This document shows positions 1-64,000 of a DNA stretch of 64,000 bases, piece after piece; within the stretch, counting starts at the first letter, position 1; the number at the start of each line of letters is the position of its first letter. The notes below the pieces were generated by a model. The model did not search any database. It was not told the DNA's origin and saw nothing but the letters and a program-made list of their open reading frames with translations. The stretch covers positions 1,920,001-1,984,000 of the forward strand of contig CAWGMA010000001.1 of the NCBI GenBank assembly GCA_963823555.1. Direction: 5' to 3'. The stretch comes from Candidatus Eiseniibacteriota bacterium (GTDB taxonomy: Bacteria > Eisenbacteria > RBG-16-71-46 > CAVPCR01). The translations under genes were made by a program, and so were the position numbers.

Positions 1-1209
1 GCGGTCTATGACGACAGCGCACGGTTCTGGGGGCGCATCTTCGGCATCAACTTCGCCCTCGGTGTGGTCACCGGAATCCCGATGGAATTCCAGTTCGGAA
101 CCAACTGGGCGCAGTTCTCGCACAGCGCTGGCGCGGTCATCGGCCAGCTGCTGGCCATGGAGGGGATCTTCTCCTTCTTCCTCGAATCGACCTTCCTCGG
201 GCTCTTCCTCTTCGGTGAGCGGCGACTGGGCCCGCGCGGACACTGGTGGGCCGCTTTCATGGTGTTCCTAGGAGCCTGGGCTTCCGGCTACTTCATCGTC
301 GCCGCCGATGCTTGGATGCAGCGCCCCGTGGGGTACACGATCACGCCTGAGGGAATGATCGAGCTCGCGAGCCTGACGGCGCTTCTCTTGAACGAGTGGG
401 CGCTCTGGCAATACGCGCACACCATGCTGGGGTCGGTGGTCACCGCCAGCTGCGCCATGGCCGCCGTGGGAGCCTTCTACCTGCTATCCCACCGCCTAAC
501 CGCCCACGGCCGGGTCTTCGTCCGACTCGGTGTCGCCGCCGGGCTCCTTGCCTCCATTCTCCAGGCCTTCCCTACCGGCGATCGCCAGGGCCAGATGGTG
601 GCCCGCCATCAGCCGGTCACGCTGGCCGCCATGGAGGGTCTGTTCCACACCGAATCCGGAGCTCCTCTCGCCCTCGTCGGCCAGCCCGACATGAGCCGTC
701 TCGAGCTCGACAATCCGATTCTCGTTCCGCGCATGCTGAGCTTCCTCACCTACCAGCGCTGGCAGGCCGAAGTCGCCGGGCTCACGGACTATCCCGTCGC
801 GGACTGGCCGGACAACGTGCCGCTCGTCTACTACAGCTATCACATCATGGTCGGGCTCGGAACGCTCTTCATCGCCTTGATGTCGGTTGCTGCGTTCCTC
901 CTGTGGCGGGGGCGACTGTTCTCTTCCCGCGCCGTCTTGTGGGCTCTCCTGCTGAGCTTGCCCTTCCCCTACATCGCCAACACGGCGGGCTGGATCACGG
1001 CGGAGGTCGGTCGTCAGCCCTGGCTCATCTATGGGCTCATGCGCACGCGAGAAGGCGCTTCGGCGCAGGTTTCAGCTGGAAACGCCTGGTTCACCTTGCT
1101 CGGCTTCCTCGGCCTCTATACGGTGCTCTCGGTGCTCTTCCTGTTCATGATCCGGCGCGAGATCGAGCGCGGCCCGGTGCCCTCCGCCGGCCCCGCCCGG
1201 CCCGCGTAG
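1..1209 (+). CDS. cydA: Cytochrome bd ubiquinol oxidase subunit I (5'-truncated by window edge)
   Basis: Frame is open from base 1 (AVYDDSARFWGRIFGINFALGVVTG). Motifs MEFQFGTNW, EGIFSFFLES, QPVTLAAMEG and GWITAEVGRQPW are present. Confidence 0.96.
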   Translation, partial: AVYDDSARFWGRIFGINFALGVVTGIPMEFQFGTNWAQFSHSAGAVIGQLLAMEGIFSFFLESTFLGLFLFGERRLGPRGHWWAAFMVFLGAWASGYFIVAADAWMQRPVGYTITPEGMIELASLTALLLNEWALWQYAHTMLGSVVTASCAMAAVGAFYLLSHRLTAHGRVFVRLGVAAGLLASILQAFPTGDRQGQMVARHQPVTLAAMEGLFHTESGAPLALVGQPDMSRLELDNPILVPRMLSFLTYQRWQAEVAGLTDYPVADWPDNVPLVYYSYHIMVGLGTLFIALMSVAAFLLWRGRLFSSRAVLWALLLSLPFPYIANTAGWITAEVGRQPWLIYGLMRTREGASAQVSAGNAWFTLLGFLGLYTVLSVLFLFMIRREIERGPVPSAGPARPA

Positions 1210-1219
1210 GAGCAAAGCG

Positions 1220-2260
1220 ATGGAGACAGTCTGGTTCAGCCTCATCGCCTTGATGATCACGCTCTATGTCGTCTTCGACGGCTTCGACCTCGGCACCGGC
1301 ATGGTGCAGCTCATGGTGGCGCGGACAGCGGAGGAACGGCGACTCATCCTCCGCACCATCGGTCCGGTGTGGGACGGCAACGAGGTCTGGCTGCTCGCCG
1401 CGGGAGGCTCGCTCTACTTCGCCTTTCCCCTGCTCTACGCCTCGGGGCTCTCTGGATTCTACCTGCCGATCATGATCGCGCTCTGGTTGCTCATCCTGCG
1501 CGGTATCGCGGTCGAGTTCCGCAACCACCTCGCCGGCCCGATCTGGGCGCCATTCTGGGATGCGGTCTTCGCTCTCGCCAGTGCGCTCCTTGCGCTCACC
1601 TTCGGGGCGGCCCTGGGCAACGTCGTTCGCGGCGTCCCGCTGGATGCCGCTGGCACCTTCTTCGTCCCCCTGTGGACCGATTTCCGCGTCGGTCCCCAGC
1701 CCGGCGCGCTCGACTGGTACACCGGGCTCGTCGCCCTGGCAGCGGCCGCCGCGCTCCTGGTGCATGGCGCCTCCTGGGTGGCCATGAAGGCTCCGCTTGC
1801 CCTGGCCGCGCGGGCCCGAAACCTGGCCTGGCGATCCTGGTGGCTCGTCGCCGTCCTCACCATCGGCGTCACCATCGCCACTTTCAACGTTCAACCGCAG
1901 ATATCGATCAGCCTCGCCGCCACCCCCCTCGGTTTCCTCGGTCCTGCGCTCGCCCTGAGCGGCATCGCCGCCGGCCTCGTCCAGATCCGACGTCGAGCGG
2001 ATGTGCTGGCCTTCCTCGCCTCGACCCTGTACCTGATCGGCATGCTGGGCAGCGTCTTCGTCGGCCTCTATCCAGTCATCCTCCCGGCCAGCGGCGACCC
2101 CACGCTCGCTCTCACGGTTGAAAATGCCGCGGCCGGGGAGCATGGCCTCCGGGTCGCCCTTCGGTGGTGGATTCCGGGCATCCTGCTGGTCGCCTCGTAC
2201 TTCATCCTCACCTATCGCCACTTTTCCGGCCGCGTGAGCCCTGCCGCGGAAGGGCATTGA
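1220..2260 (+). CDS. cydB: Cytochrome bd ubiquinol oxidase subunit II
   Basis: YVVFDGFDLGTG and IGPVWDGNEVWL motifs; AGGAG RBS; directly follows cydA. Confidence 0.96.
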   Translation: METVWFSLIALMITLYVVFDGFDLGTGMVQLMVARTAEERRLILRTIGPVWDGNEVWLLAAGGSLYFAFPLLYASGLSGFYLPIMIALWLLILRGIAVEFRNHLAGPIWAPFWDAVFALASALLALTFGAALGNVVRGVPLDAAGTFFVPLWTDFRVGPQPGALDWYTGLVALAAAAALLVHGASWVAMKAPLALAARARNLAWRSWWLVAVLTIGVTIATFNVQPQISISLAATPLGFLGPALALSGIAAGLVQIRRRADVLAFLASTLYLIGMLGSVFVGLYPVILPASGDPTLALTVENAAAGEHGLRVALRWWIPGILLVASYFILTYRHFSGRVSPAAEGH

Positions 2261-2343
2261 TCGGTCCCTCCCCGTCATGTGGCGGCACCGCTGGCCACGA
2301 CGGCTCGTGACACGCCTGCGAGCTGAGCCTACAATGCACCCCC

Positions 2344-4197
2344 ATGGGTGGGATTGTGGGAATCGTCGGAGCGCCGGAACCAGTCGAGGCACGGGTCGTC
2401 CTCGCCATGCGCGATCGCCTTGCTCACCGCGGGCCCGATGATGCGGGAATCGCCTTCTCCCGGGATGGACACACGGCATTCGGCCACCGCCGGCTCGCCA
2501 TCCTCGACCCGAGCCCCGCCGGCCACCAGCCGATGCAGAACCGCGGACGCACGCTTCTTGCCACCTACAACGGCGAGATCTACAACTTCCGGGAGATCGG
2601 CGCCGAGCTCGAGCGAGCCGGATACAGCTTCTTGAGCCGCTCCGACACCGAAGTGCTGCTCGCTGCATTCGAACACTGGGGGCTCGACGCCGTGGAGCGC
2701 CTCCACGGCATGTTCGCCTTCGCGCTGTGGAGCGAGGAAATGCGCGAGTGCATGCTCGTGCGTGACCGCGTCGGCATGAAGCCGCTCTACTACGCGATCG
2801 TCAACGGCGTTCTCTACTTCGCTTCCGAAGCCACCGCCCTGCACGCCGTGCCCGAGATTCCCAAGGACCTCGACCCGGCGGCTCTCGGCGATTACCTGGC
2901 CTACGGCTATGTCCCCGGTTCCCGTTCGATCTGGCGCGGGATCCACAAGCTCCCTCCCGGCCATTTCCTGGTCTTCGCCGACGGCAAGCCGATCATCCGC
3001 CGCTACTGGTCCCCTCCCGCCAGCCCCGACCCGCGCACTCCCGCCGATGCCGCCACGCTGCGCTCGGAGCTCGAGGCCGCCGTCCATCTGGCGATGGTAT
3101 CCGACGTGCCGATCGCGGCGTTCCTCTCCGGCGGCCTCGACTCCTCGACCATCGTGGCGCTGATGCCCGGCGGTGACGAACCGGTGCACTCCTACACCGT
3201 CGATTTTGCTGCCGCCGAGCCCTCCGGGGCGGAGGTCGCGCGCCTCGTGGCCCAGCATTGCGGCACGGATCACCGTGAACGCCGGGTCACGCTCGATCTG
3301 TCACTCGCCGCCCTGACCCGCGTCATCGCCGCCTTTGACGAACCGATCGCCGACGAGTCGATCGTCCCCGCCTTCTTCATCTCCGAGGAAGTGGCGCGAG
3401 ATGTGAAGGTCGTCGTCTCCGGCGATGGCAGCCATGAGATCTTCGCCGGCCATCGCCGGTATCCCAAGCTCGAGCGCATCGAGGGGCTGCGCCAGCGGTT
3501 CGCCCCGCTGGCCGCGCCCCTGGCGGGAATCGCCCGGTGGCTGCCCAGATCCCGGCCCACGCTGGCGCGGGTGGCCCACCGGTTCGATCTCCTGGGCGGC
3601 CCGACGCTCGAGAATTACTTTCGCCAGGTCGGCTACTTCGACGGCGCCTCCCGCGCCGCACTCGTGGCACCGGCTCTCGCTCCCCACATGAGCGATGATG
3701 CGCTCTGGCTCTTCCGCGGCTACTGGCGACCGGAGCTGCCCCTCGTGCGCCGGCTGCAATTCCTCGATTTCAACACCTACCTGGCAGACGACGTCCTGCC
3801 CAAGCTGGATCGCACCAGCATGCGGCACTCGCTGGAGACGCGGGTCCCGCTCCTGGATCACCGTCTCGTCGAACACGCATTCCGACTCCCGCTGGATGCC
3901 ATGTATCGGGCGGGGACCGGCAAGCGACTCCTGCGCGAGGTGTCCCGGGATCTGCTGCCCGAGGCGATCCAAGCCGAGCCGCTGCCGGGATTCAGCGCCC
4001 CCCGCACGCCATGGCGGGAGCGCGGCCTCGGTGCCTTCGAGGCGGAGCGATTGCGGAACGGATTTCTCCTCGGGCACGGCCTGGTCCGGCGGGCGGGGGT
4101 CGAGTCGCTCCTCACGCAACCGGATATCGGCCGCAATTCGAACCGCATCTGGCTCCTGCTGGTCCTCGATCTCTGGCTCGAAGCCCACTTCGGTTGA
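2344..4197 (+). CDS. asnB: Asparagine synthetase (AsnB)-like amidotransferase with non-canonical N-terminus
   Basis: HRGPDD, GHRRLAILD, YNGEIYNF, RDRVGMKPLYY and FLSGGLDSS motifs. It begins MGGIVG rather than MCGIxG. Confidence 0.88.
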   Translation: MGGIVGIVGAPEPVEARVVLAMRDRLAHRGPDDAGIAFSRDGHTAFGHRRLAILDPSPAGHQPMQNRGRTLLATYNGEIYNFREIGAELERAGYSFLSRSDTEVLLAAFEHWGLDAVERLHGMFAFALWSEEMRECMLVRDRVGMKPLYYAIVNGVLYFASEATALHAVPEIPKDLDPAALGDYLAYGYVPGSRSIWRGIHKLPPGHFLVFADGKPIIRRYWSPPASPDPRTPADAATLRSELEAAVHLAMVSDVPIAAFLSGGLDSSTIVALMPGGDEPVHSYTVDFAAAEPSGAEVARLVAQHCGTDHRERRVTLDLSLAALTRVIAAFDEPIADESIVPAFFISEEVARDVKVVVSGDGSHEIFAGHRRYPKLERIEGLRQRFAPLAAPLAGIARWLPRSRPTLARVAHRFDLLGGPTLENYFRQVGYFDGASRAALVAPALAPHMSDDALWLFRGYWRPELPLVRRLQFLDFNTYLADDVLPKLDRTSMRHSLETRVPLLDHRLVEHAFRLPLDAMYRAGTGKRLLREVSRDLLPEAIQAEPLPGFSAPRTPWRERGLGAFEAERLRNGFLLGHGLVRRAGVESLLTQPDIGRNSNRIWLLLVLDLWLEAHFG

Positions 4198-4234
4198 TGC
4201 CGGCCACCGCTGCAGCAGCTGCCTTCTCCGCGGA

Positions 4235-5917
4235 TCAGGCCAGGCTGGCGTAGACCTTCGCCCACCGCTCCTCGACCGCCTCCAGCCGGAACCGATCCAG
4301 CACGGCGGCGCGCGCTCCAGCACCCAGGCGCCGCCGTCTCTCCGCATCCATCAGGAGCTCCTGGATCGCCGCCGCCAGCGGTCCTGGTTCGGCGGGCGGG
4401 ACGAGGACCCCGCTGACCTCGCTCTCGATCACTTCCAGGTTGCCGGGCACGGCGGTGGCGACGATGGCCAAGCCACACGCCATCCCCTCCAGCAACACAA
4501 TCGAGAGTCCCTCGGAACGCGAAGGCTGGACCAAAAGATCGGCCGCCTGGTAGTAGCAGCGGGTGTCGGGGACACGACCCACAAGCGTCATGGATGGGTG
4601 CGTCGGGGAGAGTTGCAGAGAACCACGCCCCACGATGGCGAGGCGTGCCTGGGGGCAGATCGATGCCACCGCTGGCCACGCCTCGCAGAGCACGTCGACT
4701 CCCTTGACAGGCTCCAGGCGACCGACATAGAGCACCAGGAGCTCGCCATCCCGCAGGCCGAGCTCGCGTCGTGCGCCGGCGCGATCGGCGGCGGGAGCGA
4801 AGGTCGCCGTATCGACCCCGGTCGGCACGACCTCGACATTCTCGAGGCCGGCCGCTCGCGCTGCACCGGCCAACGCATCGCTCACGGCAGCCACACGATC
4901 CACGATGCGAAGGGCGAGCAACCGACCTCGGCTCCGGAAGTCGCGGCCATCCGGCACATCCCCTCCGACCAGGAGGGCGACGGCCGGCGGCCCCCCCAGC
5001 CGGCGGGCCAGAGCCGCCACGACGGCTGGAGTCCGCGCCTGGTGAGCGTGCAGGACGTCGAACCGGCCTCGCCTGCGGAGCGTCCAGCCAAGCGCGGCCA
5101 GGAGGAAACCCGGGCCACCGAGAAACCAGGCGCCGACGCGCCTGACGCCCACCGGTCCCATACCGTCGAGTTCCGGCAGACCGCGGCGACGGCGGGTGAG
5201 AACCTCCACCTCGTCGCCGGCCCGCACCTGCAGGCGAGACAATTCCTCCACCTGGCGCTCGGCCCCGCCGATGAGCGGTGCGAAGCTGCTGATGATGTGC
5301 AGCACGCGCCGGCGTGGCGGTCGTTCCGGTGGCAGGCACTCGAGGATGCGGCGCGCACGACGCACCCAGGCGTCGCCGACGTCCTCGGTATCGGGAACCA
5401 CCACGATCTTGTCCTGGTCGAGCCCCTCTCCGACGAGGCGCGCCACCTGATCGCTTCCAGAGAGAACGACCCGTTGGACGAGCGGAGAACGCAAGACCGG
5501 AAGGTGCCACGGCTCCACCCCCCCGCGGAGACGGGAGGGGACCGCCTCGAACACGTGCTTGACGCCGCCGCGGGCGAGCGCGACCGAGGCGTGAGTGTTC
5601 TGACACAGGACCAGTTCCCAGGCGCGCCGGCGTCCCAGGCGGCGCGCCGCGAGACCGAAGAGAATCGAGCCCGCCCTGGTCCCGATGCCCGAGACCGGCA
5701 CGCGGTGAATGTCGAAGCGATGCTCGATGCCATGGAGGTCGAGGGGATCCCCGGACCGGGCTCGCGGCGTTTCGCGGTCGTGGCCCCGGGCGACCATGAG
5801 CGTGACCTCGCTCCCGAGCTCCGCGAAACCGCCGGCCGTGTTCACGACGCGGATGGAATCGGTGGACATCGACGGCACACGCGTGTCGATATCCGCGATG
5901 TAGAGGATCTGCCCCAA
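4235..5917 (-). CDS. Family 4 (GT-B) glycosyltransferase with an extra N-terminal GT4-like acceptor domain
   Basis: C-terminal LYVGRLEPVKGVD and PSRSEGLSIVLLEGMACG motifs. TTG start at 5917 inferred from an AAGGGG RBS. Confidence 0.85.
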   Translation of the reverse strand: MGQILYIADIDTRVPSMSTDSIRVVNTAGGFAELGSEVTLMVARGHDRETPRARSGDPLDLHGIEHRFDIHRVPVSGIGTRAGSILFGLAARRLGRRRAWELVLCQNTHASVALARGGVKHVFEAVPSRLRGGVEPWHLPVLRSPLVQRVVLSGSDQVARLVGEGLDQDKIVVVPDTEDVGDAWVRRARRILECLPPERPPRRRVLHIISSFAPLIGGAERQVEELSRLQVRAGDEVEVLTRRRRGLPELDGMGPVGVRRVGAWFLGGPGFLLAALGWTLRRRGRFDVLHAHQARTPAVVAALARRLGGPPAVALLVGGDVPDGRDFRSRGRLLALRIVDRVAAVSDALAGAARAAGLENVEVVPTGVDTATFAPAADRAGARRELGLRDGELLVLYVGRLEPVKGVDVLCEAWPAVASICPQARLAIVGRGSLQLSPTHPSMTLVGRVPDTRCYYQAADLLVQPSRSEGLSIVLLEGMACGLAIVATAVPGNLEVIESEVSGVLVPPAEPGPLAAAIQELLMDAERRRRLGAGARAAVLDRFRLEAVEERWAKVYASLA

Positions 5918-6064
5918 GAAAAGCCCCTTACGATCACGCGTCAACTCACGTGATGACGCGGCGCATGGCTGCTCCGCATCGAACCATGCTGACGAAGCAG
6001 CAAAAGGCCGGCGGATCTTAGTGGAGCCATCAGCACCACGCAACGATCTGCTTCACGCTCGTGA

Positions 6065-7795
6065 TTACATCGAACGGGTTGCCCGCGCCAGCGACGATGC
6101 CAGACCATCGGCGATCCGCGCCAGTCGCGAATAGACGCGATCGAAATCCGCAGCATCACCGAAGGCTGGATCTGGAATCTCTGGAGAGACGATTCGCATC
6201 GGGTCATACCGTGCTGCCAGTGCGACCTTGCCCGCCGCTTGCGGATAGGCAGCCAGCAGGCGATCACGCTGATCCACGGTCATCACGAGGACGAGATTCG
6301 AGCTGGCAACCTGGTTCAGCGTAACCGGCTGCGAACGGTGCGCGGCCAGCTCGACGCCATGGCGCGCGGCCGCTTCACCGGCGAGCGGCGGTGCCGGATG
6401 GCCGAGCGCGGCCTTCAGGCCCCCCGATTCGATGGTGACCCGAGTCCCGGCGCCCACAGCACCGAGCCGGGCCCGTAGCCGATGCTCGAGGTACGGGCTG
6501 CGACAGATGTTGCCATCGCAGAGGACCAGGACACGATGGGCTCGAGTTCGGCGCGGAGCACCGCTGGCAGCGTGCGTTACGACCGCCAGGCCGAGGCGCA
6601 ACACGCCCACGACCTTGGCCGCTGCCCGTGCCCCGAAGATCCTGATCTCGGACACAGCCGGAGCGAGATCATCGCCTCTCTCCACCTCGAGATGCTCGCG
6701 GCCCAGGAGCCCGAGCCAGGCTCCAAGAAACCAGTCGGGGATCAGGCGCCAGAGCCCCCGCCAACCCTGTTCGCGGCGGGCCGCAAGATCGAGCGTGAGG
6801 TGACGCATGCGAAGGCCGACCTGGGGGGTGGATGGTCGCGCCGGCGGGGCGGGAGCGGAGGCATCGCGAGCCAGCTCGACCGCCCTCCGCGGAAGATCAA
6901 CGCCAGCCGCCATTGCCAGCGCCAGGGTCGGGCTCGGGCCGGGGCGCGCATCGGTGAGCACGAAGTCCCCGTTGCGTTCGATGAACTCGAAGGCGATAAG
7001 ACCGGTCGCCGGCCCAATGGGCGACACGAAAGCCCGAGCCCGCGCCACCAGTTCGGGATCGACCGCCATGGTCTCGGAATGGCAAGGCTCCAGGCGGAGC
7101 GCGCCGCGACCGGCGAGCGCCTCGACCTGGCAGGCGAGAACGGGCTCACCATGCGCCCAGAGGAGATCGAGGATGATCGGCCTTCCCTCCTCGGGGATCT
7201 CGGCCACGGCCGGGCCGAGGGTCAGGATCTCGGCGCACGAGCGCAGGAAAGCATGGCAGTCGAAGGCCACCAGGCCCCGCTCACGAGCGCCGCGCCCACC
7301 CTTTCCCCATACCACGCGCCTTGCCGGCCGCACCCGGACCGGAAAGGACATCTCCGCGGCCAGGCGTTGCGCCTGATCGAGATCATCGACGGCCACCCCG
7401 AGCGGCATCCTGATGCCGGTGGCAGCGGCATGGACCAGGATCTCGCGCCGATCGTTCAGCAGCCCGAGCAGCGCCGCGGACGGCATCACCAGGCGCGTGA
7501 GGCCGGCAATCTCGGCGCGCCCGTCAGCCAGAGCAGCCAGAGTCACATCACCGGTAGCGAAGAGGAAAGCGGGACGGCGGCGTTCGAGCTCGGCACGGAC
7601 CGAGGCGGCGAAGACCGCGGGCTGGCCGGAAAGGGGGTCTGGAAGCTGGACCGAAGCCCGGGTGTGGCGCGAGGAGCGAGCCAGCTCGCCCTCACCTACC
7701 GCCAGGGAGACGGCGAATCCCGCCCTCCCCAGCGAACGCACCACCGCCAGCGCAACTCGGTCGGAATCGGCGAGGAGGAGAACCTCCTCAGCCAT
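6065..7795 (-). CDS. ATP-grasp (carboxylate-amine ligase-like) domain fused to a low-molecular-weight protein tyrosine phosphatase
   Basis: N-terminal ALAVVRSLGRAG...RSSRH and FEFIE...LTDARP...AGVDLP resemble ATP-grasp. The C-terminus has the CDGNICRS P-loop and IPDP general-acid motif. Confidence 0.78.
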   Translation of the reverse strand: MAEEVLLLADSDRVALAVVRSLGRAGFAVSLAVGEGELARSSRHTRASVQLPDPLSGQPAVFAASVRAELERRRPAFLFATGDVTLAALADGRAEIAGLTRLVMPSAALLGLLNDRREILVHAAATGIRMPLGVAVDDLDQAQRLAAEMSFPVRVRPARRVVWGKGGRGARERGLVAFDCHAFLRSCAEILTLGPAVAEIPEEGRPIILDLLWAHGEPVLACQVEALAGRGALRLEPCHSETMAVDPELVARARAFVSPIGPATGLIAFEFIERNGDFVLTDARPGPSPTLALAMAAGVDLPRRAVELARDASAPAPPARPSTPQVGLRMRHLTLDLAARREQGWRGLWRLIPDWFLGAWLGLLGREHLEVERGDDLAPAVSEIRIFGARAAAKVVGVLRLGLAVVTHAASGAPRRTRAHRVLVLCDGNICRSPYLEHRLRARLGAVGAGTRVTIESGGLKAALGHPAPPLAGEAAARHGVELAAHRSQPVTLNQVASSNLVLVMTVDQRDRLLAAYPQAAGKVALAARYDPMRIVSPEIPDPAFGDAADFDRVYSRLARIADGLASSLARATRSM

Positions 7796-9197
7796 GATCG
7801 GCGGCAGAGCCGGAGAAGGCCATGGCCGGTGCTGCCAAGAGCACCCACAACATCACGACCTCCTGATCCCAGAAGTAGGTCTGGAACAGCCCGGCAACCA
7901 GGTACGCGGCAGCCGCGGCCAGGGCGATGAGGAGGAGGTCGCGGCGCGCCACGCGAGCCATCCGACCACGATCGACGGAGTCCACCGCGGCACGCCGCCC
8001 CGCAGCCAGCGCGCGGGCAGCGAGCGCGAGCGATCCGGCCACGATCACGAGATAGCCGGCGAGCCCGAGCGGCCCGCCGTCGAGCAGTGCCCGCATCGGA
8101 TCGGAGTGAGCATGCATGGTCGCCAGGTAGCGCCCGGGAACCTTGTACGCGGGAAACAGCTCTTCGAACCGTCCCGGGGCGATCCCGAGGGGATGATCGG
8201 CCAGCATGCGCACGGATGTCGCAAGCAAGAGCCACCTCGGCGGCGGTTCATGCAGATGGATGCCTTCCCGGATCCGGGCCCTGACGCTCGGATCCGCCAC
8301 GAGCAGAAGCGCAAAGGCAACCACACCCACCAGGACGAGCAGGAGTGGCCGCCGGCCGCGCCGGGCTGCGGCCAGAGCGAGGAGCCCGGTGAGGGCACCG
8401 ACCCATGAGCTTCGCGCGTAACACCAGAGGAGACCGAAGGCGATCGGCACGGCGAGCGCGAAGGGGAGACCTCGCCAGCGTTCTCCGCCCGCAGCGAGGC
8501 CGGCAGCGGCGATCAGGGCGAGCATCGTCGATCCGCCGTACGCCAGATGATGGGAGAACATTCCGGTCGCAATGAAGTGCTCGCCGCGCGCTTCCAGCAC
8601 ACGGTCGCGCAGGAGGTCGACACCGGTGAAGTGCTGCCAGACCGCATAGCAAGCGACGAGGGCCGCCATGGCCACGGCGAGCCCGATCGCGCGCCGGTAG
8701 AGGACCGGATCCCGCCGCGCTGTCACGGCGAGTATCGGCAGAGCCAGCAGGACTCCGTGCTTCCTGAGTGGGTCGCCGAGGTGGGAGAAGGCGCCATTGA
8801 CGAGACACGCCAGCCACTCCCCGGCGAAGACCAGGGCGATTCCCACCAGGAGCCAGCGTGGATACGGCCGCCTCTCACCGTCCCCCCGCTGGGTGATGAG
8901 AAGAAGCAACGCTGCCAGGGCGAGGAGGCTTTGACCGGCGGCCAGGGACAGGGGCAACACCGCTGCGCAGGCCAGGAAGGCCACCTCGGCCAGCGTGGCG
9001 ACGACATGGCGATCAGGATGGACCGGTTCGTCCCCGTGCGGCCGATCATGGCCGCGGGCCTCCCCGTTCTCGGGGGCGATGAGCCGCGTCGCCGCCGAGG
9101 GAATGCCGGCCGCTGCCCCGTGCGACCCGGGAGGGTCGGCCGGGACGTCCCCCTCACGCCGGGGCCCCGGAGGATCGGAGTCGATCGTGGACACCAC
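7788..9197 (-). CDS. O-antigen ligase / Wzy_C family membrane protein
   Basis: Multiple TM helices; ATGMFSHH, YARSSW and HPLGIAPGRF...HAHSD match the Wzy_C loop pattern. Start is uncertain. Confidence 0.78.
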   Translation of the reverse strand: MVSTIDSDPPGPRREGDVPADPPGSHGAAAGIPSAATRLIAPENGEARGHDRPHGDEPVHPDRHVVATLAEVAFLACAAVLPLSLAAGQSLLALAALLLLITQRGDGERRPYPRWLLVGIALVFAGEWLACLVNGAFSHLGDPLRKHGVLLALPILAVTARRDPVLYRRAIGLAVAMAALVACYAVWQHFTGVDLLRDRVLEARGEHFIATGMFSHHLAYGGSTMLALIAAAGLAAGGERWRGLPFALAVPIAFGLLWCYARSSWVGALTGLLALAAARRGRRPLLLVLVGVVAFALLLVADPSVRARIREGIHLHEPPPRWLLLATSVRMLADHPLGIAPGRFEELFPAYKVPGRYLATMHAHSDPMRALLDGGPLGLAGYLVIVAGSLALAARALAAGRRAAVDSVDRGRMARVARRDLLLIALAAAAAYLVAGLFQTYFWDQEVVMLWVLLAAPAMAFSGSAADHG

Positions 9198-9205
9198 CCT
9201 TCTTT

Positions 9206-10108
9206 CTAAGTGTGCTGCCCGCCGTCCTCGCGGCGTGGCAGGGCCTCCAGATCATCCGGGACGTTCGAGGCAACCGGTGCCTCGGACACGCCTCCGGCCC
9301 ACTCCCCTTCCCCGGCGGACGACTCGAGATGGATGAGTTTGGGGTCGACCTCGCTGAGCTTTCCGAGCTGTAGCAGGGCCGCGCGCGCCGCCTCCTGCTC
9401 TGCCTGCTTCTTGTTCGAGCCCCGTCCGTCGCCGAAGGTCTTGCCATGGACGGTCACCTCCACGGTGAACATCTTCTCATGGTCAGGACCTTCCTCGGAG
9501 GAGGTGCGATACCGCGGGTGCGTCTTGTACTCGGCTTGCACCAGCTCCTGCAGGATGTTCTTGTAGTTGGTGTGAGCCCGGTCGGCGAGGATCGCCTCGG
9601 CGCCCGACAGCAGATTCGATCGAACGAACTCGCGGGCTGCCTCGAAGCCACAATCGAGATAGAGAGCGCCGAGCACCGCCTCAAAGGAATCGGCCAGGAT
9701 CGAGGCCCGGCGGCGGCCGCCGGCGTCATCCTCGGCATCGGAGAGCAAGACGAAGTCTCCGAGATCCATCGCCCGCGCCAGACGTGCCAGCACGCTGCGC
9801 GAGACGAGGAGCGACTTCATCTTGGTGAGATCGCCCTCGCGCTTGCCGGGATAGCTCTTGTAGAGATGCTCATTCACGATGAGCTCGAGCACCGAGTCAC
9901 CGAGAAACTCGAGACGCTCGTTGGACAGCTCGACATTGTCGCCGTTGCCCTGGAGGTAGGAGCGATGGGTCAGTGCCTTGCGCAGGAGGCCCTGGTTCGC
10001 GAAGCGAACACCGAGCTTGGACTGGAATGCAGCGAGCCTGGCCGTCTCGTCCTTGCGGACGGCGGGTTTCAGTCCCAAGAGAGCCGCCACGAACGCTCGC
10101 AGTCCCAT
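9206..10108 (-). CDS. rnc: Ribonuclease III
   Basis: ALTHRS and NERLEFLGDSVL signature; dsRBD NYKNILQE...KKQAEQEAA. Confidence 0.96.
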   Translation of the reverse strand: MGLRAFVAALLGLKPAVRKDETARLAAFQSKLGVRFANQGLLRKALTHRSYLQGNGDNVELSNERLEFLGDSVLELIVNEHLYKSYPGKREGDLTKMKSLLVSRSVLARLARAMDLGDFVLLSDAEDDAGGRRRASILADSFEAVLGALYLDCGFEAAREFVRSNLLSGAEAILADRAHTNYKNILQELVQAEYKTHPRYRTSSEEGPDHEKMFTVEVTVHGKTFGDGRGSNKKQAEQEAARAALLQLGKLSEVDPKLIHLESSAGEGEWAGGVSEAPVASNVPDDLEALPRREDGGQHT

Positions 10109-10308
10109 GGCTGCTTGCCTACCTCGTTGCCGTGTCTTCAGAGCCGGACTGCCGGCTCGCTTTGCCGGCTCCCCCTGGATGCGGGCTCGTGAGCGCACCC
10201 AGCTTCCTCTCTACCATACTAGATCGACTCACGCCGTGGGACCCTTGACCTGGGATCAGCACCTGAACCCCCGAATCCCATGGCCCGGACGGGCCTCCGC
10301 TCGCCGCT

Positions 10309-11550
10309 TCAATCCTCGTAGCGTTTCACGACCAGCGTCACATTGTGCCCGCCGAAACCCAGCGAGTTCGACATCACGACGTTCACCGGCACCCGCCGCG
10401 CCTGATTCGGCACGCAATCGAGGTCGCACTCGGGATCGGGCTCCTCGTAGTTCGTCGTCGGGGGAATGACGTTGTCGCGAATGGCCAGCACCGCGATATT
10501 GAACTCGATGCCTCCGGCCGCCCCCAGCAGGTGCCCGGTCATCGACTTGGTGGATCCGAAAGCCAGCTTGGGCGCGTGATCGCCGAAGACGGTCTTCACC
10601 GCCATCGTCTCGTACTTGTCGTTGAGGGGCGTCGAGGTGCCGTGCGCGTTGATGTAATCCACGGCGGACGGCTCGATCCCCGCGTCCTCGAGCGCCAGCT
10701 TCATCGCCCGCGCCGCGCCTTCGCCACCCGGAGCGGGCGCGGTCATGTGGTGGGCGTCGCCGGTGGCACCATAGCCCACGACTTCGGCGAGGATCGGCGC
10801 GCCGCGGGCGAGGGCGTGATCGAGGTTCTCGAGGATCGCCATCCCCGCTCCTTCACCCATCACGAAGCCGTCGCGATCCAGGTCGAACGGGCGAGAAGCG
10901 CGTTCCGGCTCGTCGTTGCGCGTCGACATGGCCTTCATCGAGCAGAAACCGGCGATGGCCAGCGGCGTGATGCTGGCCTCGGCTCCCCCCGTGACCGCGA
11001 CATCGGCATCGCCCTTGCTGATGATCCGGAAGGCCTCGCCGATGGCGTGGGCGCCGGAAGCGCAGGCCGATACCGCTGCGAAGTTGGGGCCGCGATATCC
11101 GAGACGGATCGAGATCTGACCGGCCGCCATGTCGGCGATCATCATCGGGATGAAGAAGGGGCTGACGCGGGATGGTCCTTTCTCGACCAGCGCGGAGTGC
11201 TGGATCTCGAGGGTCTCGATCCCTCCGATACCGGATCCGATGATGACGCCGGCGCGGTCCAGATCGACCCCGTTCGATCCATCGAGGCCGGCGTCGGCCA
11301 CCGCCTCGAGCGCGGCAGCGAGACCGTATTGCACGAAGGGATCGGTGCGCCGGATTTCCTTCTTGTCGAGGTAGTTCTCGGCCTTGAAGTCCCGGACTTC
11401 ACCCGCGATGCGGGTGTCGAAAGCACTCGGATCGAAGCGTGTGATCAACCTGATCCCGCTCTTGCCGCTGGTGATCGCAGCCCAGAACTCGGGAATCGAG
11501 TTCCCGACGGGGCTCACGGTACCCAGCCCTGTAACCACCACCCGATTCAT
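10309..11550 (-). CDS. fabF: 3-oxoacyl-ACP synthase II
   Basis: [37 protein letters not shown] and [10 protein letters not shown] motifs. Confidence 0.97.
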
Positions 11551-11657
11551 CGCTCGGATCCCCTCGCGGACAGGGAAGGACGACTGCCTCGAACCCAACT
11601 CAAGGCTTGAGTCCCACCGCGTTACCCCGCCATCCGGTCGAAAGCGAACCCCGCGGC

Positions 11658-11906
11658 TCAGGCTTCCTGCTTGACATGCTTGCGCAGGTACTCGATCGCG
11701 TCGCGGACGGTCGTCATCTTCTCGGCGTCCTCGTCGGGGATCTCGATCTCGAATTCCTCCTCGAGCGCCATGACCAGCTCGACCTGATCGAGTGAATCAG
11801 CACCGAGGTCGTCGATGAACGAGGCCTCCGGCGTCACCTGATCGGCCGAGACCCCAAGCTGCTCGGTGATGATCTCCTTGACGCGCTGTTCGCTGAACGA
11901 TGCCAT
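11658..11906 (-). CDS. acpP: Acyl carrier protein
   Basis: [30 protein letters not shown]. Confidence 0.97.
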
Positions 11907-12014
11907 TCCATGCCCTCCTCGTTCCGGTCCATCCTTGTTCCGAACCGCCCCGCCCGGGGCGCCCGGCATCTCGAGCGGTTCGAGACGGAGAACCATCTCG
12001 CCCGCAGTCGCCTG

Positions 12015-12770
12015 CTACATCAGCATGCCGCCATCGGCGTGAATCACCTGGCCGGTCACGTATCGCGCCTGCTCCGAGGCCAGGAAGACCACGAGCGGAG
12101 CGACATCCGCCGGCTGGCCGAAACGGCCGAGCGGAATCGCCTCGAGCATGCGCTTCTTGACCTCGTCGGAGAGGCCCTGCGTCATCGCCGTTTCGATGTA
12201 CCCCGGGGCCACGCAGTTGGCCGTGATGTTGCGGCTGGCCAGCTCCTTGGCCACCGACTTCGTGAAGCCCACGAGCCCCGCCTTGGAGGCGGCATAGTTC
12301 GCCTGCCCGGCGTTGCCCATGAGCCCGACCACCGAAGAGACGTTGATGATGCGCCCCCATCGCCTCCGCGTCATCCCCTGGGCGAACGCTCGGGTGCAGA
12401 AGAAGGCACCCTTGAGGTTAGTATCCAGAACCTGGTCCCAGTCGGCAACGCGCATGCGCAAGAGGAGTCCGTCCCGGGTCACTCCGGCATTGTTGACCAG
12501 GATGTCGATGCCCGGGCGATCTTTCTCGGCGCGGGCCGCCAGCGCCTCGACCTGGGCCTCCTGGGACACATCCGCCACCTCCACCCTGGCCTCTCGGCCT
12601 TGGGCCTTGATGGCGGCCGCGGTCTCCGCAAGCGCCGCCTCATCGCGCCCGACCACCACCACCTCGGCCCCGGCTGTCGCCAGGGCCAGGGCGATCTCCC
12701 TACCGATGGAGCGGGATCCGCCGGTGACCAGGGCGACTCGTCCTTGCAGACGGCTGCTCGTCACGTCCAT
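12015..12770 (-). CDS. fabG: 3-oxoacyl-ACP reductase
   Basis: TGGSRSIG, NNAGVTRD and GQANYAASKAG motifs; position within fab cluster. Confidence 0.96.
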   Translation of the reverse strand: MDVTSSRLQGRVALVTGGSRSIGREIALALATAGAEVVVVGRDEAALAETAAAIKAQGREARVEVADVSQEAQVEALAARAEKDRPGIDILVNNAGVTRDGLLLRMRVADWDQVLDTNLKGAFFCTRAFAQGMTRRRWGRIINVSSVVGLMGNAGQANYAASKAGLVGFTKSVAKELASRNITANCVAPGYIETAMTQGLSDEVKKRMLEAIPLGRFGQPADVAPLVVFLASEQARYVTGQVIHADGGMLM

Positions 12771-12774
12771 GGCG

Positions 12775-13722
12775 CTAGGCCCGCCCAACCCCGAGGAGAG
12801 CGGTGACCGCGGTCTCGAGCCCGGCCGGGTCTCCGACGGACTGGACGCGGATTCCGGGAGCATTCGATCTCATGAGCCCTTTCAGCACCGCGCCGGGGCC
12901 CAGCTCGACGGCATCCTCCACGCCCTCGGCAGCCAGGAAGCGCATCGACTCCTCCCAGCGCACCGGCTGCGTGAGCTGTTGCTTGAGCGTGGCCCGGATG
13001 TCATCGGAAACACGGACCGGTGCCGCCGTGGCGTTGGCCACGACGGGGAATCGCGCATTCTCGATCGCGGTCGCATCGAGCACGGCCTCCAGCCCTTCCT
13101 GGGCGCTGGCCATGAGCGGGGAGTGAAAGGCGCCGCTCACCTCGAGGCGAACCGCGCGCTTGGCTCCCGCCGTGCGCGCCAGCTCGCTCGCCCTCTCCAC
13201 CGCCGCGATCTCGCCCGAGATCACAACCTGATTGGGCGCATTCAGATTCGCCGCCACGACGACCCCGGCACCCTGCGCCTCAAGGATCACCGGATCCAGC
13301 TCGGACGCGGTCAGACCAAGAACCGCAGCCATCGTTCCGGGGCGGCGAAGCCCGGCTTCGTACATGAGCTCGCCACGGCGGCGCACGATGCCGACCGCTG
13401 CGGAAAAACGGAGCGCTTCGGCAGCGACGTGAGCCGAGTACTCCCCGAGACTGTGGCCAGCCGCCGCATGCGCGTCGACCCCGGCCTGCCGCAGGAGCCG
13501 GAGGCAGGCCACGCTCAGGACCAGGATCGCGGGCTGGGCATTCTGCGTCTTGCGCAGTTCGGTTTCCGGACCCTCGAACGAGAGCCGCGCAAAGTCGATG
13601 CCGCTCGCATCCGCCGCTTCCTCGTACGTCTCGCGCACCAGCGGGAAGGCAGCATGCAGCTCGCGCCCCATTCCCACTTGCTGGGCACCCTGACCCGGGA
13701 ACAGGAAGACGAGCTTACCCAT
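12775..13722 (-). CDS. fabD: Malonyl-CoA:ACP transacylase
   Basis: FPGQGAQ, GHSLGEY and VSGAFHSPLM motifs. Confidence 0.97.
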   Translation of the reverse strand: MGKLVFLFPGQGAQQVGMGRELHAAFPLVRETYEEAADASGIDFARLSFEGPETELRKTQNAQPAILVLSVACLRLLRQAGVDAHAAAGHSLGEYSAHVAAEALRFSAAVGIVRRRGELMYEAGLRRPGTMAAVLGLTASELDPVILEAQGAGVVVAANLNAPNQVVISGEIAAVERASELARTAGAKRAVRLEVSGAFHSPLMASAQEGLEAVLDATAIENARFPVVANATAAPVRVSDDIRATLKQQLTQPVRWEESMRFLAAEGVEDAVELGPGAVLKGLMRSNAPGIRVQSVGDPAGLETAVTALLGVGRA

Positions 13723-13820
13723 AGGCTTCCTCGATCCGGCGCGCTCGTATCCCGCGCCTCGTCATCGTGGACCAGGCGTCAACGCTTCGCCCTGAAGGTG
13801 GCAGAATCCGGGAATCCAGA

Positions 13821-14003
13821 TTACGACTCGGCGGGCTGGACGACTTCACGACCGTCATAGTAGCCGCAGTGAGCGCACACGCGATGCGGCCGCTTCGGCT
13901 GGTGGCAGTTGGAACACTGGTGAACCGCCGGGTGGTGGAGTTTCCAGTGCGTGCGCCGTTTCGCACCGCGGGTCCGCGAATGCCGTCGCTTCGGCAGGGC
14001 CAT
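13821..14003 (-). CDS. rpmF: 50S ribosomal protein L32 (zinc-binding form)
   Basis: MALPKRRHS...CSNC...HRVCAHCGYY; GGAGG RBS. Confidence 0.96.
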   Translation of the reverse strand: MALPKRRHSRTRGAKRRTHWKLHHPAVHQCSNCHQPKRPHRVCAHCGYYDGREVVQPAES

Positions 14004-14132
14004 GGGATCGACCTCCAGTTGATGATCGCAAGCGATACTCGAGATAAACCAGCTAACTGATCACTAGCAAGAACTTCGAGAGCCCACTCGGCCGTACCGA
14101 CATTCCTTGGGCGCCTACGTTGCCAGCCTCCG

Positions 14133-14642
14133 TCACTCGGACTCGCGCCCCGGCCGGAGGGCCTCCCAGCGCGGGTCGACGTGGTCGGATCGGCAGGCGC
14201 AAGACTCCGTGTTGCGATTCACCCCGCAGCTGGGACAGAGCCCCAGGCAAGCCGGGGAACACAGGTGCTGGATCGGAATGTCGATGAGGATCGCCTCCCG
14301 CACCTCGTCGGTCAGGTCCATGCGGTGGCCGTCGTGAAAGACGACACCATCCTGGCCGGCGAGTTCGTGCTCCGGGCCTCCTCTCCGGCCAATGGCGCGG
14401 AGCGCTCCTGAATACGATTCACGAAATGGCCTGAGGCAGCGGTCACACTCCCCGCACCGCTCGCCTTCGAACTTGAGCTCGATGTCGAGATCGTTTCCGG
14501 CGCGAGCGATGACGATCGACAGCCGAATCTCCGGTTCAAAGGTGATACCGGTCCATGCGATGCCGAGATCGTCCGGGCTCACCACCTCGGACAGCCGGCT
14601 CGTGCCGTCGCCAAGCCGGCGCAGATCTAGGATGAAGCCCAT
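14133..14642 (-). CDS. yceD: DUF177 / YceD family protein
   Basis: CDRCL, LCSPACLGLCPSCG and DPRWEAL motifs; directly upstream of rpmF. Confidence 0.9.
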   Translation of the reverse strand: MGFILDLRRLGDGTSRLSEVVSPDDLGIAWTGITFEPEIRLSIVIARAGNDLDIELKFEGERCGECDRCLRPFRESYSGALRAIGRRGGPEHELAGQDGVVFHDGHRMDLTDEVREAILIDIPIQHLCSPACLGLCPSCGVNRNTESCACRSDHVDPRWEALRPGRESE

Positions 14643-14853
14643 GGCGACCCCTCGCGGCGTGCCTCTCGCAATCTAATTGGCGCACCGACCGATGGTTGCC
14701 GGCACAAGGGAGCTAGAACCGCCGGATTCTATCCGGCGGCGTGAGGGGTGTCAACGCGGCCGCAACGGCCCGGCGGCAACCGGCCCGGAGAACCCGTTTC
14801 CCGGGGGCACCGGGCCGGGGGCCGTGGGGCCCCCTCGCTGGCGCTTCCGGCTC

Positions 14854-15279
14854 TCAGGCCGGAGAGCGCCAGCCGAGTTTGGCCGCAAAGAAGCCGATCT
14901 CGGCACGGGCCGTGTCCGGACCATCGGAGCCGTGGACCGCATTGAACTGCTTGTCGGTCCCGAACTCCCGCCGGATGGTCCCCGGGGCCGCCTCCCGTGA
15001 GTCCGTTGCCCCCATGAGGCTGCGGAGCCGCTCGATCGCGTCCTCCCCCCCGGCCAGGAGGCAGGGGACACAGGGCCCGGAGGACATGAACTGGCAAAGG
15101 TCGGCGTAGAAGGGCCGCTCCCGGTGAACGGCATAGAAGCGCTCGACCTCCTCCTTGGTGAGCCGGACCATGGCCATCTCCTGAATCGTGAATCCGGCCT
15201 CCTCCACCTGGGCCAGGATCTTCCCGGTGAGCCGGCGCCCGACCGCATCGGGCTTGACGATGAACATGGTATGGGCCAA
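14854..15279 (-). CDS. ndk: Nucleoside diphosphate kinase
   Basis: IVKPDAV, PGTIR and NAVHGSD motifs. TTG start inferred after a GAGGAGG RBS. Confidence 0.95.
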   Translation of the reverse strand: MAHTMFIVKPDAVGRRLTGKILAQVEEAGFTIQEMAMVRLTKEEVERFYAVHRERPFYADLCQFMSSGPCVPCLLAGGEDAIERLRSLMGATDSREAAPGTIRREFGTDKQFNAVHGSDGPDTARAEIGFFAAKLGWRSPA

Positions 15280-15316
15280 GGGACTCCCCCTCCTCAGGTC
15301 CTTCTGGGCGCGGCGG

Positions 15317-16204
15317 CTAATGCACGCGCGCCGGGAGCCGCTCCTTGAGGAGCGATGGAATCTCGGACGGTACGCGAGCCACCGCCACCCCGGCGGCGGC
15401 AAAGGCGCGCATCTTCTCCTCGGCCGTACCGGTCGCTCCCGACACGATGGCGCCGGCATGACCCATCCGCCGCCCCGGAGGCGCCGTCTGGCCGGCGATG
15501 AAGGCGACCACCGGCTTCTTGAACTTCTCCTGGATGAAGGCGGCGGCTTCCTGCTCGTCCGTGCCGCCGATCTCTCCGATCACGACGACGGCATCGGTGG
15601 CGGCGTCCTGGGCGAAGAGAGCGAGCACATCGACGAAGTTCGTCCCGATGATCGGATCTCCGCCGATCCCGATGCAGGTCGACTGCCCCAACCCCGCGGT
15701 CGTGAGGGCCTTCACCACCTCGTAGGTCAGCGTGCCCGAACGTGACACGAGACCGACACGACCCGGAAGATGGATGAATCCGGGCATGATGCCGAGCTTC
15801 GCCTGCCCCGGCGAGATGACCCCGGGGCAGTTCGGCCCGACGAGGCGGGTCTGACCCCGTCGCTCGAGCTCGGACCACACCGCGAGCATGTCGTTGACCG
15901 GAATCCCTTCGCTGATGCAGACGACGAGCGGCAATTCGGCGGCGGCCCCCTCGAGGATCGCGTCGGCCGCGTACGCGGCCGGAACGTAGATCACGCTGGC
16001 ATTGGCTCCGGTCGCCGCCACCGCCTCCCGGACCGTGTCGAAGATCGGGACCTTGTCATCGAAGCGCGTGCCGCCCTTCCCGGGCGTGACGCCGGCAACC
16101 ACATTGGTTCCATACTCGATCATGCCGCGGGCGTGAAACGAGCCGTCACGCCCGGTGATGCCCTGGACGATGACTCTGGTCTTGTCGTCGATCAGGATGC
16201 TCAT
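15317..16204 (-). CDS. sucD: Succinyl-CoA synthetase alpha subunit
   Basis: [21 protein letters not shown] and MGHAGA motifs. Confidence 0.97.
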
Positions 16205-16238
16205 GGCCTCGTCCTCCGTGGTGTCCCGCGCGGCAACG

Positions 16239-17394
16239 CTACTGCGCCGCCACGGCCGGGCGCACGGTGCCGCCGGCAGCGACGATCGCCTGCTGTACGC
16301 CCTCGTCCATCTGCGTGGTGGCGCTGAGCCCGATCGAGGTCAGGATCTCGCGCGCCTTCTCCTCGTTGGTGCCGGTGAGACGGATCACGATCGGCACGGC
16401 TGGCTTCTTCTTGGCGAGGGCCTGGGCGATGCCCTGGGCCACGTCGTCGGTGCGGGTGATGCCGCCGAAGATGTTGAAGAAGATCGCCTTCACCTTGGGA
16501 TCCGTGGCCAGGATGTCCATGGCGGTGAGCACCTTGTCCGGACTCGAGCTGCCGCCGATGTCGAGGAAGTTGGCGGGCTCGCCACCGAAGGCCTTGATCA
16601 CGTCCATGGTGGCCATGGCCAGCCCGGCGCCGTTCACCACGCAGCCGATCTCACCGTCGAGCTTGATGTACGATAGCCCCATCTCGCGCGCCTTCGCCTC
16701 GTTCGGATCCTCGTCCTCCCGCATGGCCTCGAGCTGCGGGTGCCGGTAGAGTGCGTTGTCGTCGAGGTTCACCTTGGCATCGAGCGCGATCACCTTGCCG
16801 TCCTTGGTGACGACCAGTGGATTGATCTCGACGAGCGAGGCATCGTTCCCGGCATAGACCTGGTAGAGCTTGGTCAGGATGGCCGCCATCTGCAGCGCGA
16901 GGTTGCCGCGCTGCTCGATGGCGAAGCAGATCCGCCGAGCCTCGTAGGCACGTAGGCCGGTGAGCGGATCGACGTGGCTGCTTGACGATCTTCTCGGGTG
17001 TGGCCTTGGCCACTTCCTCGATGTCGATGCCGCCCGCCGCCGAAGCCATGATCACGGGCTTCTTGGCGGCCCGATCCAGCACGATCCCGAGGTAGTACTC
17101 GTGGGCGATGTCGAGCTGCTCGGCAATGAGCACGCTCCTCACCGGGAGCCCCTTGATCGACATCTCGAGAATGTCCTGCGCCTTCGCCTCCGCCTCCTCC
17201 GGGCTCGCGGCCAGCTTGATCCCACCGGCCTTGCCGCGGCCTCCGGCATGCACCTGCGCCTTGACCACGACCTTGCCTCCGAGCTCGCGGGCGATGGCCC
17301 GGGCCTCGGCGGCGGTACGCGCCACCTTGCCGCGGGGCACCGGGATGCCCGCGGCATGGAACAGATCCTTGGCCTGGAATTCGTGGATGTTCAC
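16239..17394 (-). CDS. sucC: Succinyl-CoA synthetase beta subunit (one +1 frameshift near 16977, probably an assembly error)
   Basis: N-half MNIHEFQAK...[14 protein letters not shown] and C-half EINPL...[11 protein letters not shown]...NFLDIGG are in different frames. They join at AAG CAG [C] CAC GTC GAT CCG. Confidence 0.93.
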
Positions 17395-17424
17395 CTGACT
17401 CTCCCTGGATGCCGGCCGCCGCCC

Positions 17425-18777
17425 TCAGCGCGCGGCCGTTTCCTTCGCCCGCTTGCCGCGGGCGAGCAACTCGGCGATCGGTGCCGTGAGATCGGGCTTG
17501 CCGATCGGCTGCAGATCGTAGGTCACGCGGACGGCTGGGCGATGGAATGTGATGAGACGCCGGAGATCGATCGGGGTGGCGATGACGACGGCGTCCGCGG
17601 GTACAGCCTCAACCGTGCGTTCGAGATCGGCGATCTGCTCGGCGCCGTAGCCGAGCGCCGGCAGGAGGGGACCGATCCCAGGATACTGGTCGAACGCGGC
17701 CTTGATGCGGCCGACCACCCATGGCCGCGGATCGATGATCTCGGCGGCGCCGAACTTGCGCGCGGCGACCACCCCGGCGCCGTACGTCATGCCCCCGTGG
17801 GTCAGCGTCGGTCCATCCTCGATCACGAGCACCCGCTTGCCGGCAATGCTCGCCGGATCGTCGACCGCGATCGGCGATGCCGCTTCGACCACCAGCGCCT
17901 GCGGGTTCACGCAGCGGATGTTCTCCCGCACCTGCGTCGACCCCGCCGGGCGGGGCGCTTTCGACCTTGTTGATGACGATGACGTCCGCCAGCCGGAAGT
18001 TGGTCTCCCCCGGATGGTAGGAGAGCTCGTGGCCCGGCCGGTGCGGATCGACGACCGTGATGGTGAGATCGGCCTCGTAGAACGAGAAGTCGTTGTTGCC
18101 GCCGTCCCAGAGGATGACGTCGGCTTCCTTCTCAGCCTCGCTCGAGGATGGCTCCGTAGTCGACACCCGCGTAGACCGTGGTCCCGTTCTTGATGTGGGG
18201 CTCGTACTCCTCCCGCTCCTCGATGGTGCAGTGATGGCGATCGAGATCCTCGAAGGATGGCGAAGCGCTGCACGCGCTGGTCGGCCAGCTGGCCGTAGGG
18301 CATGGGATGGCGAATGGCCACCACCCGCTTTCCAGCGGAGCGGAGCAAGTCGGCCACATAGCGCGTGGTCTGGCTCTTGCCGCTGCCGGTGCGAGCGGCC
18401 ACCACGGCCACCACGGGCACCTGCGACCGGATCATGGTCGCCCGCGGACCAAGGAGACGAAAGTCGCAACCGAGGGCACCGGCCCGCGATGCGGCGTGCA
18501 TCACGTACTCGTGCGAGACGTCCGAGTAGGCGAAGACGATCTCGTCGACCTGGTGCTCGGCGACGATCGCAGCGAGCTCGGACTCGGGGCGGATGGGAAT
18601 GCCCTTGGGGTAGTGCGGACCGGCGAGCTCGGCGGGATAGGTCCGGAGATCGATGCCGGGGATCTGCGTGGCCGTGAAAGCCACGATCCGATAAGACGGA
18701 TCATCACGAAAGGCTACGTTGAAGTTGTGGAAGTCGCGGCCTCCAGCTCCCATGATGACGGTTTTCTTCGGCTGCAT
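17425..18777 (-). CDS. Arginine synthetase (ArcE) / cyclic 2,3-diphosphoglycerate synthetase-like P-loop protein; three compensating +1 frameshifts (about 18258, 18141, 17936)
   Basis: GAGGRDFHNFN, AFTATQIP, RTGSGKSQT and RHPMPYG in the main frame. TIEEREEYEPH and WDGGNND lie in the two other frames, then EDGPTLTHGGM returns to the main frame. Confidence 0.8.
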   Translation of the reverse strand: MQPKKTVIMGAGGRDFHNFNVAFRDDPSYRIVAFTATQIPGIDLRTYPAELAGPHYPKGIPIRPESELAAIVAEHQVDEIVFAYSDVSHEYVMHAASRAGALGCDFRLLGPRATMIRSQVPVVAVVAARTGSGKSQTTRYVADLLRSAGKRVVAIRHPMPYGQLADQRVQRFAILRGSRSPSLHHRGAGGVRAPHQERDHGLRGCRLRSHPRARLRRKPTSSSGTAATTTSRSTRPISPSRSSIRTGRATSSPTIRGRPTSGWRTSSSSTRSKAPRPAGSTQVRENIRCVNPQALVVEAASPIAVDDPASIAGKRVLVIEDGPTLTHGGMTYGAGVVAARKFGAAEIIDPRPWVVGRIKAAFDQYPGIGPLLPALGYGAEQIADLERTVEAVPADAVVIATPIDLRRLITFHRPAVRVTYDLQPIGKPDLTAPIAELLARGKRAKETAAR

Positions 18778-18998
18778 CGTCCCCCCTGCTTCCAGTGCCG
18801 CGCCCGCTGGGCGTCGCCTCGACCTCTGCGCCCGGGGAAAAAGAAAGAGCTAGCCACGTCAAGCGTGTCTAGCCCCTGGACGCGCTGGCTCTCTGCCTGC
18901 CCGCACCTGCCCTCAACCTCGACCAGCCTCCCCGGGCGCGGGGCCGGAAAACGCTAGCACCGGGTTGCCCGAGGGTCAAGACCCGCTCCCCGTCTCGG

Positions 18999-19475
18999 CT
19001 AGGCTCCGGATCGCCGCAATCTCGCCAGCAAGTCGGAGGTCGAGTAACCGCTGCGAAACGGAATCCGCACCACACGTCCACCCGCCCTCTCGACGGTCTC
19101 GCGGCCGACGATGGCATCGAGCTCATAGTCGGCGCCCTTGGCCAGAACATCGGGAACCAGGATCGCGATGAGCTCCGCTGGGGTGTCCTCGGGGAAGATC
19201 ACCACGCGGTCCACCGCGGCGAGAGCGGCCAGCACGTGCGCGCGGTCGGCGGCGGGCACGAGCGGGCGCGGCGGACCCTTGAGCCGCCGCACGGATTCAT
19301 CATCGTTGACGCCGATGAGGAGAGCGTCTCCACAGGCCCGGGCCTCCGCCAGGTATTCCACATGACCACGGTGGAGGAGGTCGAAACAGCCATTGGTGAA
19401 GACCAGACACTTGCCGGCGCGGCGCAGCTCTTCACGCCAAGTCACCGCTTCCTGCCGAGAAAGGACCTGCCCCAT
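18999..19475 (-). CDS. rfaE2: D-glycero-beta-D-manno-heptose 1-phosphate adenylyltransferase (HldE domain II)
   Basis: FTNGCFDLLHRGH, NDDESVRRLKG and KGADY motifs. Confidence 0.93.
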   Translation of the reverse strand: MGQVLSRQEAVTWREELRRAGKCLVFTNGCFDLLHRGHVEYLAEARACGDALLIGVNDDESVRRLKGPPRPLVPAADRAHVLAALAAVDRVVIFPEDTPAELIAILVPDVLAKGADYELDAIVGRETVERAGGRVVRIPFRSGYSTSDLLARLRRSGA

Positions 19476-19499
19476 ATCGCGGCTAACCCACTGCTGGAG

Positions 19500-20507
19500 T
19501 CACGAACCGTTCGTGGCGAAAGAGTCGCGGATGGCCGCGACGCTGGTCGTGGCGGTCCCGATCTCGCGGATGACGAGGCCCGCCGCATGATTGGCGATGA
19601 GGGCGGCCGTCTTCAGCTCGGCGCCGGCAGCCAGCGCCAGTGCGAAGGTGGCAACCACGGTGTCCCCGGCACCGGTCACATCGTAGACTTCCTGGGCCAT
19701 CGTCGGGAAGTGGGTATGTTCTGCCGGCGCCTCGAAGAGTGACATCCCCTGTTCACTCCGCGTGATGAGCACGGCGCGGCAGTCGAGCCGCGCCAGGAGC
19801 CCGAAACCGACTTCCTCGAGCGTCGCCTCGTCGACGATCCGGCGACCGAGAGCATTGCCAGCCTCGGAGAGGTTGGGCGTGATCACGCTCACGCCGCGAT
19901 AGGCATCGAAGTGCGATTCCTTGGGGTCGACACAGACCGGAACGCCGGCGGCTGCCGCTCGCGACAACACGGCCACCAGGAAATCCCGCTCGATGACGCC
20001 CTTGCCATAGTCCGATATGACGAGGGCGCCGGCTCCCGGCAGGGCGGCGGCAACCTGGCGCTCGAGCTCTGCCGCCGTGTCCGCGGCGACTGGGGTCGTA
20101 TCCTCCTCGTCGGCGCGAACCACCTGCTGGTGATGGGCGATGATGCGGGTCTTCTGCGTGGTGCGCCGGGAGCGATCGACGACCAGATGATCTTCTGGTA
20201 TCTGGCGCTCGGCCAGCGCGCTGCGCAGCTGGGTCGCGGTCGCATCATCACCGGCTGCGCCGATCAGGACCGCCGCGCCACCGAGGGCGCGGACATTGCC
20301 GGCGACGTTGGCGGCACCGCCAAGACGGACCGTCTCGCTGTGGACGTCAACGATCGGGACCGGCGCTTCGGGCGAGATGCGGCGCACCGTTCCCCACAGG
20401 TAACGATCGAGCATGATGTCGCCGACCACGACGACACGCTGCTGACCAAAGCGCTGCAGCGCAGCCTCGATCTGCGCGCGAGGGATTTCGACCTGGCGGG
20501 CACTCAT
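19500..20507 (-). CDS. rfaE1: D-glycero-beta-D-manno-heptose-7-phosphate kinase (HldE domain I)
   Basis: GDIMLDRY, RISPEAPVP, SDYGKG and DVTGAGDTV motifs. Confidence 0.93.
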   Translation of the reverse strand: MSARQVEIPRAQIEAALQRFGQQRVVVVGDIMLDRYLWGTVRRISPEAPVPIVDVHSETVRLGGAANVAGNVRALGGAAVLIGAAGDDATATQLRSALAERQIPEDHLVVDRSRRTTQKTRIIAHHQQVVRADEEDTTPVAADTAAELERQVAAALPGAGALVISDYGKGVIERDFLVAVLSRAAAAGVPVCVDPKESHFDAYRGVSVITPNLSEAGNALGRRIVDEATLEEVGFGLLARLDCRAVLITRSEQGMSLFEAPAEHTHFPTMAQEVYDVTGAGDTVVATFALALAAGAELKTAALIANHAAGLVIREIGTATTSVAAIRDSFATNGS

Positions 20508-20629
20508 CGCGGGTGGACGCTACACCGCCCTCGCTTCCGATTCAAGATCGCCCCGCCACGGCTCGCGGGGCAGGCGCCTGGATGTCCAGAGCGACCTTCC
20601 CACCCTGATCGCCCGGCTCGGCTTGCCCC

Positions 20630-21286
20630 TCACATGAATCCGCGGCTCTTCAGGCTCACGTACGTGCCACGGCCGATGATGAGGTGATCGAGCACCGCAA
20701 TACCGAGCAGATCGCCCGCTTCGACGAGGCGGCGCGTCAGCGCGAGATCGTCCGTGGACGGTTCGGGATCTCCCGATGGGTGGTTATGGACGACGATCAG
20801 GCTCGCCGCCCGCCGGTCGATGGCCGGTCCGAAGACCTCCCGGGGATGAACGATCGAGGCGCTCAAGCTCCCCACCGAGATCGTCTCGCGAGCCAGGACG
20901 CGGTTACGCGCATCGAGATAGAAGGCGACAAAGTGCTCTTGCCGCACCAGCTCGAGATCGCGCGCCACGGCATGGACATCCTGGGCCTGGGAAAGGGTGC
21001 GCTGTCCTCCCTCGGGCCGGTACAGGCGGCGGCCGAGCTCGAAGCAAGCGCTCAGGACCGCGGCCTCCGCCGGCTTGACACCCGGCGTCGCCAGGAGGCC
21101 GGCGCAATCCCGCACCGCCAGCTCACTGAGATCCGCACATGACCCCAGAGCTCGCGCCAGTCTCCGGACCCGGATGCCGGGAGCGCCCCGTCCGAGGAGG
21201 AGCGCAACGAGCTCCGCATCGGAGAGCGTGTGAGCCCCATCCTGGGCCAGGCGCTCTGCGAGCGCCGGTGCCGATCGGCCATTCAC
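20630..21286 (-). CDS. radC: RadC / JAB-domain protein
   Basis: LSDAELVALLL, VHPREVF, HNHPSGDPEPS and DHLIIG motifs. GTG start inferred. Confidence 0.9.
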   Translation of the reverse strand: MNGRSAPALAERLAQDGAHTLSDAELVALLLGRGAPGIRVRRLARALGSCADLSELAVRDCAGLLATPGVKPAEAAVLSACFELGRRLYRPEGGQRTLSQAQDVHAVARDLELVRQEHFVAFYLDARNRVLARETISVGSLSASIVHPREVFGPAIDRRAASLIVVHNHPSGDPEPSTDDLALTRRLVEAGDLLGIAVLDHLIIGRGTYVSLKSRGFM

Positions 21287-21817
21287 GGGCGACGACCGTG
21301 CCGATCGGCCCAGCCGACACGAGGATGAACCAGGAACATGCGGGGGGGATGCGCGGGACGGTGTGGCGGTTGGTTCATGACGCGGCGGCCGACCCTCACG
21401 AGCCCGGGCGAAACCTCTCCTCTGTCGAGCGACGGGAAGGCCGCCTGCCCGCTCTCCTGCTCCAAACGATGAAGGCATGTCGTGCTCCGCCTTGCCAGCC
21501 TCCGCCGGGGGACCCCCGGCGGAGCAGACGGCGAGAACCTGTCATCCGCTCGGCGGGGGGCGCCCCGCGCATCCCCGGCCCCATCCACAGCGAAGGACGT
21601 GCCAGCCGAGGCCGGGTTGGATCCGCGTCGCGACGAGGACCGCGGCCCGGCGAGAAGACCGCCTCTGCCCGCAACTTGTCGGCGGCTACGACCTCGTGCG
21701 GCCCGGCGCCGCGAGGTGGCAGCCGCCATCGCCAGGCGACGCCCTGTCGCCGCCGTGGCCTATGGAGGACACGGCGGCGGCAGGGCGCGGCGGGACGCGC
21801 CCCGGACCCGGAGCCGT

Positions 21818-21846
21818 TTGACCCCCTCTCACTCGCCTCCTATAAT
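21818..21846 (+). promoter_or_regulatory. Sigma70-type promoter
   Basis: TTGACC (21818-21823), 17 nt spacer, TATAAT (21841-21846), upstream of the 22006 gene. Confidence 0.75.
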
Positions 21847-22005
21847 CCCCCGCTCGCACCAGGGCCGGAACCTGCGCTCTCCGGCCCGGGTACAGGCTCG
21901 CGAGCGTGGCTTGCGGGAGCGTCACGAGATCGTCCGGCTCCACGCAGTCCGGGCTCTTGGACCGGTACCGCACCTTCCCACCCCTGGCCGGAGACCGATC
22001 TGCGG

Positions 22006-25000
22006 ATGAGACTGCCTTCGTCGCCCACTCAGGCGCGTGACAGCCACGCCTCCATCCCGGCGATTCTCGTTCTCATCTTCTCGACTGGACTGGGTTCGGC
22101 CACTCAGGCGGGCATCGCGGCGGCAAATCCGGACCCCGCGCCGACGCTCAGACTGCGAGTCCATGCTCCATCGGATCGGGATCTCCTGGGCGCAGCGGCC
22201 CGCCTGCGCCAGGAACGGACCGCGCGCCGCGCCCTGTCACCCACCGCCCCAGAATCGCTATCGATCGCCGCCATCCGCGTTGACTTCGTGCGCGACTCGG
22301 ACCCCGGGACAACGGGTGACGGCAAGTTCGATCTCTCGAACCCGGGGGGCAACGGCCTCGACCGGCCGCCGCACGATCGCGACTACTTCGAGCGCCAGCT
22401 GCTTGCCCTCGAGAACTACTGGCGCACCGTCTCCGGCGGCCGGCTCGAGCTGGTCACCACCGTCTTTCCAGAGGAAGCGGCGGCAGCGTTCACGCTCCCC
22501 CACCCCATGGCCTTCTACAACCCCGACACGACAGCGGCCGCCAAGGAAGTGCGCCTCGCCGAGTTCTTCCGCGACGCCGTCCTCGCCGGGGATCCCGGCG
22601 TCGAGTTCGCCGCGTTCGACGCCGTCGTCATCTTCCACGCCGGTGTCGGACAGGATCTTGTGCTCGACGACTCGACACCCAACGACCTTCCTTCCGCCTT
22701 CTTGAGCTTTCGCGAGCTCAAGACCGCCCTGGCCCCCGACGATCCCGACTTCGCCGGGATCCCGGTCGACGGCGGGATGTTCTTCGTGCGCGATGGGATG
22801 TGGGCCCCCGAGACCGAGGTGCAGGAGCTGCCGGCTCCCATCGGCACCATCGAATTCTCCCTCCACGGCGTCGTCGCCAGCCTCTTCGGCAGCCAGCTCG
22901 GCCTGCCGAGCCTCTTCAATACCGAGTCCGGAGCACCCGGCATCGGCCGCTTCGGGCTCATGGATCAAGGCGCCGGCAACGAACTCGGGAAGCTCCCCGC
23001 CGCGCCGTGCGCCTGGTCCCGGTTCTTTCTCGGATTCACCGATCCCGTGGTCCTCCGCCAGGGCACCGATGTCCGCCTCCACGCCTCGCTTCTCGGTCCG
23101 ATCGAAGACCCGGTCTTCATACCGGATCTGGCCCTCCTCCCCATCGACTCACGCGAGTACTACCTGATCGAGAACCGGCAGCAAGAGCTCGACGGTGAGC
23201 CGGGCTTCGCGCTCATCGACAGTCTGGGCACGGTGATCGGCGTTGCCGGAAAGGAATATGACGCAGCGATCCCCGGCTCCGGGCTCCTGATCTGGCACAT
23301 CGACGAGGACGCGATCCGAGCCGGAATCGATCGCAACACAGTCAACAACGACTACGCGCGGCGCGGTGTCGATCTCGAGGAAGCCGACGGGACGCAGGAC
23401 ATCGGGCTCCGGGCCGACGGCGGGTTCGGCCGCCCGGAGGACTGCTATCGGGCGGGCAACGCCACCCGCTTTGCGGCGGACACCTCCCCCTCCTCACTCA
23501 CCAATTGGGGTGCCTCGACGCATATTGCGGTCGAGAACGTGGGCGAGAGCGCGGTCATCATGGGCTTCGATGTCGGAGTCGATATCGCTCAACCAGGGTT
23601 CCCGGACTCGACCTTCGCCGCCGGCGGCCTCGATCACGTCTCGCTCACCAGCGGCGACATCGACGATCTGGACGACAACCGCAGGGAGATCGCCTTCGTC
23701 ACCCCCGGGGGCCAGCTCGTCGCGCTCACCTCCGAAGCGATCCCCCTGTTCCCGCCGGTCGCCCTCGGGGACTCAGCGGCCGGGACCCCGCCTTTCCTCG
23801 CCGACCTCGATCCCGCCCTTCTCGGCCTCGAGATCGCCGTCGCCACCAAGCGCGGCATCCGGGTCCTGGCGGCGGACGGAAGCGCCGCGGGCACCGCGAT
23901 GTGGTCCCGCGATCTTGTCTCCGCGCCGCACGGCGGTCCGCTCGCCGTGGATGTGGGCGGCGAGCTCGCCCTGGCGGCGCTGGACCGGGACGGTCGCCTC
24001 CATTTATGGCGTCAGGACGTGACTATTCCCGGATTCCCCTTGGCTGCCGGAGTCGCTCCGCGGTCCAATCTCGCCCTGATCGACTCGACCCTGCTGTTTG
24101 CGGCTGGAGATGAACTCCTGTGGGTGACACCGGGCGCGGCGGGCACGCCCGAGGTCCGCCGGGCCCCGGCGCCGGGAACCGGCCGGCTGTGGCTTCTCCC
24201 CGGGAGCTTCACCCGGGAGGCGGCGGAACCGACCCTGGCGCTGGCGAGCGAAACCGAGGGCCAGGTGTGGCTACTCGACTGGGAGGGTCGGGGGCTCCCC
24301 GGCTGGCCGCGCCCCACCGGGGAGCGTCACGCGGGTCCGCCGGCCGCAGCGGATCTCGATGCCGATGGGGAGCTGGACTTCGTGATTGGTGGCGAAGGCC
24401 GGGTCTGGGCCCTGAGCGGGAGCGGGGCCGCTGTTCCCGGCTGGCCCGCCGAGCTCCGCCGCGGGAGCCAGGGGCCGGCGCTCACCGGGTCGCCGGTAAT
24501 CGGCGATGCCGATGCCGACGGCCGGCTGGACATCATCGTCGGAGCGCCGGAGGGTGGTCTTCATGCCTTCGCCGCCGATGGGAGCCCGCTTTTCGGGTTC
24601 CCCCTGCCCGCTGGAGACGCCAATCTGGGGAGCCCGATCCTCGCCGAGCTGGATGGCGATGGCCGCATCGAGATCGCCACCGCCGCGGCCGACGGCTGGC
24701 TCCACGCCTTCGAGCTTCCCGGACTCGGCGCCGACGTGGCCTGGCCCGGCTACGGCGGACCGGAAGGTGCCTTCACCGCCCAGGTCGCGCTGGGCCCCGC
24801 TCTGCCGCTCGCGAGCATCCTCCCCGACGACTCGATCACGATCTACCCGAACCCCTCATCGGGGCCGGTCCACATTCGCTTTCGCTCCGCAGCCGGTACC
24901 GCTGTGAGCATTTCCGTGATGGATGCCCTCGGCCGCCCGGTCCGCCACCTGACGGCCGCCGCCGGCGGCCTCGGTGAGATCCTCTGGGATGGAAGGGATG

Positions 25001-25104
25001 AAGATGGGGACCGCGCCCCGAGCGGGATCTATGTGTGTCACATCGCAGCGACCAACGGAGGAGAATCGATCGCCCATCTGCGCTCGATCGCCATCACCCG
25101 CTAG
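22006..25104 (+). CDS. Secreted M6/immune-inhibitor-A-like protein lacking zinc ligands, with FG-GAP repeats and C-terminal FlgD-Ig/T9SS-like domain
   Basis: Signal peptide; VIFHAG, CAWSR, EYYLIENRQ, GSGLLIWHIDE and VDLEEADG M6-like motifs; DLDADG/DADADG/ELDGDG repeats; IYPNP...WDGRDEDG...SGIY. Start taken at ATG 22006 after GGAGA and the promoter. Confidence 0.75.
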   Translation: MRLPSSPTQARDSHASIPAILVLIFSTGLGSATQAGIAAANPDPAPTLRLRVHAPSDRDLLGAAARLRQERTARRALSPTAPESLSIAAIRVDFVRDSDPGTTGDGKFDLSNPGGNGLDRPPHDRDYFERQLLALENYWRTVSGGRLELVTTVFPEEAAAAFTLPHPMAFYNPDTTAAAKEVRLAEFFRDAVLAGDPGVEFAAFDAVVIFHAGVGQDLVLDDSTPNDLPSAFLSFRELKTALAPDDPDFAGIPVDGGMFFVRDGMWAPETEVQELPAPIGTIEFSLHGVVASLFGSQLGLPSLFNTESGAPGIGRFGLMDQGAGNELGKLPAAPCAWSRFFLGFTDPVVLRQGTDVRLHASLLGPIEDPVFIPDLALLPIDSREYYLIENRQQELDGEPGFALIDSLGTVIGVAGKEYDAAIPGSGLLIWHIDEDAIRAGIDRNTVNNDYARRGVDLEEADGTQDIGLRADGGFGRPEDCYRAGNATRFAADTSPSSLTNWGASTHIAVENVGESAVIMGFDVGVDIAQPGFPDSTFAAGGLDHVSLTSGDIDDLDDNRREIAFVTPGGQLVALTSEAIPLFPPVALGDSAAGTPPFLADLDPALLGLEIAVATKRGIRVLAADGSAAGTAMWSRDLVSAPHGGPLAVDVGGELALAALDRDGRLHLWRQDVTIPGFPLAAGVAPRSNLALIDSTLLFAAGDELLWVTPGAAGTPEVRRAPAPGTGRLWLLPGSFTREAAEPTLALASETEGQVWLLDWEGRGLPGWPRPTGERHAGPPAAADLDADGELDFVIGGEGRVWALSGSGAAVPGWPAELRRGSQGPALTGSPVIGDADADGRLDIIVGAPEGGLHAFAADGSPLFGFPLPAGDANLGSPILAELDGDGRIEIATAAADGWLHAFELPGLGADVAWPGYGGPEGAFTAQVALGPALPLASILPDDSITIYPNPSSGPVHIRFRSAAGTAVSISVMDALGRPVRHLTAAAGGLGEILWDGRDEDGDRAPSGIYVCHIAATNGGESIAHLRSIAITR

Positions 25105-25140
25105 GCGACGCCTCGCCGTCACCTGGCCAGCGAAAGCCCA

Positions 25141-28100
25141 ATGATCCGTCTTCGACCCAATCTGCTGATCCTCTGCGCATTATCCATCCTGGTGGTGGCG
25201 GGCCGCGCCCATGCCGGCAACCGCTCGGATCTCGAGTGGCAGACCCTCGAAACCGACCACTTCCAGGTTCATTTCCATCAGGGAACGGAAGGCACGGCGC
25301 GGCGCGCCGCCGCCATCGCCGAGGAGATCTACCCCGCGATCACCGGCCTCTACAACTACGAGCCCAAACAGCTCACGCACCTCATCATCCTCGACACCGA
25401 CGACTACGCCAACGGGGCGGCCTTCTACTACGACGACAAGATCGAGATCTGGGCCACGGCCCTCGAGTTCGAACTCCGGGGGACGCACACCTGGCTGCGG
25501 GACGTGATCACTCACGAGTACACCCATATCATCTCGCTGCAGGCCGCCCAGCGCATGCCGCACTTCATGCCTTCGGTCTACCTGCAGGGGTTCGGCTACG
25601 AGGAAGAGAAACGCCAGGACGTCCTCATCGGCTATCCCAATATCATCTACTCCTATCCATGGCCGGGGACGATGATGGCGGCCTGGTTCGCGGAAGGGGT
25701 CTCCCAGTACCAGACGCGCAGCGTCTACAACGACTGGTGGGACACACATCGCGACATGCTCCTGCGCATGGCCGCGCTCGACGGCACGCTCCTGACCTAC
25801 GACCAGATGGGCGGATTCGGCGGCACCGGGCTCGAATCCGAGATGATCTACAACCAGGGCCACTCGCTCGTCCGCTTCATCGCCGACCGCTATGGCGAAG
25901 AGGCCCTCGAGGAGATCACGGCGGGTCTCAAGTCGATCTGGCGTCTCGACATGGATGGAGCATTCAAGTCGGCCACCGGCAAGGACGGCGGCGAGCTCTA
26001 CGCGGAGTGGAAGGAGGCGATCACCGCCGACTACCAGCGACTGGCGACGGAGATGGCCCCCCGGAGCATCGAAGGAACAACCGTCTCCGACGGCGGCTAC
26101 CTGAACCTCTATCCGGCGTGGCAGCCGGAGACCGCAGCCCTCTACTGGGCCTCGAACCGGGGCCGGGACTACGGTCAGCTGACCCTGGTCAAGCTCGAGG
26201 CCGGAGCGCTCCGGATGGCCCAGGGCGATGACGGTGGGGCCACACCCGGTGAGCCCAATCGAAGCGACACCCCCGAGCCGGTCGCGAGCGGCATCTCGAC
26301 GCCCCTCGCCATGAGCGCAGACGGCAAGCTCGCGTTCTATTCGAAGCGGACCGACGAGAACCCGCATGGATCGCGGGTCAACGATATCTATGTCCTCGAT
26401 ACCGCCAAGGACAAGGAAGACCGCTTGACCAAGAGCCTGCGCGCCAAGGATCCGGCCATCTCCCCCGACGGCAGGCACATTGCCGCCATCGTGAACGGCG
26501 ACGGCACCAACCAGGTTGTCATCCTCGATCGCGGGGGCCAGCTCTTGCGCACACTCACCCAGAGCGCGCACGGCACTCAGTACTACACGCCGCGCTGGTC
26601 GCCGGACGGGACCTCGCTTCTCCTCTGCACCTTCCGCGGTCTGTCACGTGACATATTGCTGATGGACGCGGAAACCGGCGCCGAGCAGATGCTGGTGGAG
26701 ACGCCGGCCGATGAGCGGGATCCGTGCTACATCCCGGGAGAGAACGCCATCCTCTACGCGTCGGACCGGACCGGCATCTTCAATATCTACCGCCGCGATC
26801 TGGCCAGCGGAGCGGTCACCCAGGTCACCAACCTGATCGGCGGCGCCTTCTATCCGGCCGTCTCCGCCGACGGAACGCTCGCCATGAGCGCGTTCACCGG
26901 ACCCGGCTACGAAGTGCGGGTCCTGCCCCGCGCGGAGTGGGGTCAGGACGTCGTCCCCGACACGCCTTCCGACCCGCGCGGCGACTACCGCCTGGCGACC
27001 GCCGGTCCCACGGCGCTCCGCTTCGACCAGATGGATGGCGGCTTCAGCGGCGAGGCGACCCGCTACGACCTGAGCTATCCGGTCACCCATTTCATGCCGC
27101 GCCTCATCCTCGACAACGGCCGGCCCCGGCTCGGCTTCTACATGGCGTCCAACGAGATCCTCGACAAGCAGTCCTTCTATGCCGGCGGGGCGGTGGGGCG
27201 TCGATTCGGCGGTTTCGAGTTCGAGCTCTCCGGCGGCTACGAGAACCGGCAGCTTCCAGTCACGGTCTTGCTCGATGCCTATCGTGTCCGGCGCCGGGAC
27301 GTGAATGTCGAGGAAGGCCAGATCGTGGCCGGCGCCGGGGTGCCGCATGGGGGAGAGATCAGGCCCATCAAGTTCGAGACCCGCTACGACCTGGTCGAGG
27401 CCGATGCCGGCCTCCGTTATGAATGGGGAGATCGCTACAGTCTGACCTACTGGAAGAACCTCACCGCCCTCTACACCTACCAGGACTACAACATCAACTT
27501 CTTCGCCACGGATGATATCGACGGGTCCTTCTACGGCAAGGATGGCTGGAGCTACTACAAGGGGCACATCGCCAGCACCCAGTTCGACTACCGCAAGGTG
27601 GAGCGAGCCATGGACTCGGATGTGAATCCGCGCGGCGGGCGCACTGTCATGGCCCGTGCCGCCTACACCTGGGCGGGACTCAATCCATCCGGTGTGCGCA
27701 GTATCGAGGACTTCCAGCCGGTCTACGAGGACAACGACTTCGGCGAGATCGAGTTCGACTGGCGCGAGCATGTCGGGATGCCGTGGGGACGCCACACGCT
27801 CGAGTTGAGGGCCCGCGGCGGATTCATCCACAACACAGAGGTCGACGACTTCTTCCACTACGCGGTCGGCAGCCAGCCGGGGCTTCGCGGCTACACGTAC
27901 TTCTCGGCCCAGGGCCGGAAGCTCGGCATCGGAGGCGTCACCTACCGCTTCCCCATCATCCGCCGCCTTGACAAGCAGGTCTCGCCGCTCCTCGTGCATC
28001 GCATCTACGGCGGCGTGTTCTACGAGGCGGGGAATGTGTGGAACGACTCGGGGCTGGAGGGACTCTCGGTGGACCGCCTGCTCTCGGATGTCGGATTCGA

Positions 28101-28227
28101 GCTCCGGATCGACATGACATCCTTCTACAGCTATCCCGCGGCGTTCTACCTGGAGGGGGCGCGCGGGGTATCCGGTTATCTGGAGGAGCAATGGCGCTTC
28201 TACTCGGGCCTGCTCTTCAGCTTCTAG
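25141..28227 (+). CDS. Outer-membrane protein: gluzincin-like peptidase domain, PD40/TolB-like propeller and Omp85/BamA-like beta-barrel
   Basis: Signal peptide; HEYTH plus WFAEG; PAISPDG and PRWSPDG repeats; LRGY barrel motif; terminal Phe. Confidence 0.75.
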   Translation: MIRLRPNLLILCALSILVVAGRAHAGNRSDLEWQTLETDHFQVHFHQGTEGTARRAAAIAEEIYPAITGLYNYEPKQLTHLIILDTDDYANGAAFYYDDKIEIWATALEFELRGTHTWLRDVITHEYTHIISLQAAQRMPHFMPSVYLQGFGYEEEKRQDVLIGYPNIIYSYPWPGTMMAAWFAEGVSQYQTRSVYNDWWDTHRDMLLRMAALDGTLLTYDQMGGFGGTGLESEMIYNQGHSLVRFIADRYGEEALEEITAGLKSIWRLDMDGAFKSATGKDGGELYAEWKEAITADYQRLATEMAPRSIEGTTVSDGGYLNLYPAWQPETAALYWASNRGRDYGQLTLVKLEAGALRMAQGDDGGATPGEPNRSDTPEPVASGISTPLAMSADGKLAFYSKRTDENPHGSRVNDIYVLDTAKDKEDRLTKSLRAKDPAISPDGRHIAAIVNGDGTNQVVILDRGGQLLRTLTQSAHGTQYYTPRWSPDGTSLLLCTFRGLSRDILLMDAETGAEQMLVETPADERDPCYIPGENAILYASDRTGIFNIYRRDLASGAVTQVTNLIGGAFYPAVSADGTLAMSAFTGPGYEVRVLPRAEWGQDVVPDTPSDPRGDYRLATAGPTALRFDQMDGGFSGEATRYDLSYPVTHFMPRLILDNGRPRLGFYMASNEILDKQSFYAGGAVGRRFGGFEFELSGGYENRQLPVTVLLDAYRVRRRDVNVEEGQIVAGAGVPHGGEIRPIKFETRYDLVEADAGLRYEWGDRYSLTYWKNLTALYTYQDYNINFFATDDIDGSFYGKDGWSYYKGHIASTQFDYRKVERAMDSDVNPRGGRTVMARAAYTWAGLNPSGVRSIEDFQPVYEDNDFGEIEFDWREHVGMPWGRHTLELRARGGFIHNTEVDDFFHYAVGSQPGLRGYTYFSAQGRKLGIGGVTYRFPIIRRLDKQVSPLLVHRIYGGVFYEAGNVWNDSGLEGLSVDRLLSDVGFELRIDMTSFYSYPAAFYLEGARGVSGYLEEQWRFYSGLLFSF

Positions 28228-28249
28228 GTCTTCGCGGCGGGGACCGGTC

Positions 28250-28549
28250 CTAGACGTCCCCGAGCATGGACTCCGTGAGCCTGGGATCGGCGGCCGTGCT
28301 CACGCCCAGTGGGCTCAGACGGACGAGCGTGAAGCCTTCCGTGGTGGCGTGGATCGGAAACCCGCCCATGAGTTCGACGAGCTCTCGCTCGTGAAGGCCC
28401 AGGCAGGCCTCCTTGACCTCGTCGGGCCCGACCCCCAGGGCCGCCCGTAGGTCGGCCACTGAAATCCAGCCGCCCTGCTGGCCGCGCCCGCGGTCACTGA
28501 GGTAGCGAAGGACTCTTCTCGCCACGGTCTGCTGCGGCTTTCCGCTCAT
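28250..28549 (-). CDS. Small hypothetical protein, possible winged helix-turn-helix (99 aa)
   Basis: GGGGAG RBS before ATG 28549; RVLRYL...ISVADLRAALGVGPDEVKEACLGLHERELVE pattern. Confidence 0.55.
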   Translation of the reverse strand: MSGKPQQTVARRVLRYLSDRGRGQQGGWISVADLRAALGVGPDEVKEACLGLHERELVELMGGFPIHATTEGFTLVRLSPLGVSTAADPRLTESMLGDV

Positions 28550-28582
28550 GCCGTGTCTCCCCTGCTGCGAGATCCACCACCC

Positions 28583-28625
28583 AAAAAGGCCCGCCCCTCG
28601 GGATGCGATTCCAAGGGGCGGGGCC
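28583..28625 (-). terminator. Intrinsic terminator in the leader of the 28549 gene
   Basis: Minus strand reads GGCCCCGCCCCTTGGA...TCCCGAGGGGCGGGCC followed by TTTTT. Confidence 0.7.
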
Positions 28626-28832
28626 GTGGCTCGGACTGCGAAGCTCGGGGCAACCGTCCTTGCCGACCCGGTTTCCCGGGCGCAGGCGTCGTAGCAGGCG
28701 CCTGCCGGCCACATGTGACCATGGGCCGGCCTGGGCGAGCCGAGCTGATATGTCTGTGCTGCCGTTGGGCACATGGCTGCAGATCCCAAGGGGATGCCCG
28801 CAGGATGCAAAAGCCCTGCCCCATCCAGGCAA
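28583..28832 (-). ncRNA. Putative structured ncRNA / attenuator leader (about 250 nt), family not recognised
   Basis: Bounded by a promoter and a terminator. Contains a 102-nt imperfect hairpin (28729-28830) and several short hairpins including CCCGG-GAAA-CCGGG. Confidence 0.45.
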
Positions 28833-28838
28833 TCGTGT

Positions 28839-28867
28839 AAACTAGCACGAATTCACTTTGGCGTCAA
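28839..28867 (-). promoter_or_regulatory. Sigma70-type promoter (extended -10)
   Basis: TTGACG (28867-28862), 17 nt spacer, TAGTTT (28844-28839) preceded by TGn, in a locally AT-richer patch. Confidence 0.6.
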
Positions 28868-28931
28868 CGTATCGCAGAGCGATGGCCAGAATGCTCGTGA
28901 CGGGCCGCTGGCGCAGGGGAGGCTCTGAAGC

Positions 28932-30161
28932 ATGAGTCCGATCGGGGCTGGGGATGGGGAAACGGCGCGCACAGCCGCGGATACGGCGGCGGCCGCAGGT
29001 CATGCGGTGGCAGGAGCCTCGGCGGTCACGGGATTGTGGACCTTCCCCACTCTCGTCTTCTCCGCGTTCGTGCTCGGGTGGGCGGCGGAAGCCGCTCAGT
29101 TCGTCTTCTCGCAAGGGCTCTCTCTCGCCATCCTGGCCTGGCTCCAGACCCTGCCCGAGTTCGCCGTCGAGGCGGTGATCGCCTGGGACCAGAACGTCCC
29201 GCTCATGACCGCCAACTTCACCGGCTCGCTGCGCCTGCTCGTCGGCCTCGGCTGGCCGCTCATCTTCGTCACGCGGGCCATCTTCGGCGTGAGGAAGATG
29301 GGATTGCGGGCCACCGTGATCCGGCTCGACGACGAGCATGCGGTGGAGGTTGTGGGACTCCTGGCCCCGATCGTCTATTTCGTCCTCATCTATCTCAAGG
29401 CGTCGCTCAACCTCATCGACGCAGCCATCTTGATCGGGATCTACTTCGCCTACCTCAAGATCCTCTCCCGGATTCCGCCCCAGGAGAGCGAGAGCGTGGA
29501 GGACATCCCGCGGGTTTCGCGCTGGGCCCTCAGCCTCCCTGGAAAGGGGAAGTTCTGCGCCATCTTCGGTCTGTTCGTGGCCGGCGGCGTCATCCTCTAC
29601 TTCGTCGCCCATCCCTTCTACGAATCGATGCTGACCATGGCCGTCTCTCTCGGGGTCTCCCAGTTCGTGTTCGTGCAATGGGTGGCCCCCTTCCTCTCCG
29701 AGTTCCCGGAGAAGGTCACGGCCTTCAACTGGGCCCGTACCGGCCGCAAGGCCCCGCTGGCGCTCATGAACATGGTCTCGTCCAACATCAACCAGTGGAC
29801 GGTCCTCGCCGCCATGATCCCCATCGTCTACTCGCTCTCGCGCGGGGAGCCCTCCTCCATCCCCTTCGATGCCCATCACCGGACCGAGATCCTGCTCACC
29901 ATCATCCAATCCTTCCTCGGCATGCTCCTTCTCGCCAATCTCGAGTTCCGCTGGTACGAGGCCATCGGCCTGTTCGCCCTGTGGGCCGCCCAGTTCGCCT
30001 TCCCCCACCTGCGCGAGGAGATCATCGTCGTCTATGCCATCTGGTGCGCGCTGGAGATCGTCCTGGCCCTGACGGGCAGGAAGCCGCTCCGCGCCTTCCC
30101 GGTCTTCATGCAACTGTGGCGAACCCATGGTCGAGCCAGCACCGGGACCAGGAGGCGCTAG
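28932..30161 (+). CDS. Sodium:calcium (cation) exchanger family protein
   Basis: Two alpha-repeat-like motifs, LQTLPEFAVE...ANFTG and PFLSEFPEK...NMVSSNINQ; about 10 TM helices. Confidence 0.8.
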   Translation: MSPIGAGDGETARTAADTAAAAGHAVAGASAVTGLWTFPTLVFSAFVLGWAAEAAQFVFSQGLSLAILAWLQTLPEFAVEAVIAWDQNVPLMTANFTGSLRLLVGLGWPLIFVTRAIFGVRKMGLRATVIRLDDEHAVEVVGLLAPIVYFVLIYLKASLNLIDAAILIGIYFAYLKILSRIPPQESESVEDIPRVSRWALSLPGKGKFCAIFGLFVAGGVILYFVAHPFYESMLTMAVSLGVSQFVFVQWVAPFLSEFPEKVTAFNWARTGRKAPLALMNMVSSNINQWTVLAAMIPIVYSLSRGEPSSIPFDAHHRTEILLTIIQSFLGMLLLANLEFRWYEAIGLFALWAAQFAFPHLREEIIVVYAIWCALEIVLALTGRKPLRAFPVFMQLWRTHGRASTGTRRR

Positions 30162-30174
30162 AGGCGACCGGCGA

Positions 30175-31986
30175 ATGGACTCCCCCCTCAACCAGGAAGC
30201 CGGATCGCACCATCCGACCCGCCGATCCCGGAACTGGATTCAGAGCCTGGGACCGCTCTGGATTCCGGGCGCCGTGCTTCTCGTTCTCCTCGCCCACGGC
30301 TATGCCTTCGAGCTGGGAGCGGAGAACCAGCCCCTCCAGATCCCCCGCATCGAACGGATCATCGATCCCACGCTCTACTCCGGCGACGCGCTGGTCGACA
30401 CCCTCGACCGGTACCCATCGCTGTTCTTCCCGGCCGCCGCGTGGATGGCGCGCTGGATACCGCTCGAGCGCCAGTTCTTGGTCCTCCATCTCCTGACCAT
30501 GGCCGCGGTGGCGATCGCGATGGCGAGTGTCGCCCGCAAGCTCCTGGGCTCGCAGCCAGCGGCCATCCTGGCCGCCCTGCTCCTCGTCCTGTCACCGGTG
30601 GTTCGCCCGACGCTGATCGGCCGCGACACCCTGGTCGCCGCCTGGGTCACGCCGACGACCATCTCCTTCCCCATCCTGCTCATCGCGCTCGGCTTCCTGC
30701 TCGCCGGGCGCTTCGCCTGGGCGGGATTGGTGGCGGGGCTTGCGGCTCACATCAATGCCGTCGCCGCCGGCATCTTCCTCATCGTCGCCCTGCCGGTCGC
30801 CTGCGGTGAACGCCATCGACTGCGGTCATCGGCCCTCCTCTGCGCAACGTTCGCCATCGCCGCGCTCCCATCGCTGCTCACCTTGCCGGGGCATGCCTTG
30901 GTTGGCGGCCGTGGGCTCGACTTTCTCGCTCTGCTTCGCCGCTACTACCCCTACCACTTCTTCCTCGATGAGCATTCGCCGGGTGTCTTCGTGCGTCTGG
31001 CCATCTTGATCGGGGTGGCGATCGTCGGATTCCGCGCCCTCGCGCCGAGCGACCCCGCGCGGCGGGCGCGCCGGCTCGCCCTGACCGTGGCCGTCACCGT
31101 GGCCGCGGGCGCCGTCTTCGCCGATCTGGTCCCCGTGGCGGCGCTGACGCAGCTCCACCTCATGCGCGCCGACCGCTGGTTCTTCGTGCTCCTCTACGTG
31201 CTGGCCGGGGGACTCCTCCTCTCCGCTACCACCAGGGACCGGGTCGCCACAGCGGGCGCCGCGGCGATCACGATCGGTCTCTTGCGCGCCGCCTACCCGC
31301 TCATCGCCTGGGGAACGATCCTCATGCTCGTCAGGCCGCGGTCGAGCCGGGCCCGCTGGCTGATCGTCATCGCGGCGGCCGGGATGGCGCTGTGGCGGCT
31401 GTGGGAACCCACCTATCTGATCTCCAGCGTCCTGCTCGTGATCTTGCTGCTGCTAGCCATGGCCGGAAATGCGCGTCAGACTGCCTTCGCGCTGCGCACC
31501 GGACTGGCCTTGGCCCTGGTGCTCGCGTTCGTCGAAGTGGCGATCGACACGGGGACGCTCGGCCGCGGTGGCGTCTCCATCTCGCGGCAGGTGTTTCATC
31601 CGGACTGGCGCGAGGTTCAGGACTGGGCCACCGCGCATACTCCGGTCGCGGCTCGCTTCATGACGCCGCCCAGGTACGCGGGATTCCGCGTTTACTCCCA
31701 TCGCAGCACGATTGTCGAGCACAAGGATGGAGCAGCCATGCTCTGGGTGCCGGAATTCGGCCCCGGCTGGTGGCAGCGCCTCGGCGCGGTGGACGACGCC
31801 ATCACATCAGGCGATGCGGCCGAGCTGCGCGCCGTGGCCGAGCACTACGGGGCCGAGTGGATCATCGTGCCCCGCGAGAGCGCCCCCCAGGAATCCTCAC
31901 CCGAGCTCGCCCTGGTCCACTCGAACCGGCGCTTCAATGTCTATGCCCTGCCGCCGCCGGAGCCGCCGGGACCGAGCACCCCCTAG
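30175..31986 (+). CDS. Polytopic membrane protein (DUF6798-like, possible GT-C fold)
   Basis: Many TM helices, N-terminal loop IDPTLYSGD and C-terminal WATAHTP...TPP...FRVYSHRS...HKDG domain. Family assignment is from memory. Confidence 0.55.
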   Translation: MDSPLNQEAGSHHPTRRSRNWIQSLGPLWIPGAVLLVLLAHGYAFELGAENQPLQIPRIERIIDPTLYSGDALVDTLDRYPSLFFPAAAWMARWIPLERQFLVLHLLTMAAVAIAMASVARKLLGSQPAAILAALLLVLSPVVRPTLIGRDTLVAAWVTPTTISFPILLIALGFLLAGRFAWAGLVAGLAAHINAVAAGIFLIVALPVACGERHRLRSSALLCATFAIAALPSLLTLPGHALVGGRGLDFLALLRRYYPYHFFLDEHSPGVFVRLAILIGVAIVGFRALAPSDPARRARRLALTVAVTVAAGAVFADLVPVAALTQLHLMRADRWFFVLLYVLAGGLLLSATTRDRVATAGAAAITIGLLRAAYPLIAWGTILMLVRPRSSRARWLIVIAAAGMALWRLWEPTYLISSVLLVILLLLAMAGNARQTAFALRTGLALALVLAFVEVAIDTGTLGRGGVSISRQVFHPDWREVQDWATAHTPVAARFMTPPRYAGFRVYSHRSTIVEHKDGAAMLWVPEFGPGWWQRLGAVDDAITSGDAAELRAVAEHYGAEWIIVPRESAPQESSPELALVHSNRRFNVYALPPPEPPGPSTP

Positions 31987-32031
31987 CGGCCGGTTCCCCG
32001 ATCTTCCATTTCCCCGCCATCTCCCTGCCGT

Positions 32032-32955
32032 CTAGAGTCCCAGCTCCCTGAGGATTCGATCGTCCTTGCGCCATTCCTTCGCGACACGGACCTCGAGCTC
32101 GAGAAACACCGGCCGGCCCAGCAGCACCTCGATCTCCTGTCGGGCCTCGGACCCGACACGCTTCAAGGCACGGCCACCCTCCCCGATCAAGATCGCCTTC
32201 TGCGTGTCGCGCTCGACGAGGATCTCCGCCTTCACATAGACCTTCGGCCGGCCAGGGTCGTCGACGAACTCGGCGATGCGAACCGCCGTGGCGTACGGCA
32301 CCTCTTCGCGGTACCGGCGGAAGACCTTCTCGCGCACGAGCTCAGCGGCAAAGAAGCGTTCCGGGCGATCGGAGAGCGTGTCCGGAGGGTAGAAGGGCGG
32401 GCTCTCGGGCAGCCGTGCGGCCAGCTCGGCCTCGAGGCGTTCGACGCCATCACCGCGCAGGGCCGAGAGCGGGATGATCGCGGTGAACTCGCCGAGCGCG
32501 GTGATCTGTGCCATCAACGGCAAGAGCTTCGGCTTCGCGATGCGATCGATCTTGTTGAGGATGGCGAACAGCGGGCGACCCCCGGCGCGCGATAGAAGAT
32601 CTCGCAGGAGCTCGACTTCGCGGTCGCGGAGCGGATCGCGAGCCTCCACCAGGGCAACGAGCAGATCCGCATCCCCGACCGCCGCCAGCGCCTGTTCGAC
32701 CATGCGGCGCTGCAGCTCGTACCTCGGTTCGAGCACCCCCGGCGTGTCGAGAAAGACGATCTGGTAGGAAGGGCGAGACAGGATCCCCACCACTCGCTGG
32801 CGCGTGGTCTGCGGCGCGGCGGAAACGATGGAGAGCTTGTGATCGAGCAGCCGATTGAGGAGCGTCGACTTGCCGACATTGGGCCGGCCGAGGATGGCGG
32901 CGTAGCCGGCACGAAAGCCCGCGGGGGTTGGCGCGCCGGCCGGGGAATCGCTCAT
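32032..32955 (-). CDS. era: GTPase Era
   Basis: GRPNVGKSTL, QTTR, DTPG and NKID motifs; KH domain. Confidence 0.96.
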   Translation of the reverse strand: MSDSPAGAPTPAGFRAGYAAILGRPNVGKSTLLNRLLDHKLSIVSAAPQTTRQRVVGILSRPSYQIVFLDTPGVLEPRYELQRRMVEQALAAVGDADLLVALVEARDPLRDREVELLRDLLSRAGGRPLFAILNKIDRIAKPKLLPLMAQITALGEFTAIIPLSALRGDGVERLEAELAARLPESPPFYPPDTLSDRPERFFAAELVREKVFRRYREEVPYATAVRIAEFVDDPGRPKVYVKAEILVERDTQKAILIGEGGRALKRVGSEARQEIEVLLGRPVFLELEVRVAKEWRKDDRILRELGL

Positions 32956-33902
32956 CCCTGCCCGGCCCGAGCCGCCTCCGACTCCTCGAACAGGGCATCG
33001 GCAAACGCCTTTGCCGAGAAGGGCACCAGGTCATCGATACCCTCGCCCACCCCAACCAGAACCACCGGCAGCTTGAGCTCGTTGGCGATCGCGACCACGA
33101 CGCCGCCGCGGGCGGTGCCGTCGAGCTTGGCGAGGACGAGCCCGCTCACGCCCGCCGCGGCGTCGAAGAGGCGAGCCTGCCGGATGGCATTCTGTCCGGT
33201 CGTGGCATCGAGGCAGAGCAGGACCTCATGAGGGGCGCCAGGCAGGCGGCGGGCCACCACTCGGTGCACCTTCTTGAGCTCCTCCATGAGGTGCGCCTTG
33301 TTGTGAAGGCGCCCGGCCGTGTCGAGCAGCAAGACATCCACCCCGCGCGCTTCCCCGGCTGCGACCGCATCGAAGGCCACCGCCGCCGGATCGGCCCCCG
33401 AGCGCTGGCGCACGATCTCCACTCCCGCGCGTTCGGCCCAGGCCTCGAGTTGCTCACCCGCCGCCGCGCGGAAGGTATCGCAGGCACCGATCAGAACGCG
33501 CCTCCCGGCATCGACTTCCCGCTTGGCGATCTTCCCGATCGTCGTCGTCTTGCCGACTCCGTTGACGCCGACCAACATGATCACGTGCGGTCCGGGACCT
33601 CGTTTCGGGTCGGAGGATCCTGCCATGGAGGCTGATTCGAGAAGAGCCACGATCTCCGTCTTGAGCGCCTCTTCGGCGGCGACCGGATCGCTGATGCGCT
33701 CGTCACGGACCCGCTGGCGGAGGTTCTCGATCAAGGTCTCGGTGGCCTCGACACCACAGTCAGCAGCGATCAGGAGCCGCTCGAAATCGGCGAACAGCTC
33801 CTCATCCACGCGGCCGCGATCGAGAGCCCCGCGGAACCCGGCGGCCAGGTTCTGTCGCGTGCGGGCCAGGCCCTGCCGGAGCTTGTCGAAGATGGAAGGC
33901 AT
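32952..33902 (-). CDS. ftsY: SRP receptor FtsY (short NG-only form)
   Basis: GVNGVGKTTTIGK, DTFRAAA, DTAGR and KLDGTARGG motifs. Confidence 0.96.
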   Translation of the reverse strand: MPSIFDKLRQGLARTRQNLAAGFRGALDRGRVDEELFADFERLLIAADCGVEATETLIENLRQRVRDERISDPVAAEEALKTEIVALLESASMAGSSDPKRGPGPHVIMLVGVNGVGKTTTIGKIAKREVDAGRRVLIGACDTFRAAAGEQLEAWAERAGVEIVRQRSGADPAAVAFDAVAAGEARGVDVLLLDTAGRLHNKAHLMEELKKVHRVVARRLPGAPHEVLLCLDATTGQNAIRQARLFDAAAGVSGLVLAKLDGTARGGVVVAIANELKLPVVLVGVGEGIDDLVPFSAKAFADALFEESEAARAGQG

Positions 33903-34044
33903 CGTCCCTCACGGTTACGGCTGCTGGGGGAAATCGACCGCGAGCATTCTAGACCACCTGAGGCGCCGGCGCCAGCCACTCCCCGCGGGCGCGAACGTGC
34001 CGAGTGGCTTGCCGCACGGCGCGGCGCGCGTTAGCATCGCCCGC

Positions 34045-34611
34045 GTGAGCACACAGGTCCTTGCCGCTGGCTCCTTCTTGATCGCCAGTCCCACCCTTCG
34101 CGATCCGAATTTCGCACGGTCCGTCGTGCTCTTGTGCGAACACAGCGACGAGGGCTCGATGGGGTTGATCGTGAACCGACCGAGCGATCGGAGCGTGGCC
34201 GAGGCGCTTCGCGGTGTCGAGAAGCTCCCCCCTCCCGAGGAACGCCTCTTCCTCGGCGGGCCGGTGCAACCCGAGATCCTCCTGGTCCTGCACCGGCTAG
34301 CCGCTCCAGCACCCGGCGCTCAGCCCATCACCGATGGGATGGGACTCGGCGGCGACATGCAGGCGCTCGTGGACCTTCTCGCCGCCAAACGCTCGCCGGA
34401 GGATCGCCTGCGCGTCTATGCCGGCTATGCCGGCTGGGGCGAAGGCCAGCTCGGAGCGGAGATGGATTCCGGAAGCTGGTTCACGCGACCCGCCAGCGCT
34501 CATTTCGTCTTCGATGTCGAGCCCGAGGCCATGTGGGCCGAGGTGATCCGATCCCTCGGCCCCGAGTACGAGCACTACATCACCATGCCCACCGATCCGC
34601 GGGTCAACTAG
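34045..34611 (+). CDS. YqgE/AlgH family protein
   Basis: DPNFARSVVLLCEH, GLIVNRP, GGPV and GYAGWGEGQL motifs. GTG start inferred. Confidence 0.9.
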   Translation: MSTQVLAAGSFLIASPTLRDPNFARSVVLLCEHSDEGSMGLIVNRPSDRSVAEALRGVEKLPPPEERLFLGGPVQPEILLVLHRLAAPAPGAQPITDGMGLGGDMQALVDLLAAKRSPEDRLRVYAGYAGWGEGQLGAEMDSGSWFTRPASAHFVFDVEPEAMWAEVIRSLGPEYEHYITMPTDPRVN

Positions 34612-34693
34612 GAACCGTGCCGACCGCCGTCGGCGCCAACGCGGCGCCACCGCATGAGCATGTGAGGGGCCCACGCCAGGGAGCGAACGCCGG

Positions 34694-35905
34694 ATGAAAG
34701 CAGACAGCAATTCGATCCTGATCGGCATCGTGGTGGGGACCGCCGCGGCCTTCGCCGGCGTGCTCCTCTTCGGGCCGGAGATGGTGCGCTTCGAGTTCCT
34801 CGGCACCTTCTTCCTCAAGGCCCTGAAGATGATCATCGTGCCGCTGATCGTGGCCTCGATCGTCGTCGGGATCTCCGGCCTCGGTGATGTGCGCGCCATG
34901 GGACGCATCGGCGGCCTGACGCTCGCCTACTACGCGCTCACGACGGGCGTCGCCGTCGCTCTCGGCATCCTCATGGTGAACCTGATCCAGCCCGGGAGCG
35001 GGGTCGAGCTCTTGGCGGGCGGAGTCGCGCCGGACGTGATCGCCGGACGCGAAGCCACGGGCTTGAAGGAGATCCTCCTCTCGTTCGTCTCCGACAACAT
35101 CGTCAAGGCCATGGCCGATCTCGACATGCTGCCCATCATCGTCTTCTCGCTGTTCTTCGCCTCCGTGCTGACGACCGTGGGTGATAAGGGGCGCCCGGTC
35201 ATCGCCTTCTTCGAGGGTCTCAATGCGGCCGTCATGAAGATGGTGCACCTGATCATGTTCCTGACCCCGATCGGCGTGTTCGGTCTGATCGCTGGACGAT
35301 TCGGGAGGGCAGGCGACCTGGGAGCCCTGATCAGCGGGCTGGGCAAGTACATGGCCACGGTCCTGATCGGCCTCGGCATTCATGCCGTGGTGATTCTGCC
35401 GTTGATCCTCTGGTTCTTCGGTCGCCGCAACCCCGCTCGCTACGCCGTCGGCATGTCGCCGGCCCTGCTCACAGCGTTCTCGACCGCATCCTCGTCGGCG
35501 ACTCTGCCGCTGACGATCGAATGTGTCGAGGAGCGCAACAAGGTGAAGCGCAAGGCGGCCTACTGCGTTCTCCCGGTCGGAGCGACCATCAACATGGATG
35601 GCACCGCGCTCTACGAATCGGTTGCCGCCATCTTCATCGCCCAGGCCTACGGCATCGACCTCACCGCCATGCAACAGGTCGTGATCTTCCTGACGGCCAC
35701 CCTGGCGGCCATCGGTGCTGCCGGGATCCCCGAGGCCGGGCTCGTGACCATGGTCATCGTTCTCGGGGCGGTGGGCCTGCCGCTCGAGGGCATCGGGCTG
35801 ATCCTGGCCGTGGACTGGCTCCTGGACCGCTTCCGGACCGCCGTCAATGTCTGGGGAGATGCTTGCGGCGCTGCGGTGATCGCCCGGGCGATGCCTCCCG
35901 GGTGA
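34694..35905 (+). CDS. Dicarboxylate/amino acid:cation symporter (DAACS)
   Basis: AFSTASSSATLP, GATINMDGTALYE and DRFRTAVNVWGD motifs. Confidence 0.93.
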   Translation: MKADSNSILIGIVVGTAAAFAGVLLFGPEMVRFEFLGTFFLKALKMIIVPLIVASIVVGISGLGDVRAMGRIGGLTLAYYALTTGVAVALGILMVNLIQPGSGVELLAGGVAPDVIAGREATGLKEILLSFVSDNIVKAMADLDMLPIIVFSLFFASVLTTVGDKGRPVIAFFEGLNAAVMKMVHLIMFLTPIGVFGLIAGRFGRAGDLGALISGLGKYMATVLIGLGIHAVVILPLILWFFGRRNPARYAVGMSPALLTAFSTASSSATLPLTIECVEERNKVKRKAAYCVLPVGATINMDGTALYESVAAIFIAQAYGIDLTAMQQVVIFLTATLAAIGAAGIPEAGLVTMVIVLGAVGLPLEGIGLILAVDWLLDRFRTAVNVWGDACGAAVIARAMPPG

Positions 35906-35962
35906 TCAGGGACGCGGCCATAGCCCCGCCGTGATGCTCAAGCGGCGGGGATGGGAGTCGCG

Positions 35963-38900
35963 CTAGCCGAGAGCCGGCTCGGGCGTGGCGTCACCGTCGA
36001 GGACCTCGCCCCCCGACCCGTTGCCACCACCGGCAACCGCCAGCTCCGCCTCGCCCTGTCCCTGATCCGCGTCCGCCGCTGTCTCGACCACGTCCTCCCC
36101 CTCGGACAGCTCGCCGTGATCGAGTCGCACCGAGACCAGCTTCGACACCCCCGGCTCCTCCATCGTCACCCCGTAGAGGCGCTCGCATGCCTCCATCGTG
36201 CGCTTGTTGTGGGTGATGACGATGAACTGTGTGTCACGCTGGAACTGACGCAGCAGCTTGACGAAACGATCTACGTTGGCATCGTCGAGCGGCGCATCCA
36301 CTTCGTCCATGATGCAGAATGGGCTGGGCTTGACCAGATAGATCGAGAACAGGAGTGAGATGGCAGTCAGCGCCCGCTCGCCCCCCGACATCATGCGGAT
36401 CGAACGCAGAGCCTTGCCCCGCGGGCGGGCCATGATCTCGATGCCGCCGTCGAGATCGTCGCCGACCAGGGAGAGCTCGGCCTCTCCGCCTTCGAAGAGG
36501 GTGGAGAAGACGCGCCGGAAGTTCTCCTTCACCTGGCCGAAGGTCTGACTGGAAGAGCTCGGAGGCGGTCTGGTTGATCTTCTCGATCGCCTGCGAGGAG
36601 CTCCTCCCGGGCAGCCACCAGGTCGTCACGCTGCTTGGTCAGGAAGTCGAACCGCTGCTTGACCTCTTCGTACTGCTCGATGGCAAGGAGATTCACCGGA
36701 CCGATCCGGCGTAGCCGCTCCTTGAGATGGTTGAGCTCGGCCAGGGCCTCACCGGATCCTGCCCTTCGGCCAGCACTTCGTTGGTCTCGAGGAGCTCAAT
36801 GTCGTACTCCTCACGGATCCGGGCAGCGATGGCCTCGATCTCGCCGCGAGCGCGTTCCAGATCGAGCTCGTCCTTGTGCACGCCTTCGAGCAACCCGTCG
36901 AATCCGTGTCGAGCTTCGCGCGCCGCCTTCTCTTCGGCGACAACCTCCGCCCGCGCTTCACCCTCGGCGGTCTCGAGCGCGCGCACCCGGACCTCCTTCT
37001 CCTCGCGAGCCAGCATCGCCTCGGCGATCTGGGTCTCGTGCTCGGCAATCGATGCGGCCAGGTTCGCCAGTAGCGTGTCTCCGTTCTCGATCTCGGCGGT
37101 CAGGCGAGTCATCTCGCCTTCGATGTCCGCCAGCTCGCCGCCCAGGCGCTCGTGCTCGTTCCGTACCTCGGCGAGTCGGGCGGAAAGCGTGGTCCACGCA
37201 ATACGGCTCTCCTGCTCGGCGGCCAGGCGGAGATCACGCTCTTCCTCGAGTCGAGTCACCTCGGTCTCGAGATCGGCACAGTCGGCGGCAAAGGTCTGGC
37301 TCTCGCGATGGGAATCATCGAGCGCCGTCCCGAGTGCCGATTCACGAGCCCCCAGATGCTCGAGCTCGACGGCAAGGGCCGAGACGGCCCCCTCGAGATC
37401 GACGATCACCTCGGCCTTGATCTGGGCGGCCAGAGCCTGCTCGGCGTGCGCCTTCTCGCGGGCGAACACCGCTTCGCGCTCCACCTCATGACGGCTCCTG
37501 AGCTCGCGCTGAGCCCCGGCGCTCGCCTCGCGCTCAGCCCTGAGCTCGGCCTCCTCCTGTCTGAGGGCGGCAATCTGCGTCCTGAGGGGCACCAGTTCCT
37601 CCTCGGTGGCAGCGATCTCCTGCTCCCGGGACAGGACGCTGGACCCCGTACCGTCGCCGCCACTGATCGCGCCCGCTCGCGTCCATAGCTCGCCCTCGAG
37701 GGTGACTACCCGATACCCGGCCGCCTCGGGTCGCTCGATGAGCGAGCGGGCACTCGCCCGGTCGCTCACCAGGATGACATCGCCGAGCAGGTAGTGGATC
37801 GCGCCTGCGAATCGCGGTTCATGCGCTTCGACGAGATCGCTGAGGCGACCGAGAAGGCCATCGCCGGTGGGAATGTCACCGTCCGTTCTGGCTGCGATGC
37901 CGGCGAGCGGGAGGAACGTGGCCCGACCCCCCTCGCTCTGGCGCAGATGATCGATATGGCCGGCCGGGGCGTCGCGATCGTCGATCACGATGGTGCCGAC
38001 GCCGGATCCCAACGCCGTTTCCACCGCGTCGACCAGCTCGGCTGGTACGCGCATCAGCTCGGCGACCGTACCGTGAATGCCCGATGGCCGGCCACCTGCG
38101 AGCAGTGTCTGCACGCCCCGCGCGAAACCCTCGTAGCGGCGGCGGAGATCGAGGAGCACGGCAAGGCGCGACTCATGGGCCGCTGCGCTCTCGCCGAGCG
38201 CCATCAGCTTCTGGCCTGCCTGTTCGGCAGACAGGGTGAGTGCGATGGTGCGCGCCTCGATCTCATCGAGCTCGGACCGGGTCGCATCACAGGCGGCACG
38301 GGAGGTGGCGAGCTCGGTGGCCGCCCGGTCGCGCTCGGCCTCAGCGCGCTCCTTCTCAGCGCGTACCTGCTCGAGATCTGCGGCGATACGGTCACGCCGT
38401 CCGGAGATTTCCTCCTGCTTGCGTCGAGTTTCGGCCAGCACCGTACGGCGCTCGACATGGTCCTCGACCAGCCCCAGGTTGAGCTGCTTCTTCTCGGAGA
38501 GCTCGATGCGGCGCTGCTTCCACATCCGCTCGATCTCGCTCCGCGCCTCCTCCCGCGAGCCGAGCTCAGCCTCGCTCGCCGCCGCCACCGCGCTCAGCCG
38601 CGAGAGCTCTCCGGCCGCCGTCTCCTCCGCCGCTGCAACGATCCCCCGCCGTTCGTCCAGCCGCGTGAGCGTCGCGCGGGCCTCGCTGGTGCGGGTCTGG
38701 GTCGCCAGGTCTCCGCTCGCGCAGCACCCGCACCTCACTCGACCACTCGGCTACCAGGCGATCGTGCCGATCCAGCTCCTCCTGCGCGACCCTGAGCTCG
38801 CGCTCGAGATCGGTCTGGCGGAGGCGCCGCTCCTCGACGGTCAGCTCGTAGCCGGAGATCCGCGCGCGCTCGCCCTCGAGATCGGTTCGCGATCCGGCCA

Positions 38901-39642
38901 GCCGCTCGGCGAGTTCGTCGCGCCGGGCCGCGAGTTCGTGCACGCGCTGGCGGCCCAGGGCCAGGTCCAGATGGCGAATGCGCTCGATGGTGCGCTTGTA
39001 GCGGCGGGCTCGCCCCACCTGCCGGCCAAGCGAGTGAGTCTCGCGCTCGACCTCGCTGATGATGTCGGCAACGCGCACCAGATCGGTCTCTGTCGCCTTG
39101 AGCTTGAGCAACGCCTCGTGCTTCCGCGCCTTGTACTTGGTGATTCCGGCGGCCTCTTCGAGGATCTGCCGGCGCTGTCCCGAGTCATCGGAGAGCACCG
39201 ACTCCACCATCTCCCGGGCAATCAGCGAGTAGCCGCTCGATCCGATCCCGGTGTCGAGAAGCAGGTCCCGCACGTCGCGAAGGCGACACGGCTTGCGGTT
39301 GAGCACGTAATCGCTCTGCCCGGAACGGAACAGCCGGCGGCCAACGACCACCGTGGAGTACTCGACCGGAAGGAGGTTCTTCGTGTTCGAGAAGGTGAGA
39401 AAGACCTCGGACATCCCCAGCGGCTTGCGGGTCGCGGTCCCGTTGAAGATCACGTCCTCCATGGAGTGCCCGCGGAGGAGACGCGCCGACTGCTCGCCGA
39501 GAACCCAGCGGATGGCGTCGGAGAGGTTCGACTTTCCGCACCCGTTGGGCCCGACGATGCCGGTTACCCCTGCCCCGAAGCGCAACGTGAGCTTGTAGGG
39601 AATGGACTTGAACCCGAAGATCTCGAGCTTCTCGAGGAACAT
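35963..39642 (-). CDS. smc: Chromosome segregation protein SMC (four frameshifts near 38712, 36751, 36595, 36546; probably assembly errors)
   Basis: FGFKS and GPNGCGKSN Walker A; hinge GRATFLPL; GPVNLLAIEQY; MSGGE and DEVDAPLDD. The pieces are spread over successive frames. Confidence 0.92.
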
Positions 39643-39747
39643 CAGCCCTCCTGGCAGATGCCGGCAGGTGAATCGATCAGCACCCTGCCGGAATGTCCCG
39701 GCGCGCCTCCGGCGCACCGGTGGGTCGGACGAGAAATCGAATCGCGT

Positions 39748-42345
39748 CTAGCGCGGGATCCTCTGCACTTGCGCCGCGGGCGAGAGCTGGTCGGCCCGAA
39801 CCGTCTCCATGACACGGCTGGCCTCGCTCTGGCTCGAATACGGTCCGAGGAGAACGCGTTGCCACGTCCCCTTCCCCGGGATGTCGACGCTGACGATGAC
39901 ACCCTGATAGCCGAGAGCCTGATAGTTGCCCAGGTCCTCTTCCGCCTTGGCCAACGTGCGGAAGGAGCTGACATGAACGCCATAGGTTCCCGTGCCTCCC
40001 GGAACACGTGGGGCCACACTCGCATCCGCGCGAGTCTGCGGCGGGGCCACCTGCGGCCTGCTCTCGGCAGGACGGGTCACGGGCTCAGCCGCTCCAGCCG
40101 GGGCCGGCGCAGCCGCTGCCGGCTCCTGCGACACCGGCTCACTCGACCCCCCATCGCCACCGACGGCTGAGGTCACGGCATCGCCCGGAGGAGATGCCTC
40201 CTCACCCAGCTCGGATGCGGGTGGTGCGGTCGCGGGCGCCTCGGTGCTTGCCGGCTGCGGCAGCCGGCGCTCGAGGCGAATGACACCGCTCTTGTACGCC
40301 CAACCGAGGATCAGCAGGACGCCGATGAGCCCACCGATGACGAGGATGCGCCACGGGGTATGGTTCGGCCGCTCGACCACAACCTCCTCCCGCGGGATGA
40401 GCTCTTCCTCGAGCTCTTCGATGACTGGACCGACTCCTTCCGGTGCCTCGAGCACCGTGCTTGATGCTGCAGGCAGATCAGCGAAGGTCGGGGGCCACGG
40501 CGCGTCTTCCGCTTCCTTTTCCTTCTCCGATTCCTGAGAGTCGCCGCCAATCTCCGCGGCAGGTGGGCCGGAGACCTCGTGTGTGATCTCGCCCCAGACC
40601 GGTGCCGCCGCCTCGGGCTCCACCACCTCCGGCTCCGGCTCCCAGGCCGGTGCCGCCGCCTCGGGCTCCACCACCTCCGGCTCCGGCTCCCAGGCCGGTG
40701 CTGCCGCCTCGGGCTCCACCACCTCCGGCTCCGGCTCCCAGGCCGGTGCCGCCGCCTCGGGCTCCACCACCTCCGGCTCCGGCTCCCAGGCCGGTGCCGC
40801 CGCCTCGGGCTCCACCACCTCCGGCTCCAACTCCCAGGCCGGTGCCGCCGCCTCGGGCTCCACCACCTCCGGCTCCGGCTCCCAGGCCGGTGCCGCCGCC
40901 TCGGGCTCCACCACCTCCGGCTCCGGCTCCCAGGCCGGTGCTGCCGCCTCGGGCTCCACCACCTCCGGCTCCGGCTCCCAGGCCGACGCCGCCGCCTCGG
41001 GCTCCACCACCTCCGGCTCCGACTCCTTCTCGGAATCCTCCGGCTTCGGCTCTCCTGCAGGCTTCCCGGGTGCACTCCTGGTCAGGCGATCCCACGCCGC
41101 CTCGAACGAGCGCGCGAAATCCTCTCCCCCGAGGCTGGGGGGGCTCGCCGCAGCGCCACCCGTTCCCGTCCCGTCCCCTACAGCCTGAGCTTCTGCGCTC
41201 TCTTCACCGGGCTCAGCGGGCTTCGCGACATTCTCCACGGATTCCACGGAAGGCCCGGCGGGCGGCGGCGATGCCAGATCCTCGGGGGGCGAGGGGGGCC
41301 TGGACCTGGTCTGGCTTGCGAACGGGGTCACGCCGATGGGCGTGGCTCCGGGGCCTCGCAACCGCGCCACTTCGGCTGCCCACAGGGATGCTGCGGTCTC
41401 ATCCACTTCGCTGGTCTCGCGGATCACGACTTCCGCCTGGTCCTCCAGATCGAACCCAGGTACGCGATCCGCGGCCGACGAGGTCAGGAACTTGTCTGCC
41501 CAGTCGGCATCGAGCGCGGGGGGTGCGGCCCCCTGGGGCTCGGAATCCGCTTCGCTCGTGCGCTGCCCGGCGACCGATGCCTCTCCGGCCGGGGGCTGGA
41601 CCATGCGATCTGCGGTCAGCGGCCCCTCGGTCACGAGGCCGAGGATCGGGGCATCCATGTCCCACAGCGTGAGGTAGCTCCGGCGGATCGCATCGCGCGC
41701 CACGGCGTGGAGACCGTAGGCAATGATGATCGAATCGAGCCGGCGCGTGATCATGCTGAGGATCGCCGTCGGCAGTCCGCTCGTGGTAGTGATGAGCGTG
41801 AGGTCGGAATGCTGGCGCAGGGCGCCGAGCACCCTTTCCCATTCATCACCGTGAATCGGCTCCCCGGACCACGGATGCGACCCGGCCGTGATGATCCGGA
41901 CCCCGGAGATCCCGCTCTCCGCGGCCACGGCGGCGTAGGAGCAGCCGTAGAGCAGCATGTCGATGAGCCCCTCGCGCTGGCTGCGCGGAGCGTTGAGTGC
42001 CGGGTGCCGGAGCTCGGCTTCGACGATCGTCACGCTCCGCCCGCGCCTTGCCAGGCGCGCCGCCAGATTGGCCGCCAACCGGAAGCGCAGGGGATCCTCG
42101 TCGAGACCAAGGCAGGCAAGCAGCTTGAGCGGCATGTGCTCGGCCAGGAGGTCGATCCGCCCGATGATCGGATCGTAGGCCTCGCTCGCATCGACGAGGT
42201 CCATGATCGAGAACGGGGGGGCGATCTCGGACTCGGTGCGCGCCAGCGCGCCGAGCAAGGAGACGTTCAAGTCACCTGCCACCTGGGCAGGTGACTCGTA
42301 GTGGTCCGGCTCACCGCGTCCCATGGCCGGAAGGGGAGATTGCAT
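39748..42345 (-). CDS. Bitopic membrane protein: degenerate BY-kinase/MinD-like N-domain, acidic Pro-rich repeat linker, TM helix, periplasmic SPOR domain
   Basis: [15 protein letters not shown]...GLIDML...[25 protein letters not shown]-terminal YGVHVSSF...[13 protein letters not shown] pattern. Confidence 0.7.
40594..41025 (-). repeat. In-frame tandem repeat, 9 x 48 bp ([16 protein letters not shown])
   Basis: Nine near-identical 48-bp units counted directly, with no spacers. Confidence 0.95.
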
Positions 42346-42477
42346 CCTGACTCCTGCTCGTCATGACCATAACCAAGTGAAGACCGTCGGCTCGCCCCGG
42401 CGACCTGCAAGCAACCGCTCCCACGATGCTCGCGGGGCCGCCGATCGCAGCCGTGATCTGCCGTCTCCCACCACCAC

Positions 42478-43914
42478 CTATTTCCCCATATCACAAAGAT
42501 CGGTCGCCAGGTCGTCTAACTTGGGCTTCACGGTCAAAGCACCCACAATCAGCTCGGCATCGCCCGGAAGAAGGGTCCGGACATCGAGGAGAAGTTGTCC
42601 CCCTTCGATACGTCCAAGCACGGCCGGATGGCCGCACCTCAGGCCGGTCTCCAGATCCTCCACGCTCCCCGCACCGGGACGCGGGCTCAAGCCGACGGCG
42701 ACCGATGGGATCGCCGCCATCGGCAGGGCGCCGCCACCTACCCGGCTCGTCGTCTCCACCACGCCCACTTCGAGATCGGCCCGAACGGCCGTGATGGCCG
42801 CGGCCAGCGCCGCCGCCTCCGCCCCGAGATCCTCCTTCGAACGCGCCAGCAGCCTCAGAGTCGGAATCTCCACCCACGCGCGCTCGGGCTCCAGATAGGC
42901 GCGGAGCGTCGCCTCGAGGGCTGCGATCGAGAACTTGTCGAGGCGCATGGCGCGTGCCATCGGATCCCGCGCGAGGCGGCGGATGAGCGATGCCGATCCG
43001 ACCATGATGCCCGCCTGCGGCCCTCCGAGCAGCTTATCACCCGAGAACATGACGATGTCGGCCCCGCATGCAAGGCTGTCCCCGACGGTTGGTTCGTGAC
43101 CGATCCGAACTCCCAGGGCAACCAGTGCTCCGCTTCCCAGATCATGGGCGACTTGGAGCCCACGCGACCGGCCGAGAGCGACGAGCTCGGCCAGTCCCGC
43201 CTCGGCAGTGAACCCGTCCATGACGAAGTTCGAGCGATGGACCTTCAAGATGAGCCCGGTGCTGGGTCCAATCGCCTTCGCGTAGTCTTCCAGGTGCGTC
43301 TTGTTGGTCGTTCCAACCTCCCTGAGCCGGGCCCCAGACCGCGCCATGATATCGGGGAGACGGAACGAGCCGCCGATCTCGATGAGCTCTCCGCGGGAAA
43401 CCAGGACCTCGCGACCTGACGCGAGCCCCCCCAGCGTGAGCAACACGGCCGCCGCGCAGTTGTTGACGGCAAGCGCGTCCTCCGCGCCGGTGATCTCGAT
43501 CAGGAGATCGCGGATGGTGTCGAGCCGCGATCCGCGTTCACCCCGCTCGAGGTCGAACTCGAGGGTCGAGTACCGGGCCGCCGCATCGTGCACCGCCTTC
43601 TGCGCCATCTCGGAGAGCACCGACCTGCCGAGATTGGTGTGAATCACGACACCCGCCCCGTTGATGACGGGCCTGAGCCCCCGGCTGGCCAGCATCCGGG
43701 CCCGGGCGGCGGCGCGTGCGGCCAGACGATCGACGTCGAGCACCGCCGCGGCCTGGCGGTCTGTCTCCGATTCGCGGGCCAGATGCTCCCGCGCCCAGGC
43801 CAGCACTTCACGAGCCGCTCGCCGCCTGAGGGCGCGGGGAGCGTCCACGTGAACAAGATCGGGATGGGTTAGCAGGGCCTCGACGGCCGGCAGCTGACGA
43901 CGCCGGTCCGGCAT
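42478..43914 (-). CDS. selA: L-seryl-tRNA(Sec) selenium transferase
   Basis: VINGAGVVIHTNLGR, VNNCAAA, SRGELIEIGGSFR, HRSNF and FSGDKLLGGPQAG (PLP lysine). Confidence 0.95.
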   Translation of the reverse strand: MPDRRRQLPAVEALLTHPDLVHVDAPRALRRRAAREVLAWAREHLARESETDRQAAAVLDVDRLAARAAARARMLASRGLRPVINGAGVVIHTNLGRSVLSEMAQKAVHDAAARYSTLEFDLERGERGSRLDTIRDLLIEITGAEDALAVNNCAAAVLLTLGGLASGREVLVSRGELIEIGGSFRLPDIMARSGARLREVGTTNKTHLEDYAKAIGPSTGLILKVHRSNFVMDGFTAEAGLAELVALGRSRGLQVAHDLGSGALVALGVRIGHEPTVGDSLACGADIVMFSGDKLLGGPQAGIMVGSASLIRRLARDPMARAMRLDKFSIAALEATLRAYLEPERAWVEIPTLRLLARSKEDLGAEAAALAAAITAVRADLEVGVVETTSRVGGGALPMAAIPSVAVGLSPRPGAGSVEDLETGLRCGHPAVLGRIEGGQLLLDVRTLLPGDAELIVGALTVKPKLDDLATDLCDMGK

Positions 43915-44076
43915 GCATGATCTCTTGACCCGCGGTCCGCTCTCCCGGCCGGCAACCACGGGTAGCTGGGCGAGAGTCTGTTCCGCGCAAGCGGCGTCGA
44001 AACTCCCGTGTTTCACGGATACGGATCCGGGAGGGGCGGGGCACTCACACCTTGCACTCGCGGGGCCGGGATACGA

Positions 44077-44802
44077 TCACCCTCCGAGGTAGGCGCTCTT
44101 GACCTCCTCGTTGGCGAGGAGGTTCTCCCGGGTATCGGACAGGACGATGCTACCTGTCTCCATGACATAGCCGCGATCCGCGACGCCAAGGGCCATGTGC
44201 GCATTCTGCTCGACAAGGAGAATGGTGACTCCCTGGCGACTGATCTCGGCAACTGTCCGGAATATCTCACGGACGAGGATCGGTGCCAACCCCAAAGAGG
44301 GCTCATCCAGGAGCAAGAGGCGGGGACGCGACATGAGTCCGCGGGCGATGGCGAGCATCTGCTGCTCACCCCCGGACAGGGTTCCCGCACTCTGCCGCGC
44401 CCGCTCCCTGAGCCGCGGGAAGACGGTGAACATGCGCTCGAGATCCTCCCGGATCTGGGCCCGGTCGTGACGGAGATAGGCGCCGAGCTCGAGATTGTCC
44501 CTGACACTCAAGTTGGCGAAGACGATCCGGCCCTCGGGAACCTGGGAGATGCCGAGACCGACAATGCGGTGGGCCGGGAGGCGGGTGAGCTCCCGACCGT
44601 CGAAACGGATCGAGCCCTGGCGGGCGGGTTCCAGACCGGAAATCGCCCGCAAGAGAGTGCTCTTGCCCGCACCGTTGGCACCGATCAGGGTCACGACCTC
44701 ACCGCAGGCCACGTCCAGGGAGACACCCCGGAGCGCCTGCACGGCGCCATAGTAGACATCCAGGTCGCGGACTTCGAAGAGCGGCGCCCGGGGACTGCTC
44801 AC
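44077..44802 (-). CDS. livF: Branched-chain amino acid ABC transporter ATP-binding protein
   Basis: GANGAGKST, LSGGEQQMLA and DEPSLGLAP motifs. Confidence 0.93.
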   Translation of the reverse strand: MSSPRAPLFEVRDLDVYYGAVQALRGVSLDVACGEVVTLIGANGAGKSTLLRAISGLEPARQGSIRFDGRELTRLPAHRIVGLGISQVPEGRIVFANLSVRDNLELGAYLRHDRAQIREDLERMFTVFPRLRERARQSAGTLSGGEQQMLAIARGLMSRPRLLLLDEPSLGLAPILVREIFRTVAEISRQGVTILLVEQNAHMALGVADRGYVMETGSIVLSDTRENLLANEEVKSAYLGG

Positions 44803-45572
44803 TCGCGCTTCACCTCCTCACCCAGGTAAGCCTCGATCACCTTGGGATGCTGGCGAATCTCCTCGGGCTGCCCGGTGGCGATCTGGCGACCGTAGTCGAG
44901 AACGCTGATCCGCTCGCAGATCCCCATGACGACGCGCATGTCGTGTTCGATGAGGAGAACCGTCATGTCATAGCGATCACGGATCCAGCGGATCAGATCC
45001 ATCAGCGATTCCGACTCCGTGGTGTTGAGCCCGGCCGCTGGCTCATCGAGGAGCAGCAGCCTGGGGCCGGTCGCCAGCGCCCGGGCGATCTCCAGTCGGC
45101 GTTGCTCCCCGTAGGGCAACTCGCTGGCCCGCCGCTCCGCCACCGCCTCGAGGTGGAATTCGCCGAGCAGCTCCCGCGCCGAGGCGGCGATCTCGGCCTC
45201 GGCGCGCCGGGCGGAACCGCTTCCCAGAATGGAAGCGGACAGACGCGGCTTGTGCTTGGTGTGCAACGCCGTGCGCACGTTGTCGAACACGGTCATGCTG
45301 CGGAAGAGGCGTGACGTCTGGAAGGTCCGGGCCACACCGCTGCCTGAGATGCGGTGGGCCGGACGCCCGCTGATGACCGAACCTCCGAGCCGGATCGTGC
45401 CCTCGGTCGGCGCGTAGACCCCCGTGATGAGATTGAAGACAGTGGTCTTTCCGGCGCCGTTGGGACCAATGAGCCCGAAGAGCTCACCCTTCTCCACGGA
45501 CAGCTCGAGTGAATCGACCGCCTTGAGACCGCCGAAGCAGTGAGTCACTCGATCGAGGATCAGGAGCGCCAT
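44799..45572 (-). CDS. livG: Branched-chain amino acid ABC transporter ATP-binding protein
   Basis: GPNGAGKTT, LPYGEQRRLEIARAL and DEPAAG motifs. Confidence 0.93.
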   Translation of the reverse strand: MALLILDRVTHCFGGLKAVDSLELSVEKGELFGLIGPNGAGKTTVFNLITGVYAPTEGTIRLGGSVISGRPAHRISGSGVARTFQTSRLFRSMTVFDNVRTALHTKHKPRLSASILGSGSARRAEAEIAASARELLGEFHLEAVAERRASELPYGEQRRLEIARALATGPRLLLLDEPAAGLNTTESESLMDLIRWIRDRYDMTVLLIEHDMRVVMGICERISVLDYGRQIATGQPEEIRQHPKVIEAYLGEEVKRE

Positions 45573-45576
45573 TCCC

Positions 45577-46581
45577 CTACTCCGCCGGTCTCGGCGCCGC
45601 TCCCCGCCCCCGCAGGCGGGCGAGGAGGGCGCGGGGATCCAGCTCGCGCATCCCCATGAGGCCCTGGGGACGGGAGATCATGAGCAGGATGAGGAGGAAG
45701 GAATAGAGGACCATGCGGTAGTCCTTGACGGGGCGGAGCACCTCGGGCAGCAGGGTGAGGATGATCGCCGCCATGATCGAGCCCGTGATCGAACCCATCC
45801 CGCCCAGCACGACCATGATCACGATCTCGATCGACTTGATGAAGGTGAAGCTGTTCGTATGCACGTAGGCCAGATAATGCGCGAACAGGCCGCCCGCCAC
45901 TCCGGCGAAGAAAGCGCCGACGACGAACGCGATCACCTTGTAACGAGTCGTATCGATGCCCAGGGCTTCAGCCGCAATCTCGTCCTCGCGTACGGAGATG
46001 AAGGCTCGGCCGTGCGTCGAGTGCACCACGTTCCAGACGACCGCGATGGTGACTGCGGTCCAGAGCAGGACCCAGGTCAGATTCGACCATGAGGGAATAT
46101 CCGAGAACCCGCGAGCAGCACCGACCGCCTCGATGTTGAGGATGATGACGCGAATGATCTCACCGAAGCCCAGGGTCACGATGGCCAGGTAATCGCCGCG
46201 GAGCCTCAAGCTCGGAAGTCCCACCAGGAACCCGACCACGGCGGCAACGATCCCCCCCAGGAAAAGCGCCGCCAGAAAGAGCGCCGCCACCGCCAGGAAC
46301 TCCGGCACCCCCCACGTGGTCAGGGCCGCCGACCAGTCACGGGCCAGGTAGAAGGTGAAGGCTGCGGATACGTAGGCGCCCACCGCCATGAACCCGGCGT
46401 GCCCCAGCGAGAACTGCCCGGTGAATCCATTGATCAGGTTGAGCGAGACCGCAAGGATGATGTTGACGCCGCAGAGCGTGATGATCTGCAGCACGTACGG
46501 ATTGACGACCTCGGGCAGGAGGCGACCCACGGCGAAGATCGCCACCGCCATCACCGTGAGGCCCAGGAGCCGCTTCCCCAT
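45577..46581 (-). CDS. livM: Branched-chain amino acid ABC transporter permease
   Basis: GQFSLGHAGF, LRLRGDYLAIVTLGF and VREDEIAA motifs. Confidence 0.92.
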   Translation of the reverse strand: MGKRLLGLTVMAVAIFAVGRLLPEVVNPYVLQIITLCGVNIILAVSLNLINGFTGQFSLGHAGFMAVGAYVSAAFTFYLARDWSAALTTWGVPEFLAVAALFLAALFLGGIVAAVVGFLVGLPSLRLRGDYLAIVTLGFGEIIRVIILNIEAVGAARGFSDIPSWSNLTWVLLWTAVTIAVVWNVVHSTHGRAFISVREDEIAAEALGIDTTRYKVIAFVVGAFFAGVAGGLFAHYLAYVHTNSFTFIKSIEIVIMVVLGGMGSITGSIMAAIILTLLPEVLRPVKDYRMVLYSFLLILLMISRPQGLMGMRELDPRALLARLRGRGAAPRPAE

Positions 46582-47480
46582 CACACCTTCTCCACGTCGG
46601 GCTTGCCGAGGATGCCGCCAGGCTTGAAGAGCAAGATCAAGATGAGGATGGCGAACGCGATCGCGTCCCGGTACGTGGGGGCCAGATAGCCGACCACCAT
46701 GGTCTCGGCGATCCCCATGACGAGGCCGCCCACCATGGCACCAGGAATGTTGCCGATACCCCCGAGCACGGCCGCCACGAAGGCCTTGAGGCCCGGAATG
46801 AGTCCCATCAGGGGATCGACCCGCGGCAGGTAGAGCCCGACCAGAACACCCGCGGCAGCGGCCAGGGCCGAGCCGATGGCGAAGGTGAAGGCGATGACCG
46901 AGTCGGTCGGAATGCCCATCAGCTTTGCCGCATCCGCCGAGAAGGAGACGGCACGCATGGCCTTCCCCACCCGCGTGCGGTGCACGATGACCTGGAGCAA
47001 TCCCATCAAGGCGATGGATACGCCGAGCACGAGGAGCTGGTGGCTGCCGAAGACGATGGATCCGATCTGGACCTTGGTGCTGCGGATGATCTCGGGAAAT
47101 GCCCGCGGGCGGGCGCCGAAGATGACATTGCCCAGGTTCTCGAGCAGGAGAGAGACCCCGATCGCCGTGATCAACGAGACCAGTCGGGGCTGACGGCGGA
47201 CCGGGCGGTAAGCAGCCCGCTCGATGATGATCCCGAGCAGAGCGCACACCACCATGGCGATCAGAAGGACGAGGAGCGCCTTGGGAACCGAGGGGGTCAG
47301 ATCAGCGCCGATCCAACCGGCGGCGAAGAGAGCCGTGTAGGCGCCCACCATGATCACGTCCCCGTGGGCGAAATTGATGAGCCGGAGGACGCCGTAGACC
47401 ATGGTGTAGCCGAGGGCGATCAGGGCGTAGATCGACCCCCAGGCAATACCGTTGACGAGCTGCTGGAGGAACTCCTGCAC
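46581..47480 (-). CDS. livH: Branched-chain amino acid ABC transporter permease
   Basis: YALIALGYTMVYG, INFAHGD and KAFVAAVLGGIG motifs. Confidence 0.93.
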   Translation of the reverse strand: MQEFLQQLVNGIAWGSIYALIALGYTMVYGVLRLINFAHGDVIMVGAYTALFAAGWIGADLTPSVPKALLVLLIAMVVCALLGIIIERAAYRPVRRQPRLVSLITAIGVSLLLENLGNVIFGARPRAFPEIIRSTKVQIGSIVFGSHQLLVLGVSIALMGLLQVIVHRTRVGKAMRAVSFSADAAKLMGIPTDSVIAFTFAIGSALAAAAGVLVGLYLPRVDPLMGLIPGLKAFVAAVLGGIGNIPGAMVGGLVMGIAETMVVGYLAPTYRDAIAFAILILILLFKPGGILGKPDVEKV

Positions 47481-47523
47481 CGGATATCCGCCGGGCTGGC
47501 CCGAACCGCCTTTCTGGTCTTAT

Positions 47524-48798
47524 CTAGGGTTCAATCGTGGTCACGTACTTGTAGCCGCTCGGCTCGACCGCAAGAACCACCGCCGACTTGACCGCGTTTC
47601 GATTCTCGTCAATCGAGATACGGCCAGTGACGCCGACCAGATCCTTGACTTCCGCCAGCCGGTCGCGGAGCTTGGCTCGCGCCGCCGCCCGCGCCTGAGC
47701 CTTGCCTCCGGCCGGGGCCGGTCCGGCCAGATGCGCGAAGGCCTCGGGGTCCTCGGCGGCGAGTTGCCGGAGACCCGTGACCAGGAGCTGGGCCGCATCG
47801 TATCCGAGCGCCGCCAGGGCGTCCGGCCTGTCCCCGAAACGCGCCGCGAAGGACTGGACGAAGTTCTGCACGTTCGGACTCTGATCCTCGGTCGAGTAGT
47901 GGTTGGAGAAGAACGTGTTGGCGACCGCGTCACCCCCGAGCTTGGTGAGGTCCGGAGAGTCCCATCCATCACCGCCGAGGAGCGGGACCGTGAGGCCCAT
48001 CTCCCGGGCCTGCCGGATGATGAGGCCAACATCGTTGTAGTAGCCGGGCACGAAGATGGCCTCGGGATTCGTTCCGCGCAGGGCGGTGAGCTGCGGGCGG
48101 AAATCGGTGTCCCCCTGGCTGTAGGACTGGTCGCCGACAATCTCACCACCCAGCTCGGTGAAGGTCTTGATGAAGAAGTCGGCGAGACCCATCGAATAGT
48201 CGCTCCGCACGTCACGCAGGATGGCGGCCCGGCGCACCCCCTTGTTCTCGTAGGCGAAGCGGGCCATCACCGTTCCCTGAAAGGGGTCGATGAAGCAGAC
48301 ACGGAAGATGTAGTCTCCGGTCTCGGTCACCTTGGGGTTGGTGGAGGACGGGGTGATCATCGGGACCTTGGCTTCCTGACAGATGGGGGCGGCGGCAAGT
48401 GAGTTCGAACTCGGGATATCGCCCAGAACCGCGATGACGCCATCCTGGCTGATGAGCTTGCGCACGACCGTGGCCGCCTCCTCGGGCCGACTCTGGTCGT
48501 CCTCGATGGTCACCTTGAGTTGCATGCCGCCGATCCCGCCGGCCGAGTTGACTTCGTCGACGGCCATCAGGATCCCGTCTCTCGTCGATTGCCCGAAGGT
48601 AGCGGTGTTCCCGGTGAGACCCATGTAACCGCCCACATAGATCTCGTTCTGCTCACCTCCCCCGCCACAACCGTGAATCGCCACGAGGCCGGCGAATGCG
48701 AGGGCCAGGGACAAGAGGCGATCAGCTCTACTGATTCCAGACCGCGCGGAGGAGCGGCGGTGGGTGAGAACGACATGAGGGCGGCTGAGGGGGGCCAT
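47524..48798 (-). CDS. Branched-chain amino acid ABC transporter substrate-binding lipoprotein (LivK/LivJ family)
   Basis: Lipobox-like AIHGC; RVCFIDPFQG and GGDGWDS motifs; first gene of the liv operon. Confidence 0.9.
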   Translation of the reverse strand: MAPLSRPHVVLTHRRSSARSGISRADRLLSLALAFAGLVAIHGCGGGGEQNEIYVGGYMGLTGNTATFGQSTRDGILMAVDEVNSAGGIGGMQLKVTIEDDQSRPEEAATVVRKLISQDGVIAVLGDIPSSNSLAAAPICQEAKVPMITPSSTNPKVTETGDYIFRVCFIDPFQGTVMARFAYENKGVRRAAILRDVRSDYSMGLADFFIKTFTELGGEIVGDQSYSQGDTDFRPQLTALRGTNPEAIFVPGYYNDVGLIIRQAREMGLTVPLLGGDGWDSPDLTKLGGDAVANTFFSNHYSTEDQSPNVQNFVQSFAARFGDRPDALAALGYDAAQLLVTGLRQLAAEDPEAFAHLAGPAPAGGKAQARAAARAKLRDRLAEVKDLVGVTGRISIDENRNAVKSAVVLAVEPSGYKYVTTIEP

Positions 48799-48893
48799 GG
48801 ACTTACCTCCCGAGGCTCGAATATCGACCAACTCTTTCTATGACAAGCAAAAGCGGCTGCAATCTAGCATGGGGCAACGAAAGGGGTCAACTC

Positions 48894-51389
48894 GTGCCAG
48901 GACTGCGCGCAAGAACGAGTCCGGCGGCCCGCGGCCGCCGGCCATCCATCCTCGGCGCCACGAGTGCGGCGCTCTTCCTCCTCGGACTGGCCTGCGCCAA
49001 GCAGCCCGTGACGCCGACCACCAGCACGCTCGAGGCTGAGGCTGCGCGCGCCTATCGCTCGCTGGTGGAATCCCTCGGCATCGACCCCGGTCCCGTGCGC
49101 GGGCGGGTGGTGGTTCTCGATCCTGGACATGGGGGCGGATATCGCGGCGCTTTGGGTCAGAGGGGAACCGCCGAGGCCGACGTCAACCTGGCCGTGGCGC
49201 TCTTCCTGTGGGGACTCCTCGATGACGCCGGTGCCGAGGTCTATCTGACCCGCACGGCCGACCGGGACTTCGTGGGCGGAGAGCTCCATCCCCCCGCGAT
49301 CCAGACCCTGCCGCGCGAGGGAAGCACGGGAAGCATGGTCCCCCACCCGGCCGCGAACACCGCCGCCCCACCCGATTCGCTGCGCTCCGATCTCGCCGCC
49401 CGGATCGCGGCCGCCAATACCTTGAACGCCGATCTCTTCCTCTCGATCCACCACAATGCGGACGCCTCGGGCGATACCACGAGAAACCAGACCCAGACCT
49501 TCTATCGCCTCGGCGATGCCGGCCCCTCGCTCGATGCCGCCCAGGCCATCCACCGCCATCTCATGCGCAATCTGGGCACCGCGCGCGGCCAGGTCCAGCC
49601 CGGGAATTACTACGTGCTGCGCTCCTCGAACGCGACCGCCGCCGTTCTCGGTGAGCCATCCTTCCTCACCAATCCCCTCTTCGAGGAGAAACTCGTCCGC
49701 ATCGATCGCGTCGAGCTCGAGGCCGTCGCCTACTTCCTCGGCATCGTCGACCATTTCGCCCGTGGCGTGGCCCGGGTAGCGGTCCTGGCCCCACGGGACA
49801 CCGTGCTCGATGCGGCGACAACGGTGCTCCGGGCACGCTTCAGCGGAGATCCGATCGATCCCGCCACCGTGGCGCTCACCCTCGACGGCGCGCCGCTCAC
49901 GGTGCGCCCCCATGTCGAGGGTGGGCCAGGTGCGGCGATGGATTTCATCGCCTTCCCGCCGGAGCCCCTCGCCAACGGCCGCCATGTGCTCACCGCACGT
50001 GCCCGCACCTTCGGTGGCAACGGGGCCGCCCCCGCCAGCGCTTCCTTCGTCATGCGCCGCCCCCCGGCCGAGTTGAGCGCCGAACCATGGCCGCTGTGGA
50101 ACGGAACGAACGGGTACGGGCCATTGGGGCTCGTGGTCAGCGTGCGCGACCGATTCGGGCTGGCCGTCGCCGACTCGACGCCTGTCGACCTGACAAGCCC
50201 CGTCCGCGGTCGCCAGTTCACCACAGACGGCCAGGCCTGGTTCCGGCTCGAATCCAGTCCCGCCCCGGAAGCGCGGTGGACCGTCGAATCGGGCCCTGCC
50301 GCGGCAACCTTGCCGGTCATGACGGAAGGCGCACCACCCCATCTGTCGGGTTCGGTCGTCGACCGTTCATCGGGCCGCGGGATATCGGGCGCCGAAATGG
50401 CGATGCGTGATGGCAGAGACTTCCGCGGCCGGACGAATCTTCATGGGGAATATGCGATCTCGCTCCCGACGGATCTTGCGAGCAGCTTGCCAGCCGTTCC
50501 CGGCGAGCTTCGCATCACCGCCCCGGGCTATCTCCCCAGGTCGATGGCTCATGCCCGCGACGCAACGCGGATCGAGCTCGATCCCGTTCTGGGTGGAGTC
50601 CTGCACGGGCGGCGGGTGGCGGTCGATCCGGCCGGAGGTGGCGCCGACCCCGTCGCAACCTCCGCCACCGGGGTGCGCGCCGCGGATACCGCGCTCGACA
50701 TCGCGCTCCGCCTGGCATCGGATCTCGAGCGATCGGGGGCGACGGCCACGCTCCTGCGCGCCGAGGATCGGACCATCCCCGACCTGGCCCGCGTGGAGGC
50801 CGCGGAGCAGGCGGCGGTGGATCGTTACATTCGCATCGGCGCCGATCCGGCCCCGCGCATTCGCCACTACCCGGGCAGCCGGCGCGGAGTGGAGCTGGCA
50901 CGCGCCGCTGCCAGGGAGATCGCCCGGGAGAGCGGACTTGCCCTCGAGGTTCGAGCCGAGGTCACCCCCGTTCTCTTGACGACCAGCATGCCGGCGGTGG
51001 AGATTCTCCTGCCCGCCCCGGCCGGTCCGGCCGGCGAGGATGCCCACCTCGACCCGGATTTCCGCCGGCGCGTGGCGCGCGCGATCCTCCTGGCCGCAGC
51101 CGCCGAGTCCGGTCTCGACCTCGATCGCCAGGCGACCGTGATCCTCAAGTCGGACGCGCCGCACCTGCTCGTGGATGGCATGTTCATCGTCCAGGTAAAT
51201 GACGGGCAGGGCCGGGCACGCGGTATCGATCGCGGCACCGAGCACGAGGTCCTGCCGCTGGCAGAGGGGATGGCGGCTGGACCCCAGGTCACGCGGTTCA
51301 GGGTGGCGGCCCCTCCTCCCGACACCATCACGGTCACGGTGCCCATGAATCCAGCGGCCCCGGCCCCGACCGGTCGAGCCCACGAATAG
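48894..51389 (+). CDS. Lipoprotein N-acetylmuramoyl-L-alanine amidase (Amidase_3) with a second degenerate amidase domain
   Basis: Lipobox LGLAC; DPGHGG, EADVN, SIHHNA and GEPSF motifs; second domain VDPAGGG lacks the His. Start uncertain (48840 or 48894). Confidence 0.8.
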   Translation: MPGLRARTSPAARGRRPSILGATSAALFLLGLACAKQPVTPTTSTLEAEAARAYRSLVESLGIDPGPVRGRVVVLDPGHGGGYRGALGQRGTAEADVNLAVALFLWGLLDDAGAEVYLTRTADRDFVGGELHPPAIQTLPREGSTGSMVPHPAANTAAPPDSLRSDLAARIAAANTLNADLFLSIHHNADASGDTTRNQTQTFYRLGDAGPSLDAAQAIHRHLMRNLGTARGQVQPGNYYVLRSSNATAAVLGEPSFLTNPLFEEKLVRIDRVELEAVAYFLGIVDHFARGVARVAVLAPRDTVLDAATTVLRARFSGDPIDPATVALTLDGAPLTVRPHVEGGPGAAMDFIAFPPEPLANGRHVLTARARTFGGNGAAPASASFVMRRPPAELSAEPWPLWNGTNGYGPLGLVVSVRDRFGLAVADSTPVDLTSPVRGRQFTTDGQAWFRLESSPAPEARWTVESGPAAATLPVMTEGAPPHLSGSVVDRSSGRGISGAEMAMRDGRDFRGRTNLHGEYAISLPTDLASSLPAVPGELRITAPGYLPRSMAHARDATRIELDPVLGGVLHGRRVAVDPAGGGADPVATSATGVRAADTALDIALRLASDLERSGATATLLRAEDRTIPDLARVEAAEQAAVDRYIRIGADPAPRIRHYPGSRRGVELARAAAREIARESGLALEVRAEVTPVLLTTSMPAVEILLPAPAGPAGEDAHLDPDFRRRVARAILLAAAAESGLDLDRQATVILKSDAPHLLVDGMFIVQVNDGQGRARGIDRGTEHEVLPLAEGMAAGPQVTRFRVAAPPPDTITVTVPMNPAAPAPTGRAHE

Positions 51390-51577
51390 CGGCCGGGGAA
51401 TCGCTTCTTGCCCCCAGGAAAGAGCAAGGAACCTCTTCACCTGCTGTGGGTTGTTCTTTTACAATGTTTTACCGGTCTTGCCCCCATTTCGACCGTATCC
51501 TCTACTGGCTGGAACTGGCGACGGCAAGAGCCCACCATCCCCCCACAAAGCCCCTGAGTCGAGAAAGGGTCGTCCCG

Positions 51578-52234
51578 ATGAATCCAGGGCAGTCGACATC
51601 CGGCCGCGCATCGGCGTCCACCAGCCGCCGCCGCGGTGTTTTCCGCGAAGCCGTGGTCATTGTTCTCTGCGGAACGATGCTCGGTCTGGTAGCCAACACC
51701 ATCTCGCCGCGCGGCATCCCGCTCATCGGTGACTTCTCCCGGGGGGCGGCCCTCGCCAATCGCAGCGCGGAGGAGCTGGCAGCGCTCCCAGCCGAGATCG
51801 AGCTGGCAGGCGTCCAGCGCGTGGTCGAAGCCCTCGCAGCGCGATCCGCAGACGAGGATTCAGCTCCGGCCGATGCCGCGAGCGACAACGGGAAGGCGAG
51901 TCCAGCGGAGGCGGGCGGCGACCTCGAGGACGCTCTCCTGTCCCAGGCCGTTCTGATTGATGCCCGCTCTCCCGACATGTATACCTCGGGTCACATCCCG
52001 GGAGCGCTCAACCTGCCGGTGTCCGATTTCGACGCCGCCTATCCCGAGCTCAAGTCTCAGCTCAAGACCGCTTCCCTCATCGTGGTCTACTGCGATGGTG
52101 GCGACTGCGAGCTTTCGCATGATCTGGCCACCATGCTCAAGGACCTGGGACACGGCCCGATCCAGCTCTTTGCCGGCGGATTCGATGCCTGGATGGAAGC
52201 AGGGCACGACATGCGCGCGGGGCAAGAACCATGA
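51578..52234 (+). CDS. Membrane-anchored rhodanese-domain protein
   Basis: N-terminal TM ending NTISPRGIPL; IDARS...GHIPGA; active loop YCDGGDCELS; GGFDAW. Confidence 0.87.
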   Translation: MNPGQSTSGRASASTSRRRGVFREAVVIVLCGTMLGLVANTISPRGIPLIGDFSRGAALANRSAEELAALPAEIELAGVQRVVEALAARSADEDSAPADAASDNGKASPAEAGGDLEDALLSQAVLIDARSPDMYTSGHIPGALNLPVSDFDAAYPELKSQLKTASLIVVYCDGGDCELSHDLATMLKDLGHGPIQLFAGGFDAWMEAGHDMRAGQEP

Positions 52235-52701
52235 TCTCGCGCTCCCTCCTGGCGCGGCTCCTGGGCATCGCACTGGGCGCCATCTTCCTGTATGCGAGCG
52301 TATCGAAGGTCATCGATCCGGCGGCCTTCTCGCGCACCGTCTACCACTATCAGCTCCTGCCGCCGGCAGCCGTGAATCTGGTCGCCATCGTCCTGCCCTG
52401 GATCGAAGCGCTGGTCGGCGCCCTTCTCATCTTCGGGCTCAGGGTGCGGGGCGCATCGCTGCTCGCCGTGATCACGCTCATCTTGTTCCTCGGCGCCATG
52501 AGCTCCGCTCTCGCCCGCGGCCTCAACATCGACTGCGGGTGTTTCAAGGCCGAGGGCACCAAGCTCGGACTCGACCGCATCATCGGCGACCTGGTCCTGC
52601 TTGCAGCCGCGTTCTTTGTCTATCGGGAATCCGCCCGCGTTCCCCAGCCGGGACGGGAGGCTTCCGGGTTCATGCCATCTAGCGTCAAGGAGTCCTCATG
52701 A
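52231..52701 (+). CDS. MauE/DoxX family membrane protein
   Basis: FLYASVSKVIDP, LPWIE and RGLNIDCGCF motifs; ATGA overlaps on both sides. Confidence 0.88.
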   Translation: MISRSLLARLLGIALGAIFLYASVSKVIDPAAFSRTVYHYQLLPPAAVNLVAIVLPWIEALVGALLIFGLRVRGASLLAVITLILFLGAMSSALARGLNIDCGCFKAEGTKLGLDRIIGDLVLLAAAFFVYRESARVPQPGREASGFMPSSVKESS

Positions 52702-54059
52702 TCCGTCGTGTCGCGTTTCTCCTCATTCTCTTGTTCGCCGCGGCGGCGAGCCTCATGCTCGCTGGCCGCCCGGGCCCAGCGGCCGGGGAGAACGAGATCG
52801 TCGTCCTCGCCACGGCATCGAACCGCGGCGAGGTCGACCCCTGTGGGTGAAAGTCGGCCCGCAAGGGAGGGCTGGCCCGGAGGGCTGCCCTGATCGACTC
52901 GCTCCGCCGCCTCAATCCGAACGTTCTCGTTGTCGATGCCGGCGGCATGATCAACCCGAACAAGGCGAAGAGCCCGCGCTATGACCAGTTCGTGTTCAAG
53001 GCCATGAACCGGATGGGGTACAACGCGGCGACCGTCGGCCAGCTCGAGCTGGATCGCGGGACCGAATACGTCCGGGAGCTCGCACCGCAGCTCGACTGCC
53101 CGGTCGTGGTCTCCAATGCCAAGGCCACGGCCGGTGAGACCCCATGGCGGGAAACAGCGATCGTCACGGTTGGCGGTCGCAAGTTCGGGATCCTCGGCCT
53201 CGTGAGCCAGGACTTCGGTTCCGGCAAGGAGGCGCTCGAGGATGCCGGGTGGACCATCGAGGATCCGATGGCCGCCGTGGCGCGACTGCTACCCGAGCTC
53301 GAGAAGCAGTCCGATGTCACGATTGCCCTCGCTCATCTCCAGGCCGCCGACCTCGATCGCCTGGTGCGCGAGGGAAAGGGCATCGATCTGGTGATCGCCG
53401 GCCTCAACCCGCATCCGATGAATACCCAGCCCGACGATGCGGTGACGGCCATCCTGCGTCCCGGACAACGAGGCGAATACATCGGTGTCGCTCGTATCAC
53501 ACCGGGTGCCGGCGGCGGACCGGTCACGGTCGATGGGCTCGAAGCGGTCATGCTCGAGATGAACAAGTACCCCGACGATCCGGAACTGGCCGCCGAGCTC
53601 GAGGCCTTGAAGAAAGAGGTCGACGCGGAGACCCGCAAGGCGCAGATCGAGCGCGAGCTCAAGGCGCAGGATGGGCTCATCCTCGGTCAGGATCGCTATC
53701 TCGGCAACGAGACCTGTGCCCGTTGCCACTCAGGCGAGATCGACTGGTGGAACTCGGACCCTCATGCCAAGGCCTTTGCCACCCTCGAGAAGGAGGGCAA
53801 GCAGTCCGATTCAGCCTGTCTCCGCTGCCACGTGACCGGGTACGAGCAGCCCGGCGGATTCGGTGGCATCGGCACCACCGCCAACATGAAGAGCGTCCAG
53901 TGCGAGTCCTGCCACGGGATGGGGACTCTGCACGACTGGACGGGGAAGTCGGCGTCGGTGCCGGGGGAGGCGACATGTCGCGCTTGCCATGTCGCGGAAT
54001 GGAGCCCTGATTTCGAGTATGGGGCCTACTTGAAGCGCCTCGGACACGGCACCAAGTAG
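52698..54059 (+). CDS. Exported UshA-like selenoprotein (Sec at codon 51) fused to a tetraheme cytochrome c (c554-like) domain
   Basis: ATG 52698 after AAGGAG is in frame with the 52947 ORF. It reads signal peptide...NRGEVDPCG-TGA(52848-52850)-KSARKGGLARRA...VDAG. CxxCH motifs start at 53715, 53817, 53901 and 53976. Confidence 0.85.
52869..52890 (+). promoter_or_regulatory. Candidate bacterial SECIS element
   Basis: GGGC-U-GGCCC-GGA-GGGCU-GCCC hairpin with a bulged U; the G-led loop follows a 28-nt spacer 3' of the in-frame UGA. Confidence 0.6.
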
Positions 54060-54067
54060 TCGAGCTC

Positions 54068-54110
54068 GAGGGCTGGGGAGAGCAGCGCCGCGCTGCCCTC
54101 CCCCGCCCTC
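54068..54110. terminator. GC-rich hairpin between convergent genes
   Basis: GAGGGC-GGGGAG-GCAGCG / CGCTGC-CTCCCC-GCCCTC inverted repeat; no U-tract. Confidence 0.5.
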
Positions 54111-54112
54111 CC

Positions 54113-55624
54113 CTATCGCCTGGACCGGATCGGCACGATTCCCGCTTGCGACAGACGCAGGAGCTGCACCTCGGCAAGATCGGGGGGGACATTGAGGATG
54201 CCGGACCCGGGGCGGGCTCTGGCGGCGAGGGCCTGGCGAATGTCCGCGCTCGACCCGAGGTCCCCGCTCATGGCCTGGGCCACCAGAGTGGCGGAGACGT
54301 AACCGCGGATCGCGTTCACGTCGGCATCCCGCCTGTACTCGCCTCGAAACCGCTCGGCGAAGGTCTCTCCACCGAGCGCCGGCGCGCCGTAGTAGCTGGC
54401 CGCGAAGACCGCCTCATCGAGATACTCGTCGGCCACGTCGGCCACCTCTTTCATGGCCATTTCCTCGAGCGCGAGAAGACGGGCCCCGACCTCGTAATAC
54501 GTGAGCTGCGGGATCACGCTCATCAGCTCACGCGGAGATCCAGGCATGAAGACCGCATCCGGAAGCAGCTCGCGCAGACGCTCCAGCGGCGCACCGAAGT
54601 TGACGTCGCCGCTCCGGTAGACCTCGCGCCCGACGACCGCGCCACCCTGTTGCCCGACGGTGGCGGCAAAGCGATCGGCGAGGGCCTGGCCCTCCGGAGT
54701 GTCCGGCGTCAGGACCGCCAAGCGCTGATAGCCGAGATCCCGGACGGCGGCGCGGGCCAGCGCCTCCGCCTGGAGCTCGCGCGGGGGTACGGCCTGGAAG
54801 ATGCCGGGACCGATGCTTCCAAGATCGTCCCGGCCTGCGGCGGGGGTGACGAGCGGAATGCCCGCGGCCGCCGCCGCGGCGGCGGCCGATACCGTTGTGG
54901 TCAAGAGGGTAGTGCCGCACATCGCCCCCACACCATGGCGCGCCAGCTCTCCTGCGGCGCGCGCACCGACGATCGGATCCCCCTGCGTATCCCCGATCTC
55001 CAGCATGAGGGGAAAGCGTGCGTCCCGGTTGTGCTCGGCAATGGCAAGGGCCGCTCCTGCGGCGAACGATTCGCCTTGGAAGGCCATCCGGCCGTTGATG
55101 GGCGCCAGCACACCAATCGTGTAGAGCGCCAGTGGGCGAGGCGGGATCGGCATGCCGGCAACCGCGGCAACGGCCGCCGAGTCCGCTCCCAGAGCCCGAG
55201 CGGCAGCGAGAAGATCATGCGTGACGGGCCGGCCTTCCCGGTGGGCGTACTGCCCCAGGGCGAGCAATGCGGGCGCGGTCCCCGAACCACGCGCGGTGGC
55301 CTGGCAACCGAGATAGAGGAGCTCCCCGTCGCTCAATCTGCGGGGTGGGAGCTGGGTCATGAGTTCCGCCGCGCGCGGATCCGGGATGCCCTCACCTCCT
55401 TCTGCCAGGTAGAGCGCCCATTGCGCCGCACGATAGGTGAGACCGGCGTCCAGGAGGGATTGCGCGTAGCGGGCCGTGGCATCCGCCCACGCCCGGTCAT
55501 GACGCGCCGAGAGCGCGACGGCCGGCGGCTCGGAGGCAGCCGTAGGCGCATAGGAGACCAGGATGACACCCCAGATGGCGGCCCCGGCCCAGGCGCCGCA
55601 TCGGCGGAAGACTGCACGTATCAC
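54113..55624 (-). CDS. Periplasmic binding protein type 1 / LpoA-like protein
   Basis: Signal peptide, helical N-region, IGVLAPING...DTQGDP and GQALADRFAATVGQQGGAVV...PDAVFMP. Confidence 0.65.
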   Translation of the reverse strand: MIRAVFRRCGAWAGAAIWGVILVSYAPTAASEPPAVALSARHDRAWADATARYAQSLLDAGLTYRAAQWALYLAEGGEGIPDPRAAELMTQLPPRRLSDGELLYLGCQATARGSGTAPALLALGQYAHREGRPVTHDLLAAARALGADSAAVAAVAGMPIPPRPLALYTIGVLAPINGRMAFQGESFAAGAALAIAEHNRDARFPLMLEIGDTQGDPIVGARAAGELARHGVGAMCGTTLLTTTVSAAAAAAAAGIPLVTPAAGRDDLGSIGPGIFQAVPPRELQAEALARAAVRDLGYQRLAVLTPDTPEGQALADRFAATVGQQGGAVVGREVYRSGDVNFGAPLERLRELLPDAVFMPGSPRELMSVIPQLTYYEVGARLLALEEMAMKEVADVADEYLDEAVFAASYYGAPALGGETFAERFRGEYRRDADVNAIRGYVSATLVAQAMSGDLGSSADIRQALAARARPGSGILNVPPDLAEVQLLRLSQAGIVPIRSRR

Positions 55625-56154
55625 GACGTCATGTCTCCTGGTTCCTCCAGCTCGCGGTGCCCCCGCGCCAGATCGATGTAGTGTGCGGCCGACTCGCGGA
55701 ACCCCTTGAGCACGCTGTCATCGAGATTCCGCACGACCTTGGCCGGAACACCGGCGACGAGCGAATGCGCTGGAATGCGCCGGCCTTCGAGCACGACCGC
55801 CCCGGCGGCAACGATGGACCCGGTGCCGATCACGGCCCCATTCAAGATCACGGCGCCCATTCCAATCAGGCACAGGTCCTCGACCGTACAGCCATGAAGG
55901 ATGACCCGGTGGCCGACCGTCACCTCGTCCCCCACCCGTGTCGGCCATTCACCGTAGTCGACGTGGACGATACACCCGTCCTGGATGTTGGTCCGCCGGC
56001 CGATGCGGATCCAGTTGACGTCCCCCCGCACCGTGGAGTGATACCAGATGCTCGAGTCCTCGCCCAAGGTCACATCGCCAATGATCGCGGCATCCGGGGC
56101 GATGAAGGCCGCGCGCACCACATCTGGGATCTTGTCGCCGTAGGGACGGATCAT
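55621..56154 (-). CDS. Gamma carbonic anhydrase family protein
   Basis: RGDVNWIRIG, NIQDGCIVH and VGHRVILHGC hexapeptide repeats. Confidence 0.92.
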   Translation of the reverse strand: MIRPYGDKIPDVVRAAFIAPDAAIIGDVTLGEDSSIWYHSTVRGDVNWIRIGRRTNIQDGCIVHVDYGEWPTRVGDEVTVGHRVILHGCTVEDLCLIGMGAVILNGAVIGTGSIVAAGAVVLEGRRIPAHSLVAGVPAKVVRNLDDSVLKGFRESAAHYIDLARGHRELEEPGDMTS

Positions 56155-56165
56155 GCGCCGTTCGC

Positions 56166-56669
56166 CTAGAGCTGGAACTTCCCGAAGTCCTCTGGATTGA
56201 GCTTCTCGAGATGGCGCCTCAACTCGTCGGCCTGCTCCTCCTCGGTGAGCGGGCGCACCCCCTCAGCCTCGGGCTTCTCGCCAGCCCCGCCGTCGAACAG
56301 CTTCTCGGACACGAAGATCGGCGACTTGGCCCGCAAAGCGATCGCGATCGAGTCACTCGGCCGGGCGTCAACGGCCAGCATCTCGGAATCGACCTGGATC
56401 AGGATGGTGGCGTAGAAGGTGTTTTCACGGAGCTCGGAGACCACCACCTTGAGCACGCTCCCGCGCATGCCCTTGATGATGGTGACGAGGAGATCGTGCG
56501 TGAGGGGGCGCTGGAACTTCTGCCCGGTCATCTCGAGGGCGATGGCATTGGCCTCGTTCTGTCCGATCCAGATCGGCAGAATCCGCTTGCCATCGACTTC
56601 CTGGAGGATCACCACCGGACTCTTGGTCTTTTCGTCGATGGCAAGTCCGCTGACTTGAACCTCGACCAC
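56166..56669 (-). CDS. Bifunctional nuclease (DUF151) family protein
   Basis: LPIWIG, RPLTHDL and DARPSDSIAIALR motifs; GTG start after GGAGG. Confidence 0.9.
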   Translation of the reverse strand: MVEVQVSGLAIDEKTKSPVVILQEVDGKRILPIWIGQNEANAIALEMTGQKFQRPLTHDLLVTIIKGMRGSVLKVVVSELRENTFYATILIQVDSEMLAVDARPSDSIAIALRAKSPIFVSEKLFDGGAGEKPEAEGVRPLTEEEQADELRRHLEKLNPEDFGKFQL

Positions 56670-56736
56670 CTCAGGACCTCCATGCAATCGCCGGCTCGAC
56701 GATCGCGCTGCACGCACTCAAGCGCTCAGTGGCGCG

Positions 56737-58014
56737 CTAGGGTGTCTGGGATCCAGCCTCGGCCCCCTCTCCTGCTCCTGGCTCCGCGGCCGGCAGTGGG
56801 GGCAACGGAGAGTCCATATTCTTGAGCATCCACCTGGCCGAGTCAACCAGTTCCGAGTCCGGATAGCGCTCGATCACCTGCTGCAACGCAATACGTGCCC
56901 TGTCCTTTTCGCCGAGCTCATCGGCATAGACGAAGCCAATCATGAACTGAGCCTTGGCGGCGAGCTCGCTCTCGCCGTATTCGGCCACGACCTGTTCATA
57001 GATGGCGACACGTTCCCGGGGATCCTCGGTGCGCTGCGCGCGATCGAAGAGCTCCTTGGCTGTATGCTCGGTCAACCCCTCGCCGTAGAGCGCCTCCTTG
57101 TTGACCTCCACCTTGTACGCCGCGCGCATCGAATCGACGAGACTCTGGCCGATCGTCTTGAAGTTCTGCGCCTGCAGGCGGCGCTCCAGAGATGGCCGAA
57201 CAGCCTCCAGGTCGCGGACGCGCTCGGGCTCGCGGGTCTCTACCTGGACAACGTGCCACCCCTTGTCGGTGTGGATGGGCATGGAGATCTCACCCTCCGG
57301 GATCTCGAGCACTTGAGCCGCAAACGCGTCGTTGACTCCCAGCCCACGCACGGGTTGCCCCATCGCCACGATGCCGAGTGCTCCATCCAGGTTCTTGGTC
57401 TGGACATCGATCGAGCGCCGGAGCAGCGACTTGAAGGGGGTGCCGGCCAGCAGCAGACCATGCACATCCATCGCCTCGCTCTGCGTGGCCGTCACGATCT
57501 GGCGCGCGCCGACACGCGCCTGGACCCGGAATTCTTCCGGGTGTTCCTCGTAGTAGCGGGCCACCTCGGCGGAATCGGGCTGGGCGCGGGGAACGAGCAC
57601 CTTGTCGCTGTAGAAGGCGCTCAAGAGCTGGGTCTTCACCTCCTCGAGGTACTGCTGGTACTCGGGATCCTGATCCAGCTTCTCGGCCTCCGCCGCCAGT
57701 CGGAGCAGCTTCTGGTCGATCATCTGATTGAGGAGCACTTCCTTGCGCTCGGGGTCGTCCAGCGTGGTGCGCGCCCCCTCCGGGAGCTGGGCGATTCGCC
57801 GCTCGAGATCGGCCCGCGTGATCTCGTAGGGCCCTACCTGCGCCAGCGCCTCGCCTGCGGGGGAGTCCGTCTTCGCCGGCCCCCGCCCGCAGCTGGTCGC
57901 GAACAAGCCGAGCACGGCGCACACGAACAGATCCCGAAGCTCGAAGCGCAAGCGAACGCGACCTCGACGCATGGTGTCCACTGGCATCCCCACTGACTGC
58001 GACATTCTCGACAT
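56737..58014 (-). CDS. PpiC-type peptidyl-prolyl isomerase lipoprotein with C-terminal TPR
   Basis: Lipobox FATSC; SurA-like N-domain; GEISMPIHTDKGWHVV; AQFMIGFVY...YPDS TPR. Start uncertain. Confidence 0.8.
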   Translation of the reverse strand: MSRMSQSVGMPVDTMRRGRVRLRFELRDLFVCAVLGLFATSCGRGPAKTDSPAGEALAQVGPYEITRADLERRIAQLPEGARTTLDDPERKEVLLNQMIDQKLLRLAAEAEKLDQDPEYQQYLEEVKTQLLSAFYSDKVLVPRAQPDSAEVARYYEEHPEEFRVQARVGARQIVTATQSEAMDVHGLLLAGTPFKSLLRRSIDVQTKNLDGALGIVAMGQPVRGLGVNDAFAAQVLEIPEGEISMPIHTDKGWHVVQVETREPERVRDLEAVRPSLERRLQAQNFKTIGQSLVDSMRAAYKVEVNKEALYGEGLTEHTAKELFDRAQRTEDPRERVAIYEQVVAEYGESELAAKAQFMIGFVYADELGEKDRARIALQQVIERYPDSELVDSARWMLKNMDSPLPPLPAAEPGAGEGAEAGSQTP

Positions 58015-58066
58015 CCCTGTTCACTCCCGGTGACGCTGGTAGCTCCGGACGCCGCGGCACGACATC

Positions 58067-58513
58067 CTAGGCCATCTTCTCCACCCAGACCTTGATCTCA
58101 CCGATCACGCCCGCACCGAGCCGGACGCCGACAGTGTAGACGCCGGTCTGCTTGATCGGCTCCTCGAGCTCGATCGCCTTGCGGTCGATGGCATGACCCT
58201 TCTCGGTCAGCGCGAGCGAGATCTCGCTCGATGTCACCGAACCGAAGAGCTTGCCTTCTTCTCCCGCCTGGGCGTGGATATGGACTTCGACGCCGCGCAG
58301 CGTGGCCAGCAGGGCCTCGGCGGTACGGCGATCCTTGAGCTCCCGCCGCTCACGGGTACGAATAGCCTCGCGGAAGATGGCCTCGCCAGCTCCGCTCGCG
58401 TTGACCGCCAGGCCACGAGGAATGAGGAAATTGCGCGCATAGCCATTGGCCACTCGAACGCGATGTCCGCGCTCGCCCAGGCCTTCGACATTCTCGAGCA
58501 GGATGATCTCCAT
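58067..58513 (-). CDS. rplI: 50S ribosomal protein L9
   Basis: MEIILLENVEGLG, GYARNFLIP and GKLFGSVT motifs. Confidence 0.97.
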   Translation of the reverse strand: MEIILLENVEGLGERGHRVRVANGYARNFLIPRGLAVNASGAGEAIFREAIRTRERRELKDRRTAEALLATLRGVEVHIHAQAGEEGKLFGSVTSSEISLALTEKGHAIDRKAIELEEPIKQTGVYTVGVRLGAGVIGEIKVWVEKMA

Positions 58514-58514
58514 G

Positions 58515-59363
58515 TCATGACCCTCCACCACCGGACCCGTTGCCTTCTTCGCGAGGCGCGAGCAACCGGCGAAAGTCGAACCACTGATCGAGCAACCCAA
58601 TCACGATGACGGCCAAGGTGATCGGTGCCATGACCAGGGCAAGAACCGCAAGGATGAGTAGCATGAGCCCGGGCATCGCCCGCAGCGTCAGCAGTTTCCA
58701 GCCCACAGCCAGTCCTTGCACGAAAAACGCCGCCCCATGCACCATGGCCAGATTCGCCCCTGCCAGGAGGAGCCCGTCGAGCCTCAGACCGCGGCCAACG
58801 GCGCACATGAGGAGTGCGACCGCAAAACTCCATACGACCCAGAACGGCAGCACCAGGCTTCCCATCGGCCCGAGACGTTGGACCTCGAAACCGAATCGGG
58901 GTAGCCACCGCATCGCCACCGCGTAGGCCACGAGGACGAGGAGAAACGAGACCAAGGCGGCACTCGCCGGCACCAGTCCGAGCAGCCAATGCGCCATATC
59001 CGCCCGGAGTTCCGGCGTGAGGGCGGCACCGGCTTCGCGCTCGACCCACGTGGCGAGTTCCGCTTCCAGCACCGGTCGTTCGATCGTGAGCGCACTCGCC
59101 GCGAAGACCGCAGCCAGCGGCAGCGCTGCGAACAGGAGAGCCCACCCGGTGGGAAGGCGTCCGCGCGCCCCGAAGGCGAGCGCCACCCCGGCCGCGGCCA
59201 CGGCGCCCGCGGCCGCGGCCGCATCCCAATCCGCGCCCCCGGTCACGGCAAGCACCGCCACCACCAACAGACCGATCACAAGACCGGCTGAAAGCGAACG
59301 CAAGGTCGCCGCCATGACCAGCACGACGACCAGAACGATCGCCGGGATGAGCACTACGCCCAT
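58515..59363 (-). CDS. DUF2232 / YybS family membrane protein
   Basis: Hydrophobic; FFVQGLAV and IGLLDQWFDFR motifs; lies between rpsR and rplI. Confidence 0.82.
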   Translation of the reverse strand: MGVVLIPAIVLVVVLVMAATLRSLSAGLVIGLLVVAVLAVTGGADWDAAAAAGAVAAAGVALAFGARGRLPTGWALLFAALPLAAVFAASALTIERPVLEAELATWVEREAGAALTPELRADMAHWLLGLVPASAALVSFLLVLVAYAVAMRWLPRFGFEVQRLGPMGSLVLPFWVVWSFAVALLMCAVGRGLRLDGLLLAGANLAMVHGAAFFVQGLAVGWKLLTLRAMPGLMLLILAVLALVMAPITLAVIVIGLLDQWFDFRRLLAPREEGNGSGGGGS

Positions 59364-59447
59364 GCCCTCTCCACCGCTTGAGTCCGGCCCGGCGTCAGCT
59401 GCTTGGCTCGCACGCCATGGCCCGACCCCGCCTCAAGACACCTCGCC

Positions 59448-59693
59448 CTAGCGAACTTGGTCGGCGGTGAAGGGCAAGAGCGCGAGAACTCGCGCCCGCT
59501 TCACCGCCAACGTGATCTGCTTCTGATGTCGAGCGCAGGTCCCAGAAATGCGGCGCGGCACGATCTTTCCGCGATCCGTGATGAACCGCCCCAACCGGCG
59601 ATCATCCTTGTAATCGATGCGATCGACCTTCTCAACGCAGAGCTTGCAGACCTTCTTCTTGATCTGCTTGGGTTCTTTGCTCCTTATCGCCAT
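59448..59693 (-). CDS. rpsR: 30S ribosomal protein S18 (zinc-binding form)
   Basis: [13 protein letters not shown] and [17 protein letters not shown] motifs. Confidence 0.97.
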
Positions 59694-59730
59694 TTTCCTA
59701 CCTTCTCTAGTTGATGCTTGGACGCCGGGA

Positions 59731-60369
59731 CTAGGATTCGCTGCTCGTCTTCTCTTCGCCCGGTGCCGACGCCGCGCTCGCCGAATCCGGAGCCGCCTCG
59801 CTGGCAGGAGCCGCCTCCTTGCCGGAAGGGGCCATCTCGCCGGCCGGATGCGGGACCACCTCGGGGGCCGGGGCCGCGGACTTCTCGACGGCAGGGCGCA
59901 CCTCCGTGGCCGGGGCCGCGGACTTCTCGACGGCAGGGCGCACCTCCGTGCTACGCGGGCCTTCGGCGGCACCGCGATCGCCGAAGCGATCCCGACCGTG
60001 GCCTCGGCCCTCGCGCCGGTCGCCATAGCTATCGCCACGGCGGTCGTGATGACTGAATCCCTCGCTCGAAGGCGGGGCGGACGGGCCCATGCTGTGCACG
60101 GTCTGATAGCGAAGCAGGGATTCGCTCAGGCTGAATCGCCGCTTGAGCTCGGCCAGCACTTCGCGCTCCGACTTGAAGCGGATGAGCGAGTAGTTGCCCT
60201 CGCGCTTCTTGCGCACCTCGTATGCCATGCGTCGCCGGCCCCAGCGCTGGACCTCGATCACCTCGCCGCCACCTTGATTGATGACGCTGCTCACCGCCTC
60301 GATCTCTTGCTCCACCCGCGCGTCATCGAGCGCCGGGTCGAGCACGATCACGGTCTCGTACTCCCTCAC
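59731..60369 (-). CDS. rpsF: 30S ribosomal protein S6 with long C-terminal extension
   Basis: [11 protein letters not shown] and [10 protein letters not shown] motifs; low-complexity tail of about 115 aa. Confidence 0.95.
59866..59949 (-). repeat. Perfect 2 x 42 bp tandem duplication in the rpsF tail ([14 protein letters not shown])
   Basis: 59866-59907 is identical to 59908-59949. Confidence 0.9.
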
Positions 60370-61025
60370 TGCTTACCTCCTCTCAAGTCCTCAGCTCCAC
60401 CACCCTCGCGGGTGGCGTCACTCGATCGGCTGGCACCGGTCAACGGAATCTCGTCGTCGGCCTCCGGTGCATTGAAACGGTTCATCGCCACGTCGATCCC
60501 CTGGCTGAGCACGGTATCGATGACCCTCATGGCCTGGTCGATGGCGGGGCCGACCTGTTCCTCCTCCCCGCTGGTGAAATCCTCGAGCACCCAGTCCTTC
60601 ATGTCGCGGCCCTCCGGTGGACCGCCCACGCCAAAGCGGAGCCGCGCGAAGGCAGTGTGGCCGAGAGCATCGATGATGGATCGGAGCCCGTTGTGTCCCC
60701 CATCTCCACCCTGCTTGCGCAGGCGCAGGCGCGCGAGCGGCAGGTAGACGTCGTCGACGACCACGAGCAGCTCATCCGGCTGGACCCGCTCCCGCCGCAT
60801 GAGATCGACCACGACGTCGCCCGAGCAATTCATGAACTCGACCGGGCGGGCGAGGAGCAGAGGCCGGCCGCGACGCCGACCGCGTGCCACCTCGGCTCCG
60901 GCCGTCGTCACGAAACGCTCGAGCCCCGCCAGCTCGCGGTACGCCGCCGCCACGCGGAATCCGATGTTGTGGCGGTTCCTGGCATAGGACGCCCCGGGAT
61001 TGCCCAGGCCCACGACGACCAGCAC
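60366..61025 (-). CDS. pth: Peptidyl-tRNA hydrolase
   Basis: VGLGNPG, RHNIGF, FMNCSG and GGHNGLRS motifs. Confidence 0.96.
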   Translation of the reverse strand: MLVVVGLGNPGASYARNRHNIGFRVAAAYRELAGLERFVTTAGAEVARGRRRGRPLLLARPVEFMNCSGDVVVDLMRRERVQPDELLVVVDDVYLPLARLRLRKQGGDGGHNGLRSIIDALGHTAFARLRFGVGGPPEGRDMKDWVLEDFTSGEEEQVGPAIDQAMRVIDTVLSQGIDVAMNRFNAPEADDEIPLTGASRSSDATREGGGAEDLRGGKQ

Positions 61026-61028
61026 TGG

Positions 61029-61703
61029 TTAGTCCTTGCCCTCGGTGCCCTTGCCCTCATCCTTGGCCTCGGTGCCCTCGGCAGGAGCGCCCTCGGCCAG
61101 GGCAGCCGCCTCGGCTGCCACTTCGGCCTCGGTCTTCATGACCCGCGGCGCGCTCACCGTGACCACGACCATCTCCGGCTCGCTCAGCAGATCGAATCGC
61201 TCCATATCAAGGGGCAGATCCCGGACATGAATCGCGTCCCCGATACTGAGGCTCGAGATGTCGACCGTGATGTGATCGGGGATGTCGCCAGGCAGGCACT
61301 TGATCTCGAGGTGCCGCAGCGGATACTCGAGAACACCGCCCTCCTTGACTCCGGGAGCTGTGCCCTGGATGTGCATTGGCACCTGGACGTGGACCTTCTC
61401 CTTGAGCGAGACGCGCTGCAGATCGATGTGGATCACACGCCCTGTGATCGGCTGCCGCTGGAGCTCGCGGATCACCGTCAGCCGGCTTTCGCTCTCGTCG
61501 CCGGCGACCTTCAGGTCGATGATCACGGTCCCGGTGCGGTGGCGGAGGAGGGCACTGAGCTCCGAAGCCGGAATCGCCACGGTCTCCGGGGTGAACCCGT
61601 GCCCGTAGATGATGCCGGGAACCTGGCCCGTCGCTCGCAGGCGACGGGAAGGCCCCTTGCGGCCCACCTCTCTCCGCGACGCATTGAGTGTGATGGTCGC
61701 CAT
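61029..61703 (-). CDS. rplY: 50S ribosomal protein L25 / Ctc (long form)
   Basis: RRLRATGQVPGIIYG, IHIDL and GVKEGG motifs. Confidence 0.95.
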   Translation of the reverse strand: MATITLNASRREVGRKGPSRRLRATGQVPGIIYGHGFTPETVAIPASELSALLRHRTGTVIIDLKVAGDESESRLTVIRELQRQPITGRVIHIDLQRVSLKEKVHVQVPMHIQGTAPGVKEGGVLEYPLRHLEIKCLPGDIPDHITVDISSLSIGDAIHVRDLPLDMERFDLLSEPEMVVVTVSAPRVMKTEAEVAAEAAALAEGAPAEGTEAKDEGKGTEGKD

Positions 61704-61762
61704 GGTCGTTTACCTCTCCTTGCTGGTCTCGAAACAGCTTTCGTCTGGGAGCAAACCGGGTC

Positions 61763-62689
61763 CTAGACGAAAAGCGAGCTGAGCGAGCGCTCCTCGTGGA
61801 TGCGGCGGATGGCCTCACCGAGGAGCGTTGCCACTGACAGCACGGTGAACTTATGGCCCAGGTCTCCGTGCGGAATCGTATCCGTAACGATGACTTCCTT
61901 GATCGGCGATGCGTTCAATCGATCGAGAGCGTCCGCTGACAGCACGGCGTGGGTCGCGCAGGAATAGACGGACCGCGCGCCAAGACGCAGGACGGCTTCC
62001 GCCGCCTCGCAGATCGTGGTCGCCGTGGAGATCATGTCATCGAGAATGAGAATCGTCTTGCCCTCAGGATCCCCGATCACGTGGATCACCTCGGCAATGT
62101 CGGGACGCGGACGCCGCTTGTCGACCACGGCCAGATCGGCGCCAAGACGCTTGGCGAACGCGCGGCCGAGCTTGGCGCTGCCGATGTCCGGCGAGAGGAT
62201 GCAGAGATCCTTCCAGTTGCGCGACTTCACGTGCTCCAGGATGACCGGCGCCGCGAACAGGTGATCGAACGGAATGTCGAAGAACCCCTGAATCTGTGCC
62301 GAGTGCAGGTCCATGGTCAGGACGCGATCGGCTCCCGCGGCCGAGATCATGTTGGCCACGAGCTTGGCCGTGATCGCCACTCGCGGCTGGTCCTTGCGGT
62401 CCTGCCGGGCGTAACCGAAGTACGGAATCACCGCCGTGATCCGCCGCGCCGAGGCCCGCCGGGCCGCATCCAGCATGATGAGGAGCTCGAGAATGTGATC
62501 CGCCGGCGGAAAGGTCGGCTGGAAGACGAAGACATCGTTTCCACGGATGTTGGCGTTGATCTTGACCGAGATCTCGCCGTCGCGAAACCGACTGACCTCG
62601 GCATCACCCAGTTCGATGCCCAGATACGAGCAGGTCCTCCTGGCCAGAGACTGGTTCGCTGTCCCCGAGAAAACCATCAACCGATCCAC
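61763..62689 (-). CDS. prs: Ribose-phosphate pyrophosphokinase
   Basis: PYFGYARQDRK, DLHSAQIQGFF, SPDIG and DDMISTA motifs. Confidence 0.97.
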   Translation of the reverse strand: MDRLMVFSGTANQSLARRTCSYLGIELGDAEVSRFRDGEISVKINANIRGNDVFVFQPTFPPADHILELLIMLDAARRASARRITAVIPYFGYARQDRKDQPRVAITAKLVANMISAAGADRVLTMDLHSAQIQGFFDIPFDHLFAAPVILEHVKSRNWKDLCILSPDIGSAKLGRAFAKRLGADLAVVDKRRPRPDIAEVIHVIGDPEGKTILILDDMISTATTICEAAEAVLRLGARSVYSCATHAVLSADALDRLNASPIKEVIVTDTIPHGDLGHKFTVLSVATLLGEAIRRIHEERSLSSLFV

Positions 62690-62953
62690 CTTAGAGACTC
62701 CCCCCTCCGCCAGAGGCGGATTGGACCTCCCATTCCCAACGGCTCAACCCGGCCCGGCCAGCCACCCGAGAAGCAAAAGCAAAGAGCCCGGCGAACGAGA
62801 CCCATGTGGACAGGCCCTCCTCGAGGGCCTGCCTCCTCGGAACCCCATCGCGGGCGAGGAGGATGGTTTCGCGGGCTCGTAGCGCTCTCGGTGTTCTGTG
62901 TCGAGCAAACCGGACGACTAAGTCTTGGCGATTTCTCCTGTTCCCGCCCGAGC

Positions 62954-63027
62954 TGGCTGGGGCGGGAGGATTCGAACCTCCGGTGCGGGATCCAAAGTCC
63001 CGAGCCTTACCACTTGGCCACGCCCCA
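62954..63027 (-). tRNA. tRNA-Gln (TTG)
   Basis: TGGGGCGTGGCCAAGTGGTAAGGC-TCGGGA-CTTTGGA-TCCCG-CACCGGAGGTTCGAATCCTCCCGCCCCAGCCA; cloverleaf with encoded CCA. Confidence 0.96.
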
Positions 63028-63056
63028 GCACATCGGCGCCTCCGGGCCGGCGAGCG

Positions 63057-63356
63057 TCAGGCTTGGCTCCCGTGGCGTGCCGCCTCTCGCTCGAACTCGG
63101 CGAGGACGATGTCCTCCATTTCCCGGCGCGTCTCGATGTTGATGGGATGGGCGATGTCCTGAAACTGACCGTCCGGCCGGCGCCGGCTCGGCATCGCCAC
63201 AAAGACCCCGTTCGTACCCTGGATGATCTTGAGCCCGCGGATGACGAATGCGTTGTTCAAGGTCATCGTCGCGAAGGCCTTCAACCGGTCGTGCTTCGTG
63301 TCTTCACAGAGCGTGACCCGGACCTCCGTGATCACGAGCTTGGCATCCGTCGCCAT
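63057..63356 (-). CDS. spoVG: SpoVG family protein
   Basis: ITEVRV, LKAFATMTLNNAFVIRGLKII, FVAMPSR and DIAHPIN motifs. Confidence 0.93.
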   Translation of the reverse strand: MATDAKLVITEVRVTLCEDTKHDRLKAFATMTLNNAFVIRGLKIIQGTNGVFVAMPSRRRPDGQFQDIAHPINIETRREMEDIVLAEFEREAARHGSQA

Positions 63357-63394
63357 CCGCTATCACCCTCCATGCGATATGCGATGGCCTCTGG

Positions 63395-64000
63395 CTACCG
63401 GAGGCCCGATGCTGCCCCGACCATTCCGCTCGCGGGGAGAATCTGGCAGCCTGAGCGGAACGGACGACACACGTGGACAGGGTGATCCCGGCGATTCAGA
63501 GCATCGGCGAGCCGACGCGCTTCCGCTTCGCTCACGACCAAGGCGTAAGCCGCGGAGCCGCTTCCGCTCATGCGCGCTCCGATGATGTCGCCGGTTCTGA
63601 GTTCCTCGAGAACCCCCGCCACCACCCCATAGCGCCGAGCCACAACCTCCTCGAGGTCGTTGACCAGACCGCGCGCGATCCGGGAGCAACTTCGCTCACG
63701 AATCGCGAACTCGAGGATGCTAGACGAGGCGCCCTGCGCTGTCAACTCCTCCTCCGCCCTAGCCTCGTATGCCCATTGCGTTTCCACCGCCACCCCGGGA
63801 GCGACGAGGACGATCCAGAGGGGTGGGAGCGGGGGCAGGCGACGCAGCTCCTCCCCCCGCCCCGTGGCGAGGCAGGTGCCGCCAACCAGGAAGAAGGGGA
63901 CATCGGAGCCGAGCTGGGCCGCCAGCTGCCCGATCTCGCTCGAGCCCAGGGGGCAGCCCATGAGGTGGTTGAGGCCGGCGAGAACCGCTGCGGCATCGGC
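63395..64000 (-). CDS. ispE: 4-diphosphocytidyl-2C-methyl-D-erythritol kinase (5'-truncated by window edge)
   Basis: [16 protein letters not shown] and MSGSGS motifs. Confidence 0.93.

Follow-up and report, generated by a model that had tools for sequence, protein, structure and literature searches.

In a 64,000-nucleotide stretch of contig CAWGMA010000001.1 from a Candidatus Eiseniibacteriota bacterium (hereafter, the window), three genes encode a membrane-anchored rhodanese-domain protein (gene 1), a MauE protein (gene 2), and an exported UshA-like selenoprotein with haem-binding motifs (gene 3) (Table 1). The layout is as originally predicted: the three open reading frames are chained by ATGA overlaps at 52231-52234 and 52698-52701, and each product carries the redox motif ascribed to it, namely YCDGGDC in the rhodanese, CGC in MauE, and C-G-U plus four CxxCH in the exported protein. 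The AT-rich patch upstream is also borne out: its GC content is 45% against a window value of 67%, and a content as low as this is seen in 0.09% of 56-nt segments. The σ70-like site within this patch is not above chance expectation (1 found, 0.5 expected). The hairpin said to close the operon is strong (0 of 200 shuffles folded equally well); it is absent from intrinsic terminator predictions and is not a canonical terminator.

Table 1. Features of the rhodanese-MauE-selenoprotein locus (positions are those of the window)
Feature	Coordinates	Strand	Evidence or remark
AT-rich intergenic patch, probable promoter region	51425..51480	+	σ70-like TTCACC-18-TACAAT at 51436-51465
Rhodanese-domain protein, membrane-anchored, 218 aa (gene 1)	51578..52234	+	PF00581 E 7.9e-17; hydropathy; alignments
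MauE, 156 aa, four TM helices (gene 2)	52231..52701	+	PF07291 E 1.1e-27; invariant columns; AF2 model; preprint
UshA-like selenoprotein, exported, 453 aa (gene 3)	52698..54059	+	NF041198, PF13435, AF2 model, fold searches
In-frame TGA, almost certainly the selenocysteine codon (U51)	52848..52850	+	In-frame TGA in relatives; Cys in homologues; sel genes
SECIS hairpin, core GCCC-GGA-GGGC at 52875-52885	52868..52891	+	Stem conservation; compensatory synonymous changes; fold
Strong G+C stem-loop between convergent genes	54068..54110	+	-37.2 kcal/mol, z -4.4; no U-tract

The in-frame stop codon of gene 3 is almost certainly read as selenocysteine (Sec). Read through in this way, the predicted protein has a signal peptide, P-C-G-U at residues 48-51, and the four CxxCH motifs. 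Full-length matches with an in-frame TGA were found in 39 of 41 genomes searched; of the other two, one yielded only contig pieces and one (70% complete) gave no match. Among distinct gene 3 copies from all loci fetched, after one spurious motif match was dropped, position 51 is UGA in 69 and Cys in 35, and the 4-bp SECIS stem and its G-led loop are preserved in 62 of the 69 UGA copies versus 1 of the 35 Cys copies. Two synonymous positions of the stem pair in 65 of 69 UGA copies (shuffled mean 54, maximum 60), a count that is uncorrected for kinship of the sequences. The genome encodes selA, selB, selC (tRNA-Sec), and selD, with selA located inside the window.

The best family match of gene 3 is NF041198, an UshA-like (seleno)protein family of which gene 3 is, by its sequence, a near-threshold relative. 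Its hallmark, PCGU in an exported UshA-like domain, is present in gene 3, and both the 5'-nucleotidase-fold N domain and the C-terminal part match the model; however, the score of 253.9 bits lies below the curated cutoff of 275, which is passed by five of seven Sec-containing relatives (276-306 bits) and none of three Cys homologues. UshA-like CxU (COG0737 UshA-like) was one of the twenty major selenoprotein families in a 2008 ocean survey (PMC2398784), and is entered without function or gene context in the lists of PMC2398784, PMC9312934, and PMC13188914; it still has no listed function in the table of a 2026 review.

In the AF2 model of gene 3 (mean pLDDT 81.6), the signal peptide is followed by a 5'-nucleotidase domain (residues 31-315) that carries C49-G-U51, a long helix, and a four-haem domain at about 336-450; the last was modeled without haems and at low confidence (pLDDT 50-72). 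Residues 31-315 match 2z1a (Z 32.8, rmsd 2.3 over 275 residues) and SoxB (Z 28.8). Gene 3 thus resembles 5'-nucleotidase/SoxB hydrolases in its fold and in having two domains connected by a long helix, but its metal ligands are degenerate, and a four-haem domain stands in place of the C-terminal substrate domain. The dimetal motifs of these hydrolases are DxH, GD, GNH, H, and GHxH; at the corresponding positions gene 3 has S41, R43, G83, Q115, L116, L236, and P238, with only H213 kept, and no dimetal ligand is conserved across 91 four-haem sequences. The N-domain positions that are invariant in those 91 are C49, G50, C/U51, G57, G58, R61, and G82. Because the dimetal ligands are not conserved and C-G-C/U is invariant, gene 3 is not a working nucleotidase, which rules out an active 5'-nucleotidase/SoxB hydrolase, and Cys-Gly-Sec is likely its active site. 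Neither the degenerate nucleotidase fold of the Sec-bearing domain nor its catalogued family was named in the original prediction.

The C-terminal domain has the attributes of c554-type tetrahaem cytochromes: four CxxCH motifs, a PF13435 match, and similarity to 1bvb, with which haems 1-3 align, while the haem 4 region gives no significant alignment. Besides the four proximal His, H356 and H412 are present in 91 of 91 sequences and H450 in 78 of 91. Seven His for four haems would leave one haem without a distal His. In cytochrome c554, haem 2 is five-coordinate. That haem has been described as the active site of cytochrome c554 (bioRxiv 10.1101/641308). A comparable system is MccSep/ExtKL (NF040886), as described in PMC13510729: it too is a multihaem c protein of the periplasm that has both Sec and Cys, and its haem 2 is without bis-His ligation. 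Unlike gene 3, with four haems, an N-terminal Cys-Gly-Sec, and a nucleotidase fold, MccSep/ExtKL carries its Sec at the C terminus, along with five haems and an Ig-like domain. We rejected gene 3 as a member of that family, given its four haems, its N-terminal Sec, and the absence of an NF040886 match at the locus.

The original prediction likened MauE to the DoxX of a mycobacterial complex; the DsbB-like, quinone-linked thiol oxidases described in a 2026 preprint (bioRxiv 10.64898/2026.03.05.709764) are a better match. According to that preprint, which first showed MauE to be a widespread disulfide-forming protein, two MauE proteins replace DsbB in E. coli, with both Cys required, and the conserved Lys, Glu, and Phe are predicted by docking to lie near the quinone. 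The window's MauE (AF2 pLDDT 88.6) has every feature of these oxidases and, at the sequence level, belongs with them: four TM helices, a CGC-F motif (C102-G-C104, F105) in a loop between TM3 and TM4, and the conserved Lys and Glu (K26, E59). Among 76 aligned sequences K26, E59, and CGC are kept in all and F105 in 69, and charge bias over the same 76 places the CGC loop outside. The host also resembles those of the preprint in that neither DsbB nor VKOR has a match in this genome (92.5% complete); DsbA-like proteins have none either, and a single MauE turned up. Thioredoxin-fold proteins other than DsbA-like ones occur in the genome. The partners proposed in the preprint, DsbA and MauD, have a thioredoxin fold, whereas the partner coupled to MauE here is a two-Cys rhodanese; the main text of the preprint nowhere mentions rhodanese, seleno, UshA, or cytochrome. 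A fold search with the MauE model returned NACHO/TMEM35A as best match (Z 14.4) and no DsbB or VKOR among the top 50, although a helical bundle is a weakly discriminating query. In-frame stops seen in some MauE matches were rejected as Sec codons, CGC being intact in all 72 complete copies.

The rhodanese has a single N-terminal TM helix (residues 21-39), a low-complexity linker, and a rhodanese domain at 122-207 that contains the Cys pair C172-x4-C177 (YCDGGDC at 171-177). A weak positive-inside bias (2.1 versus 1.6 K/R) suggests that the domain is periplasmic. Thus hydropathy, the MauE model, and charge bias together predict, in line with the original prediction, that all three Cys/Sec motifs face the periplasm. 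Their conservation stood up as well: the MauE motif and C49-G-C/U51 are invariant as given above, and both rhodanese Cys are present in 51 of 73 loci of the class. In the other 22 both are missing, so that the pair is kept or lost together; these Cys-less rhodaneses form one clade, nearly all have DUF1573 upstream, and MauE retains CGC at all 22 loci. Invariance of C172 and C177 in alignment A7 arises from how its sequences were selected and is not evidence of conservation.

The original prediction also had the rhodanese transferring sulfane sulfur. C172 does lie where thiosulfate sulfurtransferases have their catalytic Cys, at the beginning of the active loop. Those enzymes have basic loop residues for their anionic donor; among 90 loops of the present type, by contrast, 72 contain D/E and 1 contains K/R. 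Because of this single basic loop, and because the two Cys are kept or lost together, the loop looks like that of a dithiol protein rather than a thiosulfate sulfurtransferase.

The rhodanese and MauE constitute a tight, conserved unit. A survey of 201 genomes gave a MauE match in 89, and the short type of MauE in 75, this genome among them; we fetched the short-MauE loci of all 74 others, and the rhodanese adjoins MauE in 73 of these class loci. The pair extends beyond the class: in a cross-phyla scan, MauE lies directly downstream in 41 of the best 80 of 132 confirmed rhodanese loci, these 41 coming from Eisenbacteria, Acidobacteriota, Ignavibacteria, and Planctomycetota, and the 39 without MauE nearby are, where inspected, mostly HIT-rhodanese fusions. 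The 4-nt stop/start overlap recurs in 47 of 114 rhodanese-MauE pairs, and among 150 representative proteins there are 3 natural fusions of rhodanese and MauE. Longer-form searches of a 5.8-billion sequence set found no such fusion, which is weak evidence. In the metagenome scan, a single-protein query found no relative and an alignment query did. Within the class the pair occurs in about 14 different contexts, in some lineages beside TauE, a YeeE-rhodanese fusion, or NrfD.

What the rhodanese does for MauE is suggested by the partners of other MauE proteins. The long MauE type of the class has a CxxC tail in 12 of 16 inspected cases and a WCxxC thioredoxin neighbor in 9 of 16. MauE is thus partnered either by a thioredoxin-like protein or by a two-Cys rhodanese, which points to the rhodanese as the shuttle. 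From gene coupling and this complementarity of partners, we think it probable that a MauE with a single Cys pair has in the rhodanese the DsbA-like shuttle that it needs. A second MauE is present in 13 of 22 genomes with a Cys-less rhodanese versus 0 of 53 others, a pattern confounded by the Cys-less rhodaneses being one clade.

As for the selenoprotein, its place in the unit is looser. The original prediction called for a check on whether the three-gene neighborhood is conserved; it does recur in three clades, but the conserved part is rhodanese-MauE, and the selenoprotein gene (ush) flanks the pair at only 8 of the 74 loci. One of the 8, in family f1, has the window's order (rhodanese-mauE-ush); four, in genus g50, read HU-ush-rhodanese-mauE(-CBS); and three, in genus g34, are divergent, as is metagenome locus L091. 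At every trio locus ush has the UGA, the SECIS, and the cytochrome domain. Two further loci (in genomes G002 and G158) are compatible with a trio and are cut by contig ends. By inspection, f1, g50, and g34 fall in separate clades in both FastTree trees (selenoprotein; MauE plus rhodanese). In both trees the genes follow their respective lineages, so block transfer of the trio is not supported. Our first sample, in which 1 of 40 relatives had a trio, indicated confinement to one family, a view overturned by the 201-genome survey.

Three arrangements in three clades exceed a rough estimate of chance: if each context is assumed to carry odds of 0.2-0.8% and the contexts number 12-20, the probability of two further adjacencies is 0.0003-0.011, and that of one is 0.02-0.15. 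Genera g34 and g50 are members of the same family (f10) and may represent one event plus rearrangement. At the remaining 66 of 74 loci the selenoprotein lies away from the pair, although 6 of these have less than 1 kb of downstream sequence. Of 80 ush loci from metagenomes, a good number of them on short contigs, none had MauE near ush and one had a rhodanese. In 15 of 41 genomes the selenoprotein is present with no full-length match to MauE, VKOR, or DsbB. The selenoprotein is therefore not an obligate partner of the rhodanese-MauE pair. Its usual context in relatives is after lptD (18 of 20 loci), with CBS and/or CGL following ush in 9 of 20. In this genome and a genus-mate, it is a haem-less Sec paralogue that occupies the ancestral lptD-HU-ush-CBS slot; the ush copy in the window has been relocated.

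Because the trio recurs in three separate lineages, the three genes likely form an envelope electron relay, and a functional tie between the selenoprotein and the pair seems to us rather probable. The relay we have in mind would be oxidative and periplasmic: electrons would pass from Cys49/Sec51 of the selenoprotein to Cys172/Cys177 of the rhodanese, on to Cys102/Cys104 of MauE, and from there to quinone. The rhodanese would take the place of DsbA as shuttle, the selenoprotein would be a client or an upstream catalyst of the pair, and the haems would probably offer a second electron exit. Candidate substrates of the selenoprotein are protein thiols and sulfide/persulfide. Since MauE matches DsbB-like oxidases, quinone is a likelier exit for the electrons than the haems. 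We offer this specific route tentatively, at somewhat less than even confidence. Its last step rests on the preprint, its middle step on gene coupling and partner complementarity, and the whole basis of its first step is recurrent adjacency together with a predicted shared compartment. Among the points against the relay, a four-haem protein already possesses a path for electrons and might do without MauE, and 22 of 73 class rhodaneses have lost both Cys yet still adjoin MauE. If the relay is correct, a rhodanese fold replaces DsbA as the MauE shuttle across several phyla, which is testable, and an orphan selenoprotein gains a redox partner and a direction of electron flow.

It is possible, though unlikely, that the genes are only co-regulated, with no direct exchange: the rhodanese and MauE would be a general disulfide cassette and the selenoprotein an independent envelope redox enzyme, a need for both under the same conditions having brought the two modules into one transcription unit. 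Each module is indeed far more often found alone, the haems provide the selenoprotein with an electron path of its own, and in the divergent arrangement, one of the three, only the promoter region is shared. Such independence is harder to reconcile with the translational coupling, through an ATGA overlap, of the MauE and selenoprotein genes in the window and with the prediction of three redox motifs on one side of the membrane.

Slightly less likely again is a sulfur-species pathway, in which gene 3 would act in the manner of MccSep, TsdA, or SoxAX. Cys49 and Sec51 would close over the haem without a distal His and reduce or oxidise polysulfide, while the rhodanese carries sulfane sulfur and MauE makes the link to quinone. 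That such a haem is expected across the 91 sequences fits this scheme, as do the SoxB fold of the N domain and the sulfur genes nearby (the CBS/CGL genes after ush and, in some lineages, TauE, the YeeE-rhodanese fusion, and NrfD). The acidic rhodanese loops, so unlike those of thiosulfate sulfurtransferases, do not fit, nor does the direction of MauE, an oxidase, which is opposite to polysulfide reduction. MccSep itself uses Sec and a Cys-ligated haem 2 on polysulfide (PMC13510729); no match to its family lies at the locus, the modeled haem domain on which the comparison would turn is of low confidence, and haem-less Sec paralogues exist. The sulfur transfer-to-haem pathway of the original prediction is thus a weaker rival to the oxidative relay, and we found no evidence for the link to metal(loid) chemistry proposed with it.

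We regard as quite doubtful a further reading, which makes the UshA-like selenoprotein-cytochrome a thiol oxidase of the periplasm in its own right: on a dead nucleotidase fold, Cys-Gly-Sec would oxidise client dithiols, for example the two conserved Cys of LptD, which is encoded just upstream in most relatives, and would hand the electrons over either to the four haems of the protein or to a rhodanese-MauE-quinone branch in genomes that have one. If true, disulfide bonds would have a selenium/haem route in addition to those through DsbB, VKOR, and MauE, with the selenoprotein working alone in the 15 sampled genomes noted above. Equally improbable is an accident of gene order that put a mobile rhodanese-MauE cassette beside a duplicated selenoprotein paralogue: the many contexts of the pair, the relocated ush copy, and the higher chance value (0.02-0.15) that applies if g34 and g50 are one event allow for it, but the pair is inserted at two different points beside ush in family f10 and in another order elsewhere, in separate clades, and this, like the overlap coupling of the genes, argues against it.

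We found no literature on the rhodanese-MauE pair or the trio in open-access papers, although each part belongs to a named family; partial precedents exist for the arrangement. A dedicated oxidase and shuttle adjoin their client in the case of DsbL-DsbI and arylsulfate sulfotransferase. Nambi et al. (2015) reportedly described a mycobacterial complex of DoxX, SodA, and SseA. As cited in PMC7907618, that complex likewise combines a DoxX-clan membrane protein with a sulfurtransferase; it differs in serving mycothiol homeostasis, in that its DoxX is not a CGC-type MauE, and in having no selenoprotein or haem. A dedicated cassette is also formed by MauD and MauE, a shuttle and a membrane oxidase encoded beside methylamine dehydrogenase, the protein that they serve (bioRxiv 10.64898/2026.03.05.709764). 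The candidate shuttle in the window differs from MauD in not having a thioredoxin fold, and its neighbor is a putative redox selenoenzyme.

The closest structural match to the model of the operon's MauE protein (m4dfa39ef8b8e) was human NACHO/TMEM35A, with a Z score of 14.4 and an rmsd of 2.3 over 119 residues; the runner-up scored 10.6, and neither DsbB nor VKOR was among the top 50 matches.

The pair formed by rhodanese and MauE keeps varied company. The gene directly upstream of the operon, which encodes an 849-aa protein with two Amidase_3 stretches, is conserved ahead of the rhodanese within the family (L038, L039). Sulfur-related genes adjoin the pair in other lineages (L041, L044, L045, L047, L240-L242, and L250); they encode a TauE exporter, a protein that fuses YeeE to a rhodanese, and NrfD together with a c7-type cytochrome. 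One rhodanese clade has lost both cysteines and still lies beside MauE (L046, L048, L051, L275, and L280-L298); nearly all its members have a DUF1573 gene upstream, and 13 of the 22 genomes with such a rhodanese have a second, long MauE. Fusions of a HIT domain, a transmembrane segment, and a two-Cys rhodanese (L166, L175, L190, L200, and similar loci), from records titled Kapaibacterium, Bacteroidota, or Ignavibacteria, have no MauE nearby.

A second UshA-like selenoprotein, with UGA and SECIS but without the haem domain (L074, in the window's genome, and L077), occupies the ancestral lptD-HU-ush-CBS-CGL order; haem-less Cys-type paralogues also occur (L003/L075, L005/L076). Because haem-less and haem-bearing copies lie in tandem in several relatives (L016, L022, L025, L028, and L083), there is a hint that their products form heterodimers. 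The gene upstream of ush (L052, L054-L074, and L077) encodes an LptD-like protein retaining two cysteines, within the motifs TTC (20 of 20) and HCW (19 of 20). Such two-Cys proteins are also present in families for which searches for DsbB, VKOR, and full-length MauE gave no match.

The window's genome encodes 26 frames with at least three CxxCH motifs, one of them with 36; cytochrome c maturation-like genes accompany its large multihaem clusters.

Coordinates of features in the window and elsewhere in its genome (G000, by contig)
Feature	Position	Strand	Remark
selA	window 42478-44016	-	~7.5 kb upstream of operon
Amidase_3 gene	window 48840-51389	+	
MauE (modeled)	window 52231-52698		
Haem-less selenoprotein locus (L074)	G000:C1:410000-426000		
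Multihaem cluster	G000:C2 near 496000		
Multihaem cluster (L079)	G000:C4:284000-300000		
selD	G000:C4:475969-476883		itself with in-frame TGA
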